A stretch of DNA of 64,000 bases from a virus: the IMG/VR virus record IMGVR_UViG_3300033183_000299, positions 43,508-107,507 of that record; one strand, 5' to 3'. Below are positions 1-64,000 of the stretch, one piece after another. Positions within the stretch are counted from its first letter, which is position 1. Each line of letters opens with the position of its first letter. Under the pieces are notes generated by a model. That model saw only the letters and a list, made by a program, of their open reading frames with translations. It was not told where the DNA came from and ran no database searches. The translations under genes were made by a program, and so were the position numbers.

Positions 1-631
1 TTACAACTCTAATACGAAGTCCATGATCAATCGTATTGCCTTCTTCATCTTCAAACACAACCTTTGCTGAGTCGATACCATCACCAAGTTGAACTCGTGG
101 TGTGTGATTTTGTATTGAGTTGTTCAATGGAGAGTCTTCAAAGTCATACTCCCAATTATCTCCAGTTGTGGTCTCCGAAATAACAACCTTCATTCCCTTG
201 TTCTTATCTGCAACATGGTCTTGCAAGATGCCTTTAACATCATCGGATGATAACTCACCAAGAGCTTTGTGTGAAGCATTGAGGACTCCAAGTTTCGCAG
301 AGCCTTTTAAGTCATGAGACTTTCCAATGTCTTTAACTGTCTTCGCAAACTCCTTAAGGCAAGGTATTGTTTTTGTTGCAGAGGAAGAGTTTACCCAATC
401 AAATGATCCGGTGGTGATATCTGTCTTTTTCTTTGCTGAGATTAAGATGGTTGTATCCCCATCAACAATCTCCATGTCTTGCTTGAAGTTTGTTCCTCCT
501 CGCTTGACTACTTCAAAGTCATCGCTTAGTTGAGGATAAAGAGTCTGCGCTGTCTTTTGGAGACGCTCGATTAGATTTTCTTCGTTCTTAATTCCGGTTG
601 CGTGTGATGATCCGTCTGTTTTGTAAGCCAT
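1..631 (-). CDS. putative PD-(D/E)XK restriction endonuclease (runs off window start)
   Basis: Manually translated open frame MAYKTDGSSHATGIKNEE...KQDMEIV...ISAKKK...GSFDWVNSS. It has a GGAGG SD and lies directly downstream of a DNA MTase. The nuclease call rests on a D-x(n)-S-A-K-like motif and context only. Confidence 0.45.
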   Translation of the reverse strand, partial: MAYKTDGSSHATGIKNEENLIERLQKTAQTLYPQLSDDFEVVKRGGTNFKQDMEIVDGDTTILISAKKKTDITTGSFDWVNSSSATKTIPCLKEFAKTVKDIGKSHDLKGSAKLGVLNASHKALGELSSDDVKGILQDHVADKNKGMKVVISETTTGDNWEYDFEDSPLNNSIQNHTPRVQLGDGIDSAKVVFEDEEGNTIDHGLRIRVV

Positions 632-662
632 ATTGTCCTCCATGGTCATTTATTGTATTATC

Positions 663-691
663 AATATAACATGTTTAAATCATGTTGTCAA
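663..691 (-). promoter_or_regulatory. sigma70-like promoter
   Basis: TTGACA-N17-TATATT with TGT just upstream of the -10 box. Confidence 0.75.
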
Positions 692-1666
692 GTTTTTTCC
701 TTCATTTTTTATTCGCCTCTCGCAAACCTCGATTGCGTCTTCGCTAATGTCGAATAGAATATAGTTACGATCTAATTGTGATGCTGCAACGCCTGTGGTG
801 CCTGCTCCTGCTACCGGATCAAGAATGGTATCTCCAACGTCTGTCGACATCTCAATGATGCGTCTAAGAAGCGATACGGGCTTCTGAGTGGGATAAACTC
901 GTTCCTCTGAGCCCATAGCGATTGAATGAAGATCATCCCAATAATCTGTTGAAGGCTTGCCTTTTGACTCATGAGCATATATCTTCTTGTAGGGGTTTGC
1001 ATTCTTCTTATTGCTTGGAAAGTGAATCCGATCATCTTTGATCAGATCCTCTAAATCATCCTTGGACATTCTCCAGCCATAAGTTGGAGTATAAGTCTTG
1101 CCGTTGTGAGTAATGCTATAGTAACGTTCCGACTTGCTTTTGTCTGGTGCTTGCGTCTTTGTGTAGCAAACATGACCAAGAGCATAGTTTCCTCGACTGT
1201 CCTTGTTCTTGTAAGAGTTCTCCGCATAGTAAGAGTCCAATGGTTGATAGACCATGTTGAACTTTGGCTTCTCGATATGAGAGCACCAAAAGATCACATC
1301 AGTGCACGCTCCGAGTTTAGACTTGATGTTGTTCTTTGATCTCGAACGTTTCCAAAAGATTGGCTGAACTCTCCGAAAAAATTTTGAGCAGATCATGTGA
1401 GGAATAAGCATTTGATCTGCCGAGATGTGAAAGAAAAACGATCCATCTTTCTTTAAGACTCTCGCACACTCTTTGACCATCGGTTGCACCAAGGCAACGT
1501 ATTCATCATCAGTAAAGATGTCATCGAAGCCAATGCTATCATCATCTGAAGTTAATCGGTACTTTCGATTTGAATTGAATGGCGGATCGAAATACACAGC
1601 GTCGACACTCTTTGATTCCAGCTCTTTCAACAGCTCTCGCGAGTCTCCAAGTTTAATTATATTCAT
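680..1666 (-). CDS. DNA adenine/N4-cytosine methyltransferase (beta class)
   Basis: DPPF catalytic motif near the N-terminus, YPTQKP, and LDPVAGAGTT SAM-binding motif near the C-terminus. Confidence 0.9.
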   Translation of the reverse strand: MNIIKLGDSRELLKELESKSVDAVYFDPPFNSNRKYRLTSDDDSIGFDDIFTDDEYVALVQPMVKECARVLKKDGSFFFHISADQMLIPHMICSKFFRRVQPIFWKRSRSKNNIKSKLGACTDVIFWCSHIEKPKFNMVYQPLDSYYAENSYKNKDSRGNYALGHVCYTKTQAPDKSKSERYYSITHNGKTYTPTYGWRMSKDDLEDLIKDDRIHFPSNKKNANPYKKIYAHESKGKPSTDYWDDLHSIAMGSEERVYPTQKPVSLLRRIIEMSTDVGDTILDPVAGAGTTGVAASQLDRNYILFDISEDAIEVCERRIKNEGKNLTT

Positions 1667-1674
1667 TATTCCTC

Positions 1675-1902
1675 CTAGTATTTAATTGAGTCAACGATAA
1701 CCTCTTCAGGTTCTCGACAAAAGACATCCCACATCCACTGTCTTATTGTTTCAATACCAACGTATGTGAATAGATGTGCTTGTTCTTCTTCTAACTCGTA
1801 ATTCATAATCATCTCTTCTATCTCGTGCCTATACAGTGAGTAGAAAGACGATTGGTCACACTCTGGTGACCAAAATATTGTTAAGTCTATTCTTATAGGC
1901 AT
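1675..1902 (-). CDS. hypothetical protein
   Basis: 75-aa ORF packed between dnaE-C and the MTase. Confidence 0.6.
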   Translation of the reverse strand: MPIRIDLTIFWSPECDQSSFYSLYRHEIEEMIMNYELEEEQAHLFTYVGIETIRQWMWDVFCREPEEVIVDSIKY

Positions 1903-1905
1903 AGT

Positions 1906-4059
1906 TCACCCCAATAGTTTCCAGTTTCTTGATAATCCACCGCGTGTTGAGAAGCCCCAAGTTGCATTATATTGTGGCCACTCCAAGACATAAAGTCTGT
2001 GAGTATAGATGTGGTCCATCTTTGGATCCACTCCCCAACAGTTGATACGTTGCGTTTCCATGTTTGAGTCAATGACTGTGACTTGATAGTAAGCCTTTCC
2101 CGTCTTTGTCTTTCTCTCCGTAACATCAGTTGGGATGCACCAAGCCTTGCCTAGTTCAGGATCGTACTCAGAGATGGGCATGATGCCTTGCATCTCGAAG
2201 AACTTGTAAGCCTTTGGAGGAACAACCATATTGATAGGATAAATCCCAGTCAATGCTTGAAGGTGGTTGATACGCTCACCTTTGCTAAAGTCTCCTTCAT
2301 CTCGATACTTCTCAATGTTCTCTCCAAGTTTCTTCTTGTTCTTTGGCTTGTCAACAACAACCGCAGACCAGAAGTGCTTGTCTCCAAAGAAGCGTTCATC
2401 CATCAAGGAAGTCATCGCTCCGGCTCGACACAGAGCGTCTAAGGACTTTTTATTGACTTTTCGGGCTACGACACCTTTATCGAACAAAAGGTCTTCTACG
2501 GACGAAAATGGACGCTTACGGACGATCTCTTCAATTGCTGCTTCTCCGAGACCCTTGATGGTAGTTAAAGGAGACACAAGGTTTCCGTCAACGACTTCCC
2601 AACGAGTTCCAGATGTGTTGATGTCCAAAGGCTTAACTTTATAGCCAAACGAACGAGCAATGTTGATGGCCGCTTCTTTACGCTTCTCGGGTTCATGATC
2701 CAAGAAAGAAGCAATCCACTGATCTTGATAGTAAGTCTGAAGCCAAGCGCATTGATACGAAATGATAGAGTATGGAATGGCGTGGTTCTTTGAGAAACCA
2801 TAGCCAGAGAAGTATTCCATCTTTTCCCATAGAACCTTAGCATCTTTGAAGGACATGCCTTTCTTCTCGCAACCTTTGACGAAGCGTTCATAAAGATCTT
2901 TCTTCTTTTTCATCTTGGTCTCGGACAAACCTTTCTTGGTCAAGAGCTTACGCAATACGTTAGCGTCAGTCATTGTAATCTTATCTCCGAGAACATTCAC
3001 CAAGTTCATGATGTCCTCTTGGAATACGATAAGGCCAAAGGTCTTGCCCAACACTTGCTCAATCAAAGGATGATCATACTCAACATCGTCGTCTCCGAAC
3101 TTTGCCTTTACATACATCTTATCAACATTAGCAGATAATGGACCGGGACGATAGATAGCACTCACAGTCGCAATTTCCTCGATAGAAGACACTTTCGCGT
3201 TCTTGCCTAATCGTTGCATACCTGAGTTCATAAACTGGAATACACCAGCAAATTTGCCCTCATGAAACACCTCCTCATAAACACGTTGATCTTCCATGTC
3301 GAGAACTGACGGATGAAGGTTTTCATTGTACCATTGGCGACAGTCTTCAAAGGTTGGATTACGAACACCTTGAGAGATAAGGATGCGTTGGATTGCGTCC
3401 TCGAACATCTTAAGAGTCTCGAGACCAAGAATATCAAACTTAATAAAGCCCAATGGTTCCAAGTGACGAACGTTCTGTCCTTCAGCCCAAGGAGTTTGGC
3501 GAATACCTTTCGAAGTAATCAAAGGCATCTTCGCAGGAAGATAGTCTCCGATGATTGCTCCTGCCGCATGACGACCGATTGAGCGTGGTTGACCAATCAA
3601 GCCAAGAACTTGCTCTTGGATATGAGGATAGCTTCTGAAGAAACCTTGGAGGCTCTCGGAGTAATCACAGACCTCTTGAAAGGTCGGAGTGTACACACCA
3701 GCCTTGATGCCGTGCTTTTTCTTTGCGATTGGAGTTGCCTCAGCAAGCATAGCTTTAGTTACAGCATTGACTTCACCGAAGTTAACGCCTTCACGTTTGG
3801 AGATGTCTTTGATTAAAGAAGACAACTGAAGAGTGTTGTAGTTCGAGATGAACGCAACAGAGTCTTCGCCCCATTCCTCGACCATCTTGTCTTTGATAAG
3901 AGAGTTGTCTCCAAAGTCGATATCCACATCCGGCATCGAAGTCTCATTTCTGTTATGGACCAGAAGGCCGTTAACAGCCTCGCTGTTTCCATTTGCGATA
4001 ACCTTGATTGGTATCTCAACGTTATCTAGTTTTTCTATTTTTGATATTGTAAAATTCAT
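1906..4059 (-). CDS. dnaE: DNA polymerase III alpha, C-terminal half (with N-terminal IntC-like fragment)
   Basis: SMPDVDIDF catalytic motif, RHAAG, IKFDILGL, YRPGPL, FQEDIM, YGFSKNHA; own GGAGG SD. Confidence 0.92.
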   Translation of the reverse strand: MNFTISKIEKLDNVEIPIKVIANGNSEAVNGLLVHNRNETSMPDVDIDFGDNSLIKDKMVEEWGEDSVAFISNYNTLQLSSLIKDISKREGVNFGEVNAVTKAMLAEATPIAKKKHGIKAGVYTPTFQEVCDYSESLQGFFRSYPHIQEQVLGLIGQPRSIGRHAAGAIIGDYLPAKMPLITSKGIRQTPWAEGQNVRHLEPLGFIKFDILGLETLKMFEDAIQRILISQGVRNPTFEDCRQWYNENLHPSVLDMEDQRVYEEVFHEGKFAGVFQFMNSGMQRLGKNAKVSSIEEIATVSAIYRPGPLSANVDKMYVKAKFGDDDVEYDHPLIEQVLGKTFGLIVFQEDIMNLVNVLGDKITMTDANVLRKLLTKKGLSETKMKKKKDLYERFVKGCEKKGMSFKDAKVLWEKMEYFSGYGFSKNHAIPYSIISYQCAWLQTYYQDQWIASFLDHEPEKRKEAAINIARSFGYKVKPLDINTSGTRWEVVDGNLVSPLTTIKGLGEAAIEEIVRKRPFSSVEDLLFDKGVVARKVNKKSLDALCRAGAMTSLMDERFFGDKHFWSAVVVDKPKNKKKLGENIEKYRDEGDFSKGERINHLQALTGIYPINMVVPPKAYKFFEMQGIMPISEYDPELGKAWCIPTDVTERKTKTGKAYYQVTVIDSNMETQRINCWGVDPKMDHIYTHRLYVLEWPQYNATWGFSTRGGLSRNWKLLG
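3952..4059 (-). other. IntC-like (split intein C-fragment) peptide on DnaE-C; +1 residue is Arg
   Basis: 36 aa ending NGLLVHN followed by RNETSMPD. Confidence 0.75.
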
Positions 4060-4079
4060 TTATCCTCCGTGTTATTATT

Positions 4080-4108
4080 AATATAACACGAACAGGCATC
4101 CGTGTCAA
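4080..4108 (-). promoter_or_regulatory. sigma70-like promoter for dnaE-C
   Basis: TTGACA-N17-TATATT; the -35 box overlaps the TGA stop of the LAGLIDADG gene. Confidence 0.8.
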
Positions 4109-5049
4109 GTTTTTTTCTTAAGTTTTTGAATTGCACCCTTCACAGAGCTGTAGGTTCGGTTAGGAAAGTGTTCCTTCCAAATGTCGCACGGTCTTTTGCC
4201 TTCTTTAAAATTTTCTAATAGCAAAGACTTTTCTTCAGGTGTCCATTTTTGCTCATAGCGCTTTTTAAGTCCAAGGTAACCACATCTTTTCTCCACACTA
4301 GCGTAAGTTCTGTTTGGGAAGAACTTTTCTAACATTTGACGAACAGACATTTTTTCATGATTATCTCTTAAGATCTGATTGTCCTCTTCGGTCCACCTGT
4401 TGTAGTTTCTGTAGGTTTTTTCCTCTTTGTGCTTCATGAATTTGCCCCACTTTCTCTCCAAGAGAGGCAGATCTTCGCTGTACAGGAAGTTTAGAACATT
4501 TATTGCCGTTGATGACCCAAAAGACAATGTACAAATCCTTTTATGTTCTCTAATGGCCACGATATTCTCAACGACCTCTCTTTCCACAAGAAATTCCAGA
4601 ATTGATGATAGAAACGATTGAGTTCCCAAAATCTGCAACGATAGTTTGTTATTGCTAACGCAGATGCTTCCGTCGCCATCGATGTAGCCACAGATGAACG
4701 CCTTCTTATTCTCTATGTTTTTGAATTCTGGGAACTTAAGAGTCAAAGATTTTGCTGGTGTGATATTCCAGTTTCTCTCTAGATCCCTTTTCCATTGCTT
4801 ACTTGATAGTCCAAAAGAAATTATCTTGTAGCTTTGTCCATTCAAGCGTCTCTCGTCCTCTCTTAGGGAATAGTCTTCACTCAAAAGGTTTGATAGTTTT
4901 CTAAGGTGCTCCGCATCCTTGTAGGATAAGGATATCTTCAGTTCGTTTCCTTTAGATGAGACGTTTCCATCGGCTGCGATGAAACCCGCCCAATAAGAGT
5001 TGAGCGGGGCTTTAATATTAAAGAAGTTGTTATTTTTTTGATAGGCCAT
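4105..5049 (-). CDS. double-motif LAGLIDADG homing endonuclease with two C-terminal Myb/SANT-like repeats
   Basis: YWAGFIAADG and FICGYIDGDG motifs; C-terminal repeats RWTEED...FPNRTYASV and KWTPEE...FPNRTYSSV. Confidence 0.85.
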   Translation of the reverse strand: MAYQKNNNFFNIKAPLNSYWAGFIAADGNVSSKGNELKISLSYKDAEHLRKLSNLLSEDYSLREDERRLNGQSYKIISFGLSSKQWKRDLERNWNITPAKSLTLKFPEFKNIENKKAFICGYIDGDGSICVSNNKLSLQILGTQSFLSSILEFLVEREVVENIVAIREHKRICTLSFGSSTAINVLNFLYSEDLPLLERKWGKFMKHKEEKTYRNYNRWTEEDNQILRDNHEKMSVRQMLEKFFPNRTYASVEKRCGYLGLKKRYEQKWTPEEKSLLLENFKEGKRPCDIWKEHFPNRTYSSVKGAIQKLKKKT

Positions 5050-5086
5050 TTGGTTTTCCTCCTATCTTAAATAGTCAGGAAGCCAA
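5050..5086 (-). promoter_or_regulatory. RBS-sequestering hairpin containing ACTATTTA motif (LAGLIDADG gene)
   Basis: TTGGCTTCCT can pair with AGGAAAACCAA; ACTATTTA at 5068-5075 lies between the arms. Confidence 0.55.
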
Positions 5087-5269
5087 TAAAGCGTCTCCTT
5101 CTTGCAAGTTTTTAACCATAACCTCTTTCTTGTCTCCATTACGAGAGACCTTAACAAACAAGTTGGGGCTCAAAGTTAAAACTTCACCAGTTTCGCTCGT
5201 GAGTCTAATGTAGTCTGCTCTCTCTTTCACTTTGGAGTTTTCATCGTGAACGCCGAATAAGTCACCTCG
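5075..5269 (-). other. degenerate IntN-like tail on DnaE-N
   Basis: 64 aa after FERFLT. ADYIRLTSETGEVLTLSPN...LQEGDALL aligns with the RNR IntN ADVIKIETEDGQELILTPD...LTEEDILL. No block A Cys and no TxxH His. Confidence 0.65.
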
Positions 5270-6682
5270 AGTAAGGAAACGTTCAAAGGGAAGTCCCCAC
5301 TTCATTGGATCAATCTGCGTAATGTTCAAAAGAAAAGCAAGCAAAGACCCTGCTGCAGAACCACGAGCAGGTCCAACAAATGTATAGTTCCAAGAGAAAT
5401 CAGTAATTGCTTTTGTAGCAAGAAAGTATTCAGAGAACTTTTGAGAAGAGATAACATCTAGTTCCTCCGTCAATCGTTTTCGGTAGTGTCGCTTTGTTGT
5501 CTTGTCTGATCCGCGGAGATATGTCTTAAGAGCATCTTCGGCAAGTTCAGCAAGTGCTTCGTCAGCGCTTTTGTCGCTTGGAACCATAAAAGAAGGAAGC
5601 TGAACAGAAGTATCAGGAAGAAAATCTTCAATCTGCTCGAAAGCGATGGTTGCTGTGTTGGTGATTGATTGAATAACCAAATCATCGTCATAATCGAAGT
5701 TACACTCAGCAGAGTATCGCTTATATGATTCCCACATTTCGTGAGCATTTTTAGGATATAACTCATATCCAATTTCCTCTACAGTCTCTGGGATGTTATC
5801 ATCCATCCAAGCAGGCATCTTGCCTAACCAGCCTAGTCGCTTGTAGACTTCACGATCACGCCATGCGTTTGGATTTGGATAGTGAGAGTCACAAGTTGAG
5901 ATCAAACTGATATCAAGTTGCTTTGCTACTTTAATTAGGCATTTGTTTAGTAGATGCTGTTCCGGAATATTATTCCATTGTAATTCAGCATAAAATCTGT
6001 CTCCGAACACGTCTTTAAACTTCTTAAGGTTTCCAATCATGTCCTCTACAATAGCATCTTCGCCTTCTTCTTGCTTTTTCCACATTGACTCTGCGGCGAT
6101 ACCACCAAGACATGCTGTGGCGACGATAACGCCCTCTGAGTGTTTCTTTAAAAGCTCAAAGTCAATACGTGGCTTACGATAGAAGTAGTCTCCAGAGTAT
6201 GACTTGGAAACCATTTCATAGATGTTCTCGAGACCCTTTTGGTTTTGTGCGAGAAGAACGAGGTGACGCTTGCGACCAAGTGCTCGCTTGTCGTCTCGTT
6301 GCTCGTCTTCGATAACCATGGCGGAGTCTCCGCTTTCAATTTCTTTTGCTCGCTTCTTATCTTGAGCAATCTCGTCTCGAAGAGCTTGCCATTCTTCAAG
6401 CGAGTCAATATAGTAAGCTTCAACACCAAAGATTGGCTTGAAGTCTTTACCTTCAGCTTTCATTTCTTTTGCTCGCAACAGTTGGTACGACAAACCATTC
6501 ATGCTTCCATGGTCTGTGAGGGCAAGTGCTCGAGATCCATTCTCATAGGCAAAGTCCATGTGCTCCTGTGGGAAGCCGAAGCCATCGAACATGGAAAATG
6601 CCGAATGTGCATGAAGGCCGACAAACTCGTGGTTGTAGAGTTTTTTACCATTAATTTCTATGTAGTCACTTGTGTTATTCAT
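5075..6682 (-). CDS. dnaE: DNA polymerase III alpha, N-terminal half (PHP domain + start of palm, with IntN-like tail)
   Basis: LHAHSAFSMFDG, ALTDHG, FGVEAY, DSHY, GPARGSAAGS, FERFL motifs. Confidence 0.92.
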   Translation of the reverse strand: MNNTSDYIEINGKKLYNHEFVGLHAHSAFSMFDGFGFPQEHMDFAYENGSRALALTDHGSMNGLSYQLLRAKEMKAEGKDFKPIFGVEAYYIDSLEEWQALRDEIAQDKKRAKEIESGDSAMVIEDEQRDDKRALGRKRHLVLLAQNQKGLENIYEMVSKSYSGDYFYRKPRIDFELLKKHSEGVIVATACLGGIAAESMWKKQEEGEDAIVEDMIGNLKKFKDVFGDRFYAELQWNNIPEQHLLNKCLIKVAKQLDISLISTCDSHYPNPNAWRDREVYKRLGWLGKMPAWMDDNIPETVEEIGYELYPKNAHEMWESYKRYSAECNFDYDDDLVIQSITNTATIAFEQIEDFLPDTSVQLPSFMVPSDKSADEALAELAEDALKTYLRGSDKTTKRHYRKRLTEELDVISSQKFSEYFLATKAITDFSWNYTFVGPARGSAAGSLLAFLLNITQIDPMKWGLPFERFLTRGDLFGVHDENSKVKERADYIRLTSETGEVLTLSPNLFVKVSRNGDKKEVMVKNLQEGDALLAS

Positions 6683-6711
6683 TTGTTCTCCTGTGTTTGT
6701 TAGACAATATT

Positions 6712-6740
6712 AATATAACACGTTGTGTTGATGTTGTCAA
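6712..6740 (-). promoter_or_regulatory. sigma70-like promoter for dnaE-N
   Basis: TTGACA-N17-TATATT. Confidence 0.8.
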
Positions 6741-6907
6741 GTAGAAAGTTTAAGTTTTTTTACTTCTTCTTCATCAATCCAGAAATACTCTTGTGTTTCA
6801 AATTGATATATCTGGAATATCCTGTAGGATCGTCTTTGCTCTACATCAACAATCATGCAAAGACCATCTGCCCAAAGACACTCTATTAAATCTCCTATTT
6901 CAATCAT
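6737..6907 (-). CDS. small KOW/SH3-like barrel protein
   Basis: Manual translation, 56 aa: MIEIGDLIECLWADGLCMIVDVEQ... Confidence 0.55.
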   Translation of the reverse strand: MIEIGDLIECLWADGLCMIVDVEQRRSYRIFQIYQFETQEYFWIDEEEVKKLKLST

Positions 6908-7091
6908 TGGGCAACTTGATGGTTAACATGGGAAATTTTGTCGCTAGTATCTCCCACTCAAATGGTCCTACAATGAATGGTTCTGATCCGAATTCCTCTA
7001 CGAATCTCTCTTCTCGTTCTCGAGCCTCGCACAGAGAAGGCATGCGAGGAACATAATATATGTCTTTGTATTTTATATAAGCGTAAGTCAT
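6900..7091 (-). CDS. hypothetical protein
   Basis: MTYAYIKYKD... start preceded by a GGAGA SD; shorter than the ORF-track call. Confidence 0.5.
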   Translation of the reverse strand: MTYAYIKYKDIYYVPRMPSLCEAREREERFVEEFGSEPFIVGPFEWEILATKFPMLTIKLPND

Positions 7092-7099
7092 TTGTTCTC

Positions 7100-7441
7100 C
7101 TATTTCATGAATGCTTGGACAAGCAATAGTGTTACACAAAGAAGAAGGGATATTCCATTCTTTGCTGTGAACATTGGCTCTCCAAGAAAGTACCAAGTCA
7201 ACGGTATGAACACTAAATATCCGATACCAAATGTCGTGAAACGTATTGTCCATAAAGATTCAATCTCTGCGTAGGCGAATTTTGTTCCCAATGCAAACGA
7301 TAGAGTTGTCAAAGGAGCTGATAGGCAGGCAAATAACAATGCCTTGTTCCCCATATCATCTGCTATGATAGTGGAATTGCTTTGAAACCAAGATAAGGTC
7401 TGTCCTATAAAGAACAGGAGTACTCCGTATATAATATTCAT
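7100..7441 (-). CDS. small multi-pass membrane protein, DMT/SMR-like
   Basis: About 4 hydrophobic segments in 113 aa; YFLGEP...K..ISLLL pattern. Confidence 0.55.
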   Translation of the reverse strand: MNIIYGVLLFFIGQTLSWFQSNSTIIADDMGNKALLFACLSAPLTTLSFALGTKFAYAEIESLWTIRFTTFGIGYLVFIPLTWYFLGEPMFTAKNGISLLLCVTLLLVQAFMK

Positions 7442-7719
7442 TTGTTCTCCCCTAAGCTTCTTTCGCTCAACTCTTTATTTATCTTTCCTATCTCGTGATC
7501 AATGTCTTTTATTTCTCTCATGAGATAGTCCTTCTTTGTTCTCAAAATGTTTAGTTGATCCACAAGGTCTTGTTCTTCTTGAAGGTGTTTTGGAGCATTT
7601 AGCCCCAGTCTTTCAAGTTCAGCCATGTTTGAGCGAGATTGTTGGGTCAAGACTTCATACTGAGAAGGTTCTCTCGGGTCTGTTTCGCTTAATACTTTTC
7701 TTATTTGATCTAATTTCAT
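7438..7719 (-). CDS. hypothetical coiled-coil protein
   Basis: 93-aa ORF with GGAGA SD and heptad-like pattern. Confidence 0.6.
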   Translation of the reverse strand: MKLDQIRKVLSETDPREPSQYEVLTQQSRSNMAELERLGLNAPKHLQEEQDLVDQLNILRTKKDYLMREIKDIDHEIGKINKELSERSLGENK

Positions 7720-7729
7720 TTGTTCTCCA

Positions 7730-8677
7730 TTATTTCGCAGCTATGCAAGATGAGCCAGCCATCAACTCACGCATCTTGAATAAGCCTTCCTGCTTGTGCT
7801 TACACTCGAGCATCACATAGACATCAAACTCATAAGTTTCAACCGCTTTCCAATAAGAATCGGAGTGGGCTTGTGGTCTAATTTTAGGATTGTTATGCTC
7901 TACAGCACGAGACTGAGAGTAGTGAATGACTGGAGGAATGCCCTCTGGCCATGTTGAGACAGCCAGAGACATTGCCTCATAGTCGCTTTGACCACCAGTG
8001 CACATTGTGTGGTGATGCACGTCATGCACAATTGGAATGCCGATGACGCTGTAGATGCCGTCGTAGAGTTCTTTGGTTGAGTAGAGACTTTCCTTGTCGT
8101 CGTTCTCCACGGTCAAGCGAGACTTCACAGCGTCAGACAAGCGATGAAAGTTTTTGCAGAAGTCAGCCATTGCTTTTGGCTTGTCGTTGTAAGCCGCACC
8201 GACGTGAATGTTGATCTTCGCCCAAGGAGAGCGAGGTTGACACAAAAGATCCATCATCTTACCATTGACTTCAAGGTCTCGAATGGTGTTTTGTACAACC
8301 TGCTCATTTGGAGAACAAAGTTTGTTGAAGGGGCCGGGGTGGCAAGTCAAGCGAATGTTGTGCTCGTTTGCAAACAGGCCGGCTTCATAAAGGGCTTCTT
8401 CGATAGCATCAAAGTCTTTGAGATCTTCAAGGTTGTATTCGGAAGCCCAAGGAAAGATTTCTGAAGACATGCGAAAGAAGTGAATATCATGCTCTGCGTT
8501 CCATTTAAGGATTGTGAGCAAGTCGGTTACGTTTTGAAGAACGACCTCGGACACATAGTCGAGACCTTTCTCTTGAAATGTTTTCTTACGCATTGTGCGA
8601 TTGGTTGATACTTTCACCTTGCGAGATGAAAGTTCGGTGTTGATACAGGCATAGCCCAAGTTATAGTTGTTAGTCAT
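7730..8677 (-). CDS. uvsE: UV damage endonuclease UvsE/UVDE
   Basis: LGYACIN, FRMSSEIFP, HPGPF, NIHVG, VENDD, DVHHH, HSD, MLECK motifs. Confidence 0.92.
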   Translation of the reverse strand: MTNNYNLGYACINTELSSRKVKVSTNRTMRKKTFQEKGLDYVSEVVLQNVTDLLTILKWNAEHDIHFFRMSSEIFPWASEYNLEDLKDFDAIEEALYEAGLFANEHNIRLTCHPGPFNKLCSPNEQVVQNTIRDLEVNGKMMDLLCQPRSPWAKINIHVGAAYNDKPKAMADFCKNFHRLSDAVKSRLTVENDDKESLYSTKELYDGIYSVIGIPIVHDVHHHTMCTGGQSDYEAMSLAVSTWPEGIPPVIHYSQSRAVEHNNPKIRPQAHSDSYWKAVETYEFDVYVMLECKHKQEGLFKMRELMAGSSCIAAK

Positions 8678-8699
8678 AAGTCCTCCGTGATATGTTAAT

Positions 8700-8728
8700 A
8701 ATATAACACGTCACAGAAGACTTGTCAA
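8700..8728 (-). promoter_or_regulatory. sigma70-like promoter for uvsE
   Basis: TTGACA-N17-TATATT. Confidence 0.8.
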
Positions 8729-8747
8729 GTTTTTTTTGAAAGTTTTT

Positions 8748-9194
8748 TTACCACTTCTTGCAAGACCAATATCTCGCTTTTGTTTTTGGACCTGGGTTAT
8801 CGCAATTATGTCTTGCTCTGAACGACTTGCGACGCTTTGGGTTTGACTTTTTGATTCTCATGTTTTTATCTCCAAAATTAACCTTCTTGACGTTTCCGGT
8901 CTTTGGATCTTTGACATAAACTTTAAACTTCTTTACATCTCCGCGAGTTGGCTTGTTAAGAGTCACCTTGCGACCTTGGTATTCGGCCTCCCCCATAAGG
9001 TCAGGGCAACCGCAGGAAGCTTCATGCAGAGTTTCAAATAAACAAGCTTCGCAGACCAAGTCGCCCTCTTGAAGAGTTGCTCCATGGAAGTGTTCAAGTA
9101 TTGAGTCGTCGCCATTGTACTCTAATCCTTCTTCGAGATTCTGCTCTAAAGTTTCATTAATAATATTTTTTAACTTTTCTTTTGTTAAATTCAT
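8748..9194 (-). CDS. conserved phage protein with basic Cys-containing C-terminal module; MxLT leader
   Basis: Likely start MNLTKEKLKNIINE (GGAGA SD); C-terminus RRKSFRARHNCDNPGPKTKARYWSCKKW. Confidence 0.7.
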   Translation of the reverse strand: MNLTKEKLKNIINETLEQNLEEGLEYNGDDSILEHFHGATLQEGDLVCEACLFETLHEASCGCPDLMGEAEYQGRKVTLNKPTRGDVKKFKVYVKDPKTGNVKKVNFGDKNMRIKKSNPKRRKSFRARHNCDNPGPKTKARYWSCKKW

Positions 9195-9195
9195 T

Positions 9196-9834
9196 TTATT
9201 TGTCTCCAAAAAATTTCTTAAAAAGGTCGGCCATATCTCTTTGGCGACTGTCGTCCACAGGTTCCGATGGAACATCTGGTTGGGTTGGCTCTTGGATTTC
9301 TTGAGGTTCTCCTACTAAATCTGGGTTCGCTTCTCTTGCAGCTTCAAACTCTTGTCTCGCGAGAGGAAAACCGTCTCCGAACATATACCAGTCAGTCATT
9401 TGTCTGTACCCACCGACTTTAGTTGGGGCGACAGAATGCTCTGCCTTGGTATCTCCAAGTTGATCTAAGATCGAATCCATGTTTGAAAAGAAAAACTCGA
9501 CAAAATCTCTTGGAGAATTTTTAATGTAATGCTTAATTTTTAATTGAAATAAGGCTCTCATGTCCTCTTCATCAAATGGAGGTTGAGTGAGATAGTAACT
9601 GCTTCCGCCATGAATTCTTTTTTCTTTCTGAACAATTTGTCGCCAGTCCGGATGTCTTTCGCTAACATAATCCATCCATTCATCGTGTGCTTCTCTATCA
9701 TATTGGATTAGGCCAAATTTTTGATCGAAATCGGCAAACCAGCCCGATGGTGTATTAAGTTCTTCATCCATTGGGGGCTTAGTTGCTTCGTTTAATTTGA
9801 ACTTTTTCCATTCTGTTAAAAAGTTTTTACTCAT
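9196..9834 (-). CDS. hypothetical protein (WKKxxLNE leader)
   Basis: 212-aa ORF co-oriented in the late-motif operon. Confidence 0.65.
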   Translation of the reverse strand: MSKNFLTEWKKFKLNEATKPPMDEELNTPSGWFADFDQKFGLIQYDREAHDEWMDYVSERHPDWRQIVQKEKRIHGGSSYYLTQPPFDEEDMRALFQLKIKHYIKNSPRDFVEFFFSNMDSILDQLGDTKAEHSVAPTKVGGYRQMTDWYMFGDGFPLARQEFEAAREANPDLVGEPQEIQEPTQPDVPSEPVDDSRQRDMADLFKKFFGDK

Positions 9835-10658
9835 TTCTTTTTTCCTTTCTTAGCTTTCTTTCCCCAAGATTTTCCCTTGCCTCTTTCCTTGCAGGCACCA
9901 GGAGTTGGGCGACACGCAGGATATTTCTTTCTTTTTTCTCCATCGGCTCGGCCACAAGACTTGTAGCCGCCTTTGCCGTCGGGAGCATTGCAATCAACCC
10001 AGCCGCCCTTCTTTCCTTTGGCTCCCTTGCGTTTGAACCAATCTCTTAGGCTATTCTCCTTACTTGATTCCGTACCAGCCCTCTTTCTTTTTTCATCAAG
10101 TTTTGGACCTTTGCACATTTCTTCAGCTTCTTTCTTGCTTAGCCCCTTTGGTCTGTCGGCTCCCTGTTTGGACTTGGCACACATAAACCTACGTTGCTTG
10201 TCGGAATAAACTTCTTCTATACCTGCTTTCTCCATTTTGGTGTAATACTTTGCATCCTTGAAGACGTGTTCCATTGCGACCTCGTGAGCTTTTTTCTCTC
10301 CATGTTCTTTTGCCTCTTCAGCTGTTCCCTTTTTCAGTTCTTTGTTGATCTCTTCCAAAGAGACTCCGTGTTTATCGGCTAATTGCTGATGCATCTCTTC
10401 CATGGTGCCGTGTAGTTCGTCACTGTAACCGCCTTTCTCCAAAGCTTCATTTGACTTATTGCCCCAATTCTTGGCTCCGACTTTACGACATTTAACCAAA
10501 GCACCAGAAGCATAAGCGGAAGGCCAAACATCATAACGAGAGCGGACCTTGTGATAGCAAGCATCCTTCTTGCCTTTAGACTTTTTTTTCTTTTCATCAA
10601 GAACTGCTTTCAACTCCTCTTTAATGATTTGTCGCAGTTCATCTTTGGTTAATTGCAT
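9831..10658 (-). CDS. modular basic phage protein; MxLT leader
   Basis: Likely start MQLTKDELRQIIKEEL; modules KKDACYHKV...WPSAYASGALVKCRK, KEHG...AMEHV...YYTK, SLRDWF...GWVDC...YPACRP. Confidence 0.7.
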   Translation of the reverse strand: MQLTKDELRQIIKEELKAVLDEKKKKSKGKKDACYHKVRSRYDVWPSAYASGALVKCRKVGAKNWGNKSNEALEKGGYSDELHGTMEEMHQQLADKHGVSLEEINKELKKGTAEEAKEHGEKKAHEVAMEHVFKDAKYYTKMEKAGIEEVYSDKQRRFMCAKSKQGADRPKGLSKKEAEEMCKGPKLDEKRKRAGTESSKENSLRDWFKRKGAKGKKGGWVDCNAPDGKGGYKSCGRADGEKRKKYPACRPTPGACKERGKGKSWGKKAKKGKKK

Positions 10659-10687
10659 TTTGGAGACCTCTTTTTGATATAAATAGT

Positions 10688-10870
10688 CTATGCAATCCAT
10701 TTAAGCATATCTAATGAATGATAAACCCTTCTGCCTCCACACCACCAAACATGTGCACAACCATTTGGCCAGTCTAGCCCAATGACGATTCCAATTTCAA
10801 ATCCAACATCCTTGTATATCCTGTGGACTACAAGGTTTCCGATCTCCAACTTTTCTCTTACTCTACCCAC
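10688..10870 (-). CDS. small KOW/SH3-like barrel protein
   Basis: IGNLVV...IGIVI pattern. Confidence 0.55.
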   Translation of the reverse strand: MGRVREKLEIGNLVVHRIYKDVGFEIGIVIGLDWPNGCAHVWWCGGRRVYHSLDMLKWIA

Positions 10871-11469
10871 CCGAACATGTAGTTTAAGAATGACTTAACT
10901 ACCCTCGCTTTACAGACTTCATCGTCTCCACAATTTTGAAGATGCCATGAGTAAGTCATTTTTTGGCTATTGATCTTGTTGTTCATTCTCTCTATATCTT
11001 CTGCTATTGAGATATTCGCCTCATTATAATCAGGTATTTCTACCTCGTATTTATCAACTACGTCAAACAATTCGCCCCACTCTTCTTGTTCAGTTGCCCT
11101 ACATGCTCTCTTGAAAGCTTCTTGGTAATCCTCATAACGCGGATCATCTTGACCAATGCGATCAGGGTGTATCTTTCTAGCAACGGAGCGAAACACCTCT
11201 TTATGTTTAATTTTTTTCTTGTTTGTCTCGAACCTTCCATGTGTATCGATATGCTCTTGAGTATTTTGTTGCATGATATTAGCAACTTTTTTCTTTTTCT
11301 CTTCGTTAAGCTTGGCTAGATCAACACCATTATCTTCGCACCACTTCAAATAATAGTTCTCAAAATATTCATGAGCATCCTTGAGCACTTCTTGGTTATA
11401 GTAGTACTCATATTCTAAGGTGCGGAACTCACTAAGGAGCTTTTTAAACTTAAGTTTCTCTCTCATCAT
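10858..11469 (-). CDS. J-domain (DnaJ-like) protein
   Basis: FRSVARKIHPD...FKRA J-domain signature. Confidence 0.7.
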   Translation of the reverse strand: MMREKLKFKKLLSEFRTLEYEYYYNQEVLKDAHEYFENYYLKWCEDNGVDLAKLNEEKKKKVANIMQQNTQEHIDTHGRFETNKKKIKHKEVFRSVARKIHPDRIGQDDPRYEDYQEAFKRACRATEQEEWGELFDVVDKYEVEIPDYNEANISIAEDIERMNNKINSQKMTYSWHLQNCGDDEVCKARVVKSFLNYMFGWVE

Positions 11470-12370
11470 TATCTAAGTAGTCACTAGAAACCCGATTCGA
11501 CCGAGATCTTAGAAGGATAGACTTCCAAGGCTTCTTTAAAGGATTTTTTCTAGCAGCCGATATTAGCAATGAATATTCTTCCCAATTTCTAACATTGTAA
11601 TATCCTTCCACTTCGATCTCATGAGCTTCTTCAAGCTTTAAGGGTGCAAACACCTTATCGACACCAAAAAACCTCGCAGACCAACGCTCAGATGGGTCTA
11701 AATAGATTTCCTCGCGCCAAGTGGAACCCGGTGGCTTCTTACCTGTTCCGGTTCTAATAATTCTTCTAAACTCAAGCCATTCATCTTTGCCAAAAGTAAA
11801 AGACATGAAGTTGTTATCTAACACCGTCTGACCAGCGTGAGAAATGTAGACATTCTTCTTTGAGTTTATTATTCTTCTGTGGTCTCGAAGCTGGTGTGGA
11901 TCAAAGTATCCGTGAGGGAAAGACACATAATACTTGGACGGTACCATCCACTCAGATATGTTAGCCATTGTCTTATACGCTGTTAATGCACCATGAATTA
12001 CGGACCAAGCCGTGCAATCTCGCTTGTGCCTATCTTTTGGATTAACGCCAACATAGTATATTGGAATTCTTCTCTGGGATTCGTATTGGTCTGGGTCGAA
12101 TTTTCTAAAAGCCCACACTGGATCTCCACACCAATCACCCAACTTCTTCCTTATTATGGGGGCAAAATCTCCATTGACGACAATCCAAATAGATTTACAT
12201 CCTGCCCATGCACACTCCACCACTGCTGATTCTATTAGTGTATATGATGGTCCTATGGGCATCATGCAATCAGGCCATGGTTGATCAAAATCAAAAGTCT
12301 CATGACCTGCGACTGGTATAATCCCAACTAGGTTTCTTTGTGCCTCAGTATTGTCTCTATCGTTTTCCAT
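11450..12370 (-). CDS. nucleotidyltransferase-fold (NTP_transferase-like) protein
   Basis: GIIPVAG...MMPIG...LIE..V.E...AGCKSIWIVV pattern. Confidence 0.6.
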   Translation of the reverse strand: MENDRDNTEAQRNLVGIIPVAGHETFDFDQPWPDCMMPIGPSYTLIESAVVECAWAGCKSIWIVVNGDFAPIIRKKLGDWCGDPVWAFRKFDPDQYESQRRIPIYYVGVNPKDRHKRDCTAWSVIHGALTAYKTMANISEWMVPSKYYVSFPHGYFDPHQLRDHRRIINSKKNVYISHAGQTVLDNNFMSFTFGKDEWLEFRRIIRTGTGKKPPGSTWREEIYLDPSERWSARFFGVDKVFAPLKLEEAHEIEVEGYYNVRNWEEYSLLISAARKNPLKKPWKSILLRSRSNRVSSDYLDNDERET

Positions 12371-13095
12371 GCCTCTCCTTCTTCTTGTCTCATCTCATAA
12401 ATTTCTTTAAAAGAATATTTCGTCTCTAGGACTTCGCAAGCCTCTCTCTTAAAGAAGTCTAGCTTAATTCTTTTATAATACCTCTTTCCTTTCTTCTCCA
12501 TCGCAAAAGGGCCATTTACACCCGCTTCCTTTAGCATCCTAATCATTTTAATCATTGCAATGCCTTGACCATAGTCAGGAGATAAAAGTTGCTTCTCGGT
12601 CATCCTAGAGGCTCCTACGGCATCAAAGTGATCTCCTCTCGCTGTCCTTGGTGTCCTGTAGAAAGTTATCTGATGGATAAAGTCGTCTTCGTCTAGCACC
12701 TGTTTAACTTCGTGTCGACTTGTCTGCCTAACATCGAAGAAATCATACACATTGTATAAGCCAGTCGGAGTATCAAACCTTAGGATCTCATCAGTCTTAA
12801 TCGTTACAGATTTGTTGCCAGAAGTAAAGACATCAATGACTCCACTATCGACTCTAAAGTTGTCCACCCTGCCGGCACAGATCATTAGACCTGTGAGCGA
12901 CAATGCAAACAATAAGTTTTTTTGAAGCTCTTTGGGATCAGTTGCTTTGATAAATGAAAAGTCATAACCAACAAGATCCGCATCGTGCCGAAAGACATAA
13001 TGCGGATCCTTTATCAATATCGGTGTTTGCGTCCTCCAAGCATACAATAGAGATTCTAGAGATCCTCCAATTATAACTTTAGATTTTTCAATCAT
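12328..13095 (-). CDS. hypothetical protein with Rossmann-like N-terminus
   Basis: VIIGGSLESLLYA start. Confidence 0.6.
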   Translation of the reverse strand: MIEKSKVIIGGSLESLLYAWRTQTPILIKDPHYVFRHDADLVGYDFSFIKATDPKELQKNLLFALSLTGLMICAGRVDNFRVDSGVIDVFTSGNKSVTIKTDEILRFDTPTGLYNVYDFFDVRQTSRHEVKQVLDEDDFIHQITFYRTPRTARGDHFDAVGASRMTEKQLLSPDYGQGIAMIKMIRMLKEAGVNGPFAMEKKGKRYYKRIKLDFFKREACEVLETKYSFKEIYEMRQEEGEAWKTIETILRHKET

Positions 13096-13340
13096 TCTTC
13101 CTCTTCTTCATTTAGTGGTTGCAGAAACTCCTCTGGTATCATTTTGTAGACACTATTTTCTATCCTTACATCATAAGACCATATATCATTTTTGTAACCA
13201 AAATCTTCAGCCCAATCATGCTTAAAGACCAGTATTGGTTCGGCAATTATTATACCCAAGCCATCAACCGCTCCTACGGTATAATTTGATTTAAACTTAA
13301 CCAAATCACCTTTAGAAAATTTAGGACCCTCTGATTTCAC
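13092..13340 (-). CDS. small KOW/SH3-like barrel protein
   Basis: FSKGDLVKF...GLGIII pattern. Confidence 0.55.
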   Translation of the reverse strand: MKSEGPKFSKGDLVKFKSNYTVGAVDGLGIIIAEPILVFKHDWAEDFGYKNDIWSYDVRIENSVYKMIPEEFLQPLNEEEEE

Positions 13341-14025
13341 GATATGCTCCTATTGAATATGGCCATATTTCTTCTGCAATATCCAGACACGCTTCAGCAA
13401 CCTTTTGAATTTCCCACTGTGCTCCCTCGTGTGATCTCAAATCAATGAACTTGAGAAGGTTCGAGAGATTAACTGTGCCGTAATACTTCGCATACAAGTT
13501 TTGAGGAAGAACTCCTCTCGCTTGTTCTCGACAAACTCCCTTCGCAATCAAGTGATCGAATAGATCGAGAGATTGTTTGTGGAACTTCACCATAGCATCA
13601 GATGCCTTGATGTAAGTATCAGCAAAAGCAGGAGTGATTGTTGGATCAATCAGATCGTTTTCGTTTGAAGCTTGTCTGTTGCTCTCATGCTGAGTTCTAA
13701 ACGCTTTTGGCTCATAGAATCTCAAGTCAACTTCTGTATAACGACGAGATATCTCATTGTAAGCCCATGTTCTGTGTCTCATGTGTTGAGAGCGAACAAA
13801 CATTGGAACCTCAAACATAAACGTGATTGAGTTGTGTTCAAAGGGAGATGTGTGTTTGTGCTCGATCAAATACTTGATCAAGCCTTTGTCTCGCTTTGTT
13901 AGTGGTCTTGTGTTATCTTGACCAAAAGATACTCGAGCAGCATTGGCGATCATCTTATCGTCTCCAACATGTTGGATGTAAGAGACCTTTCCAATGCCGT
14001 CTCCGTAAAGTTCAATTTCTTTCAT
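13321..14025 (-). CDS. thyX: flavin-dependent thymidylate synthase
   Basis: HTSPFEH and RHRTWAYNEISRRY (RHRx7S) motifs; EQARGVLP; RSHEGAQWEI. Confidence 0.95.
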   Translation of the reverse strand: MKEIELYGDGIGKVSYIQHVGDDKMIANAARVSFGQDNTRPLTKRDKGLIKYLIEHKHTSPFEHNSITFMFEVPMFVRSQHMRHRTWAYNEISRRYTEVDLRFYEPKAFRTQHESNRQASNENDLIDPTITPAFADTYIKASDAMVKFHKQSLDLFDHLIAKGVCREQARGVLPQNLYAKYYGTVNLSNLLKFIDLRSHEGAQWEIQKVAEACLDIAEEIWPYSIGAYREIRGS

Positions 14026-14039
14026 TCAATCCTCTTATA

Positions 14040-14729
14040 TTAATTTGTTTGACTTGGCGAGCCTAGTGACGCTAACGCTTGTTCCATTTCCTCATCAGTC
14101 ATTGGAATAAATGGTTTTCCATAAAGAGGAATGGCGAACTTGCCTTCGTCTCCCATGTGTGGAATGTGTGAATAATTATCTCTAACTCTTCCGATTCTAT
14201 CTCCATGGAGAACTTGATCCGTTGTCTTTGATTCTGGATCTTGATTGTACCCAGCCTCTTCGTCATAGTCGATCTCCATCATTTGGAATTGCATTTTATA
14301 TTCTCCAGATATTCCATCGTCGGACACCTCCATTTCTCCTTCGGGTCCACGTGATGGTTGGAATACTCTTTTGCCATAAACAAATCCCCACTGAGTGAAC
14401 TGTCGATTAAGTTCATCTAGATATTGCTTACTTGGATTGATTAATAACAATGCCTTTTCGGATAGTCCTCCAAAGACACCGCCAATTTCCTCATACTCTA
14501 CACCATCCTCTTGAAGTTTTGCTAGAATTTGCCTGTGTAATTTTCTGTTGGTGGTGTTAGAAACTGGCTTAGCCATCGGATTTTGACTAGACATAATAGC
14601 GACAGAATCAATGTCTGGATCATTACCTTTGAGTATACCTAAGATTCTAGTCTTTTGTAGGCCTCTGTCTGAGGTTTCATTTAGAACCTCCATAATCATA
14701 GATTTTAATGCTTTTGTTGTTAATTTCAT
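14040..14729 (-). CDS. hypothetical protein, MxLT leader; IMSSQNP motif reminiscent of DUF3293-type proteins
   Basis: MKLTTKALKSMIMEVLNE; family call is tentative. Confidence 0.6.
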   Translation of the reverse strand: MKLTTKALKSMIMEVLNETSDRGLQKTRILGILKGNDPDIDSVAIMSSQNPMAKPVSNTTNRKLHRQILAKLQEDGVEYEEIGGVFGGLSEKALLLINPSKQYLDELNRQFTQWGFVYGKRVFQPSRGPEGEMEVSDDGISGEYKMQFQMMEIDYDEEAGYNQDPESKTTDQVLHGDRIGRVRDNYSHIPHMGDEGKFAIPLYGKPFIPMTDEEMEQALASLGSPSQTN

Positions 14730-14739
14730 TTGTATCTCC

Positions 14740-15603
14740 TTACATTTTACTTAAAGCGTCTTCGCAATGGTCTACTACCTCTGCATGTCTGCTTTTTAAT
14801 TTTTCTTTTATCTCAGCAACTTCTGATTGCCAAGCTGAAACTTGCCCTTGAAGTCCAGCGTTCTCTAACTCACTCTTAACTTCAACAAAAGCTTCATCGA
14901 TAGCTTTTTCGACCTGAGGCCATGAAACAGATAGGAAAGATTCACAAGCCTTTTTCATGTCTACTTGAGATAAGAGCCAGCCAGCTCCTCCTCGCATTTT
15001 AGGATCAAGCATTGTTTTTAGCTCTCCTGCTTCAGGAGAGAACCGATTACCTTTTCTTCCGCCTTGAGCCCTAAAAGTTAATGACCCACCAGGATCAACA
15101 CGAGAAGCCACGCCAGTATCTTTATCAACTACAAAATTGTTTGTATTTGTTACATCCCAGTTAGCAAGGAATACATCGACCATTGCGCCACCAGAAATTG
15201 AGGACACCCACTTTTCTGCTGGGAATTCGTATCTTATTTTGCCTCCCGGCTCTCCCTTGACCTCTCCTGTTGCAAGACCTATTCTTAAGTTTTCTGGATC
15301 TGATACAACTTGGACATTTGAAGGGACATTGGAAGGATACAACTGATATATCTTGTAGGCCAAATACTCAACCCCAATTTGCATTGATTTATCAGTTGGA
15401 TTAGCAAAAGACCAGCTATCAGAAAATTTTAAATAAAACTTATCATCTGATATTTTACATGTAGCAAGTTGGTGTGTTGATCCACCAATGTAACATACGT
15501 CTGTAAGATCAGACATTTTTGCCTCTCTCACTCTGCTTAAGGTTTGCTCTTCCTCAAGAACCTCCAATATGAGACTTTTAAGCCTACCAGTTGTCAACTT
15601 CAT
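14740..15603 (-). CDS. atypical kinase-fold (PI3/4K- or HipA-like) protein, MxLT leader
   Basis: FYLK, VEYLAYKIY, DVFLANWDVTNTNN, RVDPGGSL match beta3-Lys, alphaC-Glu, catalytic loop and DxG; likely start 15603 (GGGAGA SD). Confidence 0.6.
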   Translation of the reverse strand: MKLTTGRLKSLILEVLEEEQTLSRVREAKMSDLTDVCYIGGSTHQLATCKISDDKFYLKFSDSWSFANPTDKSMQIGVEYLAYKIYQLYPSNVPSNVQVVSDPENLRIGLATGEVKGEPGGKIRYEFPAEKWVSSISGGAMVDVFLANWDVTNTNNFVVDKDTGVASRVDPGGSLTFRAQGGRKGNRFSPEAGELKTMLDPKMRGGAGWLLSQVDMKKACESFLSVSWPQVEKAIDEAFVEVKSELENAGLQGQVSAWQSEVAEIKEKLKSRHAEVVDHCEDALSKM

Positions 15604-15877
15604 CTTTAATTCTCCCATAGACATAGTTTTCTTTAACGACGTAAATAGTTTCGTTTTCAGATTTCATTTCCTGAATTGTGGTTCTGTCTACGATAATTCT
15701 ATCCCCAATATCTAACGATATCTCGCAATCGCTAGCCATACCTATAATATCACATATAACATAAGGTGATTTTGGTGGCCTGTACTCGTCGGGCAAAACA
15801 AATAGTGACTCAGCCTTGCTCTCCTCTTCTTCGACAGGAATAACCCATAAGTGTCTGTTGTGTGGTTCAAATAACAT
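15584..15877 (-). CDS. groES: GroES-like co-chaperonin
   Basis: FEPHNRHLWV...LFVLP...IGDRII...YVVKENYVYG pattern. Confidence 0.7.
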   Translation of the reverse strand: MLFEPHNRHLWVIPVEEEESKAESLFVLPDEYRPPKSPYVICDIIGMASDCEISLDIGDRIIVDRTTIQEMKSENETIYVVKENYVYGRIKDEVDNW

Positions 15878-15913
15878 AATACCTCCATAATAAAAAACGT
15901 GTTATACCTTTAC

Positions 15914-15942
15914 AGTATAACACGTTTTACCTTACTTGTCAA
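15914..15942 (-). promoter_or_regulatory. sigma70-like promoter
   Basis: TTGACA-N17-TATACT. Confidence 0.75.
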
Positions 15943-15952
15943 GTAGAAAAGT

Positions 15953-16144
15953 TTATTCTTCGTGAGAATTTTTGACTTCTTGGACTTTAGCTCGAACGTC
16001 GCGGAGTTGCTTTGATGCTTCCATCAAAGCTTTGCGCGCACGGGGAGCAGCAGACTTATAGCCATAAGTCCCAGCCTCTACTTTGTCGAGGTCGTCAGCT
16101 AATTCTTTCAAATCACGAATAATGTTTTCCAATTCTTCTCTCAT
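15953..16144 (-). CDS. Hc1/histone-H1-like small basic protein
   Basis: GYKSAAPRARKALMEASK resembles the GNKAAGTRARK core of bacterial Hc1-family proteins. Confidence 0.55.
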   Translation of the reverse strand: MREELENIIRDLKELADDLDKVEAGTYGYKSAAPRARKALMEASKQLRDVRAKVQEVKNSHEE

Positions 16145-16156
16145 ATCTTTCTCCTG

Positions 16157-16297
16157 TTAAAAGATTTCACATGCTCCACCGCCACAAGCGATCTCGCCCG
16201 ACAGATCAGTTTCATCTGTTGTCTCTATAACTAGATCCAAGTCAACGTTTTTGACCAAAGAGAGCATCTTTTCATAAGTCTCAGCATCGCAGTCTTC
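16157..16297 (-). pseudogene. stranded duplicate of the RNR 3' end (46 codons + stop)
   Basis: EDCDAETYEKML...IACGGGACEIF vs EDCSKQEYEEML...IACGGGSCEIF; 35/46 aa identical; no own start or SD. Confidence 0.85.
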
Positions 16298-16853
16298 AAT
16301 TATTTGCTGCGACCTTCTTGCACATCTCGATAAAGTAGTCTTCTCCAAGCTTGTTCTTCATCAAATTGATATCCTTATGGACCCACTGGATGTTTTCGAT
16401 CTCATAAGGCTTGCCGCTATCGATTCGATCAAGAGACCAAGTCTCTTTAGTTAGTTCCATGCCAGTTAGAGCACATATGTAGTTTTGATCTAACAGCTTC
16501 TCTTCTGCTTCTTCTATGGTTATGTTCAAGGCAATACCCCTCAATTCAGCGCCCCTCTTGATCCTGTAAAACTTCTTTCCAGATAGAACTTTGGAGCCTT
16601 TCCAAAAAGGGTTATCTTTCCCTCTCTGGTAGTTTCTTTTTTTCATTGCGCAATCATAGCATGATTTGGAAACTTGTCTTTCGAGATTTTCACACAATAC
16701 TGGTTTTTTCAGTCCACAAGCACACCTACACATATAAGATAATTTATATTTACTATTTGGATTTGCACTAAATGGTTTGGAGTCCAGAAGCTCCCAGTCT
16801 CCAAATTTATGTCCTACTTCATAGAGACCGTCATATTTTGATTTTCTAGGCAT
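16296..16853 (-). CDS. His-Me finger (HNH-like) homing endonuclease
   Basis: CRCACG...CYDC N-terminal Zn motif; CALTG...SLDRIDS...NIQWVHKDINLMK. Confidence 0.8.
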   Translation of the reverse strand: MPRKSKYDGLYEVGHKFGDWELLDSKPFSANPNSKYKLSYMCRCACGLKKPVLCENLERQVSKSCYDCAMKKRNYQRGKDNPFWKGSKVLSGKKFYRIKRGAELRGIALNITIEEAEEKLLDQNYICALTGMELTKETWSLDRIDSGKPYEIENIQWVHKDINLMKNKLGEDYFIEMCKKVAANN

Positions 16854-16854
16854 A

Positions 16855-16910
16855 AAAAACCACCTCCTTGTAAAAATAAATAGTCTTATCTTCGTAAAGT
16901 GGTGGTTTTT
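16855..16910 (-). promoter_or_regulatory. RBS-sequestering hairpin with ACTATTTA in loop
   Basis: AAAAACCACC / GGTGGTTTTT perfect 10-bp stem covering part of GGAGGTGG; motif at 16877-16884. Confidence 0.75.
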
Positions 16911-16933
16911 ATTTTATGCTCCTTATGAATAAA

Positions 16934-17977
16934 CTAGAAGATCTCGCAAGATCCTCCTCCACAAGCTATCTCCCCTGACAAATCAGTTTCGTCTGTTGTC
17001 TCTACAACTAGATCCAAGTTCACACTTTTCAGTAATGGAAGCATTTCTTCATACTCTTGCTTGGAGCAGTCCTCGTAAGGAGCCTGCACGTAACTGTGGT
17101 TGGAATAAGGAAGAACCGACAATCCATTGTAAACACCTCGATTACTCCACATCCACTCTCCAACGGTTTCCCATTCATCATCCTTGATGGATACTGTTGC
17201 TGAAACGTTATGGGTATTGCTTCCCTTCTTGTGACCTGGCTTGATCCATTCGGTAGAAACTTTCTTTACTCTCTCGAGCAAATCAAGGGCGCTCTCATGG
17301 CGCGTAATAGCCCCTTCAGGAGCTTTTTGAGGCACAGATAGGATAGCAGTGTCGTGTGGTCGGAAACGGTCGTCCTCGATGAGCTCAGGCAGGTTATTGA
17401 CCAAGTATGAGTAGATTGCCTCATTCTTTCCAACACGCAAGCGGCGAATGTAATAATCATTGTGCCATGCGTGGATACCACTTGACGTTCCAAGAGTGAG
17501 AGAAGTTGTCCCTGCGGGCTTAACGCATGTCTGGCGGGCAGCTTTGTTAATGCCGATTTGCATAGCAACTTGACGGTTCATCTTAGATACCTCCAAAGAA
17601 GCCTCAGTCATGTTGAGACCCAACACACCACCAGAAGCAATACCAGTCATTGATACTCCGATCAAAGCATCTTTCTCGGTTGTACGTTGCCAAACTGGTC
17701 GCAGGTAATGAAAGTCTGTGTATGAGGCTTGGAGAGTTCCAATGAAAGAAGCAGCACGAGAACGAGCATTAAGTTCGTCTTGAGTATTCACATCTGATAC
17801 ATTGATCTCGACCAAGTTACAGAATTGGAAAGGTCGGAGACCGATCTCGCAATTATGAACCAACAGTCCGTTGGCAAAAAAGTTGTGATTCTTTCTAACT
17901 TGAATATCGTAAACATCTCTGTTTTTTTCTACTGTAATTTTTTTAATTTTTGTTCTGTTATAAGTTCTTGTTTCCAT
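16934..17977 (-). CDS. nrdJ: class II (B12) ribonucleotide reductase, C-terminal part with IntC
   Basis: CEIGLRPFQFCNLVE, CVKPAGTTS, C-terminal ACGGGSCEIF; AGGAG SD. Confidence 0.92.
   Translation of the reverse strand: METRTYNRTKIKKITVEKNRDVYDIQVRKNHNFFANGLLVHNCEIGLRPFQFCNLVEINVSDVNTQDELNARSRAASFIGTLQASYTDFHYLRPVWQRTTEKDALIGVSMTGIASGGVLGLNMTEASLEVSKMNRQVAMQIGINKAARQTCVKPAGTTSLTLGTSSGIHAWHNDYYIRRLRVGKNEAIYSYLVNNLPELIEDDRFRPHDTAILSVPQKAPEGAITRHESALDLLERVKKVSTEWIKPGHKKGSNTHNVSATVSIKDDEWETVGEWMWSNRGVYNGLSVLPYSNHSYVQAPYEDCSKQEYEEMLPLLKSVNLDLVVETTDETDLSGEIACGGGSCEIF
17852..17977 (-). other. split intein C-fragment (42 aa)
   Basis: VYDIQVRKNHNFFANGLLVHN followed by Cys+1. Confidence 0.92.
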
Positions 17978-18756
17978 TTTTTTAGCTCCTGTGTATAAGA
18001 ATTTTGTAAATAAGGTTTGATGTCTTTTATGAGTACGACATCTATTTGTAATTTTTCGGAGAGTTCTTTCGTTTTAATCTCTCCTCTGGCCCAATATCCT
18101 TTAATTTCTACTATTTTTACAAGACTGCCTTCTTCATAGATAAAAAAATCTGGTCTGTAAGTTGTCTTCTCCAATTGAAATGTTGTTTGCTCCACGTCCC
18201 ACTCAATCAAATGCTTATCTAGCCATTTAGCATAAACAAACTCATAAGTGCTTCGAAGCCAAACATATTTTTTCTTGCTTTTATTATAATAATATCCCTG
18301 AACGCCTCTGGATGTCTTGTTCGTTCTTCTTTCAAGAGTCTTAAACCAGCCTGATCTCTCTTTGTATGCTTTTTTAAGATTGTTGCTTCTGATTTCTCTT
18401 GTTTTTTGGTAAACCACGTTTTGACCCTTGTTTATTTCTATTTTTAAGATTCCAAATAAAGTTCGAAGCCTTGTTGGTGTCAGGCCTATTTTCTTTGCAA
18501 TAGTTTTTAGACCATAACCTTCCTCATAAGAACTGGTGAGATAATTTTTGAGAAAAAGAAAGTGGTCTGGATAAATCCTTTCGGCATTATTCCGAATAAA
18601 AGATCTTTTATTTGATGATCTCGCAGAATTTCCCATTTGAGACACTCTTGCTGATGCATATTTTCTATATTCTTCCAAGAACTCTTCCGGAATTACCACT
18701 TCCTTTCCCTTGTCTGTGTTATAATAAATAACTTCTAAACATTCTTTTAAATTCAT
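17929..18756 (-). CDS. PD-(D/E)XK homing endonuclease with N-terminal HTH
   Basis: LRSTYE...YRPDFFIY...VEIKGYW; GLKTIAKKIGLTPTRLR HTH; lies between the two split-intein halves. Confidence 0.8.
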   Translation of the reverse strand: MNLKECLEVIYYNTDKGKEVVIPEEFLEEYRKYASARVSQMGNSARSSNKRSFIRNNAERIYPDHFLFLKNYLTSSYEEGYGLKTIAKKIGLTPTRLRTLFGILKIEINKGQNVVYQKTREIRSNNLKKAYKERSGWFKTLERRTNKTSRGVQGYYYNKSKKKYVWLRSTYEFVYAKWLDKHLIEWDVEQTTFQLEKTTYRPDFFIYEEGSLVKIVEIKGYWARGEIKTKELSEKLQIDVVLIKDIKPYLQNSYTQELKKWKQELITEQKLKKLQ

Positions 18757-18806
18757 TTCGGGCTACACTCCTTACATTATTTTATTGTAAATAGTGGCCC
18801 GAAATG
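18754..18806 (-). promoter_or_regulatory. start-codon-sequestering hairpin with ACTATTTA motif
   Basis: CATTTCGGGC / GCCCGAAATG perfect 10-bp stem including the ATG; motif at 18788-18795. Confidence 0.75.
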
Positions 18807-18815
18807 GCAAAATAA

Positions 18816-19121
18816 TTATTCAACGAATAAAAGAATGTCCTCTTCGGTTAAATGTGCCGCTTCAACATAGCCTCTGTTTTCAGTGAATACTCTGTGGTCT
18901 GGGGTTAGGATTAATTCCTGTCCGTCCTCGGTTTCAATCTTGATGACATCGGCATCTTGTCTCGTAAGAAGACCCTCTTCAACCAACTCAAACTCCATTG
19001 ACCCCGTGTTCTCATCAAATGATAAGACCTTTATTTCTTGACCTTCATTGACTTTTGAGACGATCTGTTCGATTGTCATTGTACCAGAATTCGTCTCTAT
19101 CTCAGTTGAGCCATCCAAACA
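18816..19121 (-). other. split intein N-fragment (101 aa)
   Basis: CLDGST block A; LILTPDHRVF block B. Confidence 0.92.
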
Positions 19122-20117
19122 ACATGGGTTGCAACCCCAATCTTTGTCGTTCGAGAAGTAGAAACCGGGCTCTCCAGAGCGAGACTCTTCAACACGCTTC
19201 CATAGATTCATGAATGTTGGCTTGTCGATCTTGTGACGCATTACAACTACAGAATTATTCGCTCTTCCTCGTTGTGGGTTGAGTTCCCACCAAGCTCCGG
19301 CCTTTGCGCTAAGCATGTCTTCGTCATCAGCACTGAATAGACTAATGAGAGCGGCGCGACGAATACCGCCCGCCAAAACCGCATCCGCAATGTGGCAGAT
19401 GATATCATGAACCTCAATGGGTGAAAGCTTGTCTCCGTTTTCTTTCGCATCTAAAATTCCCTCCACTTTTACCAGACACTCCTTTAATGGCTGAGGGCCT
19501 GGTGCTTTACCACCTGATGTTACAAGTCTCGCACCTTTGGGGCGAATGTCCGAGAAGTCAAAACGCAACTTTGACGTTCCCTTAAAGTGAGACATCATAA
19601 GGGCTTTTACAGCATCGGCCCATCCTTCGATTGAGTCACCAATTAAGAAACGACGAGTTCTCTTTGATGAAGGCTTGCGAATCTCTGGGAGGTTATCTAC
19701 ATGATGCTTTTGCACTGAATAGCCCACACCTGTGCCTCCAAGAAGTAAGAACATGATCTCTCCGAACACTCGAGGATCATCAGCGGGTGCATAAGCGCAG
19801 TTAAAGATGCGGTTCGGCGAAACCTCAATTGGCTTACCTCCAAACTGCATCGATCTCATTGAAGGAAGAACCTTCTTGTCGAACACGAATTTGTAGTTCT
19901 CACGGATCTCTTGCTCGAGACTTGGAAACTTCTTGATGTGCATTTCCATATTACGAGTTACTAACTCGTTCCAGTTTTCTCGACGATTCTTATCTTCAAG
20001 ATATCGTGCATATTTCATGTGGACGGTGATGTCCGACAGAATCTTTTTCTCTAAATCCATACCTTTCTCCTGTAGTTTTTTGTAGTATTCTTTTTCCTTT
20101 TCTGTGTAGGTGTCCAT
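18816..20117 (-). CDS. nrdJ: class II ribonucleotide reductase, N-terminal part with IntN
   Basis: LPSMRSMQFGG, FNCAY, RRAALISL, GEPGF, WGCNPC; a start at 20060 is also plausible (AGGAG SD). Confidence 0.92.
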   Translation of the reverse strand: MDTYTEKEKEYYKKLQEKGMDLEKKILSDITVHMKYARYLEDKNRRENWNELVTRNMEMHIKKFPSLEQEIRENYKFVFDKKVLPSMRSMQFGGKPIEVSPNRIFNCAYAPADDPRVFGEIMFLLLGGTGVGYSVQKHHVDNLPEIRKPSSKRTRRFLIGDSIEGWADAVKALMMSHFKGTSKLRFDFSDIRPKGARLVTSGGKAPGPQPLKECLVKVEGILDAKENGDKLSPIEVHDIICHIADAVLAGGIRRAALISLFSADDEDMLSAKAGAWWELNPQRGRANNSVVVMRHKIDKPTFMNLWKRVEESRSGEPGFYFSNDKDWGCNPCCLDGSTEIETNSGTMTIEQIVSKVNEGQEIKVLSFDENTGSMEFELVEEGLLTRQDADVIKIETEDGQELILTPDHRVFTENRGYVEAAHLTEEDILLFVE

Positions 20118-20119
20118 TG

Positions 20120-21472
20120 TTATTTCCCCATCTTAGCATATTTGTCTTTTAGCATTTGCAGAGCATCCGCTGTTGTTTGCATTTTCTCGGCACTTTCATC
20201 ACGGTCGAGAATGTTGATTGTTACATCAGACCAGTCAACGAAAGCGTCGAAAACTAAGCCATCAGGTCCATTACGATTCTTTGCGACGAATAAGCGACCT
20301 TTGTTGGCCTGCTTATCTTGGACTGTCCGAGACAAAGAAAAGATGAAGTCTGCTACGAAGCATTTGTTGAACGCTTCCGAGATCGCTTCCATTGTGATGA
20401 CTTCCGCGTTGAGACCTCCACGATTGGTTTGCGAAGCGGTCCAAATGGGAAACTCATAGGTTTGAGCAAGTCCTCGAAGGCCTTCGTAAGTTTCTTCCAA
20501 TTCGTGTCGTTTTTCACCTGAACTCCTAACGGGACGTAATAAGTCCGCATAATCTACTAATACCATGTCTGGCTCAATGCCTCGCTTACGCAACTTCTCA
20601 ATATGATTCTTGAGAGTTTGGACTGAAGCAGACTTGGTTGGGTACTCTTTAATTATGAGTGTTCCATCAATATCTTTAATCTTTTGAACGATTTCTTTTT
20701 GTCTCATTCTGTGCTCTTGCAAAGGCACGTCTGAGATACAGCAATCAAATCTTTGACCCACGACGGTGTCCTTAAGTTCGAGTGTATAGTAGACCACAGT
20801 TTTCCCTTCGAGTAATGCACGAGACGCGAGGTGAACCAGAACCATAGACTTACCAGCACCGGTGGGAGCAATAACAACTCCAAGCTCAGATTTTCCAAGA
20901 CCGCCTTTGCAAATCTCATCCATTCGTGCCCATCCAGTTGAGACTGGATCTCGTGACACCAATTCAAAACGCTTAAGCAAATCTTTGCGAAAGTCATGGC
21001 CAAAGTTATTGTCGGTTCCAAGAACTAAGGCCTCCTTGATCACTTTCTCGATCTCTTCAAATGATGATGATTTCAGTAATTTTGCTGACTTAAGCATCGC
21101 TCCTTTGAGAACTTGCTTTCGGCAAAAGTCGAGAGCCTTATCTTTAATGTATTCAGCTTCCTCAACTCCGTCTGAAGTGTGGATTCTCGCATAGTATTCG
21201 CGAACAGCTTGAGCGGTTGCTTTATCGTGATGATTGAGTTCTGTCCTTAATAGGGACATCATGACTTCTGAGTTAGGATGGGTATTGTATTTGTCTCGAT
21301 AATTCACGAGAGTTTGAGCGAAGATTTGTATATACTTCTTCTCAAAAAAGTTAATATCCAATACCTCCATGATCTGATCGAAAAAGGGTCGATCTTCAAG
21401 CATAAGTTGTGCTAGTTTCTCTTGGAAGTTCTTTCCAAAGCGTGTAAAAGTTTCATTTTGTGTTAAATCCAT
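20120..21472 (-). CDS. dnaB: replicative DNA helicase (DnaB/T4 gp41-like)
   Basis: APTGAGKS Walker A, YTLEL, LVDYADLL, TASQTNR, AKNRNG. Confidence 0.92.
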   Translation of the reverse strand: MDLTQNETFTRFGKNFQEKLAQLMLEDRPFFDQIMEVLDINFFEKKYIQIFAQTLVNYRDKYNTHPNSEVMMSLLRTELNHHDKATAQAVREYYARIHTSDGVEEAEYIKDKALDFCRKQVLKGAMLKSAKLLKSSSFEEIEKVIKEALVLGTDNNFGHDFRKDLLKRFELVSRDPVSTGWARMDEICKGGLGKSELGVVIAPTGAGKSMVLVHLASRALLEGKTVVYYTLELKDTVVGQRFDCCISDVPLQEHRMRQKEIVQKIKDIDGTLIIKEYPTKSASVQTLKNHIEKLRKRGIEPDMVLVDYADLLRPVRSSGEKRHELEETYEGLRGLAQTYEFPIWTASQTNRGGLNAEVITMEAISEAFNKCFVADFIFSLSRTVQDKQANKGRLFVAKNRNGPDGLVFDAFVDWSDVTINILDRDESAEKMQTTADALQMLKDKYAKMGK

Positions 21473-21500
21473 TTGTCCTCCGAATTTATTTGGTTATATA

Positions 21501-21529
21501 AGTATAACCTGTTTAGATCAACTTGTCAA
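21501..21529 (-). promoter_or_regulatory. sigma70-like promoter
   Basis: TTGACA-N17-TATACT. Confidence 0.75.
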
Positions 21530-21538
21530 GTAAAATAA

Positions 21539-21754
21539 TCAATTTTTCTTAACTTTGATCCAGCCACACTCTATGGCTCCGCGTTCAGCATCCTTGATCG
21601 CTTGTGATAAATCTTTGTGACTATTTACCTCATTTCGACCAAGGACATTGGTGAACCATTTGTTGTCTGTTTTAAAAAGATGGATAACGAGTGTGTCGTC
21701 AAAAAAGAATTTAAGCTCGTTATCCGATGATACAAGTTTCCATCTTTCTTCCAT
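21539..21754 (-). CDS. hypothetical protein
   Basis: MEERWKLV... start with GGAGG SD. Confidence 0.55.
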   Translation of the reverse strand: MEERWKLVSSDNELKFFFDDTLVIHLFKTDNKWFTNVLGRNEVNSHKDLSQAIKDAERGAIECGWIKVKKN

Positions 21755-21755
21755 T

Positions 21756-22706
21756 TTACCTCCGAATGTTTCTAAAGATGTGCTGCAAGGTATCAAAGTT
21801 TAGATGCCCTGCGTCGTCTGCAAATAGCATTTGAGTAAATTTTATTTTATCAAAGTAAGGCTCAAAATCGTCAACTGCCTTTGTGATTAGTTGCCTATTC
21901 ATTGGCCTGATGTTGGGATGTTGAAGCTGCATGATAGCATAATTGTCTTTGATTAGCTTTTCATTGTTCTCAATGTTTTCATGGATTTTCAACTTCTTTC
22001 CAGTCATCGCACACTCTCTAATCAGGTCAGCAACGACATATTCATCTTCTCGAATAAGAAATGGAAATCGTTTTGCGATTGTCTTTAAGCCCGCTCCTTT
22101 GATGCCGGGCAAGTTATCAGAAGAATCCCCAGCCATTGCCCTTGCTAAAGCAAAGTTGTTTGGATGAATACTGAACTCTTCAATCACAGAATCTTTCGTA
22201 ACAATTTTTTTCTGAATTGGTCGGTAAATCTGAACATCATCTCGGCATAGCTGGAAGAAGTCTTTATCGGACGATATAATGGTCTTTAACCAGCCTTTGT
22301 AGCGATCGTGATTGATCACAAGGGCTATCACATCATCTGCTTCTGTAAAGTCTGCTACGAGCTGAATAGAGGGCGTATTGTTGAGATATTCCATTAGTCT
22401 GACCTGCTGGTATCCTTTGTTCGCTTCTTCAGCCTTTGGATCAAGCTCAATCATGCGTCTGTTAAATCTCACAGGTTTGCGGCCGCCTTTATAGTCCTTG
22501 TTCATGGAACGCTTACGTTGAGAGCCCTCATGGCCATCCCAAGCCACGATAATCTCGTCAGCGTTAAAGTCCCTTGCGACCTTCTGTAAAGACTTTAGAA
22601 AGCCAATTGTGCCTCCCACAGGGTTGCCTTTACGGTCCATGTGAGGGCTTACAACATAGCTTCTGAGAAACATGTTGAGAGCATCGATTATTATTACATT
22701 TTTCAT
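21756..22706 (-). CDS. 5'-3' exonuclease / RNase H (T4 rnh, PolA N-domain-like)
   Basis: IIDALN, WDG, YKGGR, EADDVI, SSDKDFFQL, GDSSDNLPGIKGAG. Confidence 0.92.
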   Translation of the reverse strand: MKNVIIIDALNMFLRSYVVSPHMDRKGNPVGGTIGFLKSLQKVARDFNADEIIVAWDGHEGSQRKRSMNKDYKGGRKPVRFNRRMIELDPKAEEANKGYQQVRLMEYLNNTPSIQLVADFTEADDVIALVINHDRYKGWLKTIISSDKDFFQLCRDDVQIYRPIQKKIVTKDSVIEEFSIHPNNFALARAMAGDSSDNLPGIKGAGLKTIAKRFPFLIREDEYVVADLIRECAMTGKKLKIHENIENNEKLIKDNYAIMQLQHPNIRPMNRQLITKAVDDFEPYFDKIKFTQMLFADDAGHLNFDTLQHIFRNIRR

Positions 22707-23002
22707 TAGTCCTCCGTTACAAAACTGATAATAGCGTCTCGAGGCTTAGCCCCGGGAGCCTTGCGAAGCTCTTGACCGTCTTGAAAGACAACTAGGAACG
22801 GAACCGCTCGAACGCCAAAGTCCATTGCTAGTTCTCGATCATTGTCGATGTCGACTTTCGCAAACTCAACTCCTTCGAGATCAATGTCTTCGATTGTCTT
22901 TGTAAGCATCTTACATGGTCCGCACCATGATGCTGAGAACTGGACAACCTTGCGTCCTTCCGAGATAAAGTCGTTAAACTCGTTTTCTGTAATTGTTTTC
23001 AT
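22706..23002 (-). CDS. trxA: thioredoxin
   Basis: WCGPC active site. Confidence 0.92.
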   Translation of the reverse strand: MKTITENEFNDFISEGRKVVQFSASWCGPCKMLTKTIEDIDLEGVEFAKVDIDNDRELAMDFGVRAVPFLVVFQDGQELRKAPGAKPRDAIISFVTED

Positions 23003-23544
23003 AAAACCTCCGTGTATTTTTTAAATTTATAAATAAAATTTTCTTGTAAACTGTTTTCTATTGTTCTTGGTCTTGTCTGCCTAGTGTGTATTACCGATGT
23101 GATAGCATCATTGCCTAGCAAGACTAAGGTACAAGCACACATAGTGCCTGCTCTTCCTAAGCCGCCTCTGCAATGATACACAACTCTTTTGCCTTCTTCC
23201 ATTCTTTTCTTTGCGAATAATGCTACTTGGCGAGCATCTTCTAAAGAGGGCACGTTTGTATCAGGAATTGGAAACCTTACAACTTCTATGCCAAAGCTTC
23301 TTGCTTCTTCTGTCAAGTTTGCTATCTTAAGCTTGTGAAGCTCATCATCCTCCACAAGAGAAATGAGAATGTCGCACTTATGCTCTTCCTTGAGTCTCTG
23401 AAGATCTGATTTAAGATCTCTTTTCCAGGGCTTGCCAAACATTGATCTAGCATGCTTGCCTGGGGCAAACGACATTCCTAAATTTTCTGTTGCCCAATCA
23501 ACTTCGATTGGGTCTGTTATTGAATCTCTAAACTTTTTCAACAT
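22999..23544 (-). CDS. dual-specificity/tyrosine protein phosphatase (CDKN3-like)
   Basis: HCRGGLGRAG Cx5R loop; FPIPD; IENSLQ. Confidence 0.88.
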   Translation of the reverse strand: MLKKFRDSITDPIEVDWATENLGMSFAPGKHARSMFGKPWKRDLKSDLQRLKEEHKCDILISLVEDDELHKLKIANLTEEARSFGIEVVRFPIPDTNVPSLEDARQVALFAKKRMEEGKRVVYHCRGGLGRAGTMCACTLVLLGNDAITSVIHTRQTRPRTIENSLQENFIYKFKKYTEVL

Positions 23545-23562
23545 AATTCCTCCGTTTTACTT

Positions 23563-23591
23563 AATGTAACACGTTGAGGATGATTTGTCAA
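23563..23591 (-). promoter_or_regulatory. sigma70-like promoter
   Basis: TTGACA-N17-TACATT. Confidence 0.65.
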
Positions 23592-23600
23592 GTAAAAAGT

Positions 23601-23954
23601 TTATGCGTTCATTTCTCTCTCAACATCGGAAATGAACTGCTCCTTCTTGGATACAAGTGGATCAATTTGCGACTTGCGGAACCAATCCTGGTCAAAAACA
23701 TTATTGCCCATATAGTATCCACTTTTCTGACCTCTAAGTTCTACATCCCTTATCTTATCTTCCCACATCTTAACAACTTCATTGAGCAAATTAGCACCAG
23801 CTGCTAGCATGACTGCTTGATTGTATATTTCTTCCGACTCTGTAAGGTTCCCGTCTGGGAATAGCATTTCAAATATCTTCAATGCTCGTCTCGCATTTTC
23901 TTTCATCAATTCTTCTTTGATAATTCTTGTTAGTGTTTGCTTTGTTAGTCTCAT
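23601..23954 (-). CDS. hypothetical protein, MxLT leader
   Basis: MRLTKQTLTRIIKEEL with GGAGA SD. Confidence 0.65.
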   Translation of the reverse strand: MRLTKQTLTRIIKEELMKENARRALKIFEMLFPDGNLTESEEIYNQAVMLAAGANLLNEVVKMWEDKIRDVELRGQKSGYYMGNNVFDQDWFRKSQIDPLVSKKEQFISDVEREMNA

Positions 23955-23976
23955 TTTTATCTCCAATAAAAAAGTT

Positions 23977-24621
23977 TTATAATTCCCAAATTAGTTTGTC
24001 TCGGATCTGATTCAAGATAGCTGGAGGCTTTGTATAACGCTTTGAGAGCGGATTATCTCTATCATTCCATTCTCCGCCATAGTCTTCCGATCTTTCTCTT
24101 GCCCTACTTTGACCACAGTTATCAGATTCTTCGGGTGTTAAATCATTATATTCGTTGTCTAATTGGTGTGACTCTACGTCCGGACGATTCTTATTATAAA
24201 AATCCCATACACCTTGAGCATCTTGTGAAACAACATCTCTATCTGGTGTGAGGCCGCCAAAGTTCATAGTTGTCAATTCCATTGCAATGTCATAGAGAAA
24301 CGGACCCCAACCATCAGCAACATTCGTTATGGCTATTACAGCTGCTTTGTCGCATGGTCTTCCGTTTGGGTCTTGCTTCCAGAAACTCACATCTCCCCAA
24401 ATAGGCTTATCTTCACCTGTATGAATATCTACTGGTGGTAGCATATTTCCGTCCTTATCTGTAAACATGATGGTGACTAGATCTCCATGCTGGCCTCTCT
24501 CGAAAACACGAACATAAGCATAGTCAGGTAAATCATTTGGACCCTTAGCCTCTTCTTTCAAGAGCTCTTCATTCATTGTTTCGATAATAAGTTGTTTTAA
24601 TTTTTTTTCGGTTAGTTTCAT
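23977..24621 (-). CDS. GNAT-like protein, MxLT leader
   Basis: GWGPFLYDIAME...GLTPDRDVVSQDAQGVWDFY resembles GNAT motifs A/B; likely start MKLTEKKL. Confidence 0.5.
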   Translation of the reverse strand: MKLTEKKLKQLIIETMNEELLKEEAKGPNDLPDYAYVRVFERGQHGDLVTIMFTDKDGNMLPPVDIHTGEDKPIWGDVSFWKQDPNGRPCDKAAVIAITNVADGWGPFLYDIAMELTTMNFGGLTPDRDVVSQDAQGVWDFYNKNRPDVESHQLDNEYNDLTPEESDNCGQSRARERSEDYGGEWNDRDNPLSKRYTKPPAILNQIRDKLIWEL

Positions 24622-24662
24622 GGGTGGTCTCCGACAACTCATTAAATAGTGCCTCAAACAAC

Positions 24663-24692
24663 AAAAAACCCCAAGACCGAAGTCAAGGGGTT
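24663..24692 (-). terminator. intrinsic terminator after recA
   Basis: GC-rich stem with TTCG loop followed by TTTTTT. Confidence 0.75.
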
Positions 24693-24713
24693 GCAACAAA
24701 GTTCCTTCAGGAT

Positions 24714-25820
24714 TTAACCTTCTTCGGACTCACCTTCAAGGCCAAAGTTCTTACCTTCAGACTCGAATAGTTTAATGATTTCTTCATCCATGATGTCGAA
24801 TACGCATGCTCGGAACTCATCGTCTTGGAGTTTCTTCATCCAACTGGATCGTTGAAATTTAAACTCTTTGCCGTCTCGATCAAGCATTTTATTCCAAGCG
24901 CCTGATTTAAAGCGATCGGAGCCAGAGGCCTTTAAAGCTTCAAACCAACTTTCCTCGTCTTGGATGCCCACATCTTTGCCCCAGAGAATCTTAAAGCCAC
25001 ATGTGCGACCCTCAGATCCGAAACGAGACTTTTCGATTTTGACTTTTACTTCAGAGCCGATACGTAAACCACCCTCATCTAGAACGTGAGCAGCCTTGCT
25101 TTTACGTTTTGTAAGCCAAATACGAAGAGAGCAGAAATACTCAATTGCTTTTCCACCGGGAGCAACATATGGAGTCACTAAGGCTTCCCAGCCTTGAGCA
25201 CCAATGTTGGTCTTTAGTTGATTGATAAGCAAAAGAGTGCATTGTTGGTTCGCCAATGGAATGGTAAGCTTTGGGAAAGCTTTTGCGAAGATGCGGGGCT
25301 TCACAGCCATTGACGATTGAGGATTAAAGTCGCCTTCAAGATCCTTCTCTGATGAAGTTGCGGCGATTGAGTCCCAGATAAACAAAAACTGAGTTTCTGG
25401 ATATTCAGTCATTAGATCCTCAATGGTCTCCAATGTTTTCTCAACTGAGACTGCTTGGATGTACAAGAAGTCATCGTTGATATCGATACCTGAGTTAGCA
25501 AGGAAATTAGGATCGATGGCGGACTCCGCATCGAAGTAAACGACGCAGTGGCCCATCTTTTGTGCTTGTGCAGCGATTTGACAAGCCATATAGGACTTTC
25601 CAGCCGATGATAAGCCAGCAAGTTCTGTGATCTTTCCAACGGGGATCCCCGCCATTCTACCTCGGCAAATGATAGAGTCCAACCAGCGTGAGCCAGTTGG
25701 AATCCATTCTTTGACTTCGGTAGGATTGTCTTCATTTAAATCGTGAGCAATGTCAAGTCCGACTTTCTTATTGACGAACTTTTTCATTGAGCCGATATCA
25801 ATCTTACCAGCTTTAGCCAT
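24714..25820 (-). CDS. recA: RecA/UvsX recombinase
   Basis: GLSSAGKS Walker A, FDAESA, IWDSIAA, INQLK, GGKAIEY, KSRFG. Confidence 0.93.
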   Translation of the reverse strand: MAKAGKIDIGSMKKFVNKKVGLDIAHDLNEDNPTEVKEWIPTGSRWLDSIICRGRMAGIPVGKITELAGLSSAGKSYMACQIAAQAQKMGHCVVYFDAESAIDPNFLANSGIDINDDFLYIQAVSVEKTLETIEDLMTEYPETQFLFIWDSIAATSSEKDLEGDFNPQSSMAVKPRIFAKAFPKLTIPLANQQCTLLLINQLKTNIGAQGWEALVTPYVAPGGKAIEYFCSLRIWLTKRKSKAAHVLDEGGLRIGSEVKVKIEKSRFGSEGRTCGFKILWGKDVGIQDEESWFEALKASGSDRFKSGAWNKMLDRDGKEFKFQRSSWMKKLQDDEFRACVFDIMDEEIIKLFESEGKNFGLEGESEEG

Positions 25821-25821
25821 C

Positions 25822-25977
25822 TTATTGCTCCTCGGAAGTTGCTGTATCTTCAGCCTCTTCTTCGGTTGAACCAGTCTCCTCTGTTTCCTCAGCAGGTTCT
25901 GATGTTGGTTCAGTCAATGCTGAATCTTGATCTTTTTCTCCGCAAGCGAAGAATAATGTTAATAATAATGTAGTCAT
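25822..25977 (-). CDS. small acidic lipoprotein
   Basis: Manual translation, 51 aa: MTTLLLTLFFACGEKDQDS...; lipobox-like FFAC followed by a Glu/Thr-rich tail. Confidence 0.6.
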   Translation of the reverse strand: MTTLLLTLFFACGEKDQDSALTEPTSEPAEETEETGSTEEEAEDTATSEEQ

Positions 25978-25979
25978 AT

Positions 25980-26585
25980 TTACTCCTGAATGTCTATGTC
26001 TAAACTTACTTTAATTTGTAGTTTCGGCATACCGATCTTATCGGCAAGGCCAAGATCGATGGCTTCGTCTGCTTCAATGAACCAGTCTGCTCGACCTTTC
26101 TTGTTTAACTTTTTGTTAAACCATTTCTTTGTTTTCTTTGAGTTATCTGCGAGGATCTCATAGATCTTCTCATTTAATCTCTCGGTTTCCTTTGCGCTTG
26201 CTTGGATTTCCGAATTCTTGCCCCATGAGCCACTTGATACATCGTGAACCATCAGCGTAGCGTCTTCCGTAATATAACGATAACCCTTTGTTCCACACGA
26301 GAACAGGATCACGCCACAACTCATCGCTTTTCCCTCTACGATTGTCGCAACAGGCAATTCAGAGTTTTTGATTGAAGCAATCATACTCATGAGAGAATAG
26401 ACCTCTCCACCATATGAGTCGATAATCACAGGGATTACTTTTTGACCCGTATTGTGAGCTTGTCCCATCTTTTGAGCGAACTCTTTTGCTGCCGCTTCGT
26501 TAAACTTATTTACTCGAATAACGACAGGTGGTTGACGCAAGTCAACATCTTTGATGTTATTATCAACCGTTGTTTTCCATAGCAT
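25980..26585 (-). CDS. clpP: ClpP-like serine protease
   Basis: IDSYGG, AMSCG (Ser), MVHD (His), DWF (Asp), GLADKI; likely start MLWK (AGGAG SD). Confidence 0.85.
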   Translation of the reverse strand: MLWKTTVDNNIKDVDLRQPPVVIRVNKFNEAAAKEFAQKMGQAHNTGQKVIPVIIDSYGGEVYSLMSMIASIKNSELPVATIVEGKAMSCGVILFSCGTKGYRYITEDATLMVHDVSSGSWGKNSEIQASAKETERLNEKIYEILADNSKKTKKWFNKKLNKKGRADWFIEADEAIDLGLADKIGMPKLQIKVSLDIDIQE

Positions 26586-26647
26586 AGTGTCTCCTTTGTG
26601 TTGTTTGATGAGGCATCTGTAGCCCATGCCTCCCTGTGGCTTGAGTC

Positions 26648-27802
26648 CTATCTAAATAAAGACTCATCTCTTGCGAACGGAATTACCGCTCTACTTACGA
26701 GGTCTATTTCTATATCTTCCCAAACTACAAACTTGTAGAACCCCTTTGGTTTTCTTCCCTTATTGGCGGTCTTGAATACTTCATTCCACTTTCTCATAAG
26801 AGCTGCTGCCCCGTACGTACCATAATTGTTAGAAGAGTCATACTTCAAAATTGAGACCCAGTTATTCAAATCTGATAATCTTTCATCAGAATCTTTTACT
26901 CGCTTAACGAATTCAACAAGTCGATCGTGACCAGATTTACCAGAAGGCAATCGATTTTGAGACGCGTGAATAAATGCTGTTAACGCAAACAAAGTTGAAA
27001 CTGGAATCTCTTCAATATCAGGAAACGATGCTTTAATAACATCAATTGCCTTTACAATATTGGGACCAGAACGCGAACCCCACTTTGTACCCTTGGTATC
27101 TCCAGAAATATCGTTTCCAAGAATCTTTTGTAAGATACCTAGACCCTCAATCAAAGGATTTTCGACACTTGAATGACTATTATGAAGGCTAATTCCAGCA
27201 GACTTTGATAAGGCAAAGGTATCTAAAGCCTTCTTGTGTCTAGCACTGTTTGAATTGGCCAAGTCTTGCAAAAATTTATCATACTTTGAAATTGCTGCTG
27301 AGTTTTTATCTTGCGTTATAAACAGTCTTCTGCTTTCATCGGCCGAAGAGACATCCCGTATCATGGCTGGAACTAGATAAATTCCATTCATAATAGCGGC
27401 GTGACTTCTACCGCCGCCATCTCGAATAATATAGCATTCTTCAGAAGGAACGTAATCAATGCTGATGGGTTCAAATAATTTTGGATCAAAGTTCTTCGCC
27501 ATGCTTAGAATCTTTGCTTTTCGACCCTCTTCCAGAAGAGCATTTCTTTGTCCCCAATCTTCTCTGATCTCTGCATCTCTGATATCAAATAGAGGGAATG
27601 GATATTTTTCATGCATTACTGACTTGAAGCTTGGAGTTATTTTCGAGACTTTTTGCTTTGTTCTCCAATCCTTAAACTCATCATGGATTTCTGGATAGTC
27701 CTCTAAGTTTTCTTCAATTGTGTATCGAATTTTTCGATCACTTGTTTGTTCTTTGTACTGCTCTGTTACTTCAGATGTATATTGTTTTTTAGCTATTTTC
27801 AT
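26648..27802 (-). CDS. ParB/Srx-like domain protein
   Basis: FDPKLFEPISI...IIRDGGGRSHAA (variant of DGxHR); tentative. Confidence 0.5.
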   Translation of the reverse strand: MKIAKKQYTSEVTEQYKEQTSDRKIRYTIEENLEDYPEIHDEFKDWRTKQKVSKITPSFKSVMHEKYPFPLFDIRDAEIREDWGQRNALLEEGRKAKILSMAKNFDPKLFEPISIDYVPSEECYIIRDGGGRSHAAIMNGIYLVPAMIRDVSSADESRRLFITQDKNSAAISKYDKFLQDLANSNSARHKKALDTFALSKSAGISLHNSHSSVENPLIEGLGILQKILGNDISGDTKGTKWGSRSGPNIVKAIDVIKASFPDIEEIPVSTLFALTAFIHASQNRLPSGKSGHDRLVEFVKRVKDSDERLSDLNNWVSILKYDSSNNYGTYGAAALMRKWNEVFKTANKGRKPKGFYKFVVWEDIEIDLVSRAVIPFARDESLFR

Positions 27803-27883
27803 AATTACTCCATTGTTATAGCTACTTGGTAAACCCACCAAGTTTTTATTGAACAATTCAATTGTTCATAAATCGTATAAATC

Positions 27884-27923
27884 AAAAATAAAGTGCCGTT
27901 CCTTTGACCTAGGGCGAACGGCA
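27884..27923 (-). terminator. intrinsic terminator after ssb
   Basis: TGCCGTTC/GAACGGCA stem followed by a T-rich tail. Confidence 0.65.
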
Positions 27924-27953
27924 TTTCCCTTAACAACACAGGAGGTCTATGAC

Positions 27954-28730
27954 TTATTCGTCTTGCATAAAGGCTGCGAATGCTGCGTCTACGCTTTCTC
28001 CGGTTTTCTTTGTGAACTTTTGAGTCTCACTAGAAGATGACTCTGCCGAATTGTCGGAGGACAGATAACCATCCAGCAAAGTCTGTACTTCTTCAGTTGT
28101 CTTAACTTCAAACAAGTTGTCGATGTTAGGAACAGAGTCCAAAAGATCTTGACAGTCAGCAATATTATCATCACACAACACAGATGGTCGACGACGAGGC
28201 TGCAATGCTGTCTTAGGGAAGGAACCAGGTGTTCCTGGGATGGTATAAGTTAACTTAATATCTGTACCTGTTTGAGGGTCTGTGATGTCTCCATAATCAG
28301 GATCTAAAACATATCCCAAAAGGGTTTCGTAAGCAGTCTTACCATAAGCCCAGATTTTTACACCTTCAGACTCGCTTCCACGAACCAAGACAGGTGAATA
28401 ATAGCGTTTACGAGCAAACAACTTTTTTGCTTCATTCTTGAGATTTTGATCGTCACTTTCAACACCGTCACGCCATAATTTAGAGGCAAAGTCACAGATT
28501 GGACATTCACCACCGTCATTACGTTTGTTACAGTAGATCCCAGGGTTTTTTCCTACATTATAGTGGAAATGAAACTCACGGAACGGGTCACCATCTTGTG
28601 TAGGTAAGATTCGCACATGTTGAGTTCCTGCTTGAGGTTTCCACATGGTTGACTTACGTCCACCGGTAGCTTTGCCGCCGTTTTTTGATTGTTCGAGCTT
28701 TGCTCGCATTGCTTCAAGATTAATAGCCAT
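27954..28730 (-). CDS. single-stranded DNA-binding protein (T4 gp32-like)
   Basis: VRILP...HY...C...CPIC Zn site, RYY..V, YGK, DITDP..G.D; acidic tail. Confidence 0.85.
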   Translation of the reverse strand: MAINLEAMRAKLEQSKNGGKATGGRKSTMWKPQAGTQHVRILPTQDGDPFREFHFHYNVGKNPGIYCNKRNDGGECPICDFASKLWRDGVESDDQNLKNEAKKLFARKRYYSPVLVRGSESEGVKIWAYGKTAYETLLGYVLDPDYGDITDPQTGTDIKLTYTIPGTPGSFPKTALQPRRRPSVLCDDNIADCQDLLDSVPNIDNLFEVKTTEEVQTLLDGYLSSDNSAESSSSETQKFTKKTGESVDAAFAAFMQDE

Positions 28731-28824
28731 AATATACTCCATTGTTAGTCTATTTTATTGTGTTTTATCACTAAGGCAGGCAGGGTTTCAACCATACCCC
28801 CGTTGTAATTCGTTTTATATTATT

Positions 28825-28853
28825 AATATAACATATTCAAAAAGGTTTGTCAA
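28825..28853 (-). promoter_or_regulatory. sigma70-like promoter for ssb
   Basis: TTGACA-N17-TATATT. Confidence 0.8.
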
Positions 28854-28922
28854 GTAAAAAAAGTAAAAATTTCAAAAAATGGTCAAAAAAAAATTTTGAG
28901 GATTTTGGGTTTTTGAAAAAAA

Positions 28923-28959
28923 TAGGCGCTCTAGGATTTGAACCTAGGACCAACATCTA
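28923..28959 (-). pseudogene. tRNA-Ile2-derived remnant (T arm + 3' acceptor strand)
   Basis: TTGGTC CTAGG TTCAAAT CCTAG AGCGCCTA vs intact TTGGTC GCTGG TTCGAAT CCAGC AGCGCCTA. Confidence 0.8.
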
Positions 28960-28960
28960 T

Positions 28961-28989
28961 ATTATAACATAATCAAAATGGTTTGTCAA
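28961..28989 (-). promoter_or_regulatory. sigma70 consensus promoter directly upstream of the tRNA remnant
   Basis: TTGACA-N17-TATAAT, perfect. Confidence 0.85.
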
Positions 28990-29072
28990 GTAAAAAAGTA
29001 AAGTTTTTTTAAAAAAGTTTATGAAGAACTTCATATGTCCTCTACTTACTAATAGCGATGGAGGATAGTCGT

Positions 29073-29447
29073 ATGAAAAAATGTATTGTTTGTGAAAAAG
29101 AACTGGTTGGGCGCCAGACAAAATATTGCTCAAGCAAATGCAAAGGCAAAGATACAAATGTTAAGCACCAAAATTATCAAGCACAGCAAAAAAGAGGCAT
29201 AGAGAGAAGAACTCTATTGATTGATAAGCTTGGGGGGAAATGTTGTAAATGTGGGTACAATAGAAACTCTAGCGCTCTCGCCTTTCATCACACCGATGCT
29301 TCTAGCAAGTCTTTCCAAATTGATTTAAGACAGTGCTCTAACAGAAGCGAAAAGATCCTACTAGAAGAGGCAAAGAAATGCATACTAGTTTGTCACAACT
29401 GCCATGCTGAGATACATCACCCACATTTCAACATCAAAGAAGAATAG
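29073..29447 (+). CDS. HNH homing endonuclease
   Basis: CIVC..KYCSSKC Zn finger; CCKCG...FHH...KCILVCHNCHAEIH; GGAGG SD at 29060-29064; stop overlaps the 3' end of tRNA-Ile2. Confidence 0.85.
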   Translation: MKKCIVCEKELVGRQTKYCSSKCKGKDTNVKHQNYQAQQKRGIERRTLLIDKLGGKCCKCGYNRNSSALAFHHTDASSKSFQIDLRQCSNRSEKILLEEAKKCILVCHNCHAEIHHPHFNIKEE

Positions 29448-29517
29448 GCGCTGCTGGATTCGAACCAGCGACCAAGAATTTATGAGATTCCTGCGCTAAC
29501 CGCTGCGCCAAGCGCCC
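29445..29517 (-). tRNA. tRNA-Ile2/Met (anticodon CAT), most like Ile2
   Basis: 73-nt cloverleaf GGGCGCT...GGAAT CTCATAA ATTCT...GCTGG TTCGAAT CCAGC AGCGCCT A; CCA not encoded. Confidence 0.9.
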
Positions 29518-29555
29518 AAGGCTGCCTCCAAATTAATGGAGGCATTATAAAAGAC

Positions 29556-29879
29556 TTAAGCAGAGAAGGTCCTCCATTCTTTCAGCGAAGGAGCCTTAGA
29601 GCCAGGTCTTAACTCAAGGCAAAATTGAGCATAAGCATAGTGTTCGTCATCTGAGTCATTCTCATACTTGTGCCCATTTGTTTGTCCATTGTTTTCCAAC
29701 CTGTCTTGTTCTTCCGACCAGACTTCGTATTCTTCAATAAGATTGCTTAACTTTCTCACTTCAGAGCTGCATATAATCAAGGGTGCTTCCAGGTCTCTTA
29801 GTTTCTTGAGTTTGTTTACACTCAAATCAAATTTTTCCAAGATTTCTCCAAATTTTTGTATTTCTTCTGATAGATTCAT
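29556..29879 (-). CDS. hypothetical protein
   Basis: MNLSEEIQKF start with GGAGA SD; the longer ORF-track start runs through the tRNA remnant. Confidence 0.6.
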   Translation of the reverse strand: MNLSEEIQKFGEILEKFDLSVNKLKKLRDLEAPLIICSSEVRKLSNLIEEYEVWSEEQDRLENNGQTNGHKYENDSDDEHYAYAQFCLELRPGSKAPSLKEWRTFSA

Positions 29880-30016
29880 AGTTTTTTCTCCATTTTTCAA
29901 TTTTAATAATCTATGCTCTATAGTTTTTTTGGAGGTACCCACAGAAACCCTCTCATTTCTCCGTTCCTTAGCGACCCTGCTTCCATTATCAGAAATCAGA
30001 ACGAAAACATAAAAAA

Positions 30017-30054
30017 GTACACCCGACAGGATTCGAACCTGTGACCTAGTGTAC
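30017..30054 (-). pseudogene. tRNA-Arg-derived remnant / minihelix-like RNA
   Basis: GTACAC TAGGTC ACAGG TTCGAAT CCTGT CGG GTGTAC followed by T-run; matches the 3' end of the tRNA at 30775. Confidence 0.8.
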
Positions 30055-30059
30055 AATAT

Positions 30060-30088
30060 ATTATAACATAGTTTTGATAACTTGTCAA
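30060..30088 (-). promoter_or_regulatory. sigma70 consensus promoter directly upstream of the tRNA remnant
   Basis: TTGACA-N17-TATAAT, perfect; the -35 box overlaps the HNH stop. Confidence 0.85.
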
Positions 30089-30675
30089 GTATTTTTATAA
30101 GATTTTTGATATCTCTCTTTTCTGCAAGAATTTTTGTTTTTAGATTTGTAAGTCTCTAATTGAGAATCACAATTGTGACAGATTAGTCTGAGATTATTTC
30201 TCATATTGTTAGATGCTCGACCATCAATATGATCCAAGATAAAATTCAACTCTTTCCCATTCCACTCATTCTTCATTCCGCAAATATCACAACGCTCCGC
30301 CTGCTCTTTCAATATCCAAGGTTTTACAAAACGCATGTTTCTATCATTACAATATTCTTCTTGATTGCTTATGAAGTGAAGATATTTTTTTTGCCTTCTA
30401 TGTTCAGACGAACAAAAATGAGAGCAGAACTTGGCATTCTTGCTAGGGCTTTTAAATTCACTCTTACAATACATACATTCCTTATGTCTTCCTAGACCAG
30501 CATTGTGAGGTTTCCAGCCAGAAGGATTCTTCTGTCTTATTGGAAGGGTTATTCCCAACTTTTTAGAAACTTTTCTAATATATGCTCCAGAGACACCATA
30601 GAGTTTTCCGATTTTCTCATAAGATAGATTTTCTTCAAAGATCAGTTTTTCTAATTCTTCTTTTTTGTATTTCAT
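30085..30675 (-). CDS. HNH homing endonuclease with N-terminal HTH and Zn finger
   Basis: CDICG...LDHIDGRASNNMRNNLRLICHNCDSQ. Confidence 0.88.
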   Translation of the reverse strand: MKYKKEELEKLIFEENLSYEKIGKLYGVSGAYIRKVSKKLGITLPIRQKNPSGWKPHNAGLGRHKECMYCKSEFKSPSKNAKFCSHFCSSEHRRQKKYLHFISNQEEYCNDRNMRFVKPWILKEQAERCDICGMKNEWNGKELNFILDHIDGRASNNMRNNLRLICHNCDSQLETYKSKNKNSCRKERYQKSYKNT

Positions 30676-30710
30676 AACATTTCCTCCGCTATGAAATAAA
30701 TAGACTTAGA

Positions 30711-30765
30711 AAAAACATTTGAACCAATAAGCACCAAAAAAATAAGACAAACTTATTGGTTCAAA
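30711..30765 (-). terminator. 14-bp inverted repeat terminator after tRNA-Arg
   Basis: TTTGAACCAATAAG / CTTATTGGTTCAAA followed by TGTTTTTT. Confidence 0.65.
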
Positions 30766-30774
30766 TAATAGAAG

Positions 30775-30857
30775 TACACCAGGTAGGATTCGAACCTACG
30801 ATGGGAGTTACCCGTCGGCTTAGAAGGCCGATGCCATATCCACTAGGCGACTGGTGC
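30775..30857 (-). tRNA. tRNA-Arg (anticodon TCT) with 15-nt variable region
   Basis: GCACCAG/CTGGTGT acceptor, TCGGC CTTCTAA GCCGA anticodon arm, GTAGG TTCGAAT CCTAC T arm; 83 nt. Confidence 0.88.
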
Positions 30858-30859
30858 AT

Positions 30860-30887
30860 AAAAAGCGGCCTTTTGAAGGGTAGCCGC
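30860..30887 (-). terminator. terminator-like hairpin upstream of tRNA-Arg
   Basis: GCGGC/GCCGC stem followed by TTTTT. Confidence 0.5.
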
Positions 30888-30900
30888 AAACCCAAAACGC

Positions 30901-31164
30901 TTAAAATAAACTAATGCTTACATCTTGAGTATTAGAAGTAACATCACCAATCTGAGTATTGGAATTAAATGTACGATACTGTTGACGATCAATATCAAAT
31001 ACGGTTTCATAACCAGGCTGTAGATTGCGCTCTCGCAATGTTGAAGGAAACACTCCAGATGGCGCCTCAGAAGGACGTACAAAGTTCATAGTACGTTGTT
31101 CTCCACGTTGGGTTACAAAAGTCCCAGTGTATACAGTCATTGATTGTGAATTATTGTTGCTCAT
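30901..31164 (-). CDS. hypothetical protein (possible SH3/WYL-like beta barrel)
   Basis: 87 aa, GGAGG SD, VFDIDRQQYRTF motif. Confidence 0.65.
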   Translation of the reverse strand: MSNNNSQSMTVYTGTFVTQRGEQRTMNFVRPSEAPSGVFPSTLRERNLQPGYETVFDIDRQQYRTFNSNTQIGDVTSNTQDVSISLF

Positions 31165-31209
31165 AAAACCTCCATTTTGTTTTGAGTCATTAATTGTTGT
31201 TGTTTATAT

Positions 31210-31238
31210 AATATAGCATGTTTTGTTCATGTTGTCAA
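31210..31238 (-). promoter_or_regulatory. sigma70-like promoter
   Basis: TTGACA-N17-TATATT. Confidence 0.75.
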
Positions 31239-31246
31239 GTATTTTT

Positions 31247-31324
31247 TTAAAGTTTTTCTTCCAGCCAATACCAAAGCCACGTAAATGCGAAAACGAACAC
31301 CGTCGTTCCTAATATTAATTCCAT
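31247..31324 (-). CDS. 25-aa single-pass membrane peptide
   Basis: MELILGTTVFVFAFTWLWYWLEEKL; GAGG SD; own promoter. Confidence 0.55.
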   Translation of the reverse strand: MELILGTTVFVFAFTWLWYWLEEKL

Positions 31325-31354
31325 TTTGCTTTCCTCTGTTTTTCTTATACTTAT

Positions 31355-31383
31355 AATATAACATATCTGAGATGGTTTGTCAA
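31355..31383 (-). promoter_or_regulatory. sigma70-like promoter
   Basis: TTGACA-N17-TATATT; overlaps the stop of the 31380-31874 ORF. Confidence 0.75.
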
Positions 31384-31874
31384 GTAAAAAGGCAAACTTT
31401 TTTTAGAAATTCTTTCTCTTCTTCTAGTCTCTCGAGCTTTTGGGCATAATACTCAGTATCAAAATATTGCTTCGCCTTTCCTTCGTTCAGCCACTTCTTT
31501 CTGTCCTCGATATAAGCTAAAATTTCTTCTTCTGTATCGTAAAGGTAAGTTGAGTAGTCCATTCCTTCTCGGATTGCTTTCTCATATTGTGGAAACAGCT
31601 TGATGGCTTCTTTATAGACTGAGCGGTAGTGTTTCGCATCTTCTAAGAATGTCTCTTCACTAAATGAGACGTATACTCTCGGAGATCCAAACTTTTCTTT
31701 TGTTTGAAGAACGCTAATATTTGATAACGGCGTTATCTCTGTTGTGTAGGGACTGTGTCTCGGACCAATCAAAGCATATCCGATCCAGTTTGCGATAGTG
31801 CTAATGATTTGGAAGTAGTCTTTGTGCTCTTCGCTTTCACTTCCCCACATGTTGTAATAAATTTGTTCAGTCAT
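31380..31874 (-). CDS. hypothetical protein
   Basis: 164 aa, GGAGG SD. Confidence 0.65.
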   Translation of the reverse strand: MTEQIYYNMWGSESEEHKDYFQIISTIANWIGYALIGPRHSPYTTEITPLSNISVLQTKEKFGSPRVYVSFSEETFLEDAKHYRSVYKEAIKLFPQYEKAIREGMDYSTYLYDTEEEILAYIEDRKKWLNEGKAKQYFDTEYYAQKLERLEEEKEFLKKVCLFT

Positions 31875-32040
31875 TAATCCTCCAGTATTGACCTGTCCAC
31901 TCTAGTTTTGATAAATTAATTTTTATTTTTTCATCGGTAATATAAAGTATGATTGCTTCATCGTTTCTTATTTTCTCTATTTGACCCAGCAAGTTTTCTA
32001 TTGGGTGCTTTACTTGATCTTTTAGCTTAGGTGTCTTCAT
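31867..32040 (-). CDS. hypothetical protein
   Basis: Manual translation, 57 aa (MKTPKLKDQVKHPI...); fills the gap with overlapping stop/start. Confidence 0.5.
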   Translation of the reverse strand: MKTPKLKDQVKHPIENLLGQIEKIRNDEAIILYITDEKIKINLSKLEWTGQYWRIND

Positions 32041-32212
32041 CGTATATTTCCTTTAGTATTATTTGAAGCCTTACGATGTAATCACATACTTCAAAGATCT
32101 TCATCGTTACTTGTGTTTGGTCATCGTAACTCTCATATAGTAGATCTGCTAAAAGTCTTTCCTCAAGAACCTTGAGATCGTATAGTTTCTGTTTTATCTC
32201 TTGCAAAGTCAT
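32027..32212 (-). CDS. hypothetical protein
   Basis: 61-aa helical ORF. Confidence 0.5.
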   Translation of the reverse strand: MTLQEIKQKLYDLKVLEERLLADLLYESYDDQTQVTMKIFEVCDYIVRLQIILKEIYDEDT

Positions 32213-33021
32213 TTTGGTTCCTGTATGAAGTGAGTTGAGTGCTTAGCATAATAATGATTGTCTTCAGATGATTTCCAAATCGCAAATGAAGCATCTCTAT
32301 TCTTTTGCTTAGCCTCTCTTATAATTTGTTGGCATGTTGGAATGATTGTTTCATCATTATCCAAGTCCTCTTCCTCTATATTAATATAATAACACGTTTC
32401 TGTTATGTTGTCAAGTGGAAAAAGAATTTTTTCATCAGTTGATGTAAATTTTGAGTAAGCTAATGTCGAAATTCTGGAAATATTGCGAGATATATGTAAT
32501 TTTCCAAAGTCTGGTTTTGTGTTCTCGCAATACATGATGTTTTGTATCAGCGAATAGATAAAGTAATTGACCTTAGAGTAGTAGTCGCTTACAGTTCCTG
32601 CTCCGGCAATCTTCATCAGCGTCTTATTATCTAATATTACCATCTCATGTAGCATGCCTGAGCGGGCATACTCCTGTAGTACCCCAAAATGCACTTTGTG
32701 TCTCAAATATTCTTCTCTGGATAGAAACTCAACATCAGGGAAGATATAATATACCGTTGTTTTATAGCCTCTCAGAGCCTCCAGGACACGTAAAGAAGCT
32801 CCGGCTATCTTACCGCTCCCACAAACAAATAAAATCGCTTCATCGTGAGATTTGAGGCCTCTCTGTTTAAATTTGATTGGCTCTTCATCATATTCTTCGA
32901 CAGTACCTTTCTTTTCAATACCGTCATTTTCGTCAAGAATTATAATTTTGTAATTCTTTGTGTGAGGCTTGAATAATTTAACAATATTCTTACCCGCCTC
33001 TCCTAATCCAACTAAGATCAT
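32209..33021 (-). CDS. divergent tubulin/FtsZ-family (PhuZ/TubZ-like) protein
   Basis: LVGLGEAGKNIV T1 loop, FVCGSGKIAGAS T4-like loop, YIFP, ILDN. Confidence 0.55.
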   Translation of the reverse strand: MILVGLGEAGKNIVKLFKPHTKNYKIIILDENDGIEKKGTVEEYDEEPIKFKQRGLKSHDEAILFVCGSGKIAGASLRVLEALRGYKTTVYYIFPDVEFLSREEYLRHKVHFGVLQEYARSGMLHEMVILDNKTLMKIAGAGTVSDYYSKVNYFIYSLIQNIMYCENTKPDFGKLHISRNISRISTLAYSKFTSTDEKILFPLDNITETCYYINIEEEDLDNDETIIPTCQQIIREAKQKNRDASFAIWKSSEDNHYYAKHSTHFIQEPK

Positions 33022-33239
33022 AAGTGCTCCTCAAGTGTTTCAATATAATAGGATGGGATTGGCTCAACTCTCATGGTATCAAAAAAGTAAACATCTAGCA
33101 TAAGGGTCCTATCAAACCCTCGTCGTACATTTTTTATTATGCCGATTTGACCTGTTCTATATCTGAGCCAATCCCAATCGGGAAAATTTTCAATTACAAT
33201 TACTAGGTTTCCAACTTTCATCCATGGCCTCAATCTCAT
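33018..33239 (-). CDS. small KOW/SH3-like barrel protein
   Basis: MKVGNLVIV...GQIGII. Confidence 0.55.
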   Translation of the reverse strand: MRLRPWMKVGNLVIVIENFPDWDWLRYRTGQIGIIKNVRRGFDRTLMLDVYFFDTMRVEPIPSYYIETLEEHL

Positions 33240-33399
33240 TTTCCCAAAATGGGACTGTTCTATTGTAATTACCCATGAAAACCCAATATATCACATCGCT
33301 TTTGTTAACGATTTCTTTTTTTGTTAATAGCCCTATCTCTCCGTTCTCAAATCCCGTTGTTTGACTATTGGTTATAACGACGAGATCTCCAACTACCAT
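33190..33399 (-). CDS. small KOW/SH3-like barrel protein
   Basis: MVVGDLVVI...GEIGLL. Confidence 0.55.
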   Translation of the reverse strand: MVVGDLVVITNSQTTGFENGEIGLLTKKEIVNKSDVIYWVFMGNYNRTVPFWENEIEAMDESWKPSNCN

Positions 33400-33803
33400 G
33401 TGTTTTCACCGTTTTTAACGCAAGGAGTTAGAACATCTCTTGTTACCTTGCCGTTCTTGTAGAAATACTCCCAAAAGAATAGCCTATTCTCATCGTCATA
33501 ACAAAGCTCCGAGTTCCTGTGTTCTCTCCAGCACTCCATTTTATCTTTTGTATATGTTGACTCGATGTTCTTGGAGACCCTCTCGATTTCAAAAGAATTT
33601 TTATGAATAATTAGTTGGAGTGTTGGTGCGCTATAGAAAGATCTAACGTTCTCGGTTTTGTATTCTTGGTTCACCTCAGACCACACTTGTTTTTCGTGAA
33701 CGCAAATCTCATAAACATCAGATGCGTATACCAACGAAGTAATAAAAAATAAATTTACCATGTGAACTCCTTCATGTTGCCCAAATTCTTTCCTAATGAA
33801 CAA
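33393..33803 (-). CDS. hypothetical protein
   Basis: 136-aa ORF; probable start MVNLFF after an AGGAG SD. Confidence 0.55.
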   Translation of the reverse strand: MFIRKEFGQHEGVHMVNLFFITSLVYASDVYEICVHEKQVWSEVNQEYKTENVRSFYSAPTLQLIIHKNSFEIERVSKNIESTYTKDKMECWREHRNSELCYDDENRLFFWEYFYKNGKVTRDVLTPCVKNGENTW

Positions 33804-34942
33804 TTTACTTTAAACTTTCCCAACTTAGTATCTCCAAACATCTCTTTAAGTTGAGGTATCAATCTTCTGTCATCTCGATGTAAGTCGATAACAACGCTGT
33901 CGTGAACAACAAAAGCAACATGGGATCTTGTTGCCCTAAGGAAGTTAGAAAGTTTGCAGAAGCGTTCAATGGTGTTGTCTGAGGAGGTTGATTGCAGTAA
34001 AAAGTTGAGGGCTTTACGAACGGGAGCAGCAATTGTCCGTCCAAATGGGGTATGTACTTGTCCTTCTTTGTAGTGCTGTTCAAGCAAGACTTCCCTGTCG
34101 TAGTAATCGGATTGGATAGCTTGTGATTCTTGATTATAGAGCCAAGCGAATATTTTTGTTTTTGCTTTTTCTCGAGCAATTTGCTCGTTAAATACGTTTT
34201 TGATATTCCATTCATGTATGTCTTCCTCTGGTTGGTCGTGTCCTTGTAGTGCAAGCATTGTTCTAATTTCTGCTGCGTTGAAATCCAATTCTAAAAACAC
34301 ATCGTTTGTTGGTGTTACGAAATTCTTAAGTTCTTTTTTCAAATTTAAGATTGGAAATGAATTTCTTTTTGTTGTGAGTCGACCAGTTACTGTTCCAAAT
34401 AGATCGTAGTCAACATATGGTGTTGTCTCACCAAATTGATCATAAAGGTATTTTGCTTTCTGATCTTCAGCTGAAATGCAATAGAGAGCGAATGTATTTA
34501 ATTTCACAGGGTGCTTTTTCAACTCTTTAATTGCTGCTTGGGCATCTTTCAGCAGAGTGTAGTGGGCTGGTCTTTCATAATTATCAAATACCCATTGTGT
34601 GATCTCGTTCTTAGTGTCGAAGTAGTGCTGAAGGTGCTTCTGTGGGACCACATCATAAAAGCATACATCTTCGAGGTTAATCCCTGCTGTTCTAATTCCT
34701 TTGAAGTGAGACTTCAAGAGATCTTCGGCTCGTAGCCACTGTGTTTTTAAGTGCTCTGGGCATATATCGGCGATTGTCTTTCCTCCAACTATCAATTGTG
34801 CATAGTCAATATTTCTACCGAACAAGTGGTCCGAATATGACCATGTTTTGGTGATTCCGTTTGGAATTTTATCCCAAATGAATTGTCCATCAATGTAAGT
34901 TCCGGCACAATCAAGTTTTGAATCTAAAAGTTGAAAATACAT
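33755..34942 (-). CDS. polA: compact family-A DNA polymerase
   Basis: TVTGRLT, motif A LDFNAAEIR, motif B KAKTKIFAWLY, TPFGR, ALNFLLQS, motif C VHDS; start MYFQ with GGAGG SD. Confidence 0.85.
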   Translation of the reverse strand: MYFQLLDSKLDCAGTYIDGQFIWDKIPNGITKTWSYSDHLFGRNIDYAQLIVGGKTIADICPEHLKTQWLRAEDLLKSHFKGIRTAGINLEDVCFYDVVPQKHLQHYFDTKNEITQWVFDNYERPAHYTLLKDAQAAIKELKKHPVKLNTFALYCISAEDQKAKYLYDQFGETTPYVDYDLFGTVTGRLTTKRNSFPILNLKKELKNFVTPTNDVFLELDFNAAEIRTMLALQGHDQPEEDIHEWNIKNVFNEQIAREKAKTKIFAWLYNQESQAIQSDYYDREVLLEQHYKEGQVHTPFGRTIAAPVRKALNFLLQSTSSDNTIERFCKLSNFLRATRSHVAFVVHDSVVIDLHRDDRRLIPQLKEMFGDTKLGKFKVNCSLGKNLGNMKEFTW

Positions 34943-34955
34943 TTGTCCTCCTTTG

Positions 34956-36209
34956 TTAATAGGACGATGTACCTCCACCAGAACCTCCAGCCCCAAACTG
35001 TTGTCTCTTCGCATTGGTCATCGTCTTGCCTTCGAGTTTGGCTTTTGTGTCATGAAAACCGAAATCTTTATTCCACACCTGATCTCTGAAGGTATTATTA
35101 ATATAACCTATTGCTTCAAGCTTGTCAAGTTTTTTTAGAAAATATTTTGACTTTTTATAAATGGTCTCGACTTTTTGGGAGCTGAATGGGCGACCTTCCT
35201 CAAGGTTTCTTAATTTACAGTACATCTCCAACTCTTGAGCATCAGTATAAGGCCTTGTTTGAACCGGTATCTGCGAGAGTCTAATGTATTCTGATGTAGT
35301 TTTCCCGCACTTTACCGAGACAACTTTCGTTTGTGAGTTTTTTCTGACATATTTATTATAATATATATTAATATTAGTATATAAGATATTATTATCTATA
35401 GTATATGTTTTTATATATCTATTATTGAATAATGTATCTAAGTTATATAATCCATATGATGATCTTATACTTCTAGTAGTAGGTGAATTAACATCAAATA
35501 ATAATATATTTGGATTGTTATGTAAAATACTAAATCCCATATTCAATGCTAAGTTCTTCATATATCCAAATGAAGGATGGTCTACTATCTGATCTATTTT
35601 TATTTGATCAGCATCATATGGAATATTGGAGTATGAGAATGCAAGTCCTGTATCTAAAATTCTAGAATACTTGGATGTGCTCCATCTAGTCATGGTCACA
35701 GGTACATTTGAATAATTTTTTAATAAAAAGTCAAAAAAGTACTTGACATAGAGTTCATAAGATGTTATACTATTAGTACCAATGATAGTTGGTATGTGTG
35801 TTTCGTTGTAATATCGGAGAATATCCCCAAAATATTCTCCGTATTTTAACCTAGGATTAGTGTATGAATCAGTCATCGACATGTTTGAAAAAGCAGAACC
35901 TTCAACGGACACCAGACCTTTTTGTAAGGCGGTTGTGAAATTCAGCCTCAATAGTGAGTATGCGTCAGCTACAAAGTCAAATACTCTACCGTTACTTGTG
36001 TTTACGATGAAGTTTTCATTTGGTATGACTGAGTTATTCTCATGATCAATCATACCATAGTGGATTCTCTCAAGAAAGTTTGCATCTTTGATCATATTTG
36101 GGCCAAGCCCATCGTTTTGTGGATATGCTTGCGTTTCCCACTTTCCTCTTAGTTGCAAGCGGTTTACATTTGGTCTTGTTTTATTTGTTGAGTCAAAGTG
36201 TCTGGTCAT
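34956..36209 (-). CDS. hypothetical (probably baseplate-region) protein
   Basis: 417-aa ORF at the end of the tail operon. Confidence 0.7.
   Translation of the reverse strand: MTRHFDSTNKTRPNVNRLQLRGKWETQAYPQNDGLGPNMIKDANFLERIHYGMIDHENNSVIPNENFIVNTSNGRVFDFVADAYSLLRLNFTTALQKGLVSVEGSAFSNMSMTDSYTNPRLKYGEYFGDILRYYNETHIPTIIGTNSITSYELYVKYFFDFLLKNYSNVPVTMTRWSTSKYSRILDTGLAFSYSNIPYDADQIKIDQIVDHPSFGYMKNLALNMGFSILHNNPNILLFDVNSPTTRSIRSSYGLYNLDTLFNNRYIKTYTIDNNILYTNINIYYNKYVRKNSQTKVVSVKCGKTTSEYIRLSQIPVQTRPYTDAQELEMYCKLRNLEEGRPFSSQKVETIYKKSKYFLKKLDKLEAIGYINNTFRDQVWNKDFGFHDTKAKLEGKTMTNAKRQQFGAGGSGGGTSSY
35100..35128 (-). promoter_or_regulatory. sigma70-like promoter for polA (inside upstream ORF)
   Basis: TTGACA-N17-TATATT. 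Confidence 0.7.
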
Positions 36210-39200
36210 ATTCGTTTTGTTCCAATATATATCTGGCCATATTTATCATAGGATATGAGGTATGTTTTACCATTTCTATCTTCGAACCAGCCTTTTTTAG
36301 GTGTACCTCCTAGTTCTGCTCCAATGTCATAGACGATATTCACCATACTATTATCATCAGAGAGTTTGGGGTCTAGACCTCTAAGGCTCTCGATAGTACC
36401 AGTTGAGCCACCATCTGGTTGCTCGATAGCGGTTAGCCCAAAGTGTTTTTGAATCACGCTGATGAACTTCGTATTGTTATCAACCAACTCCTCAACTTCA
36501 TCATCAGGAGTTGGGGCCTCAACGACTTCTGGTTCCCTCTCACACTCAGGAGCTTCAAAATCTTCAGAATTATCGCTTTCTTCATATTCAGTATAGACAA
36601 AATCTTCTCTAACTGACTCTTTGGTAACTGTTGCTGTATCGCTTTCGGTTTCAATTGTTGCATTTATGAAGTATTCATCGTCTTCGCCTCCAAGCTCTCT
36701 TGCACGAGTGGCTAGTTTATCAAATGCTTTGACACATTTCTCTTTGTCTTCGATAGATACTTCGGAATTATCTTTTCTAACTGGATCTTTCTTTGCGTCC
36801 GTTCCCATGAATTTTGTTGTTATTGATATTTCCCATAAATCTTCTGTTTGTCCAAGCTTATAGGTCACTGATTTGATAATGTAATATCCTCCGAACCCTA
36901 AGATATGGGCTAGCGTCTCTTCCGAGTGTGGATTAGCTTGCCCAAATACTGTATAGTCATCTGAATTAGATGGGTTACCTGCGGCTCCACTGTTATTGGC
37001 TAACATGATATATGGAGATGTGGACCCGGTGGTGTCCCAATCTAGTAATACAAAGTTAATTATAATCCCGGGATACAAGTAGGTGTTGGCTTTTCTTTTT
37101 ATGAAAGAAAAGTTTAGATCATATACGTTTGATAGCAAACTGAGATTGCCGTAATTACTGTTAAAGTATCTTGCTTCTCGAAGAAAGTCTGAATCTGTCT
37201 TTGAGAAAGAAACATTCGATACGTAATTGAAGTTGGTGTTTTTTGCACCATAGAAAATCGTTGGGACAAAAGGTTTGTTTCTTAGTTTTTGAGTCTTGTC
37301 TTTTGTTGTGTAGTGCGAGAAGGTTGGGAACTGCTGATAGATAACGCAATAGTTATAAGGCTTTACATCATAAACTTCTTGATTTGGGTTTGTCCTGTTG
37401 AACAATGCATTTTTGACGAAGATATTGTTTTCTCTTAATTCCTTCCTATATAACCTTTGGGATTGACCCTTTCTTCTCCAGTAGGGAATATCAGACTCAA
37501 ACCAACCATCGTCATTTTTCACAAACCATCCTTTGTCGTCAAAATTGCTTATGAATTGAATTCTAATCAATGGAGGGTTTTCTCCCGGCAACAAAGAAGA
37601 GAAACAAACCTCAAATATGATATTGTTAATCAACCTTTCAATCAATTCTTTTATAAAGAGGCCAACTGGGAACGTAGTTAGGCCTTTGTTTACAATTGTT
37701 GAATTGAACCATTCAATAAAATAGGTTAAATCAACTGGTATACATGCGGGATTGATTGTTATCATGGACCCATCTCTAGTTTTAGGATTGGGAACATTGA
37801 TAGACCCAAGAACAAATCTCATGTTTAGGTTTTTAACGATAGGTCTCATCTTGAGCGGATCATTAGGGTCATATAGACATTCTGAAACGTAATATAGTAG
37901 ATCTCCGAGAAAGAAGAATTTGTTTTTTGCAAAACTTAAGTTTACCTTCTCTGAATCATCGTCCTTATCTTTTTCTTGAGTTGCTTTATCTAGGTCATCA
38001 AGTTGTTGTTGAGACAGGGTTGTTCCCGGCACAACATTAGTCACATAATCTTGTCTTGAATCTAAAGTTCCATTAATGGCTCGAGCAAAAAGCTGTGACT
38101 CATCCAAAGAGTATCCGTGAATGTTTTTGGAGTTGCTTAGTTTTGCAAGAATCGAGCTTGGAGAGTTTGTTTTGGTCTCTCTTCTAAATATTTCCTGCTC
38201 TATTCTCATTGCTCTATTGATCAACTCTGGCTTACAATCATTTGTTTGCAATACCTTCATAGCTTCTGCATGCAATTCCTCTCTTCTTTTGAGTGTGTCT
38301 TCGCTAGCCAATGCATCATTGAACGGCATATTCATCATGGCCTCAAAGAAGCCTCTATAATTAACTGTTAATGTCGTAGCACCAGTCTCGCTCGATCTTG
38401 AGATTGAGTGATCTATTGTGGACAGGTCAATGATTAAGTCTGATTTGTGATCAACGCCATTGTATACCTTTAGCCTTACTCTTGAGTATTCTGGATTAAA
38501 TTGATTCTTGAGAAAGGCCCCTGGACCCTTTGATATCTTGTTGGTAACTGGGAGGGTTATTAGTTCATATAGTTTAATTTCCGGGTCTTCGTCGGTTCTA
38601 GTATGTTCTTTCGGGATTGTAGCCATAACACACTGTAGAGCCTTCATGGAACTTAGTTGAAAAGTCAATTGCACTTGGACATCGTTTCTGGCTGTTGATG
38701 GGTTTGTCCCTTCATATTTTATCTCAGCATTTTCAAGAAAATAATAAGCATCACCAGACTCTTTAAAGGTGTCTGATGTATTGAGAGCAGTTGATAACCC
38801 TTGTTGTACTGCATCTTCCGACTTAGCTGCACCAAAAATAGATTTGACCCTGGAACTTTTCTGATCAGCTGTCAAAGATCTATCGTTATAAATTGACTGA
38901 GCTTGCACAAGCTTGTAGTAATTTTTAACCTTTACTTTCTCAGCAGCATTTTTGGTTAATGCTAATTCAATTTCTTTAAGTCCTTCATCCGTGTCGAATA
39001 CCCACCACAGTGTCTTGTGCAGGGTTGCTGGAGAGTCAACATCGGAGGTATCATTGACTTCCAATGTTTTTCTTGCTGCATTAGATATGTTGCATTTATT
39101 GTAAAATACATTTGGATCCTCACTGGGATCTACGGGATAAATTCTTGAGTGACCGGGATTGTTTGTATTCAATGGAGATTTTGTGAAATTGTGGTCATTG

Positions 39201-40135
39201 AAATAGTTGTGAAATTCTTTAGGGCCTGTTTGGTGCAAAAGTCTTGTGATCAATGCACATTGTCTTAGACTGACCAATTCTTCGTCGGTTGGCTTTTTGT
39301 AACTAACGCCTTGAACCCCAGACGTTATTTTTGCAAATGCTGCCGGGTCCTTTTTTAGTTCCGCTTCTAATTCCTTCGCAGTTCTTGCTCCAAATGACCC
39401 ATTATCAGATCTATCTTCTGAGAAGATGTCGTCTAATAACTGGTCAAATCCTAGGATGGCTGGGACATCTAGGTTTGCTTTTCCAATTTCATTACCAGCA
39501 AAAGCCTGAATCGATAAATCTTGATCTGTTAGATCGTTTGTTGCATTTAAAAGATCATCAAAGAAAGCGTTTGCGGGCACTTGGAGATAAGACATATCGT
39601 CTTGATATTCAAATATGATATTATTAGGAATAGCTTTGTATAGATAGTCTTCTAGTTCACTTCCGATAGCAACCGCAGCATCTGCTATGCTTTCTAAGTT
39701 TGATTCTGTGGTGATCCATTTTTTATATATAAGAAGCGCGTCCGGATCTGTTATATTTTTGTTAATCCATTTAACAAGCAGCGGTTGGATGTGTTTTTTT
39801 GCTATCTCTTTTTTGCTTGGGATTTTTAACGACTTTGATTTCAAAGCAGTAATCACACTCAGATAACTATCAACCTTGCTTATATTCAAGGTTGTCCCTA
39901 GGTGTGGCGAGTTTAGTAGAATAAATAAATTTACTAGTTCACTAGAATTTTTCAATATTTGCTTGTGCAAGTAGAATAAAATAAGAGCATTGTTTACATC
40001 CCAGTGACTACCAAAAAAGGCACCCCATTCATAACGAATATGTTTGCCTATAACACTTTTGTCGAGAGAAACAATATCCTTGCCTGTTCCGTAACTATCT
40101 TTATAGAACTTATTAGCATCATCAACAATACTCAT
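36206..40135 (-). CDS. large baseplate hub-like protein
   Basis: 1309 aa downstream of the LysM-like gene; C-terminal LGFGGYYIIKSVTY...ITTKF pattern typical of hub (gp27-like) proteins. Confidence 0.55.
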   Translation of the reverse strand: MSIVDDANKFYKDSYGTGKDIVSLDKSVIGKHIRYEWGAFFGSHWDVNNALILFYLHKQILKNSSELVNLFILLNSPHLGTTLNISKVDSYLSVITALKSKSLKIPSKKEIAKKHIQPLLVKWINKNITDPDALLIYKKWITTESNLESIADAAVAIGSELEDYLYKAIPNNIIFEYQDDMSYLQVPANAFFDDLLNATNDLTDQDLSIQAFAGNEIGKANLDVPAILGFDQLLDDIFSEDRSDNGSFGARTAKELEAELKKDPAAFAKITSGVQGVSYKKPTDEELVSLRQCALITRLLHQTGPKEFHNYFNDHNFTKSPLNTNNPGHSRIYPVDPSEDPNVFYNKCNISNAARKTLEVNDTSDVDSPATLHKTLWWVFDTDEGLKEIELALTKNAAEKVKVKNYYKLVQAQSIYNDRSLTADQKSSRVKSIFGAAKSEDAVQQGLSTALNTSDTFKESGDAYYFLENAEIKYEGTNPSTARNDVQVQLTFQLSSMKALQCVMATIPKEHTRTDEDPEIKLYELITLPVTNKISKGPGAFLKNQFNPEYSRVRLKVYNGVDHKSDLIIDLSTIDHSISRSSETGATTLTVNYRGFFEAMMNMPFNDALASEDTLKRREELHAEAMKVLQTNDCKPELINRAMRIEQEIFRRETKTNSPSSILAKLSNSKNIHGYSLDESQLFARAINGTLDSRQDYVTNVVPGTTLSQQQLDDLDKATQEKDKDDDSEKVNLSFAKNKFFFLGDLLYYVSECLYDPNDPLKMRPIVKNLNMRFVLGSINVPNPKTRDGSMITINPACIPVDLTYFIEWFNSTIVNKGLTTFPVGLFIKELIERLINNIIFEVCFSSLLPGENPPLIRIQFISNFDDKGWFVKNDDGWFESDIPYWRRKGQSQRLYRKELRENNIFVKNALFNRTNPNQEVYDVKPYNYCVIYQQFPTFSHYTTKDKTQKLRNKPFVPTIFYGAKNTNFNYVSNVSFSKTDSDFLREARYFNSNYGNLSLLSNVYDLNFSFIKRKANTYLYPGIIINFVLLDWDTTGSTSPYIMLANNSGAAGNPSNSDDYTVFGQANPHSEETLAHILGFGGYYIIKSVTYKLGQTEDLWEISITTKFMGTDAKKDPVRKDNSEVSIEDKEKCVKAFDKLATRARELGGEDDEYFINATIETESDTATVTKESVREDFVYTEYEESDNSEDFEAPECEREPEVVEAPTPDDEVEELVDNNTKFISVIQKHFGLTAIEQPDGGSTGTIESLRGLDPKLSDDNSMVNIVYDIGAELGGTPKKGWFEDRNGKTYLISYDKYGQIYIGTKRI

Positions 40136-40458
40136 TTCAACAACTCCGCGACGTGATATGGGTTGGCTGGTATATAAGTTACATCACCAATTGAAAAATG
40201 CGCATCCGTTGGTTTAGAATTTAAAAGACCTATGACCCACCAAAACTTGGTGTCTCCATAATACTTATGAGACAGCTTTAATAGACTATCTCCCTTGGTC
40301 CAAGAGTGCTCTGATGATACATCAAATTCGTGACCTTGAAGTCTGTCGAATGTAGATGTCCTCCTTATCCTTAGGAACTTAACTCCTTTCCTTTCAAACA
40401 CTTCAAAATACAAACCCGAAGACAAGATGGCTGTTCTGTTATTTGATATCGATGGCAT
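40132..40458 (-). CDS. LysM/tail-X-like baseplate protein
   Basis: GDSLLKLSHKYYGDTKFWWVIGLLN...GDVTYIP. Confidence 0.75.
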   Translation of the reverse strand: MPSISNNRTAILSSGLYFEVFERKGVKFLRIRRTSTFDRLQGHEFDVSSEHSWTKGDSLLKLSHKYYGDTKFWWVIGLLNSKPTDAHFSIGDVTYIPANPYHVAELLK

Positions 40459-40459
40459 A

Positions 40460-42067
40460 TTAGCCTCCTATTGTAATTTTTGATGTTTGTCTTGGAAATG
40501 GAAATAGATGCTCTTTTCCTTTGTATTCTGGATTTGAACTTGGCAACATTTTATATTTATCCCCATTTACCATGGCGTAGTTCTTAATTAGGTCTCCAGA
40601 TGCATAACTCATCTTAAAATCTAGAGAGAACACCTTTGGCCATAATCTTCCATCTTCTTCAAAGAACCCTGCTTCAAGGTCTATATCGATTCCAACATCC
40701 ATCAAAAATAATTGCAAAGAGTTTCTGTACATTGTTGCGAAGTCTGTCGCATAATAGGTTGTTGTACTTGGAGCTTCAATAAAAGAAGGGCAATAGACTC
40801 TAATGGAGTGTCTTTTTGGATCTCCATTTGTTGTCGTGGGTTCTTTCTTGAAGAACATTCTTACGAGATATTGTATTTTCGCACAGTTTGCTTTCGCCTC
40901 AGCTAAGTCAGCAGCAGGTGCAACAATTTTTATGGAGTAATCCAATGCTTCAAATGTAGTTTCTTTATCAAAATCCATTGGCTTGCCTAAGATGCGCGAT
41001 TTATCTCCATCAATTTTTGGTATATTGACTTTGTGATCTCTATTGAAGGATTCGACAAATCCTTTAAATGCTATCCACCTCTTTCTTTTACTGGAGGTAT
41101 CACTTAAGGAGTCTGGCCCAACATTCTCAGCAACATTGAGTGAGAGGAATAAAAGTGAGCTCTTGTTCGCACTTCTAGTTCCATGAAATGAATAATCTAA
41201 CTTGTTTAATGAATCTGTATCGAAATCATAAACAGACCCTACGCTATACTCGGCATGATCTTTAGTATTAACAAGTAGTCCGAAAGGAAATCTACCATTG
41301 TCTCCCTCGACATAATGCCCACTATCTTTGAAGGCATATAATGGTCTCGCTACATTCCCACCAAGCTTTGCAAGTCTATTTAGTTTCTCTCCGGTAAACT
41401 CTACTCCGAAATTTAACTTCAAAGAAAGCTTTATGTTTTTTGGGAAAAGAAAGGATCCAAGCTTTTTGTCCGTAACGTCATCATAGTCAAAGAAACCTGC
41501 TTCCAAATCTGGCTCATAATTAACGGAATCAATATAGCAAAGAAATCCATTCTTCATTAAAGAATCATAGTTGATAGTTTGCGGCGACGGGTAGTTATCA
41601 TAGTTATTCCCGGAGTGAATAAGGTTCTTCAACCAAACAGAGAAGTATGTATTCTTTGTTCCATAGAATGCATCTACTTGTTTTGGGCCTCCAAGTGGAG
41701 CGATTAGTCTTTGAATCTCTTCAATCTTAGCTATATTATTTCTTGATTCATTAACCGAATGAGCAGGTAAGTTTATTGTTATGTCAAAGCTTAAGTCTGA
41801 TGAATTTTCGGTATACGTGTGAGATTGCTTATCTGATTCTTTACCAACCTCAGTTTCTTTTGTTAAATTAAGCTTGTATGATTCCACAAAAGCTTTAAAG
41901 GAAACGAGTCTCTGCAATGCTGGAGATCCAATATAAAGTATGTTGTCTGTCTGATCAGTTATGTCTGAGCCATATCCTCTAAAGGTTCTATTGCCGTTTT
42001 TGTAAGTCGCACCTTGTTTGATATCTGATAGGTGATATGGTGAAAAGAAACCTGGTTCAATAGCCAT
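40460..42067 (-). CDS. tail-tube initiator/baseplate protein with two tube-like domains
   Basis: Internal repeat VSFKAFVESY / IAFKGFVESF; DLEAGFF occurs twice; follows the tape measure gene. Confidence 0.55.
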   Translation of the reverse strand: MAIEPGFFSPYHLSDIKQGATYKNGNRTFRGYGSDITDQTDNILYIGSPALQRLVSFKAFVESYKLNLTKETEVGKESDKQSHTYTENSSDLSFDITINLPAHSVNESRNNIAKIEEIQRLIAPLGGPKQVDAFYGTKNTYFSVWLKNLIHSGNNYDNYPSPQTINYDSLMKNGFLCYIDSVNYEPDLEAGFFDYDDVTDKKLGSFLFPKNIKLSLKLNFGVEFTGEKLNRLAKLGGNVARPLYAFKDSGHYVEGDNGRFPFGLLVNTKDHAEYSVGSVYDFDTDSLNKLDYSFHGTRSANKSSLLFLSLNVAENVGPDSLSDTSSKRKRWIAFKGFVESFNRDHKVNIPKIDGDKSRILGKPMDFDKETTFEALDYSIKIVAPAADLAEAKANCAKIQYLVRMFFKKEPTTTNGDPKRHSIRVYCPSFIEAPSTTTYYATDFATMYRNSLQLFLMDVGIDIDLEAGFFEEDGRLWPKVFSLDFKMSYASGDLIKNYAMVNGDKYKMLPSSNPEYKGKEHLFPFPRQTSKITIGG

Positions 42068-44448
42068 TATCCTGCTCTCCCAATAACTGCCTTAGCTTCT
42101 GTTCTTATTATATCTCGAAGCTCTCTGTCTCCGATATATACTTTGACACTAATATCAGGCATTTTCATTTCAGGCATCTTAACGTCTACGACGAGTTTTC
42201 CTTCACTGATATTTTTAATCATTCCTTCGGAACCCATGATGAAAGATGAGTTTGTACCATCTGTGGTCATTGCGAGAAATCCATCGATCTTAACCGTTGA
42301 TAATTCCATAAGAACTGATTTAACTTTTTCTAATCCGCTAGCTATCGCTGACGTATCTATGCTGGCAGCGGCTTGGATATCCATGGCTTTTCCGCCTGGA
42401 TGTGCTGCGTCATAAACATTGCTCATTTCGTCAGAAAGAGCACTTAATTCTCCTCTAGCGCCGGAAGCATCTTTGCCCATTCTTGTGAACGTAGGGCCCA
42501 AGTCTTTATCGAACATTCCTTCGGCCATCGAACGAGAACCAGGTTTGTGGATAATATCCCACAGTTGACTCAAGGCTCCTACGAAAGCAATAATGCCGGC
42601 AATAGCCCATCCAACAGGAGTTAACATGCCTGCAATACTCGCGCCTACTGCTCCGAATTTGACTGCTAATGCTCCGAGAAAAACGACCGTAGGCGCAATC
42701 ACAGCAACAAACTTTACAACATACGCTATGAGAGGAGTAATAAAGGAAATAAATTTGGCAATCATCATAATAACAGGGCTAAAGGCTAAAAACAATTCCG
42801 TAACGGCTAGCTTCAGCTGAGTCATAAATGGTACTAAACTTTCTGTCGCATCAGAAAGTTCTTTTTGGATATCTGCTTGTTGTTTTTGGCCTTTCTCGTA
42901 TTGTTGATATTCCGCCATACTCATATTTAATAACTTCTGAGCCTCAGCTACATCCTTCACTCCCATTGCTTGGGCGATGTATTGTTTTGTATATTTGTCG
43001 AGAGAGTCAAAGTTCCCAACAGACATTTGAACTTGTTGCTTTAACATTAATATTCTCTCGGAATCTGTGGCTTGCATCATTTCAAGAGTCGAAAGTTGCG
43101 TACCAAGCACTGCGTTTAATTTAGCGGCAGATTCTGCCGCGGAATCAAACTTGTCAAACTTCTCTGTAATTCCAAGAAGTGTTTGCATTTCAATACCCGA
43201 TGCTTTAGCTGCAGCCGCAAGTTCTTTAAAAACTTTGATATTGTTTTTTCCATATATTGCTAAACGACCAGAAGCAGAATTGAAGTCTTCAATCATCTTA
43301 GTGCCGGTAATTCCAATTTCCTTGCCCATTCGCGCAAGTTGAGCTGTGGCATCGGCTGCCTGCTCTCCAGTCATGCCCATGGATCTTTGCATATGCTCCA
43401 TTGATTTAACTGAAGAGGCAGCAGAAACCCCAAGCTTCTCCAGTCTTGCGACAGTCAGTCCCATATATTCGTTTGTTTTTTCTGATTTTGGATTAAAAGA
43501 AGACAACCCCTGCGTCAAAGCTTTCAAGGCCTCGGCAGACTCTCTGAATCCAATACCGGCCATGTTTCCTTGTTTCGCCATTCTTGTAATTTCTTCATTG
43601 AATTGATCGCCAAAGCCGGTTGCTGCGCCCAATTGTTTAGATAAATTGTTCACCTCCAAACCCATTTTTACAATTACCCCAATGAAAGCTACCCCAGCTA
43701 GTACCGCGGCAACGCTCCCCTTAGCAAATTTTTCTGAACCCTCTAAGAAAAATTTGCTAGTTTTCAACATGCCTTCGCCTATTTTCCCACCGGTTTTAAG
43801 GCCTATCTTTCCAATGAAACTTCCAAATTTTTCCATGTTGTTTGTGACTTTAAAAGTTTTCGAAAGTAAATCGCCGACAACAGGTAATTTACCAGCATAA
43901 TCCCCTAGGATGTCAAATACATCTTCTTGTCTTTCTTCCATATCTTTCATGGAATCCTTGTTTTTGTCTATCTGCTCGCCAATTTTTTCTAATAAAGCTT
44001 TTTGCTTTTTAAGCTTCTCTTCGGTTTCGTTCATGCTTTTTTCAGCATCCGAGACCATCTTTTTTCTTTCTTCTCTTTGCGCTACTAGTGCGTTTCTTTG
44101 TTTTTTTAGGGTTTCAAGGAGATCTTCTTCTTCTGCTGATGTAAGACCTTCTTGGGACTTCTTTCTTAGGGACGCTATTTCCTTAACTATAGAGCTGTAT
44201 TCTTCTTGAAGCTTATTGTTTTCTTCTAAAATTTTGTTTAGTTTTTCTTGCTTTTTTATTCGTTCAGCTAGATACCTCTCTTCTCTTTCTTCTGCATCTT
44301 TGCGAGAGTTTATCAGCCTCTCTTCTCTTTCTTCCTGTTCTTTTAGTAGCTTGTTGTATTCTTCTTGAGAAACTCTTTTTTTCTTCAAGAGTTCCAATAC
44401 TTCTTTAGCTATCTCGGATTCATTGTTTGTTGGTTCATCAGTAGCCAT
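42067..44448 (-). CDS. tape measure protein
   Basis: Long helical, Ala/Gly-rich protein with hydrophobic stretches; follows the tail chaperone. Confidence 0.75.
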   Translation of the reverse strand: MATDEPTNNESEIAKEVLELLKKKRVSQEEYNKLLKEQEEREERLINSRKDAEEREERYLAERIKKQEKLNKILEENNKLQEEYSSIVKEIASLRKKSQEGLTSAEEEDLLETLKKQRNALVAQREERKKMVSDAEKSMNETEEKLKKQKALLEKIGEQIDKNKDSMKDMEERQEDVFDILGDYAGKLPVVGDLLSKTFKVTNNMEKFGSFIGKIGLKTGGKIGEGMLKTSKFFLEGSEKFAKGSVAAVLAGVAFIGVIVKMGLEVNNLSKQLGAATGFGDQFNEEITRMAKQGNMAGIGFRESAEALKALTQGLSSFNPKSEKTNEYMGLTVARLEKLGVSAASSVKSMEHMQRSMGMTGEQAADATAQLARMGKEIGITGTKMIEDFNSASGRLAIYGKNNIKVFKELAAAAKASGIEMQTLLGITEKFDKFDSAAESAAKLNAVLGTQLSTLEMMQATDSERILMLKQQVQMSVGNFDSLDKYTKQYIAQAMGVKDVAEAQKLLNMSMAEYQQYEKGQKQQADIQKELSDATESLVPFMTQLKLAVTELFLAFSPVIMMIAKFISFITPLIAYVVKFVAVIAPTVVFLGALAVKFGAVGASIAGMLTPVGWAIAGIIAFVGALSQLWDIIHKPGSRSMAEGMFDKDLGPTFTRMGKDASGARGELSALSDEMSNVYDAAHPGGKAMDIQAAASIDTSAIASGLEKVKSVLMELSTVKIDGFLAMTTDGTNSSFIMGSEGMIKNISEGKLVVDVKMPEMKMPDISVKVYIGDRELRDIIRTEAKAVIGRAG

Positions 44449-44485
44449 ACACAGGGTCCTCGTTCATTATATTAATTAGTTTAAT

Positions 44486-44514
44486 AAAGAAAATGCTCGG
44501 ACAAAGCCGAGCAT
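44486..44514 (-). terminator. intrinsic terminator
   Basis: ATGCTCGG/CCGAGCAT stem followed by TTTCTTT. Confidence 0.65.
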
Positions 44515-44518
44515 CGTT

Positions 44519-44705
44519 TTATCGAGAAGATTTTTTCATTTCTTCCGCTTCTTTCTTGTATTCTTTAATTGTTCTCTCAAGCCACCAAGTTCTTAAGCCC
44601 ACGGGCAAGTTGTACAATTCAAACAAAGACCATCCACCATAATGCTTTAAAGTAAAAAAGCATTCATAGACGTTCTCCATATATTCATCGGTCAGGCCAA
44701 AAAAA
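44519..44705 (-). CDS. tail assembly chaperone C-terminal extension (probably reached by frameshift)
   Basis: FFGLTDEYMENVYECFFTLKHYGGWS...; overlaps the upstream gene at a T7 run; no evident SD. Confidence 0.55.
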
Positions 44706-45521
44706 GTCGGTTCCGAAAGGAACCAGCATAGCCTCCTCATGTTCGCAGTTTTTGCAAACAAATGTTTGTTCCATCTTGATGTCTGGCGATATCAACTTAA
44801 AAGCATTGCGGATATATTTTGCATCAGCAGCAGTCATGTTGTCCGCAACGTAATTAATTGTTTTAGCGTCAGAGTATCCATTTAAGTCCACAATAAAGCG
44901 CTTCATTTGCTTTGTAATCAAGTTTTCGGTTGCGTCCTTGGCTTTACCCTCGGAAAGCATTTCAACCTCGTCTTGGCCCGTTAGTGGGCGAATACGAGCA
45001 GCTATTGTTGACATCGGCAAAGTTAAAGAAAATGTGCCGTCATTATTATTCTTGATTTCTGACTCTGGATATTCATTTCCGCAATACTCTTCGTGATCAG
45101 CCAGGTCAAACTCAAACTTTGACACCGTACCACAAGCAGGGCACTGAACAGATGTCTTATAGTCTGCCCCATATGCACTTGCTCTTGCGTTGATGATGAT
45201 AGCGTTTCGGTCTCCAATATAAAGAGAGCGAGCATTGATGCTTTTGTCTTTGATTACATTCTGAATAAGACGATCAATGGCCAAACCTTTCTTTAGCAAA
45301 GAGCGATTCGTCAAGATGTCTTCATCTTTAGCAGTCATATATTTAATTTCAATTGAATCTTGTCCGTGAAGAGGGTGTCCTTCTGGATATCTCCCTTTTG
45401 ATGGTAATTGTACGAATTGCGTTGGTGTAACGAAATCCATTGGATTGGCCATTTGAGGAGTTTCCTCTGTTGGCGTTGGTTTGTGACCGCCCATTAAACG
45501 ATCTTCATTATTTCTTCTCAT
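44685..45521 (-). CDS. tail assembly chaperone / T4 gp26-like hub assembly protein
   Basis: LPSKGRY, MTAKDEDIL, GDRNAII..R..AYG, CPACG, CKNC, FFWP. Confidence 0.7.
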   Translation of the reverse strand: MRRNNEDRLMGGHKPTPTEETPQMANPMDFVTPTQFVQLPSKGRYPEGHPLHGQDSIEIKYMTAKDEDILTNRSLLKKGLAIDRLIQNVIKDKSINARSLYIGDRNAIIINARASAYGADYKTSVQCPACGTVSKFEFDLADHEEYCGNEYPESEIKNNNDGTFSLTLPMSTIAARIRPLTGQDEVEMLSEGKAKDATENLITKQMKRFIVDLNGYSDAKTINYVADNMTAADAKYIRNAFKLISPDIKMEQTFVCKNCEHEEAMLVPFGTDFFWPDR

Positions 45522-45540
45522 TTTTACCTCTAGTTATTTA

Positions 45541-46182
45541 TTATGGAACCGTTGGCGATTTACCAGTATCTATGAAAATATTGCTGGTATAGAACTCAGC
45601 CCAGTCGTAAGAGATGTCTAGTGAATATTCAACTAATCCATCATCCCCATAGTCTAGTTCTCCCCATGCAATACTTGTGATGATTGGGTTCTTGAGATCC
45701 CAAACTTCAGTACTTATAAGGCCGGCTTCATTTCTTCCCGCAGGATCTAGCTGATGGATTCTAAGGAATGTCCCAAAAGATATGTCCATTGAAGCTGCTT
45801 TCTCTGGAGAAGAGATAGTCTTATCTCTTCCGGATCTACCACCTGAACCATCCGGTGTTGTATAGCCAGAAGCCAACAACATTTCCCATAGGGTCTCAGC
45901 TGTGCCTCTAGATTTTGGACTTGGAATGGTACCGAAGTCTTCTGGGTTTCCTTCTTTATTTCCCCAAAACCCTGCGTCTACAAATTTAATTGAAATAGGC
46001 TCCCACCTAACCAACCCTGGATAATTGTAGTAATGGTTGATTAAGCGGTATTCTTTTTTTTCAATAGTTGCTTTTGGTTTAGATACGCTAGATACAGACA
46101 AAAGATCGCCACCATTGCCCATTTGGACCATGAAGCGATTCTTTAGTTTTGGTTGGTTTGTAGCTGCACTCCACCAAGTCAT
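45541..46182 (-). CDS. tail tube-like protein (second gp19-like paralog)
   Basis: PKLKNRF, KP, WEPISIKFVD, WGELDYGDD pattern shared with 46191-46766. Confidence 0.7.
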   Translation of the reverse strand: MTWWSAATNQPKLKNRFMVQMGNGGDLLSVSSVSKPKATIEKKEYRLINHYYNYPGLVRWEPISIKFVDAGFWGNKEGNPEDFGTIPSPKSRGTAETLWEMLLASGYTTPDGSGGRSGRDKTISSPEKAASMDISFGTFLRIHQLDPAGRNEAGLISTEVWDLKNPIITSIAWGELDYGDDGLVEYSLDISYDWAEFYTSNIFIDTGKSPTVP

Positions 46183-46190
46183 TATTTCTC

Positions 46191-46766
46191 CTAGTTTTCA
46201 AAGAATTTGGAGTCTGTTGAAGGTCCTTTCGAAAATTCAGCCCAATCAAACTTAATTCCTAAGTTGATTTCTGAAAGACCATCGTCTTCATAACTTAAGT
46301 CATTGAAGGATACTTTTGTAATGAAAGGATTGTGCAAAGTCCAGCGCTCAATTGTGTTTTGGCCTGTTGCATCAAGTTGATGAATTACGACTGCCCCAAG
46401 AGCTGAAGTTGATTTGCCTTTAGAGATAGTCTCTAACTGTTGAGCTGTTTTTGGAAAGCGATAACCAGCGTTCTCAATAACCTTAAGCAATTCTACAGCA
46501 GCATCAACGCCACCTTCGTTTTCTTCTGCTGGGTCAACGAGTGTTACTTCGATATCGTCCCAAGAAACGCTACCTGGAAAGTTAAAAGTATGTCCCATAA
46601 ATTTGTGAGTAGTATCACCGCTAATATTCATTGTTGGCTTATTGATTGTTTTCGCATACCAAACAATACCAGAGCCGCCACCTAAGTCACCAATTTGAAC
46701 TTTAAATCTGAATTTTCTCTTAGGGTCTCTCATGCCAGAGTCTAAATTTGTTCCCCAAAATGCCAT
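46191..46766 (-). CDS. tail tube protein (gp19-like)
   Basis: PKRKFRF, KP, FPGSVSWDDIEVTLVD, WTLHNPF, LSYEDD; downstream of the sheath gene. Confidence 0.82.
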   Translation of the reverse strand: MAFWGTNLDSGMRDPKRKFRFKVQIGDLGGGSGIVWYAKTINKPTMNISGDTTHKFMGHTFNFPGSVSWDDIEVTLVDPAEENEGGVDAAVELLKVIENAGYRFPKTAQQLETISKGKSTSALGAVVIHQLDATGQNTIERWTLHNPFITKVSFNDLSYEDDGLSEINLGIKFDWAEFSKGPSTDSKFFEN

Positions 46767-46800
46767 AATAATAATCTCCTATTTAATCTTAATTAGTGGC

Positions 46801-49614
46801 TTATACGAAATCTGCGCCGGTCTTAGTGATTACAAAGTCAACAACAATGTATTCGATAGCACGTGCGGGCTTGATATAAATCTTAGCATACATGATGTTA
46901 CGATCAACCAAGTCAGCAGTAGTTGTAGTTGAATCCAAAATTAACTTATAATCAGATAAACCAAATCTTGCTCTTGTATCAGCCAAAATAGGGTTAACTT
47001 GAGACTTGAAGCGGTTCCATGTTGATTCAATGTTTTGGTCAAACAACAAGTTTCTAGAAACAGTTGAAACGCGAGACTTCAAGTAAAGAACCAAGCGACG
47101 AACATTGATGCGATCCAAAGCAGACTGATCTGCTTGCAAAGTCTTTTGTCCAAAGATTACAAGACCTTCCGCAGGGAAAGTTGCGATTGGGTTGATGTTG
47201 ACTTCATATAGTGCGTCACGCTCTCGAGAATCCAATCTCTGGCGTGCTTGAACTGCTTTTGGTCCACGAGGTCCACCAAGCTCTCCAAGGCCGCCACGGT
47301 TAAAACCTGCCGGTGCAAACCACAATTCGGATTGTGCTTGAGACTTACCGAAGGCTCCCAATGCTGCAACTGAAGGAGGAACCCAAAGCAATTGATTTCC
47401 ACTTAAATTGTCTGAGATTTGAACCCATGGGTAGAATGTGCATGCGTAAGATGAATTAAGGTTTCGCTCTTTCAATGCGTTAACAGCTTGAGTTACATCT
47501 CCAAGAGATGAGGTTTCTTCTGCATCACTAGCTCTTTCTGCTTGAGGTGTATAGTCCTCTTCTAAGTCGATAATTGCAAGAACATCTTTTCTGCTCTCGG
47601 CAACATCAATAACTCTGTTGGTAATTACTGGTTTACGGATACCTGGGACTAGCAACATGTTTGCCGGAACTACCTCTGGATCCAAGACCGTATCTAAAGC
47701 CTTGTTTAGAGTGTAGTGCAAGTAGCTTGTCTTGTCATCACGAGTATCAGGAATATCTCTGAATGGCTCTTTTTCTGTGATATCGAAGCCGTCAAACCCA
47801 CCGTGAAGAGGCATTAAGAATTGACGTACACCAAGATCCAAGAGATCAGAGAAAGACCCTGAATCGGATGTGAAGCTATCGGTTGATGTATATGGAGCGC
47901 TAGTTTTGTAGGATCCTGAAGTATAAGTAACTTCATTTGAACCTGTATTAATGACCAAGTCATCCAAAGTGAAAACAAATGATGGTTCAAAATCGGCTGC
48001 ACCGTCTGTAATACCAGCAGGTAAAGCTCTTAAGTAGTCGACATAATCTGGGTCGTTTTTGTTTGAGGCAGCAGAAATCTTTGGACGAATACCGTAGTAT
48101 GCTCTATAAGGATTTGGTGCACCTCCCTCAGTACCGTTTTGTCTCAAAGGAATAGAAGGGAAGTTTACAGAGGCTGTAAAGTCGGTAGGTCCGAATACGA
48201 AGTGTCCTGAATTTTCTGTACCGGGAACAGAACCAGACCCATCAACGAAAGCACCGGCAAAATCTTCAGTTGGGTCATCATATGCACTTGCGCTAAGGGC
48301 ACCAGAAAGAAGACTAAAACCTTTTGGACGAGTTGGTCCAACGAAACCAGCAGGCAAATAGCCTTGACCAGCACCATCTTTAATAAATTGTTTTACTTCA
48401 ATGTAAATTAAGTCTGATTGATTTTGGAAGTCGCCATAAGTTCTGTAACGACGGTCTTTGTCACTCCATTGAATGAATTGGTCTCCAATCTTTCTAGCAA
48501 CATAGCTAGGAGATGAAGGGTTCAAATTACAACCAGAGAATCTCTCAATTGTTTGACCAGAAAGGTTTTTGACAGCAACGGTGAAAGTTCCAAATGGATC
48601 AACAGTTGGGTTAGCCGCAGAGCGAATCTCTTCGATTGCGATCATATATTCTTTTTCAACTTCGTTACCAACGTGAAGACATTTAAATTTGAACAACTCT
48701 TCTTGTCCCATTTCTTGCTGAGAGATAACCCAGCCAGTTTTGGATTCTAAAGCACCTTCTTTGTGATCAGCCCAGTTTGAAGTTCCACTTACTAAAGGTA
48801 AGAGCATGGCATAAGAATTACCAGCTGCCGTTCCCAAGCTTAAGTCTTCCACTTGACGATTAAATGTCTCACCAAGCCAATAGGTCTTTCTTTGCGCTGC
48901 TGGAGTGGTCTCTGAGTTAACGAGTTGAGGGTTCGTATTGAATACTGAGCGAATATATTTGGAAGAGTTTCTATTGAAGTTAAAAGTGATGGCGTTTCCG
49001 ACATTGTTATCGTCTGCATCTTTGATTCTTAGGTTAAATTCATTATTAGCCTCAGACTTCATAAAGGTACCAGCTTGCTCAACGGAGTCTCCATTCCAAT
49101 TTCTACCAGCCAAAGTTAGATACCCAGAGTCACAATAGAATACTGCACCAAGAGCACCAGTCAAGTCTGTGTTTGTTGAACTTGAGGTAAACAAGAATAG
49201 CCCATATGCAGTAGAGTTCTGAGCATAGTCTGGGCTGATAGTACCAGAAAGGGACCATCCAGCCAAACCATCAGGATCGGCATTCGGATGATCTTCGCCA
49301 GCCAATCTAACCATTGTAACTGGGGATTGATCAGAAGCAAGCCACGCCTGAGCGGCATAAGAAGCGTAAGTCGGACCAGACATGTTACCGTCTCTCCACA
49401 TATCACCTTGAACTCCATTTCCACCAGCAACAGGAAGGCCAAAGACAGAAACAAAGTCATCCAAGTTGCGAATTTTTACAGGCTTGTTGGCAGGACCTTT
49501 TCTTGTGCGACCAATAATAATAGGTCCTTCAGCATCCACTTGAGCTGGGATAAAGCTTTGGTCGATCTCGCGGATTTCAATTCCGGGTGATAGAAAATCA
49601 AATTTTTTAGCCAT
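46801..49614 (-). CDS. tail sheath protein (gp18-like)
   Basis: SPGIEIREID N-terminus; WFAPAGFNRG, INPI, FGQKTL, RINVRRL, PARAIEYI. Confidence 0.93.
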   Translation of the reverse strand: MAKKFDFLSPGIEIREIDQSFIPAQVDAEGPIIIGRTRKGPANKPVKIRNLDDFVSVFGLPVAGGNGVQGDMWRDGNMSGPTYASYAAQAWLASDQSPVTMVRLAGEDHPNADPDGLAGWSLSGTISPDYAQNSTAYGLFLFTSSSTNTDLTGALGAVFYCDSGYLTLAGRNWNGDSVEQAGTFMKSEANNEFNLRIKDADDNNVGNAITFNFNRNSSKYIRSVFNTNPQLVNSETTPAAQRKTYWLGETFNRQVEDLSLGTAAGNSYAMLLPLVSGTSNWADHKEGALESKTGWVISQQEMGQEELFKFKCLHVGNEVEKEYMIAIEEIRSAANPTVDPFGTFTVAVKNLSGQTIERFSGCNLNPSSPSYVARKIGDQFIQWSDKDRRYRTYGDFQNQSDLIYIEVKQFIKDGAGQGYLPAGFVGPTRPKGFSLLSGALSASAYDDPTEDFAGAFVDGSGSVPGTENSGHFVFGPTDFTASVNFPSIPLRQNGTEGGAPNPYRAYYGIRPKISAASNKNDPDYVDYLRALPAGITDGAADFEPSFVFTLDDLVINTGSNEVTYTSGSYKTSAPYTSTDSFTSDSGSFSDLLDLGVRQFLMPLHGGFDGFDITEKEPFRDIPDTRDDKTSYLHYTLNKALDTVLDPEVVPANMLLVPGIRKPVITNRVIDVAESRKDVLAIIDLEEDYTPQAERASDAEETSSLGDVTQAVNALKERNLNSSYACTFYPWVQISDNLSGNQLLWVPPSVAALGAFGKSQAQSELWFAPAGFNRGGLGELGGPRGPKAVQARQRLDSRERDALYEVNINPIATFPAEGLVIFGQKTLQADQSALDRINVRRLVLYLKSRVSTVSRNLLFDQNIESTWNRFKSQVNPILADTRARFGLSDYKLILDSTTTTADLVDRNIMYAKIYIKPARAIEYIVVDFVITKTGADFV

Positions 49615-49680
49615 CGACTACTCTCCTTAAATAATATTCATTTTCCTATTAAATAGTAGACGCAAACCCTAAAGTCCGTT

Positions 49681-50532
49681 TTAAAACTCTCTAAAACTAT
49701 CATCGTCATTTTCCCAAGGTTTTTTGTCTCCGACAATGGTTCGCTCTCTTATGATTTTAACTTCAACAATGGACTCTTTCTTTACTACTTTTGGAACTTC
49801 TTCGTTTACTCCGTCTCCCAAAAGGTAGCCCAAAACCTTTAAAGTGATGGTTGTATCAAATGATCTCTCATCTTCTCCTAAGTTAGACGCATTATTGCTC
49901 TGACTGTAATCTCCTTCGATAAACACTTCGTATTGGTGTCCGTTATGGTGAGCCAACAGCGCGTTTATATTACCAGTTCTCGTAATGAATGGAGTTAGCA
50001 AGTCATTCATTTGTTGTTGATACTCTGTTCTTAACTTCACTGAGTATGTGACGTTAATCCAAGTTGGAATTGGGGCATAATACTCTTCATAAACAATTTT
50101 TTGATTAGCTGTAGGATAGTTCTCTTGACCAGATTCTTTCTGGCTCTCTATCGAGGCTTGTTTGCGGGTACTTTTCTGTGAAATTTGTCTCGAAATTATT
50201 CTTTGGTGCTTCTGATAGCCTCTCGGGCCTGTTAATTCGGGAAACACGTTTGCTTGAAAGGCACCTTTGAAGGAAGGGTCCTTTGAAATACCGGTTCTTT
50301 CAAAAGAAATCAATGGAAGCTTTAATTTTCCAACAGAATCTCGTATTTCTTTGTTTTTGGAGTTATGAGCTCTTTCCGGTGACACCCATAAAAGTGGAAC
50401 TTTCTTAAATCCTTCATTCGTAGTTGTGTGAAGGTCGAAAGTCTTGTCTAATAGGTCATGAATAGCCATATCTATTGTTTCAATAGTTGAAGGCTCCACT
50501 CTTGTTGCGTTAGTTTCCATTGAATACACCAT
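49681..50532 (-). CDS. tail terminator/sheath stabiliser (gp15-like)
   Basis: KVPLLW..PER, LKLPLISFER, PIPTWINVTY; position between neck and sheath genes. Confidence 0.6.
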   Translation of the reverse strand: MVYSMETNATRVEPSTIETIDMAIHDLLDKTFDLHTTTNEGFKKVPLLWVSPERAHNSKNKEIRDSVGKLKLPLISFERTGISKDPSFKGAFQANVFPELTGPRGYQKHQRIISRQISQKSTRKQASIESQKESGQENYPTANQKIVYEEYYAPIPTWINVTYSVKLRTEYQQQMNDLLTPFITRTGNINALLAHHNGHQYEVFIEGDYSQSNNASNLGEDERSFDTTITLKVLGYLLGDGVNEEVPKVVKKESIVEVKIIRERTIVGDKKPWENDDDSFREF

Positions 50533-50998
50533 CTCTTGCTCTAATACACTCTGCTGTTACTTCAAATCTACTATCTATCTGCCCAAACAGAGCCTTTGGT
50601 TCATTAATCTTGACGATTTCGTAATAGATTTCTCCGTATCTAACGAAATCACCTTCTCTAACAAACAATTCTTGATCTTCCGTCAATCTTCTCTTGTGAA
50701 AGTTGACTTTAAGACCTGTTGTCTTGTCTATACCCACGCCTTCTAAAAAAGATGTCTCAACTCCCAAGTATTCTACGAGAGCATATACACGAATTGGGTG
50801 AAGAAAGTTTTTTTCAATAGCTTCTCCATATAGTGGATGGAAGTTTGTGGTCTCCATATCAATTGGAAAGTATAAAATCTGTTGACCAACAACTCTTTCG
50901 ATGATTTCATCATTGACTTGCTTTACGAGGTTCTTTTCCTTTTCTCCTAAGAACAGTGGAGATGGAGGTTGCGTTGGTCTTTCCCATTTAGACATCAT
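50510..50998 (-). CDS. neck/head-closure protein (gp14-like)
   Basis: GQQILYFP...LYGEA, VREGDFV..GEIYYEI; synteny. Confidence 0.65.
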   Translation of the reverse strand: MMSKWERPTQPPSPLFLGEKEKNLVKQVNDEIIERVVGQQILYFPIDMETTNFHPLYGEAIEKNFLHPIRVYALVEYLGVETSFLEGVGIDKTTGLKVNFHKRRLTEDQELFVREGDFVRYGEIYYEIVKINEPKALFGQIDSRFEVTAECIRARDGVFNGN

Positions 50999-52761
50999 AG
51001 TTTCCTTTTGATTCTTATTCTATATCGAGATCTGCTTTCGTTTAGTGCTTCTGGTTTTAGAAAATCATGAAAAATTTCTTTAAGCACTTCAGGATCATTG
51101 TTTATCTTGGCCATTATGCTCTTGTAATATTCAATTTGAGAGATTTGGACTTTTTCTAGTTGATAAAAAGCATCAACCAATTCATCGACCTCAACTGACC
51201 CGTGAGAATAGCTACTTTCAAATTTAACAATAACGGACTCTTGTTCTGAAATCACAGTAGTCCTCATTACTCCTGGAAAATATTTTGAAAAACTATTCAA
51301 ATCTTTACTTGGCCTAGCATGAATACTTTGTAAAAAATCACTCAATTTTTTTAAGTCTATTTGTGGTGCGATACTGGAGATATCTAAATGTACATCGGTC
51401 CGACAGCCAAAATAATCGTAATATCCACTTCCATCGTCTTCTGAAATATAAACGTATGAATTAATTTTGCTATCGGATTCGCTGTCCTTAAAGTAAACAT
51501 CTTCCTCTCCTCTCTGAATTGAGTTGTATACCTTAAGGCTAGTTACTACAAAATCTTCCTCATTTGTTTCATGCTTTTCTATTGAATTAGAGTGTTTTAT
51601 TTTAAAGAAATCAAGTGCTTCTTTTACCATCGCATCAAAGGGTGTATCCGCATATGACCCACCATGCGAGACTGCTTGAGTCTTTAAGTTTACGGGCTGT
51701 GTTAGTTGGTTGAATTTGCTTTGTTGAATATCCATTAATGTTTGAAAGATCTTATCTCTTGACCCAACTGGGAAAGATCCATAAATAGCTTTTTCAATAA
51801 CAGCAAACTCAATTCCTTGTATCAAAACTTTTCTAAGCCTCACACGACCAGTGGGCTCAACTCCTTCGACACCTTTTCTATCTATATCTTTGAAGATTTC
51901 TTTACCCTCAAACTTATCTAGAGAAGCTTGATTAAGTTCAAGTCCATAGTGTTGTTTAAAACCACTCTTTGATAATGAGTATATCACAGCACCATCTTGC
52001 GTAGAGTCGGCAAGAGCACAATGTCTATAATCTGAGTCAAGGCTATGACAAGATCTAAGAGCAGGAAAGTCAGACATTCTAATAACATCTTCAGGGAATC
52101 GTGTCAACATGAAAGCAGCATCTGATGTATTTTCGGGCCAGCCAGCTGATCGTCCAGTAAGTTCTCTTTTGTTTTTAGCAAATAGTTTGACTAGTTCATC
52201 AGCTTCTGTTTGGACTCTTTCGACATCAAGGTTGTCCACAATGGTTTCCAAGTCGATTTTCGGTTCTCCGGTTGGCTGGAAGTCTTTGTCAAAAAAGCCA
52301 ACAAAAGACTCTAGAATACCGGTAGCTCTATTATGGTCCATAGTTTTGAGATCAGCCATTATCTTTGGTATATTGTCGGCAGCTGCCCTATATTGGTTGA
52401 TAAATTTTTCTAAATTAATTTTCTTAGTTGTCTTTTCGCCTAAATATCTTTTTCTAGTTGCCTGATTGAAAGAAGACTTAAAACTTGTAACATGTATCAC
52501 TGGTATCGAGTTTACAATAGACCTATTGCCCTTTTCTGTTGTTTTCTTCTCCATCTCTATGGAGATAGCTGACTTTGAAAGAATTTGATTTATGCTGTCC
52601 AAGTCAGTTTGGGCATAACTTAATAGAGCTCTATCACCTGAGCTACCCAGGCTAGAGAATATATCCTGAAAGGAGTTGTTGTCGTATCCATCAAGATTAG
52701 AAAGAACATCTTCTGTTGCTTCGTTAAGATATTTTTTCCAGCTTTCCATTAATAATTTCAT
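50995..52761 (-). CDS. hypothetical protein with MKLLMESWKKYLNE leader
   Basis: 588-aa ORF inserted between the neck genes. Confidence 0.7.
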   Translation of the reverse strand: MKLLMESWKKYLNEATEDVLSNLDGYDNNSFQDIFSSLGSSGDRALLSYAQTDLDSINQILSKSAISIEMEKKTTEKGNRSIVNSIPVIHVTSFKSSFNQATRKRYLGEKTTKKINLEKFINQYRAAADNIPKIMADLKTMDHNRATGILESFVGFFDKDFQPTGEPKIDLETIVDNLDVERVQTEADELVKLFAKNKRELTGRSAGWPENTSDAAFMLTRFPEDVIRMSDFPALRSCHSLDSDYRHCALADSTQDGAVIYSLSKSGFKQHYGLELNQASLDKFEGKEIFKDIDRKGVEGVEPTGRVRLRKVLIQGIEFAVIEKAIYGSFPVGSRDKIFQTLMDIQQSKFNQLTQPVNLKTQAVSHGGSYADTPFDAMVKEALDFFKIKHSNSIEKHETNEEDFVVTSLKVYNSIQRGEEDVYFKDSESDSKINSYVYISEDDGSGYYDYFGCRTDVHLDISSIAPQIDLKKLSDFLQSIHARPSKDLNSFSKYFPGVMRTTVISEQESVIVKFESSYSHGSVEVDELVDAFYQLEKVQISQIEYYKSIMAKINNDPEVLKEIFHDFLKPEALNESRSRYRIRIKRKL

Positions 52762-52764
52762 TTC

Positions 52765-54012
52765 TTACCCCACAAAAATTTTCATTGGTACTTTAGCAAC
52801 GATAGCGTCCATGTTATCGATCATTGCCTTATCTGTCTCAGCAAGTTTGGAATATAACATCTCGTCCAATTGTTTATTGAGCTCTTCTCGAAGTGCTTGC
52901 TGCTCAGCAGAAGCTTGCGATAGAAGGTCTGAGGCGTTCAAGGAGACGTTATCGCCTGGTATAGGTACATTGCCGCCAAACTTTCCCCTAACTTGCCCTA
53001 GGGTCTCTTTTGAAAGCGCCAAGGCAAATCTTCTGATCCATTGTTGACCTATGGAATTGATACTTTCAAATGGAATATTCTCCATAGGCATAGTATTCAT
53101 ATTGTTCACACCATCAATACCAGAGTCATACGCTCCAGCGTCATAAGCGTTATCTCCAGACTCAACAGTAAATCTGAACCAGAACTGTTGCTCTGTAACG
53201 CTGTCTGGCGTAGGATAAAGTCTAATTTTATTGTCTATTATCTCATATGAATAGTGCGAAGTTCTAGTATATAAATGATCTTCGTATGCGATAGCTTGAG
53301 CCTTGTTTTGCCATGGAGGAATAACATTGAATGTGGAATCATCGGCATACTGACCGTAGTTGTGGAAATCTCCAACAACATTTAATCCGCCATAGTATCC
53401 GTAGAATCTCCACATTTGTCGAGGAGATACGTAATACACTTGTCTGATTTTAATTCTCTTGTTGCCCATGTTAGAAAATGGAAGAGAAGGGTCGGCAACA
53501 GCAGAGGCGCTTACGATTGATTGTAAATCGTAATCTTGCTGCTCTGGCTTTATATTGAAGGAGGCCGAATATATTGGCTCTGTCCCTCCAACCATTGCTT
53601 CTGAAGAAAACTTGTCGGCATTTCTAAATGCATAGTCAAATTGAAACTTTGGGTATTTAAGAGAAACCGAATCTGAGCCTTCCACTTCGCCTCTATGGTC
53701 AAATGTGCCCGTAGGACCTCCTAGGGCGCTCCCTAAGGCATTTCTAGCTTGATGGAGGTTCAATATATAGGAATACTCTAAACAAGCCTCCTCGTAGTGA
53801 TTATAGACATTCTCGGCGGTGATTTCAATATCAAGGACATCCCCACCTAACCTCTTGTATGTATATGCTACTTGAGCTGTTGCACCTGATACAAAAGCAT
53901 CTGATGTGTAGAAGCCGATTGCTAAAGAGTCAATAACATTTGACTCCGTTCCTACCGCAGGTAACACGATGGCCGACTGTTTTGATACCGGCGTTAAATC
54001 AGGAAATGACAT
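52765..54012 (-). CDS. neck/head-tail adaptor protein (gp13-like)
   Basis: LGGDVLDIEI, WIRRFALALSKETLGQVRGKF, IPG..V.LN. Confidence 0.75.
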   Translation of the reverse strand: MSFPDLTPVSKQSAIVLPAVGTESNVIDSLAIGFYTSDAFVSGATAQVAYTYKRLGGDVLDIEITAENVYNHYEEACLEYSYILNLHQARNALGSALGGPTGTFDHRGEVEGSDSVSLKYPKFQFDYAFRNADKFSSEAMVGGTEPIYSASFNIKPEQQDYDLQSIVSASAVADPSLPFSNMGNKRIKIRQVYYVSPRQMWRFYGYYGGLNVVGDFHNYGQYADDSTFNVIPPWQNKAQAIAYEDHLYTRTSHYSYEIIDNKIRLYPTPDSVTEQQFWFRFTVESGDNAYDAGAYDSGIDGVNNMNTMPMENIPFESINSIGQQWIRRFALALSKETLGQVRGKFGGNVPIPGDNVSLNASDLLSQASAEQQALREELNKQLDEMLYSKLAETDKAMIDNMDAIVAKVPMKIFVG

Positions 54013-54108
54013 ACTAAACCCTCCGTCAATGTAAATAGTTTAAAATAAGAGAAACCCCCGAGCATCTACATGTCCGAGGGAAAGGAGGTTAAAAATGAAC
54101 AACAATTC

Positions 54109-54432
54109 TTATTTTTTCTTTGTTGTTGTCTTCTTGCGAGTTGACTTTCTCTTTGTCTTTTTTTCTTTGACTTCTTCGACAGCTTCCTTCGCTTCTTCAA
54201 CAACATCTTCGGCTGTTGCTTTTGCTTCTTCGAGCATCTCTGCAACATCCTCTTTTGTTTCTTCGACAATCTCTTCGACCTTTTCGACGACTTCTTCGAC
54301 TGTCTCAACAACTTCTTCTTTTACTTTCTCTGCAACTTCTTCGACCTTTTCGATGACTTCTGTTGCTTTTGCTCGCACAGCCATTGCTGCTTTGCGAGCT
54401 TTTAATTTTAATCTTTTCTTTTTGATTCCCAT
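54109..54432 (-). CDS. low-complexity Glu/Val/Lys-rich protein
   Basis: Repeated VEEVVE/VKEE units with basic termini. Confidence 0.6.
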   Translation of the reverse strand: MGIKKKRLKLKARKAAMAVRAKATEVIEKVEEVAEKVKEEVVETVEEVVEKVEEIVEETKEDVAEMLEEAKATAEDVVEEAKEAVEEVKEKKTKRKSTRKKTTTKKK

Positions 54433-54447
54433 TTCATTCTCCTATTT

Positions 54448-54852
54448 TTATGATTGAATCCAATTAACACCATGAGCCATGCCGGTCACATACCACTTGT
54501 CTCCATCGCATATTAAGTCGACATACGAACCGGCTGAGGCGCCTGAGGGCAAAGTTAATCTAGTTTGACCACTATCTCCGACATTAAGCAAGGTTGCACC
54601 ACTTCCATTGTCTGATATAACCACTCCCTCAACTCTTGGAAACGCTATGCTTAAATTAGATGATGAATCTCCACGAAGAATTATCTTGAAGTAAGATCCT
54701 TTTTCTAAAAAGTCTACATTTAAAGTAACTGGATTATTTGCCGTTACGAAAATACACTGACCTGTTAGCTTATAGGTTATTTTGGTATCAGATGAAACAT
54801 TTTTAGTAAGCCATCTAGATCCATTATAGGGTGTTCTTGCGATTTTAGCCAT
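54448..54852 (-). CDS. putative virion decoration protein
   Basis: Beta-rich; shares GSY...DGD.W..G with the N-domain of 54916-58008; preceded by ACTATTTA. Confidence 0.55.
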   Translation of the reverse strand: MAKIARTPYNGSRWLTKNVSSDTKITYKLTGQCIFVTANNPVTLNVDFLEKGSYFKIILRGDSSSNLSIAFPRVEGVVISDNGSGATLLNVGDSGQTRLTLPSGASAGSYVDLICDGDKWYVTGMAHGVNWIQS

Positions 54853-54915
54853 TGTTTTAATTCCTTTTGTTAATAAATAGTCTGTCTAGACTTAAGTGAT
54901 TTAATTGTTAGTAGT

Positions 54916-57900
54916 TTATAGTGAGCTAGCATCTTCAATAGTTAATTGCCGATCTGATTGATTAGCAATGGCTGCGATCTGAGGATCAGTTAGGATTGTA
55001 TTAGCTTTGATTTGTAAACTATCAATTGAGTTAAGATGAGTTGGGCCACCATAACTCGGACTACTACCATTGTTAAATGCATTAATATATTTTCCAATAC
55101 CAAATCCTCTATGGGTTCTTGCTTTTGGTAAAATATAGAGGCTAGAAGATAAACCAGATTGGTCATATCCCTTCACACCATTCACATATATCTTGAGTCT
55201 GTATCCTCCGGCACCATCATTCTGATAAGTGAAGGCAAGATGATACCACTCATCAACATTGATAGAGCCTCCAGGAACTGAGGCAAGCCTGTCTACTTCA
55301 CCGGTACTACCATTTCCTGTTCTTACTCCAAGTTTGTTCCCGCCGGCTGCTTTAAGCCTAAAGTCACTTCTAATAACACCAGTACCACCAGGTCCATAAG
55401 CTCCACCAAAGAAGCTGTTGTTTGTTCCTATGTTTTGCGTGAATTTAATCCACAAGGAAATTGTAAACTCTCTCTCATTCATCAAACTAGTGGTTTCATC
55501 GTATGTAATTCCGCCATCAGCTTCTAAATCAGTAAAAGTTGCTCCATTAATGTCTGTAACTTTTGAGAAGATACCATTTGTGATCTCGGCATTATTGATG
55601 AGATTGTCTATTGCTGTTTGAGTTTCTTCAAGGAATACTGGAGACGGCTCTACCACTACTACTTGTAAAGTTGCCGTTGAAGAATTATTAGAGCTATCAG
55701 TAGCACTAAAAGACAAGTTATAAGTCGCAGCAGTATTTAGGTCTAAGGTGTCTCCACCTGCAATCACTTCGTTGCTTATGTCTCCATCAACATTATCGGT
55801 AGCTGTAACCGTGTAAGTAAAGGTACCTCCTGCCGATAATGTAACCTGACCATTAGTAATGTCTGAATCATCTTCATCGTTAGTAATTGTAATCACTGGA
55901 CTTGTTACATCTGGGATTACCGCGGTAATACTTAAGGCCTCTGAAGGATCCGACTCTTCACCTTCACTATTGATTGAGATAGCAGTGACTGAATAATCAC
56001 CGACACCCAATTCGCTAGTTGTAGCTGTAAATGTATTTCCTGAGACCTCAACTGGTATACCATGGTCCAAACCATCTATGAGCAGCTGAACTGTTAGGTT
56101 ATCTGCATAATCCCCAACTACATCACCAGTGACTGTAAATGTTGCATCTCCATTATCTACGACAACTAGATTTGTTGGTACGATAACTGCGGTTGTTACT
56201 GTGATTATCCTAGTATCTGTCGCGGTATTCCCAGCAAGGTCGGTGGCGGTATATGTTGCAACATATGTTTCTTCTGCATTAGTAAGGGCTGGGACATAAG
56301 CTGCTGTTACTGTAGCTGTTGAGAATGCATCTGCTGCTGAAGGAAGTGTATCTAGGTCCTGACCTAAGTAGGATGTTGTGTCTCCGATTGCATCCGTAAA
56401 ATATGGCGGCGTTCTGTCAACATTTACTCTGAAGGATGTTGATGGCTGAGAAGTTGTAAAACCAGCTTTTGACGCTTGTGCCGTAAGTGTGTACGCGGCA
56501 TCACCAGATAGGTTTATGGTTGCATTCCAGTCACCATTTGAGTCAACAATCACTGGTGAAGACAAGGGAGCTGCTCCATTTAAAGTTATCTCTGCGCCAA
56601 CAACTCCTGTTCCGCTAATATCGATAGGGTTCGGTTGGTTTGTATGGGAGTTATTTGAGAGACCATCCACTACAATTGTGGGGGCATCTAAAACATTTTG
56701 TTGATATACTACGGTAAAGTCTTGTGATGATTCTGACCATCGGGATCCCCTATAGGTCTGCTGTTGAGCTCTTATAATGCAAGATGAATTTGTGTTAAAT
56801 CCAAAATCGTGTGATGATATAATCCAATCTCCATTTCCATCTGCGGTGATGGTAGCTATCAGCGTATTTGGAGTTCCATCTTTCCAAACATCTACGCGCG
56901 CATTTGGACTGGCTGTGCCTTCAATATTAGCAACTGTGGTACTAATCGCAACGCCACTAGTATTCCCTCCGACTGTGGTTATCACAGGAACAGATGGTTG
57001 AACTAAATTAACCACTACTCCATTTACTGTTTGTTGGTAAGGATTGGTTTCATAGCTATAATCAAACGTTACAGTAAATGTATCTCCCTCAGCCATTGTG
57101 TCTAGATATGTTGTCGAATTAACTGTCGGAGTTATTGAGCCGCCTAAAGGATTTGTGATTGTTGGAAATGCTGGGAAGTTTGGACCAGATGTTCCAACTT
57201 CTATTTGAATCTCCGGACATTCAAAAGTTACCGAGGCCCCATCTACAGTATCGGTCCAAGAAAGAGTTTCCGCTACTTGACTTCCGCCTACAAATGATTT
57301 AAATTTAAAAGTATGCTCTCCATTAGCCAAGTCCTCAATTGTCCAAGACCAGCGGCCATTACTACCCACAGATACGGTATCTATTAGAGTATCCAATCCA
57401 TCATAAATATTTAAGGTTGAACTAGGCTCAGCAGTTCCTGTAAATTGTAAATCATTTTCTGCCGGACCAGAAGGATAATCGGCAGTGGTTACGAGGTCCG
57501 TAATGAGAACGGGGGCAAATTGTTGCTCCTGCTCTGTACTGTTGAGGTCCCCACCAGAAGACTCGCCATTTCCTCCTTGGCTATTTCTATCATATGTTAT
57601 TGTGGAGGTCGCTAGACCATTTCCAACACCAACGCCCCAAAAGAACCAATCATCGCCATCAGATATGGTGTTGGCATAAGACCCATCTTTCATCTCGGAT
57701 CCAAACTGAATCTGCTTAGAGCCGGCTGGTATCTTCATGATCGACAAGCTACCATTGGTATTGTTCAATAGAAGTCCCTTTAGTGAACCAGCCGTTGCGA
57801 CAACCTTAATATCCCCAGACATAGAGTCTGAATTTACAATCTCATAGGTGAAAGTCTCTTTTGTTGCTGGTAGCTCAACGGTTGCAGTTTCTGAACCAGC

Positions 57901-58008
57901 TGGTATCAGAGTCTCTCCATGTCTAGTACTTGGGGATATTGGGTCTAAACCAGTCTTTCTTACGACTTTCTTTCTGTATGAATTAAATGAAGATATTTTG
58001 TTTTTCAT
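54916..58008 (-). CDS. large Ig-like repeat protein with C-terminal LamG/ConA-like domain
   Basis: Repeated P.IT...GTA.P....V..Y and TYTATD..GN units; TISLWIK...WYHLAFTY...IYVNG. Confidence 0.75.
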   Translation of the reverse strand: MKNKISSFNSYRKKVVRKTGLDPISPSTRHGETLIPAGSETATVELPATKETFTYEIVNSDSMSGDIKVVATAGSLKGLLLNNTNGSLSIMKIPAGSKQIQFGSEMKDGSYANTISDGDDWFFWGVGVGNGLATSTITYDRNSQGGNGESSGGDLNSTEQEQQFAPVLITDLVTTADYPSGPAENDLQFTGTAEPSSTLNIYDGLDTLIDTVSVGSNGRWSWTIEDLANGEHTFKFKSFVGGSQVAETLSWTDTVDGASVTFECPEIQIEVGTSGPNFPAFPTITNPLGGSITPTVNSTTYLDTMAEGDTFTVTFDYSYETNPYQQTVNGVVVNLVQPSVPVITTVGGNTSGVAISTTVANIEGTASPNARVDVWKDGTPNTLIATITADGNGDWIISSHDFGFNTNSSCIIRAQQQTYRGSRWSESSQDFTVVYQQNVLDAPTIVVDGLSNNSHTNQPNPIDISGTGVVGAEITLNGAAPLSSPVIVDSNGDWNATINLSGDAAYTLTAQASKAGFTTSQPSTSFRVNVDRTPPYFTDAIGDTTSYLGQDLDTLPSAADAFSTATVTAAYVPALTNAEETYVATYTATDLAGNTATDTRIITVTTAVIVPTNLVVVDNGDATFTVTGDVVGDYADNLTVQLLIDGLDHGIPVEVSGNTFTATTSELGVGDYSVTAISINSEGEESDPSEALSITAVIPDVTSPVITITNDEDDSDITNGQVTLSAGGTFTYTVTATDNVDGDISNEVIAGGDTLDLNTAATYNLSFSATDSSNNSSTATLQVVVVEPSPVFLEETQTAIDNLINNAEITNGIFSKVTDINGATFTDLEADGGITYDETTSLMNEREFTISLWIKFTQNIGTNNSFFGGAYGPGGTGVIRSDFRLKAAGGNKLGVRTGNGSTGEVDRLASVPGGSINVDEWYHLAFTYQNDGAGGYRLKIYVNGVKGYDQSGLSSSLYILPKARTHRGFGIGKYINAFNNGSSPSYGGPTHLNSIDSLQIKANTILTDPQIAAIANQSDRQLTIEDASSL

Positions 58009-58063
58009 TTTGCAACCTCTTGTTAATTATTCTCAATAAATAGTCACTCCAAGCCTTAAAAAC

Positions 58064-58091
58064 AAAAAACCCCCATTCCGAAGAATGAGGG
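58064..58091 (-). terminator. intrinsic terminator after major capsid gene
   Basis: CCCTCATTC-TTCG-GAATGGGGG-TTTTTT. Confidence 0.8.
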
Positions 58092-58118
58092 CCGATTGTC
58101 TTAAAGTGTATTTTAAGA

Positions 58119-59882
58119 TTAGACTCCTTCGCCACCGATAAGGTCACGAACGATAACTAATCCGTACATATCCGGACGAACCATCTTCTTACCGTAACGA
58201 GTCATTACACCCTTACGAGGAACGAAGTCTTCAGGGCCAAAGATGGTAGGTGTGGTTTGCAAAGGCACGTAAGGTGCGTAAACATAACCAGACTCCAAGA
58301 ATGAAGAGCCTTTACGACCAACCAAGATAGCGTTACGTGGGAAGTAAGGATCAACGATAACATCGAACTTACGGTTCAAAGAACCAACCTTAACAGCACC
58401 GATGTCGCCTTTATCAGCGTCAGCAGTAACGTTAGCACGGAAACCAGCAGTGAATTCCAAGATGTTAGCAACTTCAGGAGAAAGAACTACGAAGTTAGCA
58501 CCACCACGCAAAGTCTTACGATGGATTTGTGCAGAAACGTCGTTGATAGTTTCAATCAAAGTTTCATACCATTCAGAAACGGTACCAGTGAAGTCAGGAG
58601 CAGCAGAAGTGCCGCCGATTTCAAGACCAGTAGCACGGTCAACAAACAAACCAGGTGAACGAGACCAGTAGAAAGTACCAGCAGTTGCACCATTGATCAA
58701 GTCAGACAAGATTTCACGGTCGATTTCAAGAGCGATTTGCTCAGACAAGATAGAAGTCAATTCAACCTCGGCATCCAAGTTATGGTAAGCATTCAAGTCT
58801 TGACCCAATTCAGGAGTCCACTTTGCTTTCAACTTTTTGGTTGTTGCTGTGATAGCGATAGAATCAACTTTGATATCGATCTCGGGAATATTTCCGTTGT
58901 TTTCAAGTCCCCAAGCAGCAGTACCTTTGATCGCGCCCAAGTCATGAGCAGCACCTTTGGTGAATTGGTCCAAGATTGGAAAAGAAGCATCGCCATTAAC
59001 CGCACCAGAAATCTCTAGAGTATCTGCAGAAGTAATCGCGGTAGTGGCTCGAGCATCACCCCAATAAACCAAATCTACTTTGTCTGTACCATTAAGGGCA
59101 GTCAATCGACGAACTTGAGTTAAAACTGATCCGCTCATGTCTTCCAAAGGAAGAACAAGTTGAGACAAGTGGTTTTTATTAAACTTGCGAGTTCCGGCAG
59201 GTAATGTCGCAGCAGCTTCAATATCGGCAATATTTACTGTTACTTTAAGGGCGTATCCATCAGCTCTCTCAGACAATAAATCAGCATCGAATTTTAACTC
59301 CGCATCAACAGCTGGTGTACCAATAGTAGACGAACTGAGGTCCAATACAACAGCTTGAATAGCAATAGTGCTAGTATTTGGAATAGATGCAGTTGGCGAA
59401 GAGTAGGCAGCGCCAAACGCGTATGGTTGCTTGTCCAACTCGGCGCTATCCAAAGTAACACCACCAGTTACTTGTGATCCGACAACTCCTTGACCGTAGA
59501 TAGAATCTTCACCAGTTTGACCTAAACGACGACCAGGATCAGTATCAGAGAATTTGAAATCCAAGAAGAAGATCAAACCAGAAGGCAAAGACATTGGTTG
59601 AACAGAAACCAAGTCGTTAGCAATCAATCCGGCGAATACACGACGAACGATTGGGAAAGCAACAGCAGCGAAACCTTCAACATCGCCACCAGCCATTGTG
59701 TTAGACTCACGCAACAATTCGCGAGCTTGATTTTCCAAAAGACGAGCCATGCCAGCCTTTTGTTCGTCGTTAGACAAGCCTTCCAAAAGACCAGTCTGAG
59801 ACCATTTGTTTAAAAGGGCAGCACCTTCTTGTTGCATGTTGCGGTGTACCATCCCTTCTGTAAGTGTTTGTACGATAGACAT
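58119..59882 (-). CDS. major capsid protein (T4 gp23-like)
   Basis: LLENQ, FPIVRRVF, VSVQPM..PSGLIF, KKLKAKWTPELGQDL, EIDREI, YAPYVPL, KGVMTRYG. Confidence 0.95.
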   Translation of the reverse strand: MSIVQTLTEGMVHRNMQQEGAALLNKWSQTGLLEGLSNDEQKAGMARLLENQARELLRESNTMAGGDVEGFAAVAFPIVRRVFAGLIANDLVSVQPMSLPSGLIFFLDFKFSDTDPGRRLGQTGEDSIYGQGVVGSQVTGGVTLDSAELDKQPYAFGAAYSSPTASIPNTSTIAIQAVVLDLSSSTIGTPAVDAELKFDADLLSERADGYALKVTVNIADIEAAATLPAGTRKFNKNHLSQLVLPLEDMSGSVLTQVRRLTALNGTDKVDLVYWGDARATTAITSADTLEISGAVNGDASFPILDQFTKGAAHDLGAIKGTAAWGLENNGNIPEIDIKVDSIAITATTKKLKAKWTPELGQDLNAYHNLDAEVELTSILSEQIALEIDREILSDLINGATAGTFYWSRSPGLFVDRATGLEIGGTSAAPDFTGTVSEWYETLIETINDVSAQIHRKTLRGGANFVVLSPEVANILEFTAGFRANVTADADKGDIGAVKVGSLNRKFDVIVDPYFPRNAILVGRKGSSFLESGYVYAPYVPLQTTPTIFGPEDFVPRKGVMTRYGKKMVRPDMYGLVIVRDLIGGEGV

Positions 59883-59899
59883 AATATAAACTCCTTAAA

Positions 59900-61030
59900 T
59901 TATTTTTTAATGCCCGCAAGTTTCTGCATCTTTTCCATAAATGGATCGGAAGCAGTCTTGCTTTCGTTAATGTTTTGTCTTGAGTTCAGCATTGCGCTTA
60001 AATTACTTCGACGATTGACTGACTCGCTAAGTGATTGTGGACCTTTGTTACTATTAGGCGTTGATCCCACTGTAGCCTTGAGTGTCTCGTGAAGACGCTT
60101 TGCTTCCTTCGGAGACTCCGCATTTGCGATGGCTTCGACAATTTTTGATTTTTGTCGCTCATTCAGGGAGGCATCACCCAGAGTGCGGTTCTGGTATAAA
60201 AGTTTTGCGTTAGACAATAGGGTCTCGTCCAAGTGTTCTTCCAACTTGGCAAGGACGCGTTCTAATTGTGTATTTTGACGCGTCAAGTACTCCACTGTCT
60301 CATGTAGTTCGTTTACTTTGCCCATTAGCTCATTGTCTTCAGACTCTGATTCAGATTCTTCATCATCGAGCAATTCGGCCATTTGGGCATTAAATTCTTC
60401 TCTAGATCTGTTATGGCGCCATACACCGGTTGCATCTGCTTGAGGGTCATAATCAACTTTCTCCTCAAGAATATCACCAAGAACTTCATAGACTTCCTCA
60501 AGTGCATCACCTTCAGGTTCGGCTTCTAAATCGCCTAATAGACTATCTAAGTCATCTTCACCACCTTCGGAAGGTTCTTGTGCTGGTTCTGCTTCAAGGT
60601 CGCTTGAAAGGTCTCCTAGGGGCTCTTCTGGTGCTCCATCGGCAGCAGCGATTTCATCTTGAGGTATTTCAAGATCTCCAAGATCTAATTCAATCATTCC
60701 ATTTTCATCTTCTGGGAGGTTGTCCACCATTGCGGTCAACTTCATTGAGATATCGTCAAATCGAGAGTCCCAAGCTGCTGGAGCTTCTATAGCTGTAGAT
60801 TCAGCGCTCCCGCCACCCATGGCCATCTCTTCTTCTTGCATTAATTCTTCTTCTGCTTCACTTATGACATCGTTAACTCGTGAAGAGACATCGTCTGATT
60901 CAAGCATTTGATCAACTGCTTCTTTAATTTGCTTTGAATACTTATCCAAAACTGATTGTTCTGCGTTTCTAATAGCTTGCTCTCTTAAAGCCGCTGCATC
61001 GGCGATTGCTTGTTCTAGCATGTTAGACAT
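59900..61030 (-). CDS. prohead scaffolding/core protein
   Basis: Acidic coiled coil directly upstream of the capsid gene; NAKLLYQN, QKLAGI. Confidence 0.8.
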   Translation of the reverse strand: MSNMLEQAIADAAALREQAIRNAEQSVLDKYSKQIKEAVDQMLESDDVSSRVNDVISEAEEELMQEEEMAMGGGSAESTAIEAPAAWDSRFDDISMKLTAMVDNLPEDENGMIELDLGDLEIPQDEIAAADGAPEEPLGDLSSDLEAEPAQEPSEGGEDDLDSLLGDLEAEPEGDALEEVYEVLGDILEEKVDYDPQADATGVWRHNRSREEFNAQMAELLDDEESESESEDNELMGKVNELHETVEYLTRQNTQLERVLAKLEEHLDETLLSNAKLLYQNRTLGDASLNERQKSKIVEAIANAESPKEAKRLHETLKATVGSTPNSNKGPQSLSESVNRRSNLSAMLNSRQNINESKTASDPFMEKMQKLAGIKK

Positions 61031-61101
61031 TAATTCATCTCCCGAAATTGTTTTTCTCCAATAAATAGTGTAAATAGAGTTTAAAGTCCAAAAGGGGCCT
61101 T

Positions 61102-61138
61102 AAAAAGAAAATGCCTCAACACTTTCGCATTGAGACAT
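61102..61138 (-). terminator. intrinsic terminator
   Basis: ATGTCTCAA/TTGAGGCAT stem followed by TTTCTTTT. Confidence 0.6.
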
Positions 61139-61166
61139 CCCTTTGTGCTAAGTAAGATAAACTTAA

Positions 61167-62252
61167 TTAAACACCAGCACTATAGGCAGCAGAAACTGCG
61201 GTTGCATCCCAAACACTGTTTTCGATAGTCATGTTCGTGAATTGACCTAAGTAAGCTTGGTTGCTTTGGAGTCCTCCATTTAGAGACATGGTACCAATTA
61301 TAAGTCCATAAACATCGTCTCCATTTCTATATGGATCCGATTTAGGCGAGAATGCTCTTTCCGCTTTGAATAAGCCATCCATGTATATTTTGGACATCCC
61401 AGAAACATTGTCCCATGTTACAGTGACCATGTGCCATTGACCATCAGAAGTGCTCGTATGGTTGGAAGAAACCCCATTCCCAACAACTGGGTCAAAGTCT
61501 GTACGACCAGAGTTCCATTGCCTTACAGCTGAACCGTCTTTATTATTGTCTGACCCATTAATCCATCCAAAACCAAACATATGCCCATAGCGATCACCGC
61601 CATCATTCTTGTACCACAAGTTAACGGTTTGGTAATCAGTATACATATATTCAGAGATATCTCCGTGAGTCATGAAGGATGTACCATCGAGAGTCAAAAT
61701 TCCATTTTCATATGTTGGGTTACCATACTTTGTTGTATTTGGATGATTCCATACATTCGCGATAACATCAACTACAACTGGCTCGTTTGGAGCCATACCT
61801 TCCTCTCCGACAGTGAATGATTCACTTGCCAACAACCAAGCCAAAGACCCGTCAGACATAATAGTCAACATCTTGTTCGCATCAGAAGGTCTGTAGACAG
61901 GAATCTCTTCAACATCATAGAACTTAACTTCGCGATTAACACCGGCCAATGGCGGTATTGAGTTTACTATGTTGTCTGTCGAGAAGAAAGAAACAGACAT
62001 AACCTCTTCACTACCAGTCAAAGACTTGAGGTAGTAGCTTTGATATGTATTCTCAAACTTGAATTGTGGATCCAAACTGTTCCACGTGTAAATTGTTGTC
62101 CATGCTGAACCGTCCCAACCATGAATGGAGATGTTCTTTCCCTTGAAAACAACAGAGATCTCGCCTGAGTGAGACACTGGTGCAGAGAAAGAATTCTCCA
62201 AAGATGGATCGGAAACGAAAGCAGACAACTTCATAAATTTTTGCTTTTTCAT
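61167..62252 (-). CDS. virion protein with C-terminal LamG/ConA-like domain
   Basis: TVNLWYK...DGQWHMVTVTWD...IYMDG; N-half paralogous to 62270-62671. Confidence 0.7.
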   Translation of the reverse strand: MKKQKFMKLSAFVSDPSLENSFSAPVSHSGEISVVFKGKNISIHGWDGSAWTTIYTWNSLDPQFKFENTYQSYYLKSLTGSEEVMSVSFFSTDNIVNSIPPLAGVNREVKFYDVEEIPVYRPSDANKMLTIMSDGSLAWLLASESFTVGEEGMAPNEPVVVDVIANVWNHPNTTKYGNPTYENGILTLDGTSFMTHGDISEYMYTDYQTVNLWYKNDGGDRYGHMFGFGWINGSDNNKDGSAVRQWNSGRTDFDPVVGNGVSSNHTSTSDGQWHMVTVTWDNVSGMSKIYMDGLFKAERAFSPKSDPYRNGDDVYGLIIGTMSLNGGLQSNQAYLGQFTNMTIENSVWDATAVSAAYSAGV

Positions 62253-62269
62253 TTCTTAATCTCCTTAAG

Positions 62270-62671
62270 TTATCTTGTAATCCAAACCAAGTTTCCATCA
62301 GCGTCAACTGATAAAACTTTTCCAGCATCAGCAGCTGAGAATGCAGGCATGTCACCAATCTCGCTTACAGAAGCAGGTGTTGGCGCTTGAGATTTGATCA
62401 GAGAGTCTTCCATGAAAACTCCACGCATGGTTTCTTCTGAGCCAGTGTTTGACTTAAAGAAGACAGCTGAATAGGTTGTAAAAGGAACGAAAACAACTTT
62501 GTCTTCAGCAGTTGTTGTACCAACGAGTTCCCATGATGAACCATTTTTTCCATAAACTTCCATCTCTGCGAATCCGATGCAGATCATTGTATTTTGGTTT
62601 GCTTCTGGTAAGATCCCAGCATCTCCAGAAGTTGGTGCTGATGTACCAGCAATATATTTTGTAACAGACAT
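62270..62671 (-). CDS. putative virion protein (paralog of 61167 N-domain)
   Basis: Shared KS.TGSEE.M and D(A)GK.L....DG.L.W motifs. Confidence 0.65.
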   Translation of the reverse strand: MSVTKYIAGTSAPTSGDAGILPEANQNTMICIGFAEMEVYGKNGSSWELVGTTTAEDKVVFVPFTTYSAVFFKSNTGSEETMRGVFMEDSLIKSQAPTPASVSEIGDMPAFSAADAGKVLSVDADGNLVWITR

Positions 62672-62705
62672 TCTTAATCCTCCAAATTGTAAAGTGTGTC
62701 TTAAT

Positions 62706-62738
62706 AAAAAAGGGCCTCGAAAGTTTCCCCCGAGGCCC
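62706..62738 (-). terminator. intrinsic terminator
   Basis: GGGCCTCG/CGAGGCCC stem followed by TTTTTT. Confidence 0.75.
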
Positions 62739-62780
62739 CAAGGTTAATACCTCTAAGGTATTATGCACTAGCTAATCAGA

Positions 62781-64000
62781 TTAGAACAAGTACATTACTC
62801 CACCTTTCTTAACGAACATAGCAGAAGAACCACCGTGAAGAACAACGTTACCGTCAGTTTCGCCGTCGATTGACTCACCACCAGCAGCAGAGAAAGTTAC
62901 AGAAGAAGAACCTTCAGCAACCTTAACCATGATGAAGTATTCTTCAGTCATAACTGGTAAAGTGAAAGACTTAGGAGCAGAAGCGTTAACGATGTAGTGA
63001 GTAGCAGCACCCATTGCAGAGTCAGCTTCAGTCAAGTAAGCAACTTTAACGAAACCGTCGAAGTGAGCATCATGCTTAGCTTCGATACGTGCTTCTTCGC
63101 CTTGAGCGCGAGTTACTTCAGCAGCCAAGTTAGCAGTCAAAGTAGCTTCAGCAGCATCAGACTCAGACTCAACACGAGCAATTTCTGCTACAAAGTCAGT
63201 TTCCATTTGAGAGAAAGTAGACTCAACAGCACCAGACAAAGCATCAATGTTACCTTGAAGGGTAGCGTCACCAGCAATACGTGCAGCTTCTTCAGTGGTG
63301 ATAGAAGCAGCCAATACAGCTTCAGCAGCCAAGGCACGAGCTTCTTCATCATCAACTGCGGTTTGAAGCAATGCGTCAGCAGCAGCAAACTCAGAGCGGA
63401 TCAAAGCACGGTCATTGTCGCCGTCCAATTCATTTTGGTCAACATCAGCTTGAAGAGCAGCGAAATCAGAAGCAACAGCACCAGAGAACGCATTCAATTC
63501 AGAAGTGTGAGTTCCCAAAGCAGCAGTGATTGCATCATTCAAGTCAGAATCAGCAGATTGGAATGCAGCAACGATTTCAGACAAAGAGTCCAAAGCAGCA
63601 GGATCAGTGTTAGACAAGATGTCATTGATTTGTGCTTGAAGACCAGCATCACCAGAAATACGAGCAGCTTCTTCTGCATCGATGTTGCCTTGCAATACGC
63701 CTTCAGCAGCAAGAGCACGAGTCTCTTCGGCCAAGATAGCAGCATCAGCATCAGCTTCGTTTTGATCTACGTCAGCTTGCAATGTAGCCAATTCACCAGC
63801 GAAGAATGTTTCCATTCCTGAACGATAAGCAGCAGCAGAAGAAGACAATGCATCGATGTTACCTTGAAGAACGCCATCGGCAGCAATACGTGCAGCTTCT
63901 TCAGCATCAATGTTTCCTTGAAGAGCAGTGTCGCCAGCAGCACGGTCAAGAAGTTCTTGAGCCAAGTTAGCAGTCAAAGTAGCCTCAGCAGCATCAGACT
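62781..64000 (-). CDS. Ala-rich segmented coiled-coil fibre protein (5' end outside window)
   Basis: Repeats EEAARI(A/S)GD..LQGNID; DPAALDSLSEI motif; the frame stays open to the window end. Confidence 0.75.
   Translation of the reverse strand, partial: SDAAEATLTANLAQELLDRAAGDTALQGNIDAEEAARIAADGVLQGNIDALSSSAAAYRSGMETFFAGELATLQADVDQNEADADAAILAEETRALAAEGVLQGNIDAEEAARISGDAGLQAQINDILSNTDPAALDSLSEIVAAFQSADSDLNDAITAALGTHTSELNAFSGAVASDFAALQADVDQNELDGDNDRALIRSEFAAADALLQTAVDDEEARALAAEAVLAASITTEEAARIAGDATLQGNIDALSGAVESTFSQMETDFVAEIARVESESDAAEATLTANLAAEVTRAQGEEARIEAKHDAHFDGFVKVAYLTEADSAMGAATHYIVNASAPKSFTLPVMTEEYFIMVKVAEGSSSVTFSAAGGESIDGETDGNVVLHGGSSAMFVKKGGVMYLF

Follow-up and report, generated by a model that had tools for sequence, protein, structure and literature searches.

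The sole replicative DnaE of a marine phage appears to be a two-chain polymerase whose halves are non-covalently associated and never ligated, a reading to which we assign a probability of roughly 0.7. The window analyzed here (a stretch of 64,000 nucleotides, positions 43,508 to 107,507 of IMG/VR virus record IMGVR_UViG_3300033183_000299) carries dnaE as two minus-strand open reading frames (ORFs) with a gene for a LAGLIDADG/Myb endonuclease between them, an arrangement of three ORFs that the original prediction, made from the letters of the DNA, had described and that ORF and Pfam analyses bear out. The N-half ends in an intein-like tail and the C-half opens with an intein-like head, and structure prediction suggests that their main role is most likely to dock the two halves, the ability to splice having gone. 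The central proposal of the original prediction, a two-chain enzyme held by a splicing-dead HINT-derived pair, thus has the support of ancestry, selection, conservation and complex prediction, with binding and activity as predicted properties.

The elements that define DnaE/Pol III alpha (PHP domain, palm with PDxDxDF, fingers and HhH) are all present, with every Pfam match above its cut-off: PF02811 (PHP, E 5e-31) and positions 2-95 of PF07733 (DNA_pol3_alpha, E 1.5e-24) on the N-half, and positions 95-260 of PF07733, PF17657 (finger) and PF14579 (HHH_6) on the C-half. The palm model is split exactly at the junction, and the break falls in the loop that immediately precedes the catalytic PDxDxDF strand. 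The two halves are of full length, and their PHP, PDxDxDF and KFDILGL motifs are intact, in agreement with the claim that both keep their catalytic motifs. Each is preceded by an 11/12 match to a TTGACA-17-TG-TATATT site and by a Shine-Dalgarno (SD) sequence; within the region these two sites rank highest as promoter candidates, in agreement with the proposal that each half has its own promoter and SD. The positions of all features are collected in Table 1.

Table 1. Features of the split dnaE locus, in window coordinates
Feature	Position	Strand	Description or basis
Promoter-like site 5' of N-half	6712..6740	-	TTGACA, 17 nt, TG-TATATT; then AGGAGA, ATG
DnaE N-half CDS, 535 aa	5075..6682	-	PHP, palm of Pol III alpha up to profile position 95, tail
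N-half C-terminal tail, residues 472-535	5078..5269	-	cassette starts at D474 (5263) by DNA homology
HINT-like beta part of tail, residues ~490 onward	5078-5215	-	AF2 model, profile alignment
Short spacer with endonuclease SD	5050..5086	-	weak hairpin pairing the N-half end with the SD
Free-standing homing endonuclease gene, 314 aa	4105..5049	-	double LAGLIDADG core and two C-terminal Myb-like DNA-binding domains
Promoter-like site 5' of C-half	4080..4108	-	near-identical -10 region; then GGAGGA, ATG
DnaE C-half CDS, 717 aa	1906..4059	-	head, catalytic PDVDIDF, remaining palm, fingers, HhH
C-half N-terminal head	3934..4059	-	BLASTP, hhalign, L023 DNA boundary
IntC-like residues 1-36 of head, ending NGLLVHN	3952-4059	-	BLASTP to NrdJ IntC, hhalign

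At the break the N-half reads FERFLT and then RGDLFG, a 64-aa tail running to the stop, and the C-half opens with a 36-aa head that is followed by RNETSMPDVDIDF; these junction residues had been quoted correctly. In a DNA comparison with the unsplit sister allele L023, homology continues through FERFLTRG and picks up again at PD, so that the inserted unit comprises D474 to the stop, the endonuclease gene and M1 to M42, and stands in place of four codons (SDGF). The insert therefore has three parts, a 62-aa tail, the LAGLIDADG/Myb endonuclease gene and a 42-aa head, of which residues 37-42 (RNETSM) likewise belong to the inserted unit. The boundary between T and R that had been proposed from the usual 7-residue spacing is numerically right, but by the L023 comparison it is not the boundary at the DNA level. 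The end of the head could in part be a decayed copy of the extein segment FLNPERTSMPD instead of block G.

The predicted endonuclease matches LAGLIDADG_3 (PF14528, E 9e-10) in two stretches and Myb (E 2e-5). Its two LAGLIDADG motifs lie in one chain and are both conserved in seven homologues; genes homologous to it are found at this position in L007, L008, L010-L012 and L021, and omega values of 0.05-0.17 (rough, as are all omega values given here, because dS is partly saturated) indicate purifying selection. The hairpin in the spacer upstream of the gene folds at -13.9 kcal/mol with a z of -1.6, which alone is not significant.

Several comparisons support an intein ancestry of the tail. A profile search against the PDB matched the KlbA intein (E 0.0045) and also the VMA intein, and hhalign aligned the tail with residues 55-99 of canonical IntN (P 1.7e-5), in line with the proposal that it corresponds to the second half of an IntN. 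Against 1.84 billion proteins, a tail-only profile matched Hog-Hint (E 4.8e-5), the Hedgehog-type Hint module being aligned at block B, and otherwise almost only split DnaE N-pieces, in which the tail is always C-terminal. The AF2 model of the tail has a pLDDT of 78-91 over model residues 20-65, and the top 13 of 350,542 chains found with it by Foldseek are all inteins or hedgehog proteins (probability up to 0.99, rmsd 1.6-2.5 Å over 40-46 columns), with E values of at least 0.36 that are not significant and about half of the fold encoded. A BLASTP comparison of the tail with the IntN of the same phage gave no match, the canonical intein Pfam models detected neither tail nor head, and PF14890, searched across this genome at E up to 1, found the NrdJ intein only. 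At 62-64 aa the tail lacks ~45-50 N-terminal IntN residues including block A, and the stretch matching IntN residues 1-50 is replaced by ~15 disordered residues that begin D-L-F-G after FERFLTRG. The name "HINT clamp" given earlier overstates the fold, of which only about half is left.

The head (36-42 aa) is equivalent in length to a complete IntC. It shares 12 of 19 residues with the IntC of the phage's own NrdJ intein (BLASTP, E 3e-4) and aligns collinearly over its full length with an IntC set (hhalign, P 0.0024), supporting its IntC-like nature; since the DNA differs at synonymous sites, a recent conversion from NrdJ is not the source. Its first strand (MNFxIxKIEKL) is invariant in the close clade and still recognizable as a strand in distant lineages. 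Omega is 0.06-0.22 for the tail and 0.02-0.37 for the head, which indicates purifying selection on both.

At least 10 independent metagenomic contigs share this tail and head, and the cultured Cellulophaga phages phi13:1/phiST, Tenacibaculum phage Larrie and Bacteroides BS-TP1-type phages have more diverged and partly different versions. L006, L020, L021 and L022 share the non-spliceable state with the clade of the window, and no spliceable version of the pair was found among the metagenomic and cultured lineages examined. Elsewhere in the same dnaE, canonical split inteins with Cys1, TxxH and HN|C are present in P0007, L021 and L020. In a tree of the C-extein, split alleles are interspersed with unsplit sister alleles, requiring at least four changes, and for this reason the tail-endonuclease-head unit looks mobile. 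The scatter, together with selection on the endonuclease, makes the earlier description of the element as domesticated doubtful.

Docking of the two halves is suggested by complex prediction, in which tail and head gave an ipSAE of 0.64 versus 0.01 for the best control, with a predicted interface that involves only the tail and residues 2-38 of the head. In calibration, 58 of 80 solved complexes and 2 of 110 mismatched pairs scored at least this high, counts that are only rough because custom alignments were used; the score is one structure-prediction test and may be inflated by memory of solved split inteins. Tail and head would be remnants of the IntN and IntC of a split intein that probably arose when a large LAGLIDADG intein broke up into three ORFs; IntN from block B to its end and a full-length IntC would be left over, with the splicing nucleophiles lost. 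The disordered head, chiefly its invariant first strand, would dock onto the tail's small beta-structure through strand complementation, mirroring the association of split-intein halves that precedes splicing and that is described, in the part of the source available, as capture and collapse (PMC11766414, citing Shah et al. 2013). Such docking would hold the two parts of the palm in register, allowing the domain to fold across two chains. The near-identical promoters would allow co-expression of both halves, and the endonuclease would be expressed from its own signals. The whole unit probably still homes into unsplit dnaE alleles of related phages, and would neutralize its own damage through docking, not splicing.

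A different account, which we consider unlikely, is that the palm itself assembles the halves and that tail and head are passengers of a mobile element which stabilize or cap the ends, aid folding or bind a replisome part. It draws on a gut-phage branch (L005) whose C-half is almost headless while the N-tail is retained and extended; that tail cannot act by pairing with a head and may have another or additional role. Also consistent with it are DnaE N-pieces that share this break point but carry unrelated tails rich in Cys/His (P0014, P0015, P0020, P0024 and P0027), and the tails of Aeromonas phage Aeh1 NrdA, which, in the part of the report available, are dispensable for the heterodimer and needed for higher-order assembly and activity (PMC3045599). 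Docking by tail and head is favored over this account by a predicted interface that passes its controls, by the conservation of the head's first strand, and by the persistence of tail and head together after loss of the endonuclease gene: both remain in L006, and the Cellulophaga phages retain the tail with a reduced head of ~16 aa.

It is very improbable that the pair is a working split intein of an unrecognized class that ligates the halves, or cleaves after Asn36, without Cys/Ser/Thr at positions 1 and +1. Position 1 can vary, as in Ala1 inteins, and the window's head closes with a perfect block G; its Asn36 is invariant in a seven-sequence head alignment (A2), the heads of L021 and L022 also end in Asn, and Thr40, four residues downstream, is invariant in the close clade. 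However, no conserved Cys/Ser, and hence no block A nucleophile or class 2/3 substitute, was found among 11 tails, and the part of IntN that holds block A is missing. Block B TxxH reads SPNL in the window and SPEL, SADL, TPGL, DPRL and similar in relatives, the His being absent from all those compared, whereas canonical inteins within the same genes read TPDH, TEDH or INH. Block F is degenerate, with its Asp and His replaced, and no Cys/Ser/Thr was found at +1, which is Arg in the window, Arg or Lys in the close clade, Pro in L021 and Ala in L020. The missing Cys/Ser at position 1, the altered block B and the Arg at +1 had been reported correctly, and sequencing errors are not their cause, because the same or equivalent residues recur in L006-L013, L020-L022 and clusters P0056-P0061 and P0175-P0183. 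As for the cleavage driven by Asn that had been suggested, the penultimate His becomes Arg or Ser in close relatives and terminal Asn is kept in nine of 10 heads, that of L020 ending in Ser-Ser, so that such cleavage is unlikely; it would also release the head and undo any docking role.

Removal of the insert at the level of RNA or translation (a group I intron with a LAGLIDADG ORF, bypassing or frameshifting) to give a single-chain DnaE is scarcely tenable. LAGLIDADG genes are often carried by introns, and the two dnaE ORFs lie 1 nt apart in the Cellulophaga phages and overlap by 4 nt in L020; yet an Rfam search at E up to 1 gave no group I intron match at the locus, selection acts on tail and head as protein, each ORF has its promoter-like site, SD and start, the 70-nt spacer of L006 (which lacks the endonuclease gene) retains stop, promoter and start, and excision at the DNA-level boundaries would drop four loop codons. 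Equally hard to sustain is a decaying pseudogene, with replication left to the host or other polymerases: a small PolA-like ORF elsewhere in the genome leaves the phage's reliance on DnaE unproven, but the halves are full length with intact motifs, the exteins next to the junction have an omega of 0.02-0.13, the arrangement is kept in many lineages and in cultured phages, and neither a second DnaE nor a PolB was found in the CheckV-complete 183.9-kb genome.

The preferred reading, docking by splicing-dead intein remnants, has counterparts in known systems. Engineered splicing-dead split inteins serve as affinity pairs through tight non-covalent IntN/IntC binding only; they are laboratory mutants of complete inteins, whereas the pair described here is natural, truncated and long-conserved. 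In fractured genes (Dassa et al. 2009, PMC2677866), the two halves of a gene are neighbors separated by a split intein and a free-standing homing endonuclease gene; the published set includes three DnaE loci, which may include the present site, and all of its split inteins keep five catalytic residues, with an IntN of 88-105 aa. The present locus is similar in that a phage replication gene is divided into two neighboring ORFs on one strand, its break bordered by intein-type halves, with a free-standing endonuclease gene between them that is preceded by an SD-sequestering hairpin (weak here). It differs in having none of the nucleophiles, in the loss of the block B His, in an IntN cut to ~62 aa, and in a LAGLIDADG/Myb endonuclease in place of GIY-YIG or Vsr-like enzymes. 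The NrdJ gene of the same phage is a canonical fractured gene. In Aeh1, the available part of Crona et al. 2011 (PMC3045599) describes a homing endonuclease gene that splits an essential gene (nrdA-a / mobE / nrdA-b), leaving pieces with C-terminal and N-terminal insertion-derived tails that are needed for function without RNA or protein splicing. Insertion-derived tails on both pieces are shared with the present locus, where docking is predicted; those of Aeh1 are described there as unique sequences and not intein relics, unlike the HINT-derived tails here, and its host gene and endonuclease family (HNH) differ. Cyanobacterial Ssp/Npu DnaE-n/DnaE-c likewise encode DnaE in two genes whose products first associate via IntN/IntC, as predicted here, but from separate loci, with efficient trans-splicing by Cys1 and Cys+1 where no splicing chemistry is left in the phage pair, and at a different insertion point (PMC2677866). 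The arrangement is a hybrid of fractured genes and the "genes in pieces" of Aeh1 nrdA, and our literature search found no paper describing a DnaE split with dead intein tails.

More tentatively, at somewhat less than even odds, the unit may be a distinct type of selfish element, a "post-intein", that homes into intact dnaE and repairs the damage by non-covalent docking, the FERFL/PD loop of phage and bacterial DnaE being a hot spot at which this change took place and diversified. More than a thousand gut-phage protein clusters show the split at this loop, which would make C-family replicases of two chains widespread in nature. If the docking reading is true, the locus is a natural case of protein splicing decaying to plain non-covalent assembly, an end-point of intein evolution at which the fragments still associate but no longer splice, and it links two phenomena usually treated apart: genes fractured by an active split intein, and genes split by an endonuclease whose pieces bear docking tails. 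For protein engineering, tail and head could supply a small docking module that is orthogonal, naturally optimized and far shorter than a full split intein, and the presence of both canonical and dead split inteins within a single gene would offer a clean system for separating residues of association from those of catalysis. It also implies that many phage replicases, including those of cultured Cellulophaga, Tenacibaculum and Bacteroides phages, would be two-chain C-family polymerases.

In the window, dnaE is divided over three consecutive minus-strand ORFs, an N-terminal half, a LAGLIDADG endonuclease and a C-terminal half, and because the DNA_pol3_alpha match ends in the first half at the profile position where it resumes in the second, the palm model is cut at a single position. 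The N-half ends with FERFLT and then a stretch of 64 residues, starting RGDLFG, that runs to the stop codon (the tail), and the C-half opens with 36 residues that have NGLLVHN at their end and are followed by RNETSMPDVDIDF (the head, 42 residues in all). We read this arrangement as two unligated DnaE chains that would be docked by splicing-dead remnants of a split intein (HINT). The original prediction had proposed a split DnaE joined by a non-splicing pseudo-intein, and every residue it quoted at the two junctions is present in the translated ORFs. It had also given each half its own promoter and Shine-Dalgarno sequence, and both halves are indeed preceded by an 11/12 promoter-like site and then a Shine-Dalgarno sequence. 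They rank as the top two sigma-70-like sites in the region, one upstream of each half, and their extended -10 regions (cgtgtTATATTAATA) are almost identical, which suggests a single promoter class and co-expression of the two chains.

Features of the split dnaE, its promoter-like sites and other polymerase-like and intein genes in the window
Feature	Position	Strand	Basis or remark
DnaE N-half ORF, 535 aa	5075-6682	-	PHP + DNA_pol3_alpha profile positions 2-95 (Pfam)
LAGLIDADG endonuclease ORF, 314 aa	4105-5049	-	two LAGLIDADG_3 stretches + two Myb-like domains (Pfam)
DnaE C-half ORF, 717 aa	1906-4059	-	DNA_pol3_alpha positions 95-260 + finger + HHH_6 (Pfam)
Promoter-like site of N-half	6712-6740	-	sigma-70-like, 11/12, extended -10; Shine-Dalgarno downstream
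Promoter-like site of C-half	4080-4108	-	sigma-70-like, 11/12, extended -10; Shine-Dalgarno downstream
Fractured class II RNR (NrdJ), canonical	16934-20117	-	in-genome control for DnaE tail and head
420-aa open frame	~33836-34408	-	weak matches to family A DNA polymerases (combined score 35.9 bits)

A group I intron at the break was rejected, as positions 1500-7200 gave no Rfam match at E values up to 1. The source virus record is 183,930 bp long and rated complete (IMG/VR); apart from a small ORF with weak likeness to PolA, it encodes neither a second DnaE nor a PolB. The 420-aa open frame in the window may, from its sequence, be a second, small polymerase. The sequencing runs found comprised one seawater DNA run, with 14% of words, and no RNA run.

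The tail recurs without a nucleophile in the homologous protein clusters P0006, P0007, P0008, P0011 and P0175-P0183, and the head, likewise nucleophile-free, in clusters P0056-P0061 and in the homologous loci L006-L013 and L020-L022. Close relatives are 30-88% identical to the window over the junction region and tail, and the same state in their tails and heads establishes that the absence of a nucleophile at the dnaE junctions is not a sequencing error. The +1 residue is Arg or Lys in the close clade, Pro in L021 and Ala in L020; the penultimate residue of the head is His, Arg or Ser among relatives, and its terminal Asn is absent in L020. A contiguous (cis) form of the degenerate intein was not found among the proteins searched.

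Canonical split inteins in the same genes and in the same phage serve as internal controls. The DnaE of P0007 and L021 is in three pieces: a site in the PHP domain carries a canonical split intein (HN|C), and the FERFL site carries the degenerate tail, LAGLIDADG gene and head. L020 combines the degenerate junction with a canonical split intein further downstream in the same dnaE (Cys1, TEDH, SN|C). In P0012 a canonical IntN (Cys1, INH) lies about two residues from the FERFL site. The fractured NrdJ of the phage itself ends its N-part with a 101-aa IntN carrying Cys1 and TPDH, followed by a 275-aa ORF and by a C-part that starts with a 42-aa IntC (NGLLVHN|C). Where splicing is expected, its motifs are thus retained, and at the FERFL junction they are consistently missing. 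Three-piece relatives that mix canonical and dead junctions were seen in P0177, a 129-aa protein consisting of an IntC, approximately 30 extein residues and a dead tail, in P0007/L008, in L021 (2266-8321) and in L020 (4001-8922).

Intein ancestry of the tail was apparent through profiles, BLASTP giving no alignment between the tail and the phage's own NrdJ IntN. In the PDB, a seven-sequence profile covering the tail and 11 extein residues matched the M. jannaschii KlbA intein (E 0.0045) and a VMA intein (E 0.12), both aligned at the block B region. Searched against 1.84 billion representative proteins, a tail-only profile yielded nine matches, six of them N-pieces of split DnaE that carry the tail at the extreme C-terminus, two low-complexity repeats, and one a Hedgehog-type Hint module (E 4.8e-5) aligned at block B. 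When 11 tails were compared by hhalign with four canonical IntN, including the phage's own NrdJ IntN, tail residues 17-64 aligned with residues 55-99 of 101 (P 1.7e-5, probability 79%). AlphaFold2 on the tail alignment predicted 17 disordered residues followed by a unit of four to five beta strands (pLDDT 78-91), for which the first 13 of 350,542 PDB chains ranked by Foldseek were all inteins or hedgehog autoprocessing domains, with E-values short of significance for a query of this length. For the gut-branch tail, whose low-confidence model (pLDDT 62) was used for HINT ranking only, the top 17 were all HINT (best E 0.035). The head, given its short length, offers weaker evidence: BLASTP against the NrdJ IntC gave 12/19 identities (E 3e-4), the DNA differing at synonymous sites, and hhalign against six IntC sequences was collinear over the full length (P 0.0024). 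No canonical intein or Hint Pfam model reached threshold on tail or head, PF01079 coming up only at E 0.068 in 3/7 tails, and a whole-genome search with PF14890 returned the NrdJ intein only. Relative to canonical inteins, the tail is missing the first 45-50 residues of IntN, including block A, and the dead junction has lost the block B His and has replacements for the block F Asp and His.

For complex prediction, the C-terminal 75 residues of the N-half and the N-terminal 60 of the C-half were supplied together with an alignment of each family. The ipSAE was 0.64 (runs 0.63-0.66) against 0.01 for the best control; this mark was reached by 58/80 solved complexes and 2/110 mismatched pairs, counts that apply only roughly since the alignments supplied were our own. 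The predicted interface comprises residues 15-75 of the first chain, all within the tail, and residues 2-21 and 27-38 of the second, within the head. The score may reflect memory of solved split inteins, and even so it would still express likeness to a split-intein pair.

The boundaries of the inserted unit were mapped by aligning the window DNA with L023, an unsplit sister allele, which reads FERFLTRGSDGFPD around the insertion target. Homology extends through the FERFLTRG codons and resumes from the PD codons, so that the inserted unit consists of the tail (D474 to stop), the endonuclease gene and the head (M1-M42), in place of four codons of the unsplit allele. The T|R junction of the original prediction does give the usual 7-residue spacing, but in this alignment it is not the DNA boundary. 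By its sequence, part of the end of the head could be a decayed extein copy brought in from a donor allele, since HN-RNETSMPD aligns with the bacterial DnaE extein consensus LN-PERTSMPD, or alternatively could be intein block G, as NGLLVHN is identical in all 7 residues to block G of the NrdJ IntC of the same phage. An origin of NGLLVHN by recent gene conversion was rejected because 5/21 bases differ, all at synonymous positions.

Pairwise Nei-Gojobori omega, rough values because dS was 0.4-2 and partly saturated, was 0.06-0.22 for the tail (L006 tail value left out, being out of register by one codon), 0.02-0.37 for the head and 0.02-0.13 for the neighboring exteins. The endonuclease gave 0.05-0.17 with both LAGLIDADG motifs conserved, and in the distant L021 the corresponding position holds a homologue of 39% identity. 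The two C-terminal Myb-like DNA-binding domains of the endonuclease, kept in seven loci, are to our knowledge a seemingly unusual architecture for this nuclease family. In a quick IQ-TREE phylogeny of 90 C-exteins, the six split alleles are interspersed with the 84 unsplit ones. Well-supported branches force at least four changes, and in one instance a split and an unsplit allele are sisters with 100% support, a distribution that fits a cassette that may move between alleles via homing or recombination. In L006 and the Cellulophaga phages the tail and head have been kept after loss of the endonuclease gene. In the close relative L007, the split dnaE is immediately preceded by genes for a GIY-YIG protein and an N6/N4 methyltransferase (1404-1961), and the neighborhood seems to collect mobile nuclease genes.

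Cultured phages break dnaE at the same site with a more diverged tail, and head retention is not uniform across these lineages. In Cellulophaga phi13:1/phiST/phi19:2 and Tenacibaculum Larrie the halves are adjacent, lack an endonuclease gene and have a head of only 16 aa. The N-half of the Bacteroides phage BS-TP1 type (L004 / P0188-P0307), which is highly abundant in metagenomes of the gut (1848 clusters of proteins at 90% identity; E<=1e-3), has an 81-aa tail with PER, then AGLxPxDTTIIG ... FDNKDxLFTINEL, and because a helicase gene follows it, its C-half lies elsewhere. The BS-TP1-related gut phage L005 has a longer N-tail with a conserved strand-like motif at its end and almost no head on the C-half; the tail there therefore cannot work by head pairing and may have an additional role or another one. 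An ordinary unsplit DnaE of 1140 aa, reading FERFLTRGSDGFPDIDIDF, is present in many relatives that are just as close. The N-pieces P0014, P0015, P0020, P0024 and P0027 (~430-450 aa; contigs up to 93 kb) stop just after FERFLNxGR with short tails unrelated to the dead tail, Cys/His-rich in P0014, P0024 and P0027, and from sequence these look like an alternative way of coping with breakage at this position, which indicates that the site itself tolerates fragmentation. Seemingly full-length tblastn matches in Streptomyces phages proved spurious, being ordinary unsplit DnaE aligned past the junction, and the P0030-type 855-aa proteins were set aside as a different, PHP-less DnaE group.

Full-text literature searches of incomplete coverage, on split phage DnaE and on inteins that are degenerate, inactive or termed pseudo-inteins, brought up no account of a naturally occurring split-intein remnant that holds a divided DnaE together without splicing. 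In structure, the nearest precedent is provided by the fractured genes of Dassa et al. 2009 (PMC2677866), where all inteins keep their catalytic residues. In function, it is NrdA of Aeromonas phage Aeh1, which the mobE endonuclease gene divides in two and whose insertion-derived tails are described as essential for activity (PMC3045599). What is retained at the dnaE break corresponds to IntC and the C-terminal half of IntN. In capture and collapse, as outlined in PMC11766414 (citing Shah et al. 2013), IntC and a part of IntN, both disordered, recognize each other and then undergo compaction onto a pre-folded N-intein region, to which the lost 45-50 IntN residues would correspond. The phage would have retained the association step of a split intein and dropped its chemistry, and docking of head and tail would unite the two palm fragments approximately 7 residues before the catalytic aspartates.

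Follow-up and report, generated by a model that had tools for sequence, protein, structure and literature searches.

A tRNA-Ile2(CAU) gene, an antisense HNH endonuclease gene (HNH1) and a copy of a gp32 promoter, followed by the stranded 3' end of a second tRNA-Ile2 gene, form a locus that is probably a homing scar with replacement of a whole tRNA, in that a tRNA-Ile2 allele, HNH1 and the promoter copy would have been introduced together into a phage backbone similar to that of the relative L009. The locus is chimeric: its tRNA and promoter are foreign and resemble those of another relative, L014, and its flanks are L009-like.

The locus and its parts

The window, i.e. the whole stretch of DNA that was analysed, comprises 64,000 nt (positions 43,508-107,507 of the IMG/VR virus record IMGVR_UViG_3300033183_000299) of an uncultured marine phage. 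A megablast search of the locus against 50,697 GenBank phages gave zero matches, and the nearest cultured gp32 has 36% identity, the phage lineage itself being uncultured. The gp32 gene was used as the anchor for collecting 80 related loci. The features discussed below are the following (coordinates in the window):

30014-30857, minus strand: twin cassette on tRNA-Arg(UCU) (tRNA, HNH family, promoter and remnant calls)
29556-29879, minus strand: 107-aa ORF between the Arg remnant and tRNA-Ile2 (ORF list)
29445-29517, minus strand: intact tRNA(CAU), Ile2-like, without encoded CCA, the foreign and putative replacement allele (ARAGORN; Rfam tRNA, 65.7 bits)
29073-29447, plus strand: HNH1, gene of a 124-aa zinc-ribbon and HNH endonuclease, antisense to the tRNA (PHROG HNH families, best E 7e-18)
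29021-29034, no strand: inverted repeat ATGAAGAACTTCAT between promoter P2 and the start of HNH1 (read from the sequence; kept in L210)
28989-28961, minus strand: promoter P2, TTGACA-17-TATAAT with TG before the -10 box (12/12 sigma-70 matches)
28954-28960, minus strand: 7-base junction filler ATAGATG from the -10 box to the remnant, containing the predicted +1 (L014 promoter homology ends after TATAATA)
28953-28923, minus strand: remnant of the putatively overwritten resident tRNA-Ile2, comprising positions 43-73 (variable loop, T arm, 3' acceptor strand, discriminator)
28743-28922, minus strand: resident T-run, spacer, gp32 promoter P1 and 5' UTR, the putative right-hand homology arm
28853-28825, minus strand: gp32 promoter P1 (11/12 promoter matches)
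27954-28742, minus strand: gene of a gp32-like single-strand DNA-binding protein, the backbone marker (Pfam gp32, E 4e-15)

The 107-aa ORF has no Pfam or PHROG match and is missing from L009 and from L210, the second carrier of the cassette.

The two tRNA-Ile2 3' ends and the promoter between them

The intact tRNA gene and HNH1 overlap by 3 nt, the TAG at 29445-29447 being the complement of tRNA positions 71-73; an earlier note on this DNA had described the stop codon of the antisense HNH gene as abutting the tRNA(CAT), and this is confirmed. The tRNA appears to be of the Ile2 type (CAU, lysidine-dependent). Its best matches in E. coli are annotated tRNA-Ile genes (78-80%), and its anticodon stem (GGAAT/ATTCT), which is without the three initiator G-C pairs, together with the pairing of positions 1-72, indicates that it is not an initiator.

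The 3' end of this gene is found twice, at 29445-29475 and 28923-28953, on either side of the HNH1 ORF, and a 23-nt degenerate pattern of it hits these two sites only in the 64 kb, with 0 expected. The remnant reads TTGGTC CTAGG TTCAAAT CCTAG AGCGCCT A, and the same stretch of the intact gene TTGGTC GCTGG TTCGAAT CCAGC AGCGCCT A. Six of the 7 bases that differ make up three compensatory pairs of the T stem, as the earlier note had also seen. Together with the T that follows, the remnant matches the 3' half of the full-length alleles of L035 and L037 at 31/32 bases, and the tRNA of L009, the closest backbone relative, at about 23/32 (matches over the 32 bases were counted by eye). Since both copies match existing lineages (L014 for the intact gene, L035/L037 for the remnant), they are natural alleles rather than a gene and its drifting duplicate; simple decay of a tandem duplicate was rejected, given that the alleles differ by compensatory changes and that the flanks come from different lineages. 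The resemblance of the remnant to L035, and not to L009, suggests that it may move along with the cassette instead of being of local origin.

In the earlier note the bases TAGATGTT ahead of the remnant had been taken for a 5' strand paired with the acceptor strand and joined at a TTGG microhomology, as if the D and anticodon arms had been deleted, a view that finds no support. The 7/8 pairing, which is at chance level, is reached only when two G-U pairs are counted, the resulting helix is not in the predicted fold of the Ile2 remnant (z = -1.0), and TAGATGT has 2/7 bases in common with the real 5' acceptor strand, GGGCGCT. An internal deletion at the TTGG microhomology was thus rejected, what precedes the remnant being promoter homology and filler unlike any 5' acceptor strand. 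A minihelix made by the Ile2 remnant was also discarded as unsupported by the folds, neither that of the window (z = -1.0) nor that of L210, which has a different and weak pairing (z = -1.6).

The perfect sigma-70 promoter reported ahead of the copied T arm and 3' acceptor strand is, on the other hand, indeed present, with 12/12 matches and tRNA positions 43-73 downstream of it. Its core is identical to that of the L014 gp32 promoter (35/35, and 93% across 60 nt), and, judged from this identity, P2 is a copy of the gp32 promoter of the donor lineage. It belongs to a highly repeated family of phage promoters, TTTTTACTTGACAAACC..TGTTATAWT, conserved across ~45 nt. The remnant sits between P2 and P1, which are direct repeats, and is followed by a T7 run; the junction filler is ATAGGTG in L210, where the window has ATAGATG. 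No terminator-like site was called at P2 or at the remnant, and the role of P2 is most likely merely to provide extra transcription into the gp32 promoter region.

Empty sites, chimeric origin and a second carrier

In ten relatives that have neither the HNH gene nor the remnant (L009, L013, L014, L015, L033, L035, L037, L038, L047 and L049), the tRNA(CAU) gene lies directly upstream of the spacer, the promoter and gp32. Compared with these empty sites, the window combines two ancestries. Its intact tRNA is identical to that of L014 (73/73) and shares 47/73 bases with that of the backbone relative L009, and the L014-type identity is present from the first bases of the tRNA onwards (29521..29437 in the window, 1986..2070 in L014), showing that the entire gene was supplied. 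The right-arm spacer, instead, has one mismatch in 60 nt with that of L009, the region from 28951 to 27900 is colinear with L009 at 93.6%, the L009-like flanks range from 93.6 to 94.5%, and gp32 has just 78.7% identity to that of L014. Thus, of the proposal that the cassette duplicates a tRNA 3' half, the duplication stands, but the supply of a 3' half only gives way to that of a whole foreign tRNA.

The supplied allele also occurs without an HNH gene, in L014 and L012, which is compatible with an immune or a donor allele, although no proof of either. In the comparison of sequences, the anticodon stem and the T stem of the carrier allele are divergent.

HNH1 is sporadic at this site among syntenic relatives, the window having it in common with L210 only. 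No relative retains the remnant without an HNH gene (0 of about 80 gp32-anchored loci), a result that leaves the reading of the earlier note unrefuted, and orphan T loops accompanied by an HNH gene are found, among the 80 gp32 loci, in L016 only. When IMG/VR was searched by exact pattern for a T loop separated from a -10 box by a short gap, 110 stretches were obtained, of which L205, of the L016 type, is alone relevant, the others being unrelated tRNAs or chance matches.

L210 carries the identical cassette arrangement, remnant and junction. Its identity to the window is 95.9% in the tRNA, 95.6% in HNH1, 88.7% in P2, 89.7% in the remnant, 84.8% in the spacer and 77.7% in gp32; it therefore peaks on tRNA and HNH1 and falls towards gp32, as homing with co-conversion predicts, in what is a single genome pair. 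The T arm is the same in the two genomes (0/17 bases differ). The locus bears a signature of mobility, and HNH gene and remnant are linked at it. Only two further contigs were found to contain HNH1, the cassette being rare, so that the case for homing rests on one pairwise identity gradient.

HNH1 and its relatives in bacterial tRNA-Ile introns

The HNH1 translation shows the HH..N..H motif and two CxxC pairs, and a GGAGGA Shine-Dalgarno sequence lies 7 nt ahead of its ATG at 29073. Between window and L210 the gene has 12 synonymous and 5 non-synonymous changes; HNH1 thus has the intact catalytic motif and the purifying selection expected of a free-standing endonuclease. Protein scans of viral and metagenome contigs gave no close copy (at most 57% identity), and it was tRNA-linked relatives that surfaced.

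Homologs with 49-61% identity lie, at 12 loci, antisense within group I introns of bacterial tRNA-Ile2-like genes that are split after U33. The group I intron model RF00028 scores 60-74 bits in the four tested loci, and 38.9 bits, below threshold, in L211. In the tree, HNH1 nests in the clade of tRNA-Ile intron HNH proteins as sister to L211 (support 91/93), the 16-row clade itself having a support of only 80/52 in a midpoint-rooted tree in which the L016 HNH row was disregarded. More distant phage homologs of HNH1 are found in tRNA clusters, with a tRNA within 400 bp at 27/59 loci. HNH1 is thus of tRNA-Ile ancestry. Its closest relatives being antisense in group I introns of tRNA-Ile(CAU), a tRNA gene is its likely target, as both ancestry and layout suggest, and by the same two considerations the carrier allele may be immune to HNH1. 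The empty-site relatives, the L210 gradient and the tie of this HNH lineage to tRNA-Ile(CAU) uphold the earlier note in its view of a homing-type HNH cassette that leaves a duplicate tRNA 3' end.

The twin cassette on tRNA-Arg

About 1 kb upstream lies a tRNA-Arg cassette of the same architecture, also present in L016 and L210. All its parts are on the minus strand:

30857-30775: foreign long-arm tRNA-Arg
30675-30085: HNH2
30088-30060: promoter
30046-30014: 33-nt 3' remnant of the resident tRNA-Arg

The remnant is identical (33/33) to the 3' half of the intact tRNA-Arg of L009 and is a native orphan copy of the kind left by mobile ORFs that replace gene 3' ends. It folds into a closed hairpin with a U-run behind it (z = -2.9 and -2.8). 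In two independent cassettes, then, the donor part stops shortly behind a promoter and the recipient tRNA gene is broken at position 43-45. Mere chance does not account for this coincidence; a cut site or selection could lie behind it. The analogy that the earlier note had drawn with the 3' end of the RNR gene holds as an observed parallel only.

A proposed route of invasion

The cassette would have been assembled in an L014-like phage, where HNH1 took the place of the spacer of ~55 nt that separated the tRNA from the gp32 promoter, and would then have moved into an L009-like backbone. The join was presumably irregular: the donor sequence would end 7 nt past the -10 box, fused to position 43 of the recipient tRNA-Ile2, which would have lost positions 1-42 and been left with positions 43-73 stranded. 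With such a loss, the remnant would be a scar. In mixed infections HNH1 may nick or cut HNH-less tRNA-Ile2 alleles in the region from the anticodon to the variable loop, and the break would be mended by recombination from the cassette-bearing genome, for which remnant, spacer and gp32 would provide the homology on the right. The carrier itself would be spared, the remnant being devoid of an anticodon arm and the supplied allele having divergent anticodon and T stems.

Alternative explanations

Whether P2 and the remnant are a small RNA gene kept for a purpose, HNH1 being incidental, was considered in the light of the layout of the locus. The product would be a T-arm/acceptor minihelix of ~45 nt ending at the U-run, perhaps a decoy that diverts host defences directed at tRNAs, or else a substrate of RNase P or of the CCA-adding enzyme. 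Such a gene would fit the 12/12 promoter 7 nt upstream of the remnant and the T7 run behind it, a layout that arose twice (on Arg and Ile2) and has been kept in three genomes, the hairpin and U-run of the Arg remnant, and the fact that tRNA-cleaving defences can be countered by phage tRNAs (PMC13096335). The identity of the T arm in window and L210 (0/17 differ) also agrees with it, but ~1.5 changes are expected per 17 nt, hence zero is not significant. Moreover, the Ile2 remnant folds no better than shuffled sequences (z = -1.0; L210, -1.6) and its closing pairing differs between genomes, a remnant never occurs without an HNH gene in about 80 gp32 loci, the U-run is simply the trailer of the resident tRNA, and ancestry fully accounts for both the remnant (an L035-type allele) and the promoter (an L014-type gp32 promoter). 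This explanation is therefore regarded as improbable.

The repetition of the promoters raises another one, recombination among promoter cassettes in the manner of PeSL shuffling, with the HNH gene as a passenger that does not target the tRNA gene and with the breakpoint in the tRNA due to chance illegitimate joining. In its favour are the many conserved copies (~45 nt) of the promoter family, the promoter copy at the end of every cassette, the P2/P1 direct repeats that flank the remnant, and the established shuffling of modules by PeSLs in T4-type phages (PMC2839356). However, the junction lies past the promoter homology and inside a tRNA gene, and its position there (43-45) recurs in two independent cassettes whose HNH genes differ. 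The HNH1 lineage has a specific tie to tRNA-Ile(CAU) genes, and it is on HNH and tRNA, rather than on the promoters, that the identity to L210 is highest. An origin by promoter shuffling is, on balance, unlikely.

A composite reading, to which we give a small chance of being correct, is that an HNH gene born in a tRNA-Ile(CAU) intron escaped into a phage to a free-standing life, a complete and resistant tRNA replacing the ribozyme as the means of interrupting the target site while keeping the tRNA, and that in addition the P2-remnant unit was kept for its own use as the gene of a short tRNA-like RNA. Uses suggested for such an RNA are those of a decoy against tRNA-directed host defences, or of an element at the 5' end of gp32 transcripts that stabilises or attenuates them. 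On this reading the recurrent break at 43-45 in two independent cassettes would be the mark of a cut site common to both or of selection for precisely such an RNA.

That the locus is instead a decayed group I intron, originally carrying the antisense HNH gene within a phage tRNA-Ile2, with a promoter in place of the ribozyme and an intact tRNA recruited upstream, is very unlikely. The bacterial loci do have a similar order (upstream tRNA piece, antisense HNH gene with its stop abutting, non-coding block of ~100-200 nt, tRNA 3' piece), and HNH1 nests among intron-encoded HNH proteins, but the phage tRNA is uninterrupted and RF00028 has no match at E <= 1 in 27500-32000; furthermore, the remnant begins at position 43, not 34, the tRNA adjoined by the HNH gene is complete and meets it at position 73 instead of 33, what fills the non-coding block is a gp32 promoter copy, and no intron-bearing phage relative was found in the gp32 loci and contig scans. 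Finally, duplication of an integrase att site was rejected, the HNH gene being the sole ORF, with no integrase, the tRNA ends differing at 7/32 bases and the flanks coming from different lineages.

Relation to known systems

Replacement of the whole tRNA by a homing cassette, the favoured reading, has a precedent in T4 SegB, which recognises the T-loop motif GGTTCRANTCC in tRNA genes and drives their inheritance (PMC2330249). In this intronless homing (PMC2330249; PMC13096335), as here, a free-standing endonuclease gene lies among phage tRNA genes, is co-inherited with the flanking ones and is missing from otherwise syntenic relatives. SegB, however, is a GIY-YIG enzyme of demonstrated cleavage, whereas HNH1 is an HNH protein whose cleavage is inferred, and descriptions of SegB mention neither a stranded 3' half of a tRNA nor a replacement allele nor a copied promoter.

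In atp6 of Allomyces, and in atp6, atp9, cox2 and nad3 of Glomus, mobile ORFs for endonucleases are known to have taken over the 3' end of a gene and left the native one stranded (PMC3630166). There, too, a copy of the gene end stands on each side of the endonuclease ORF, the functional upstream copy is foreign and divergent, and the downstream orphan matches relatives, as do the Arg remnant (33/33, L009) and the Ile2 remnant (31/32, L035) in the phage. The fungal cases differ in concerning mitochondrial protein genes, with LAGLIDADG or GIY-YIG enzymes and in-frame fusion of a 3' part only; in the phage cassette the gene is that of a tRNA and is supplied whole, rather than as a 3' portion fused to the native 5' portion, the HNH gene is antisense, and a promoter copy stands at the junction.

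A group I intron of the Azoarcus type resides in bacterial tRNA-Ile(CAU) (PMC13168695). The tRNA species is the same, and the full-length relatives of HNH1 (49-61%) are antisense with their stop abutting the upstream tRNA piece. Unlike these introns, the phage locus has no ribozyme, its tRNA is uninterrupted and the downstream piece starts from 43, not 34. The Azoarcus intron itself is not known to have an ORF.

The PeSL cassettes of T4-type phages (PMC2839356) resemble the locus in that strong, repeated sigma-70-type promoters bound variable modules and are possible substrates of recombination. They differ from it in that the phage breakpoint is inside a tRNA gene, outside the promoter homology, and no conserved terminator stem-loop is paired with P2. 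Integrase insertion at tRNA genes, which gives attL/attR fragments (PMC9897764), similarly restores an intact tRNA and leaves an orphan fragment at the far end; by contrast, the locus has no integrase, the element is only ~570 bp long, its two tRNA copies are different alleles where att cores would be identical, and the tRNA is replaced in full.

Implications

The locus probably represents a known pattern of invasion, that of SegB homing and of 3'-end replacement in fungal mitochondria, extended to a tRNA gene with replacement of the whole tRNA. With its empty sites, donor-like lineage and second carrier, it offers a clean natural example of how a homing endonuclease can invade an essential intronless small RNA gene, in which the endonuclease supplies a replacement gene and the old 3' end stays as both scar and homology arm. 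It links three fields that are mostly treated separately, namely homing of the SegB type among phage tRNA genes, the replacement of 3' ends by mobile ORFs in the mitochondria of fungi, and the group I introns of tRNA genes, and it puts HNH1 forward as a small HNH enzyme that probably targets a tRNA gene. For annotation, it is a warning that promoter-proximal tRNA halves in phages may be scars of invasion, and it suggests how the mosaic of acceptor, anticodon and T stems in the tRNA alleles of these marine phages originated.

Anatomy of the tRNA-Ile2 cassette

The locus lies in a 183,930-bp IMG/VR virus record. On its minus strand, from high to low coordinates, the order is tRNA, the antisense HNH endonuclease gene (HNH1), inverted repeat, promoter P2, filler, tRNA remnant, T7 run, spacer, gp32 promoter (P1) and gp32.

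Features of the tRNA-Ile2 cassette and its surroundings
29517-29445, minus: intact tRNA, anticodon CAT (ARAGORN; Rfam tRNA 65.7 bits)
29073-29447, plus (opposite the tRNA): HNH1 ORF, 124 codons (PHROG HNH families, best E 7e-18)
29021-29034, between HNH1 and P2: inverted repeat, 14 nt
28989-28961, minus: promoter P2, perfect TTGACA-17-TATAAT with TG upstream
directly after the P2 -10 box, minus: filler ATAGATG, 7 bases
28953-28923, minus: remnant TTGGTC CTAGG TTCAAAT CCTAG AGCGCCT A, corresponding to tRNA positions 43-73
after the remnant, minus: T7 run, then T-rich spacer
28853-28825, minus: second promoter, P1
after P1, minus, last in order: gp32-like gene

Read on the other strand, the TAG stop of HNH1 covers tRNA positions 71-73, and the protein carries an HH..N..H motif and two CxxC pairs. 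The layout of tRNA, HNH, promoter and tRNA 3' remnant described in the earlier note is confirmed, because the remnant differs from the intact tRNA at 7 bases, six of which make up three compensatory T-stem pairs, and because a 23-nt degenerate pattern for the tRNA 3' end occurs at these two sites only in 64 kb (0 expected). The same note read TAGATGTT as a 5' acceptor strand that remained after an internal deletion at TTGG; this is unsupported, since the predicted fold, no better than that of shuffled sequence (z = -1.0), does not contain the pairing, the counterpart in a second carrier, L210, pairs in a different, weak manner (z = -1.6), and TAGATGT shares only 2/7 bases with GGGCGCT.

On the plus strand, a 9/12 promoter-like site (28938-28965) is directed at HNH1 about 100 nt off; it combines TTGAAC (complement of the remnant T loop) with TATTAT (complement of the P2 -10 region), and may be due to chance. 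Between a tRNA-Arg remnant and tRNA-Ile2 sits an inserted 107-aa ORF (29556-29879, minus), whose Shine-Dalgarno sequence is good and which has a terminator-like hairpin; it belongs to no Pfam or PHROG family and is not present in L210 or in the relative L009.

Relatives and origin of the pieces

No close GenBank phage was found for the window, the closest cultured gp32 being 36% identical, and a gp32-anchored search gave 80 related marine loci. Their common order is a small ORF (ORF87), tRNA-Arg(UCU), often tRNA(CAU), T-rich spacer, promoter and gp32; in 10 relatives tRNA(CAU) immediately precedes the spacer with neither HNH nor remnant. When T loops lying outside called tRNAs were scanned for, a remnant turned up in L016 only, which has an HNH; the case that the earlier note named as refuting, relatives that keep the remnant but lack the HNH, is thus absent from these loci.

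In its backbone the window is closest to L009 (gp32 protein 95%, ORF87 98%), which matches it at 94.5% over 31400-30859 and at 93.6% over 28951-27900; the spacers after the remnant differ at 1/60 bases. The intact tRNA is identical to that of L014 (73/73) and matches that of L009 at only 47/73. For the gp32 region, L014 and the window share only 78.7% identity. L014-type identity begins at the 5' end of the intact tRNA and recurs in P2, which shares a 35-nt core without mismatch with the L014 gp32 promoter (93% over 60 nt); where L014 has a 58-nt spacer between tRNA and gp32 promoter, the window has the HNH gene. The remnant and the following T agree at 31 of 32 bases with the full-length L035/L037 alleles in their 3' half, so that both tRNA copies are natural alleles.

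In the simplest history, HNH1 would have inserted between the tRNA and gp32 promoter of an L014-like phage, and the tRNA-HNH-promoter block would then have entered another backbone, where an irregular join would have linked its right end to the resident tRNA at position 43.

The phage tRNA(CAU) alleles (L009-L049) are mosaics with acceptor stems GGGCGCT, GGGCACT or GGGGACT; as acceptor, anticodon and T stems occur in differing combinations, frequent recombination within the 73-nt gene is suggested. Where other relatives have tRNA(CAU), L023 (5548-5800, plus) has, after tRNA-Arg-CCA, a conserved element some 250 nt long that ends in a tRNA-like acceptor/T-arm domain (GCTCGA..GGTTCAAATCCCTAC TCGAGC A). 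Similar elements occur in about 25 relatives (L019, L024, L027, L028, L034, L036, L040, L053, L055, L059, L066-L071 and others), with no ARAGORN call or Rfam match.

Ancestry of HNH1 and its probable target

The next-nearest proteins to HNH1 are bacterial (53-63% identity over full length). In 12/12 bacterial loci examined (L215:2243-2886, minus; L211, L213, L214, L216-L219, L221, L223, L224 and L226) a group I intron interrupts a tRNA(CAU) gene after U33 and the HNH homolog is encoded antisense to that gene, in the order 5' exon, antisense HNH ORF, ribozyme core and 3' exon starting CATAA, the HNH stop falling at the 5' splice site or close to it (directly adjoining in L215, 17 nt off in L211). 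RF00028 scored 60-74 bits in four metagenome loci tested and, below the family threshold, 38.9 bits in L211. The HNH ORF in these tRNA-Ile2-like introns is a 120-aa Zn-ribbon/HNH; for tRNA introns of bacteria, endonuclease ORFs in antisense orientation are not known to have been described. The Ile2 label of the earlier note is supported, the spliced bacterial tRNA and the phage tRNA each being closely like the E. coli annotated tRNA-Ile(CAT).

A maximum-likelihood tree, rooted at the midpoint, places phage HNH1 within the intron-encoded group as the sister of L211 (91/93 support); support for the 16-row clade around them is only 80/52. More distant phage homologs lie within tRNA clusters, often adjoining tRNA-Asn, and a tRNA is found within 400 bp in 27/59 loci.

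Because intron-encoded endonucleases cut intron-less alleles close to the insertion site, and HNH1 is of tRNA-intron kin, its likely target is the tRNA-Ile2 gene near the anticodon loop. Such a target would account both for a safe remnant, in which nothing before position 43 is left, and for a recipient breakpoint that falls shortly after the anticodon arm. The anticodon stem of the carrier allele (GGAAT/ATTCT) is the most divergent among phage alleles, which is compatible with a putative immunity and no more.

Signs of mobility and a twin cassette

L210, a 2,853-bp contig reached via the identical HNH1 protein cluster, carries this cassette too, joined at the same point, ATAGGTGT|TGGTC.

Window-L210 identity by segment
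tRNA: 95.9%
HNH1: 95.6%
P2 region: 88.7%
remnant: 89.7%
spacer and P1: 84.8%
gp32: 77.7%

Identity declines away from the HNH, as would be expected of homing with co-conversion, in this one genome pair. HNH1 differs by 12 synonymous and 5 non-synonymous changes, and is therefore a maintained gene.

Scanning the whole genome for orphan T arms revealed a second one, at 30046-30014.

Features of the tRNA-Arg cassette
30857-30775, minus: foreign long-arm tRNA-Arg(UCU), variable region about 13 nt
30675-30085, minus (same strand as the tRNA): HNH2 (PHROG HNH families)
30088-30060, minus: promoter, 12/12
30046-30014, minus: tRNA-Arg 3' half, 33 nt, 33/33 identical to the intact L009 gene

This is interpreted as a scar, as for Ile2. 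Its promoter-remnant junction recurs in L016 and L210, where the HNH and the tRNA-Arg allele are different. In both cassettes the donor break falls 7-13 nt after the promoter -10 box and the recipient break at tRNA position 43-45, a coincidence poorly accounted for by chance, behind which a shared cut region or selection may lie. The long-arm allele also occurs without HNH in L015, L024 and L027. A 76-94-aa ORF between ORF87 and tRNA-Arg in L009 (718-976) and L210 (2396-2626) is not in the window, its loss apparently going back to the replacement of this stretch by the HNH2 cassette.

The RNR gene of the same genome shows the same 3'-end logic, and the duplicate cited as a parallel in the earlier note is confirmed: its last 46 codons are doubled (16934-17074 and 16157-16297, both minus), with translations about 35/46 identical and both ending CEIF*.

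Alternative explanations and related systems

A functional, promoter-driven minihelix RNA is conceivable, the Arg version folding well and ending in a U-run, but the Ile2 version has no significant fold, the remnant never occurs without HNH, and every base is accounted for by ancestry. PeSL-like promoter recombination (PMC2839356) may have helped assemble the cassette, but leaves the breakpoint within the tRNA and the tRNA-linked HNH ancestry unexplained. A decayed intron, attractive in its topology, is contradicted by the lack of a ribozyme, the start of the remnant at position 43 and the derivation of the non-coding block from the gp32 promoter. Integrase att duplication is excluded, as there is no integrase.

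The finding is real and well explained; the anatomy and history of the cassette are shown, while cleavage by HNH1, immunity of the supplied copy (both proposed in the earlier note) and a role of the promoter-remnant transcript are putative. In Allomyces and Glomus mitochondria, mobile-ORF elements bring in a foreign 3' gene end and leave the native end stranded (PMC3630166); the locus would work in a like manner, and in that of the SegB-type intronless homing seen in a T4 tRNA region (PMC2330249; PMC13096335). It differs from both in that the enzyme is an HNH of tRNA-intron descent, the putative target is a tRNA gene, for which the cassette supplies a complete replacement, and a promoter copy stands at the junction.

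Follow-up and report, generated by a model that had tools for sequence, protein, structure and literature searches.

A promoter-borne tRNA-Arg fragment in a viral genome is most likely the scar of a mobile HNH endonuclease cassette

We analysed a 64,000-nt stretch of viral DNA (hereafter the window; positions 43,508 to 107,507 of IMG/VR record IMGVR_UViG_3300033183_000299) in which a consensus promoter is followed by a tRNA-like hairpin and a U-tract. The element is very probably the stranded native 3' end of the original tRNA-Arg(UCU) gene, left there by the insertion of a mobile HNH cassette, and thus most likely an invasion scar rather than a purpose-built small RNA. Since an endonuclease scar with a carried promoter explains the element better, it should not count as a new class of RNA.

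The described sequence from promoter to U-tract is present exactly, on the minus strand. Sequence reading gave a −35 hexamer TTGACA (30088-30083), a 17-nt spacer with TG at −15/−14 and a −10 hexamer TATAAT (30065-30060), together a consensus sigma70-type promoter (TTGACA-N17-TGnTATAAT; 30060-30088). The cassette ends with ATATT and GTACAC (30049-30059); GTACAC (30054-30049) provides the closing stem with its 5' strand, and transcription likely starts at G30054. What follows (30017-30048) is the remnant of the ancestral tRNA-Arg, comprising variable loop, T arm, 3' acceptor strand, A73 and a C: TAGGTC (30048-30043) leads from GTACAC into a T stem-loop with the conserved T-loop sequence (ACAGG-TTCGAAT-CCTGT, 30026-30042; stem strands at 30042-30038 and 30030-30026, loop at 30037-30031), and CGG (30025-30023) separates the T stem from GTGTAC (30022-30017), the 3' strand of the closing stem. 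The T6 run (30016-30011) lies outside the cassette and is the native 3' trailer of the ancestral tRNA-Arg.

The remnant hairpin folds as drawn in the original prediction (RNAfold: −14.1 kcal/mol; z = −2.9 against shuffles). The acceptor-like stem of 6 bp is also present, but it is not in tRNA register: it pairs positions 69-74, including the discriminator A73 and the first trailer base, and a 6 × 3 nt internal loop, with the register shifted by two, lies between it and the T stem. The remnant has no 7-bp acceptor stem stacked on the T stem in tRNA register and, as encoded, no single-stranded discriminator/NCCA 3' end, A73 and the next C being paired and CCA not encoded. ARAGORN made no tRNA call on the fragment, and Rfam gave no family for the remnant; its tRNA model scored promoter plus remnant at 16 bits (E = 9.7) against a gathering score of 29 bits. 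The sequence pattern is nevertheless far beyond chance. Perfect TTGACA-N17-TATAAT occurs twice in the 64 kb (0.04 copies expected), both times directly upstream of a tRNA 3' fragment, and the exact T-loop motif GGTTCRAATCC has four copies in the window, all inside the same 2 kb. Four tRNA 3' ends share one register (repeat search, repeat family D1). The proposed link to an HNH cassette also proved right.

We found relatives by using as anchor the gp32-type SSB gene, which lies with its native promoter at 27954-28853 (promoter 28825-28853; minus strand; Pfam gp32, E = 4e-15); this gave 251 related loci, cited below by L number. On the minus strand, 5' to 3', the cassette at tRNA-Arg consists of a divergent tRNA-Arg(UCU), a 15-bp terminator hairpin, an HNH gene and the consensus promoter. 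The replacement tRNA-Arg(UCU) (30775-30857, minus strand; ARAGORN; Rfam tRNA model 60.2 bits) has a 15-nt variable arm. This odd allele type also adjoins HNH-1 in L095/L096, whereas in L011/L020/L023 it is accompanied by neither HNH nor remnant. A terminator-like hairpin (30710-30766, minus strand; repeat search, I4) separates the replacement tRNA from HNH-1 and is built from a perfect 15-bp inverted repeat (30752-30766/30717-30731) followed by G and T6; it is kept in L090 and L095/L096, and its TTGGTTCAAAT box is also found upstream of more distant homologues of HNH-1. HNH-1 (30085-30675, minus strand) encodes an HNH (His-Me) endonuclease of 196 aa whose N-terminal region is HTH-like, assigned through PHROG HNH families (E = 1e-17), and its TGA stop falls inside the −35 hexamer of the cassette promoter. 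That promoter is one of 25 family members in the genome, the family being 85-98% conserved across relatives; it is 98% identical between the window and L090, where the HNH ORF is only 74.5% identical, and none was found at the empty sites of relatives. HNH-1 is intact in the window and L090 and frameshifted or truncated in L095/L096. With the HNH-less alleles, these apparent stages look like an endonuclease life cycle and were counted in favour of one.

The closest relative, L005 (SSB 95% identical), carries the empty site: tRNA-Arg, 5 nt, tRNA-Met and the same intergenic sequence, with neither HNH nor promoter. Intact tRNA-Arg genes are found in L005, L040, L066 and L019, and the cassette in the window, L091, L090 and L095/96, so that the front of tRNA-Arg is replaced in the window and four other contigs. 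Among 28 related loci with an ARAGORN tRNA-Arg upstream of the SSB gene, only one (L012) has the promoter-remnant module. Searches with patterns that demanded an intact T arm, and could therefore detect only undecayed copies, yielded no decayed remnant. The window fragment from GGTC to GTGTAC is identical to tRNA-Arg of L005/L040. In the window, L091 (= L012), L090 and L095/L096, the cassette end is joined to GGTC, which is one identical junction in four backgrounds. In each background the sequence on the remnant side (T stem, acceptor strand and downstream flank) agrees with a different local lineage, namely L005/L040, L066/L067 or L019/L036. The L091 cassette carries a different HNH and a promoter variant. 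L090 keeps both halves of the old gene: the 5' half of an L066-type tRNA-Arg ends at CTTC of the anticodon loop and is followed by the cassette and the 3' remnant, with just 9 nt lost. Replacement extends to nearly the whole tRNA in three of the four backgrounds. A split tRNA, with a 3' half for joining in trans, was rejected; L090 lacks those 9 nt of the tRNA body, and no 5' half exists in the window or in L095/L096.

At the level of sequence, this comparison demonstrates the insertion, the empty sites, the common junction and, as described below, the association of the HNH family with tRNA-Arg. Three features of a homing cassette were found: a nuclease family, precise empty sites that are polymorphic among relatives, and recipient flanks in four backgrounds. 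A deletion scar had been considered in the original prediction; the element is indeed a scar of the tRNA-Arg 3' end, but one stranded by insertion or replacement rather than by a simple deletion.

An unrelated HNH gene made the same kind of replacement at the neighbouring tRNA(CAU) gene. HNH-2 (29058-29447, plus strand; PHROG HNH, E = 7e-19) overlaps with its stop the 3' end of an intact tRNA(CAU) by 3 nt (29445-29517, minus strand; Rfam 65.7 bits; identical to the L010 allele). The second perfect promoter (28961-28989, minus strand) forms the right end of this cassette and precedes the remnant of the ancestral tRNA(CAU), which consists of variable loop, T arm, acceptor 3' strand and A73 with the native T7 (28916-28953, minus strand). 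By alignment, the T arm of this remnant is the L031 allele and its downstream flank that of L005/L010; it sits exactly at the ancestral tRNA 3' end, with the ancestral flank kept. The tRNA-Met locus thus shares promoter, remnant and T-run with the Arg locus. However, at 28916-28989 we found no 5' complement or closing stem, and the fold was not better than shuffles (z = −1.1). The presence of two such loci had been taken to argue against chance, which it does, but what they share is the mechanism of insertion and not a minihelix. Both HNH-1 and HNH-2 are putative homing endonucleases, assigned through their PHROG matches to HNH families; Pfam at E < 0.01 reported no HNH domain for either protein.

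The HNH-1 family is associated with the same tRNA in other large phages. All 19 full-length homologues (51-60% amino acid identity) follow a tRNA-Arg(UCU)-like gene (17 called by ARAGORN, two read by eye) and start about 75-170 nt after it. Several of these tRNAs have long variable arms. In L105, a stranded T arm and acceptor strand directly follow the HNH stop, with no promoter. This association bears on whether the HNH gene is a mere passenger, with mobility due to PeSL-like recombination between promoter copies or to integrase-type insertion into the tRNA 3' end. The right ends of both cassettes are promoters, the conserved promoter family offers 25 copies, and metagenome contigs join the promoter to many contexts, although these are weak, low-stringency joints. 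Nonetheless, we regard such mobility as extremely unlikely: in distant phages the HNH-1 family is tied to tRNA-Arg(UCU) without the promoter, the left junction lies inside the tRNA and not at a promoter, and no integrase or recombinase ORF was found in or beside either cassette. Prophages and genomic islands driven by integrases have partial tRNA copies at attL/attR. There, as here, a tRNA 3' part lies on both sides of an insert that restores the gene; in contrast, our insert of ~0.8 kb contains only a nuclease gene, and the tRNA repeats are diverged alleles (61-78% alike) rather than identical att cores.

We propose that the resident tRNA-Arg gene was invaded within its anticodon region by a mobile cassette. 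The insertion would have destroyed the presumed target of HNH-1 and supplied a functional, presumably uncuttable replacement tRNA, leaving the old variable loop, T arm, 3' acceptor strand and U-rich trailer downstream. From the position of the junction and the divergent replacement alleles, we infer that HNH-1 cleaves the empty allele near the boundary of anticodon stem and variable loop and that the linked replacement allele is immune. The cassette promoter may serve as an exit promoter that restarts transcription of ORF108 and tRNA-Met, because the cassette terminator would otherwise cut them off; the remnant would then simply be the first ~40 nt of that transcript. The remnant may also provide right-hand homology for recombination of the cassette into any phage carrying tRNA-Arg. 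ORF108, the native downstream neighbour (29556-29882, minus strand), starts at ATG 29882 behind GGAGAAAAAAC; a 166-aa ORF overlapping the remnant was dismissed as an artefact. An ORF108 homologue (35% identical) lies downstream of the L096 remnant, and otherwise a pattern scan of viral contigs revealed no relatives and Pfam and PHROG gave no match.

Both cassettes end in a promoter cut ~6-13 nt from the −10 box and directly abutting the remnant, and a pure-scar model does not explain this neat abutment. One possibility is that the scar and GTACAC were recruited as a leader: the 5' stem-loop would stabilise the ORF108/tRNA-Met transcript or, with U6, attenuate that transcript and also terminate read-through from HNH-1. 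The probable start G30054, the sixth nucleotide after the −10 box, is the first base of the stem, and the RNA would therefore begin with a flush hairpin. All four Arg cassettes have preserved a 5' complement, [G/A]T[A/G]CAC (GTACAC in the window, ATACAC in L090 and L095/96, GTGCAC in L091), which forms at least five pairs with the tRNA end GTGTAC and closes stems of −12.7 to −14.1 kcal/mol; its retention, including that in L091, could reflect selection for the hairpin. The family promoter at genome position 40959 is likewise followed by a hairpin and a T-run just before a gene. Yet the four distinct sequences contained no compensatory change, only one-sided ones against an invariant tRNA end. 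(The pairs were read directly, with no formal pair count, because MAFFT set GTGCAC of L091 out of register with GTACAC.) GTGCAC differs at only two positions from GCGGAC, the canonical anticodon-stem strand, in which four of six positions can already pair. Moreover, a strong 5' hairpin is not a general design of the phage, since 21 of the 25 family promoters are followed by short leaders that lack one, and the Met cassette dispenses with the closing stem altogether. Overall, recruitment as a leader appears unlikely.

The U-tract is not conserved together with the hairpin. T-runs similar to that of the window also follow intact tRNA-Arg genes in many relatives, those in the L038/L066 arrays lie between co-transcribed tRNAs, and in L095/L096 the run is missing, with CACTTTC after the remnant instead. 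The earlier suggestion that the scar was kept as an attenuator is disfavoured by the ancestral origin and the loss of the U-tract, by the T-runs between co-transcribed tRNAs and by the finding that ORF108 and tRNA-Met have no promoter other than that of the cassette. The hairpin of −14.1 kcal/mol does run directly into U6; however, its outer stem is A/U-rich, it has a large internal structure, and a consensus terminator scan made no call.

Acceptor-T-arm minihelices and viral tRNA-like structures are known, and like them the remnant includes a true tRNA T arm together with the 3' acceptor strand. The second earlier suggestion for the element was a mimic of this sort. An RNA of ~45 nt running from promoter to U-tract would present a T arm and a helical end; it could divert host defences that sense or cleave tRNAs, or it could be extended with CCA or charged. 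Promoter, hairpin and U6 could indeed yield a short transcript in the window, L090 and L091, the T loop is intact, and phage tRNA loci are known to take part in evading tRNA-cleaving defences (PMC13096335). But unlike those structures, the remnant forms no continuous 12-bp coaxial acceptor-T helix, its discriminator is not free, it has no CCA end, and it is not conserved apart from its parent tRNA, being absent from all cassette-free relatives. The defence systems known to cleave tRNAs cut the anticodon loop or the variable region, and the remnant has no anticodon loop and no complete variable region. Septu, for example, cleaves tRNA in the variable loop (PMC13096335). The absence of the U-tract in L095/L096 and of the stem at the Met locus also disfavours a mimic. 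Covariation across relatives, which had been suggested as a check, did not favour it either: the closing stem varies on one side only, and the apparent covariation in the T stem is, judging by allele matches, inherited from the resident tRNAs. We therefore consider a tRNA mimic most improbable. It is also very unlikely that, in cassette-bearing phages with U-run trailers, the promoter makes an abundant ~45-nt T-arm RNA that has been co-opted as a decoy, either for host factors recognising the T loop or elbow or for tRNA-directed defences, or to titrate the cassette nuclease, which would bind tRNA genes.

The invasion scar is best compared with known free-standing endonucleases. T4 SegB targets the T-loop-coding DNA of tRNA genes (PMC2330249). 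As in this intronless homing, a free-standing endonuclease gene lies inside a phage tRNA cluster (PMC2330249; PMC13096335), the target, presumed in our case, is tRNA-coding DNA, endonuclease and neighbouring tRNAs are inherited together, and presence varies among relatives. In contrast, SegB is a GIY-YIG enzyme, whereas HNH-1 and HNH-2 are predicted to be of the HNH type; for SegB, neither overwriting of a tRNA by a replacement copy nor a stranded 3' remnant or exit promoter is reported in PMC2330249 and PMC13096335. Mobile endonuclease ORFs of fungal mitochondria (Allomyces atp6; Glomus atp6/atp9/cox2/nad3) bring in a 3' end of foreign origin and leave the native 3' end stranded downstream, where it remains identical to its counterpart in close relatives without the element (PMC3630166). 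They have the same order as our cassettes, with a divergent inserted 3' end followed by the endonuclease ORF and then the stranded native 3' end, but their targets are organelle protein genes, whereas here a phage tRNA gene is hit and a promoter is also carried.

PeSLs of T4-type phages consist of a stem-loop before a promoter, terminating upstream transcription (PMC2839356, PMC4122927). The cassette promoter resembles them in being a sigma70-type early promoter that is highly conserved, occurs in many copies, is preceded by an AT-rich region and lies beside a stem-loop at the borders of variable modules. Membership was rejected because the order is reversed: here the hairpin lies after the promoter and is a tRNA relic. 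The phage is not demonstrably T4-type. We discarded its identification as a T4-like cyanomyovirus because the SSB reached no more than 36% identity to any cultured phage (best match Microcystis phage Mel-JY01, with Flavobacterium and Bacillus phages ranking next). A blastn search of a phage collection gave generic tRNA matches only. No sequencing run reached half of the sampled words, and RNA runs stayed at 9% or below. The matched runs consist of contigs, which do not report RNA ends, strand or level. High depth in the 30005-30091 bin arises from promoter and T arm being common to many phages and is not evidence of expression. The joints 30047→30816 and 28953→29480 resemble cassette-free tRNA genes, but they are weak because they are 85%-stringency matches with short sides.

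In summary, a single HNH family accompanies tRNA-Arg(UCU) genes in widely differing phages. It enters a gene of essential type with no need of an intron, since it supplies a divergent tRNA as replacement; in the lineage of the window the cassette additionally brings a terminator and a presumed exit promoter. Some replacement tRNAs have a class-II-like variable arm. The findings extend the logic of T4 SegB and of the fungal mitochondrial ORFs to the replacement of a whole tRNA and may explain why some phage tRNAs have odd shapes and why phage tRNA clusters contain pseudo-tRNA fragments.

Reading the minus strand of the window, we found a −35 box TTGACA (30088-30083), a 17-nt spacer with TG at −15/−14 and a −10 box TATAAT (30065-30060) followed by ATATT; beyond it, GTACAC, TAGGTC, ACAGG-TTCGAAT-CCTGT, CGG, GTGTAC and T6 stand in series (30054-30011). 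This Arg remnant, the stranded 3' end of an old tRNA gene, was folded by RNAfold into the hairpin of the original prediction (−14.1 kcal/mol, z = −2.9). Perfect TTGACA-N17-TATAAT promoters occur twice in the window (0.04 expected), each with a tRNA 3' fragment immediately downstream. The exact T-loop motif has four copies in total, confined to 2 kb, and four tRNA 3' ends form a single repeat family. Because perfect promoters are rare, the T-loop motifs clustered and the tRNA 3' ends one family, we conclude that the promoter-plus-fragment pattern is real; strand reading, folding and motif counts confirmed the promoter, T arm, closing stem (GTACAC/GTGTAC) and U-tract as predicted. ARAGORN called only tRNA-Met (29444-29518) and tRNA-Arg(UCU) (30774-30857; 84 nt, long variable arm), and the Arg fragment scored 16 bits with Rfam, far under threshold. 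In both phage tRNAs of the window G1 and U72 form a wobble pair, and CCA is not encoded.

In minus-strand order, the locus consists of the cassette-linked allele tRNA-Arg*, a perfect 15-bp hairpin with a T-run (30710-30766, minus), HNH-1 (30675-30085, minus; PHROG HNH, its stop inside the −35 box), the promoter (minus), the Arg remnant with T6 (minus), ORF108, tRNA-Met, HNH-2 abutting tRNA-Met on the opposite (plus) strand, the second perfect promoter and the Met remnant with T7 (both minus), conserved intergenic DNA with a promoter of its own, and a gp32-type SSB gene. The source is an uncultured virus record of 184 kb. We assigned it neither to the T4 group nor to a host because no cultured phage has an SSB more than 36% identical to its own.

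Through the SSB gene we gathered 251 related loci. In the closest relative, L005 (95%, SSB), tRNA-Arg is followed after 5 nt by tRNA-Met and then by the downstream intergenic sequence of the window, with neither HNH gene nor promoter at this locus. From GGTC to GTGTAC the window's Arg fragment matches the L005 tRNA-Arg base for base, and the Met fragment occupies the exact position of the ancestral tRNA 3' end, ancestral flank included. Only one of 28 relatives with an ARAGORN-called tRNA-Arg at this position (L012) carries the promoter-remnant module; pattern scans added cassette copies in L090, L091 (same contig as L012), L095 and L096. In all copies the cassette end, −10 box-(A)ATATT-[G/A]T[A/G]CAC(TA), meets GGTC at one identical point. 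Unlike this end, the T stem, acceptor strand and downstream flank of the remnants vary with local lineage, being of L005/L040 type in the window and L091, L066/67 type in L090 and L019/36 type in L095/96. Upstream of its cassette, L090 retains the 5' half of an L066-type tRNA-Arg up to CTTC of the anticodon loop, so that the old gene lost no more than 9 nt. The fixed junction, the lineage-matched remnants and flanks and the two halves kept by L090 are direct evidence for insertion of a cassette into a resident tRNA-Arg gene and for its later spread by recombination into several backgrounds. We regard the origin of the Arg fragment as settled by this comparison with relatives.

The tRNA-Arg at L010:1914-1988 looks chimeric, a canonical 5' end GCACTCGTAGCTCAGC being joined to an odd ATGGTGAAAGGGATATCA allele also seen in L012/L041; it may record another recombination event at this hotspot. 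Outside the window, many relatives carry a tRNA-shaped RNA of 84-87 nt some 200 nt ahead of the SSB gene (e.g. L019:5717-5800; also L015, L020, L022-24, L030, L032, L036, L039, L049, L051, L052, L055, L056, L062-67 and L070). It combines an acceptor stem of 6-7 bp and a D-like hairpin with a long 'anticodon' stem, which carries a variable loop of 14-20 nt, and a normal T arm. ARAGORN did not call it, Rfam gave no match at E <= 1, and 5 of the 27 pairs of its RNAalifold consensus show compensatory changes.

HNH-1 is intact in the window (196 aa) and L090 (212 aa) and broken in L095/96. Cassette copies are 74-80% identical in their interiors and 98% in the promoter. In other large phages, a tRNA-Arg(UCU)-like gene lies ~75-170 nt upstream of the start of all 19 full-length HNH-1 homologues (17 called by ARAGORN; L101 and L111 read by eye), and several of these tRNAs have expanded variable arms. 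In L105, a 362-kb contig of an unrelated phage, a T arm and acceptor 3' strand lie stranded right behind the homologue's stop (L105:2089-2125), with neither promoter nor 5' complement there, and a crAss-like homologue adjoins tRNA-Arg within a tRNA cluster. The tRNA-Arg-plus-HNH unit is therefore old and widespread, and the promoter is particular to cassettes of the window's lineage. In L011, L020 and L023 the long-arm allele stands alone, with neither HNH gene nor remnant, which fits loss through direct-repeat recombination; alternatively, these loci may be donors. Endonuclease-linked tRNA-Arg(UCU) alleles have long, class-II-like variable arms of 15-18 nt or bodies that are odd in other ways (window 30775-30857, minus; L095, L096, L011, L020, L023, L107-L110), which may protect them from the nuclease or from tRNA-cleaving defences of the host. 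An arm of the 15-bp inverted repeat includes TTGGTTCAAAT, a T-loop-like box, and a box resembling it, TTGGTTCG(A)AT, is retained upstream of all distant HNH-1 homologues; it could be an operator or a target mimic.

The original prediction had left open whether the element is a deletion scar or a functional tRNA mimic. T-runs like that of the remnant follow intact tRNA-Arg genes in relatives and divide co-transcribed tRNAs in their arrays, and L095/96 have CACTTTC instead; the U-tract is thus the native tRNA trailer. An efficient terminator here would silence ORF108 and tRNA-Met, because we found no other promoter between 30060 and these genes. The element is not an acceptor/T minihelix: its closing stem pairs tRNA positions 69-74, discriminator included, and is set apart from the T stem by an internal loop of 6 x 3 nt, and the sequence encodes no CCA. 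The 5' strand varies (GTACAC, ATACAC, GTGCAC) against an invariant tRNA end, so changes are one-sided; GTGCAC can be reached by two substitutions from GCGGAC, the canonical anticodon-stem strand, itself already able to pair at 4/6 positions. T-stem variation (ACAGG/CCTGT versus GCAGG/CCTGC) is the resident alleles' own difference, no closing stem exists at the Met locus, and 21 of 25 family promoters in the genome precede a short leader lacking a strong 5' hairpin and then an RBS. The small-RNA reading is weak: the native tRNA 3' end, empty sites and fixed junction uphold the scar, and stem register, missing CCA and one-sided changes speak against the mimic.

Two other promoters of this family, outside the window, have a hairpin and T-run after or around them (G000:C1, about 40900-40990 and 180560-180650), one directly ahead of an RBS and start codon. 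In tRNA clusters of the unrelated viral contigs L085 and L087, a T arm lies <=25 nt past a consensus promoter; these may be further joins of a promoter to a tRNA fragment.

tRNA-Arg genes that lack the cassette are probably cut by HNH-1 close to the boundary between anticodon stem and variable loop, because the junction is fixed and the recipient's own sequence is kept to its right. Repair would then copy the cassette, guided on its left side by upstream homology and on its right by the remnant, whose T arm and acceptor strand span ~32 nt. The tRNA carried by the cassette would maintain tRNA-Arg(UCU) supply and escape cutting through a divergent body and, in several alleles, an expanded variable arm. 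Because the cassette includes a strong terminator hairpin, its exit promoter would restore downstream early transcription, with the remnant as transcript leader.

The nearest phage precedent is T4 SegB, a homing endonuclease of the tRNA cluster with T-loop-coding DNA as its recognition site (PMC2330249). PeSLs (PMC2839356) likewise have a repeated early promoter, but with the stem-loop on the opposite side of it from the hairpin here. The layout is that of fungal mitochondrial mobile endonuclease ORFs, with a foreign 3' end, an endonuclease and a stranded native 3' end (PMC3630166), and we regard the cassette as a variant within an already known class of selfish elements.
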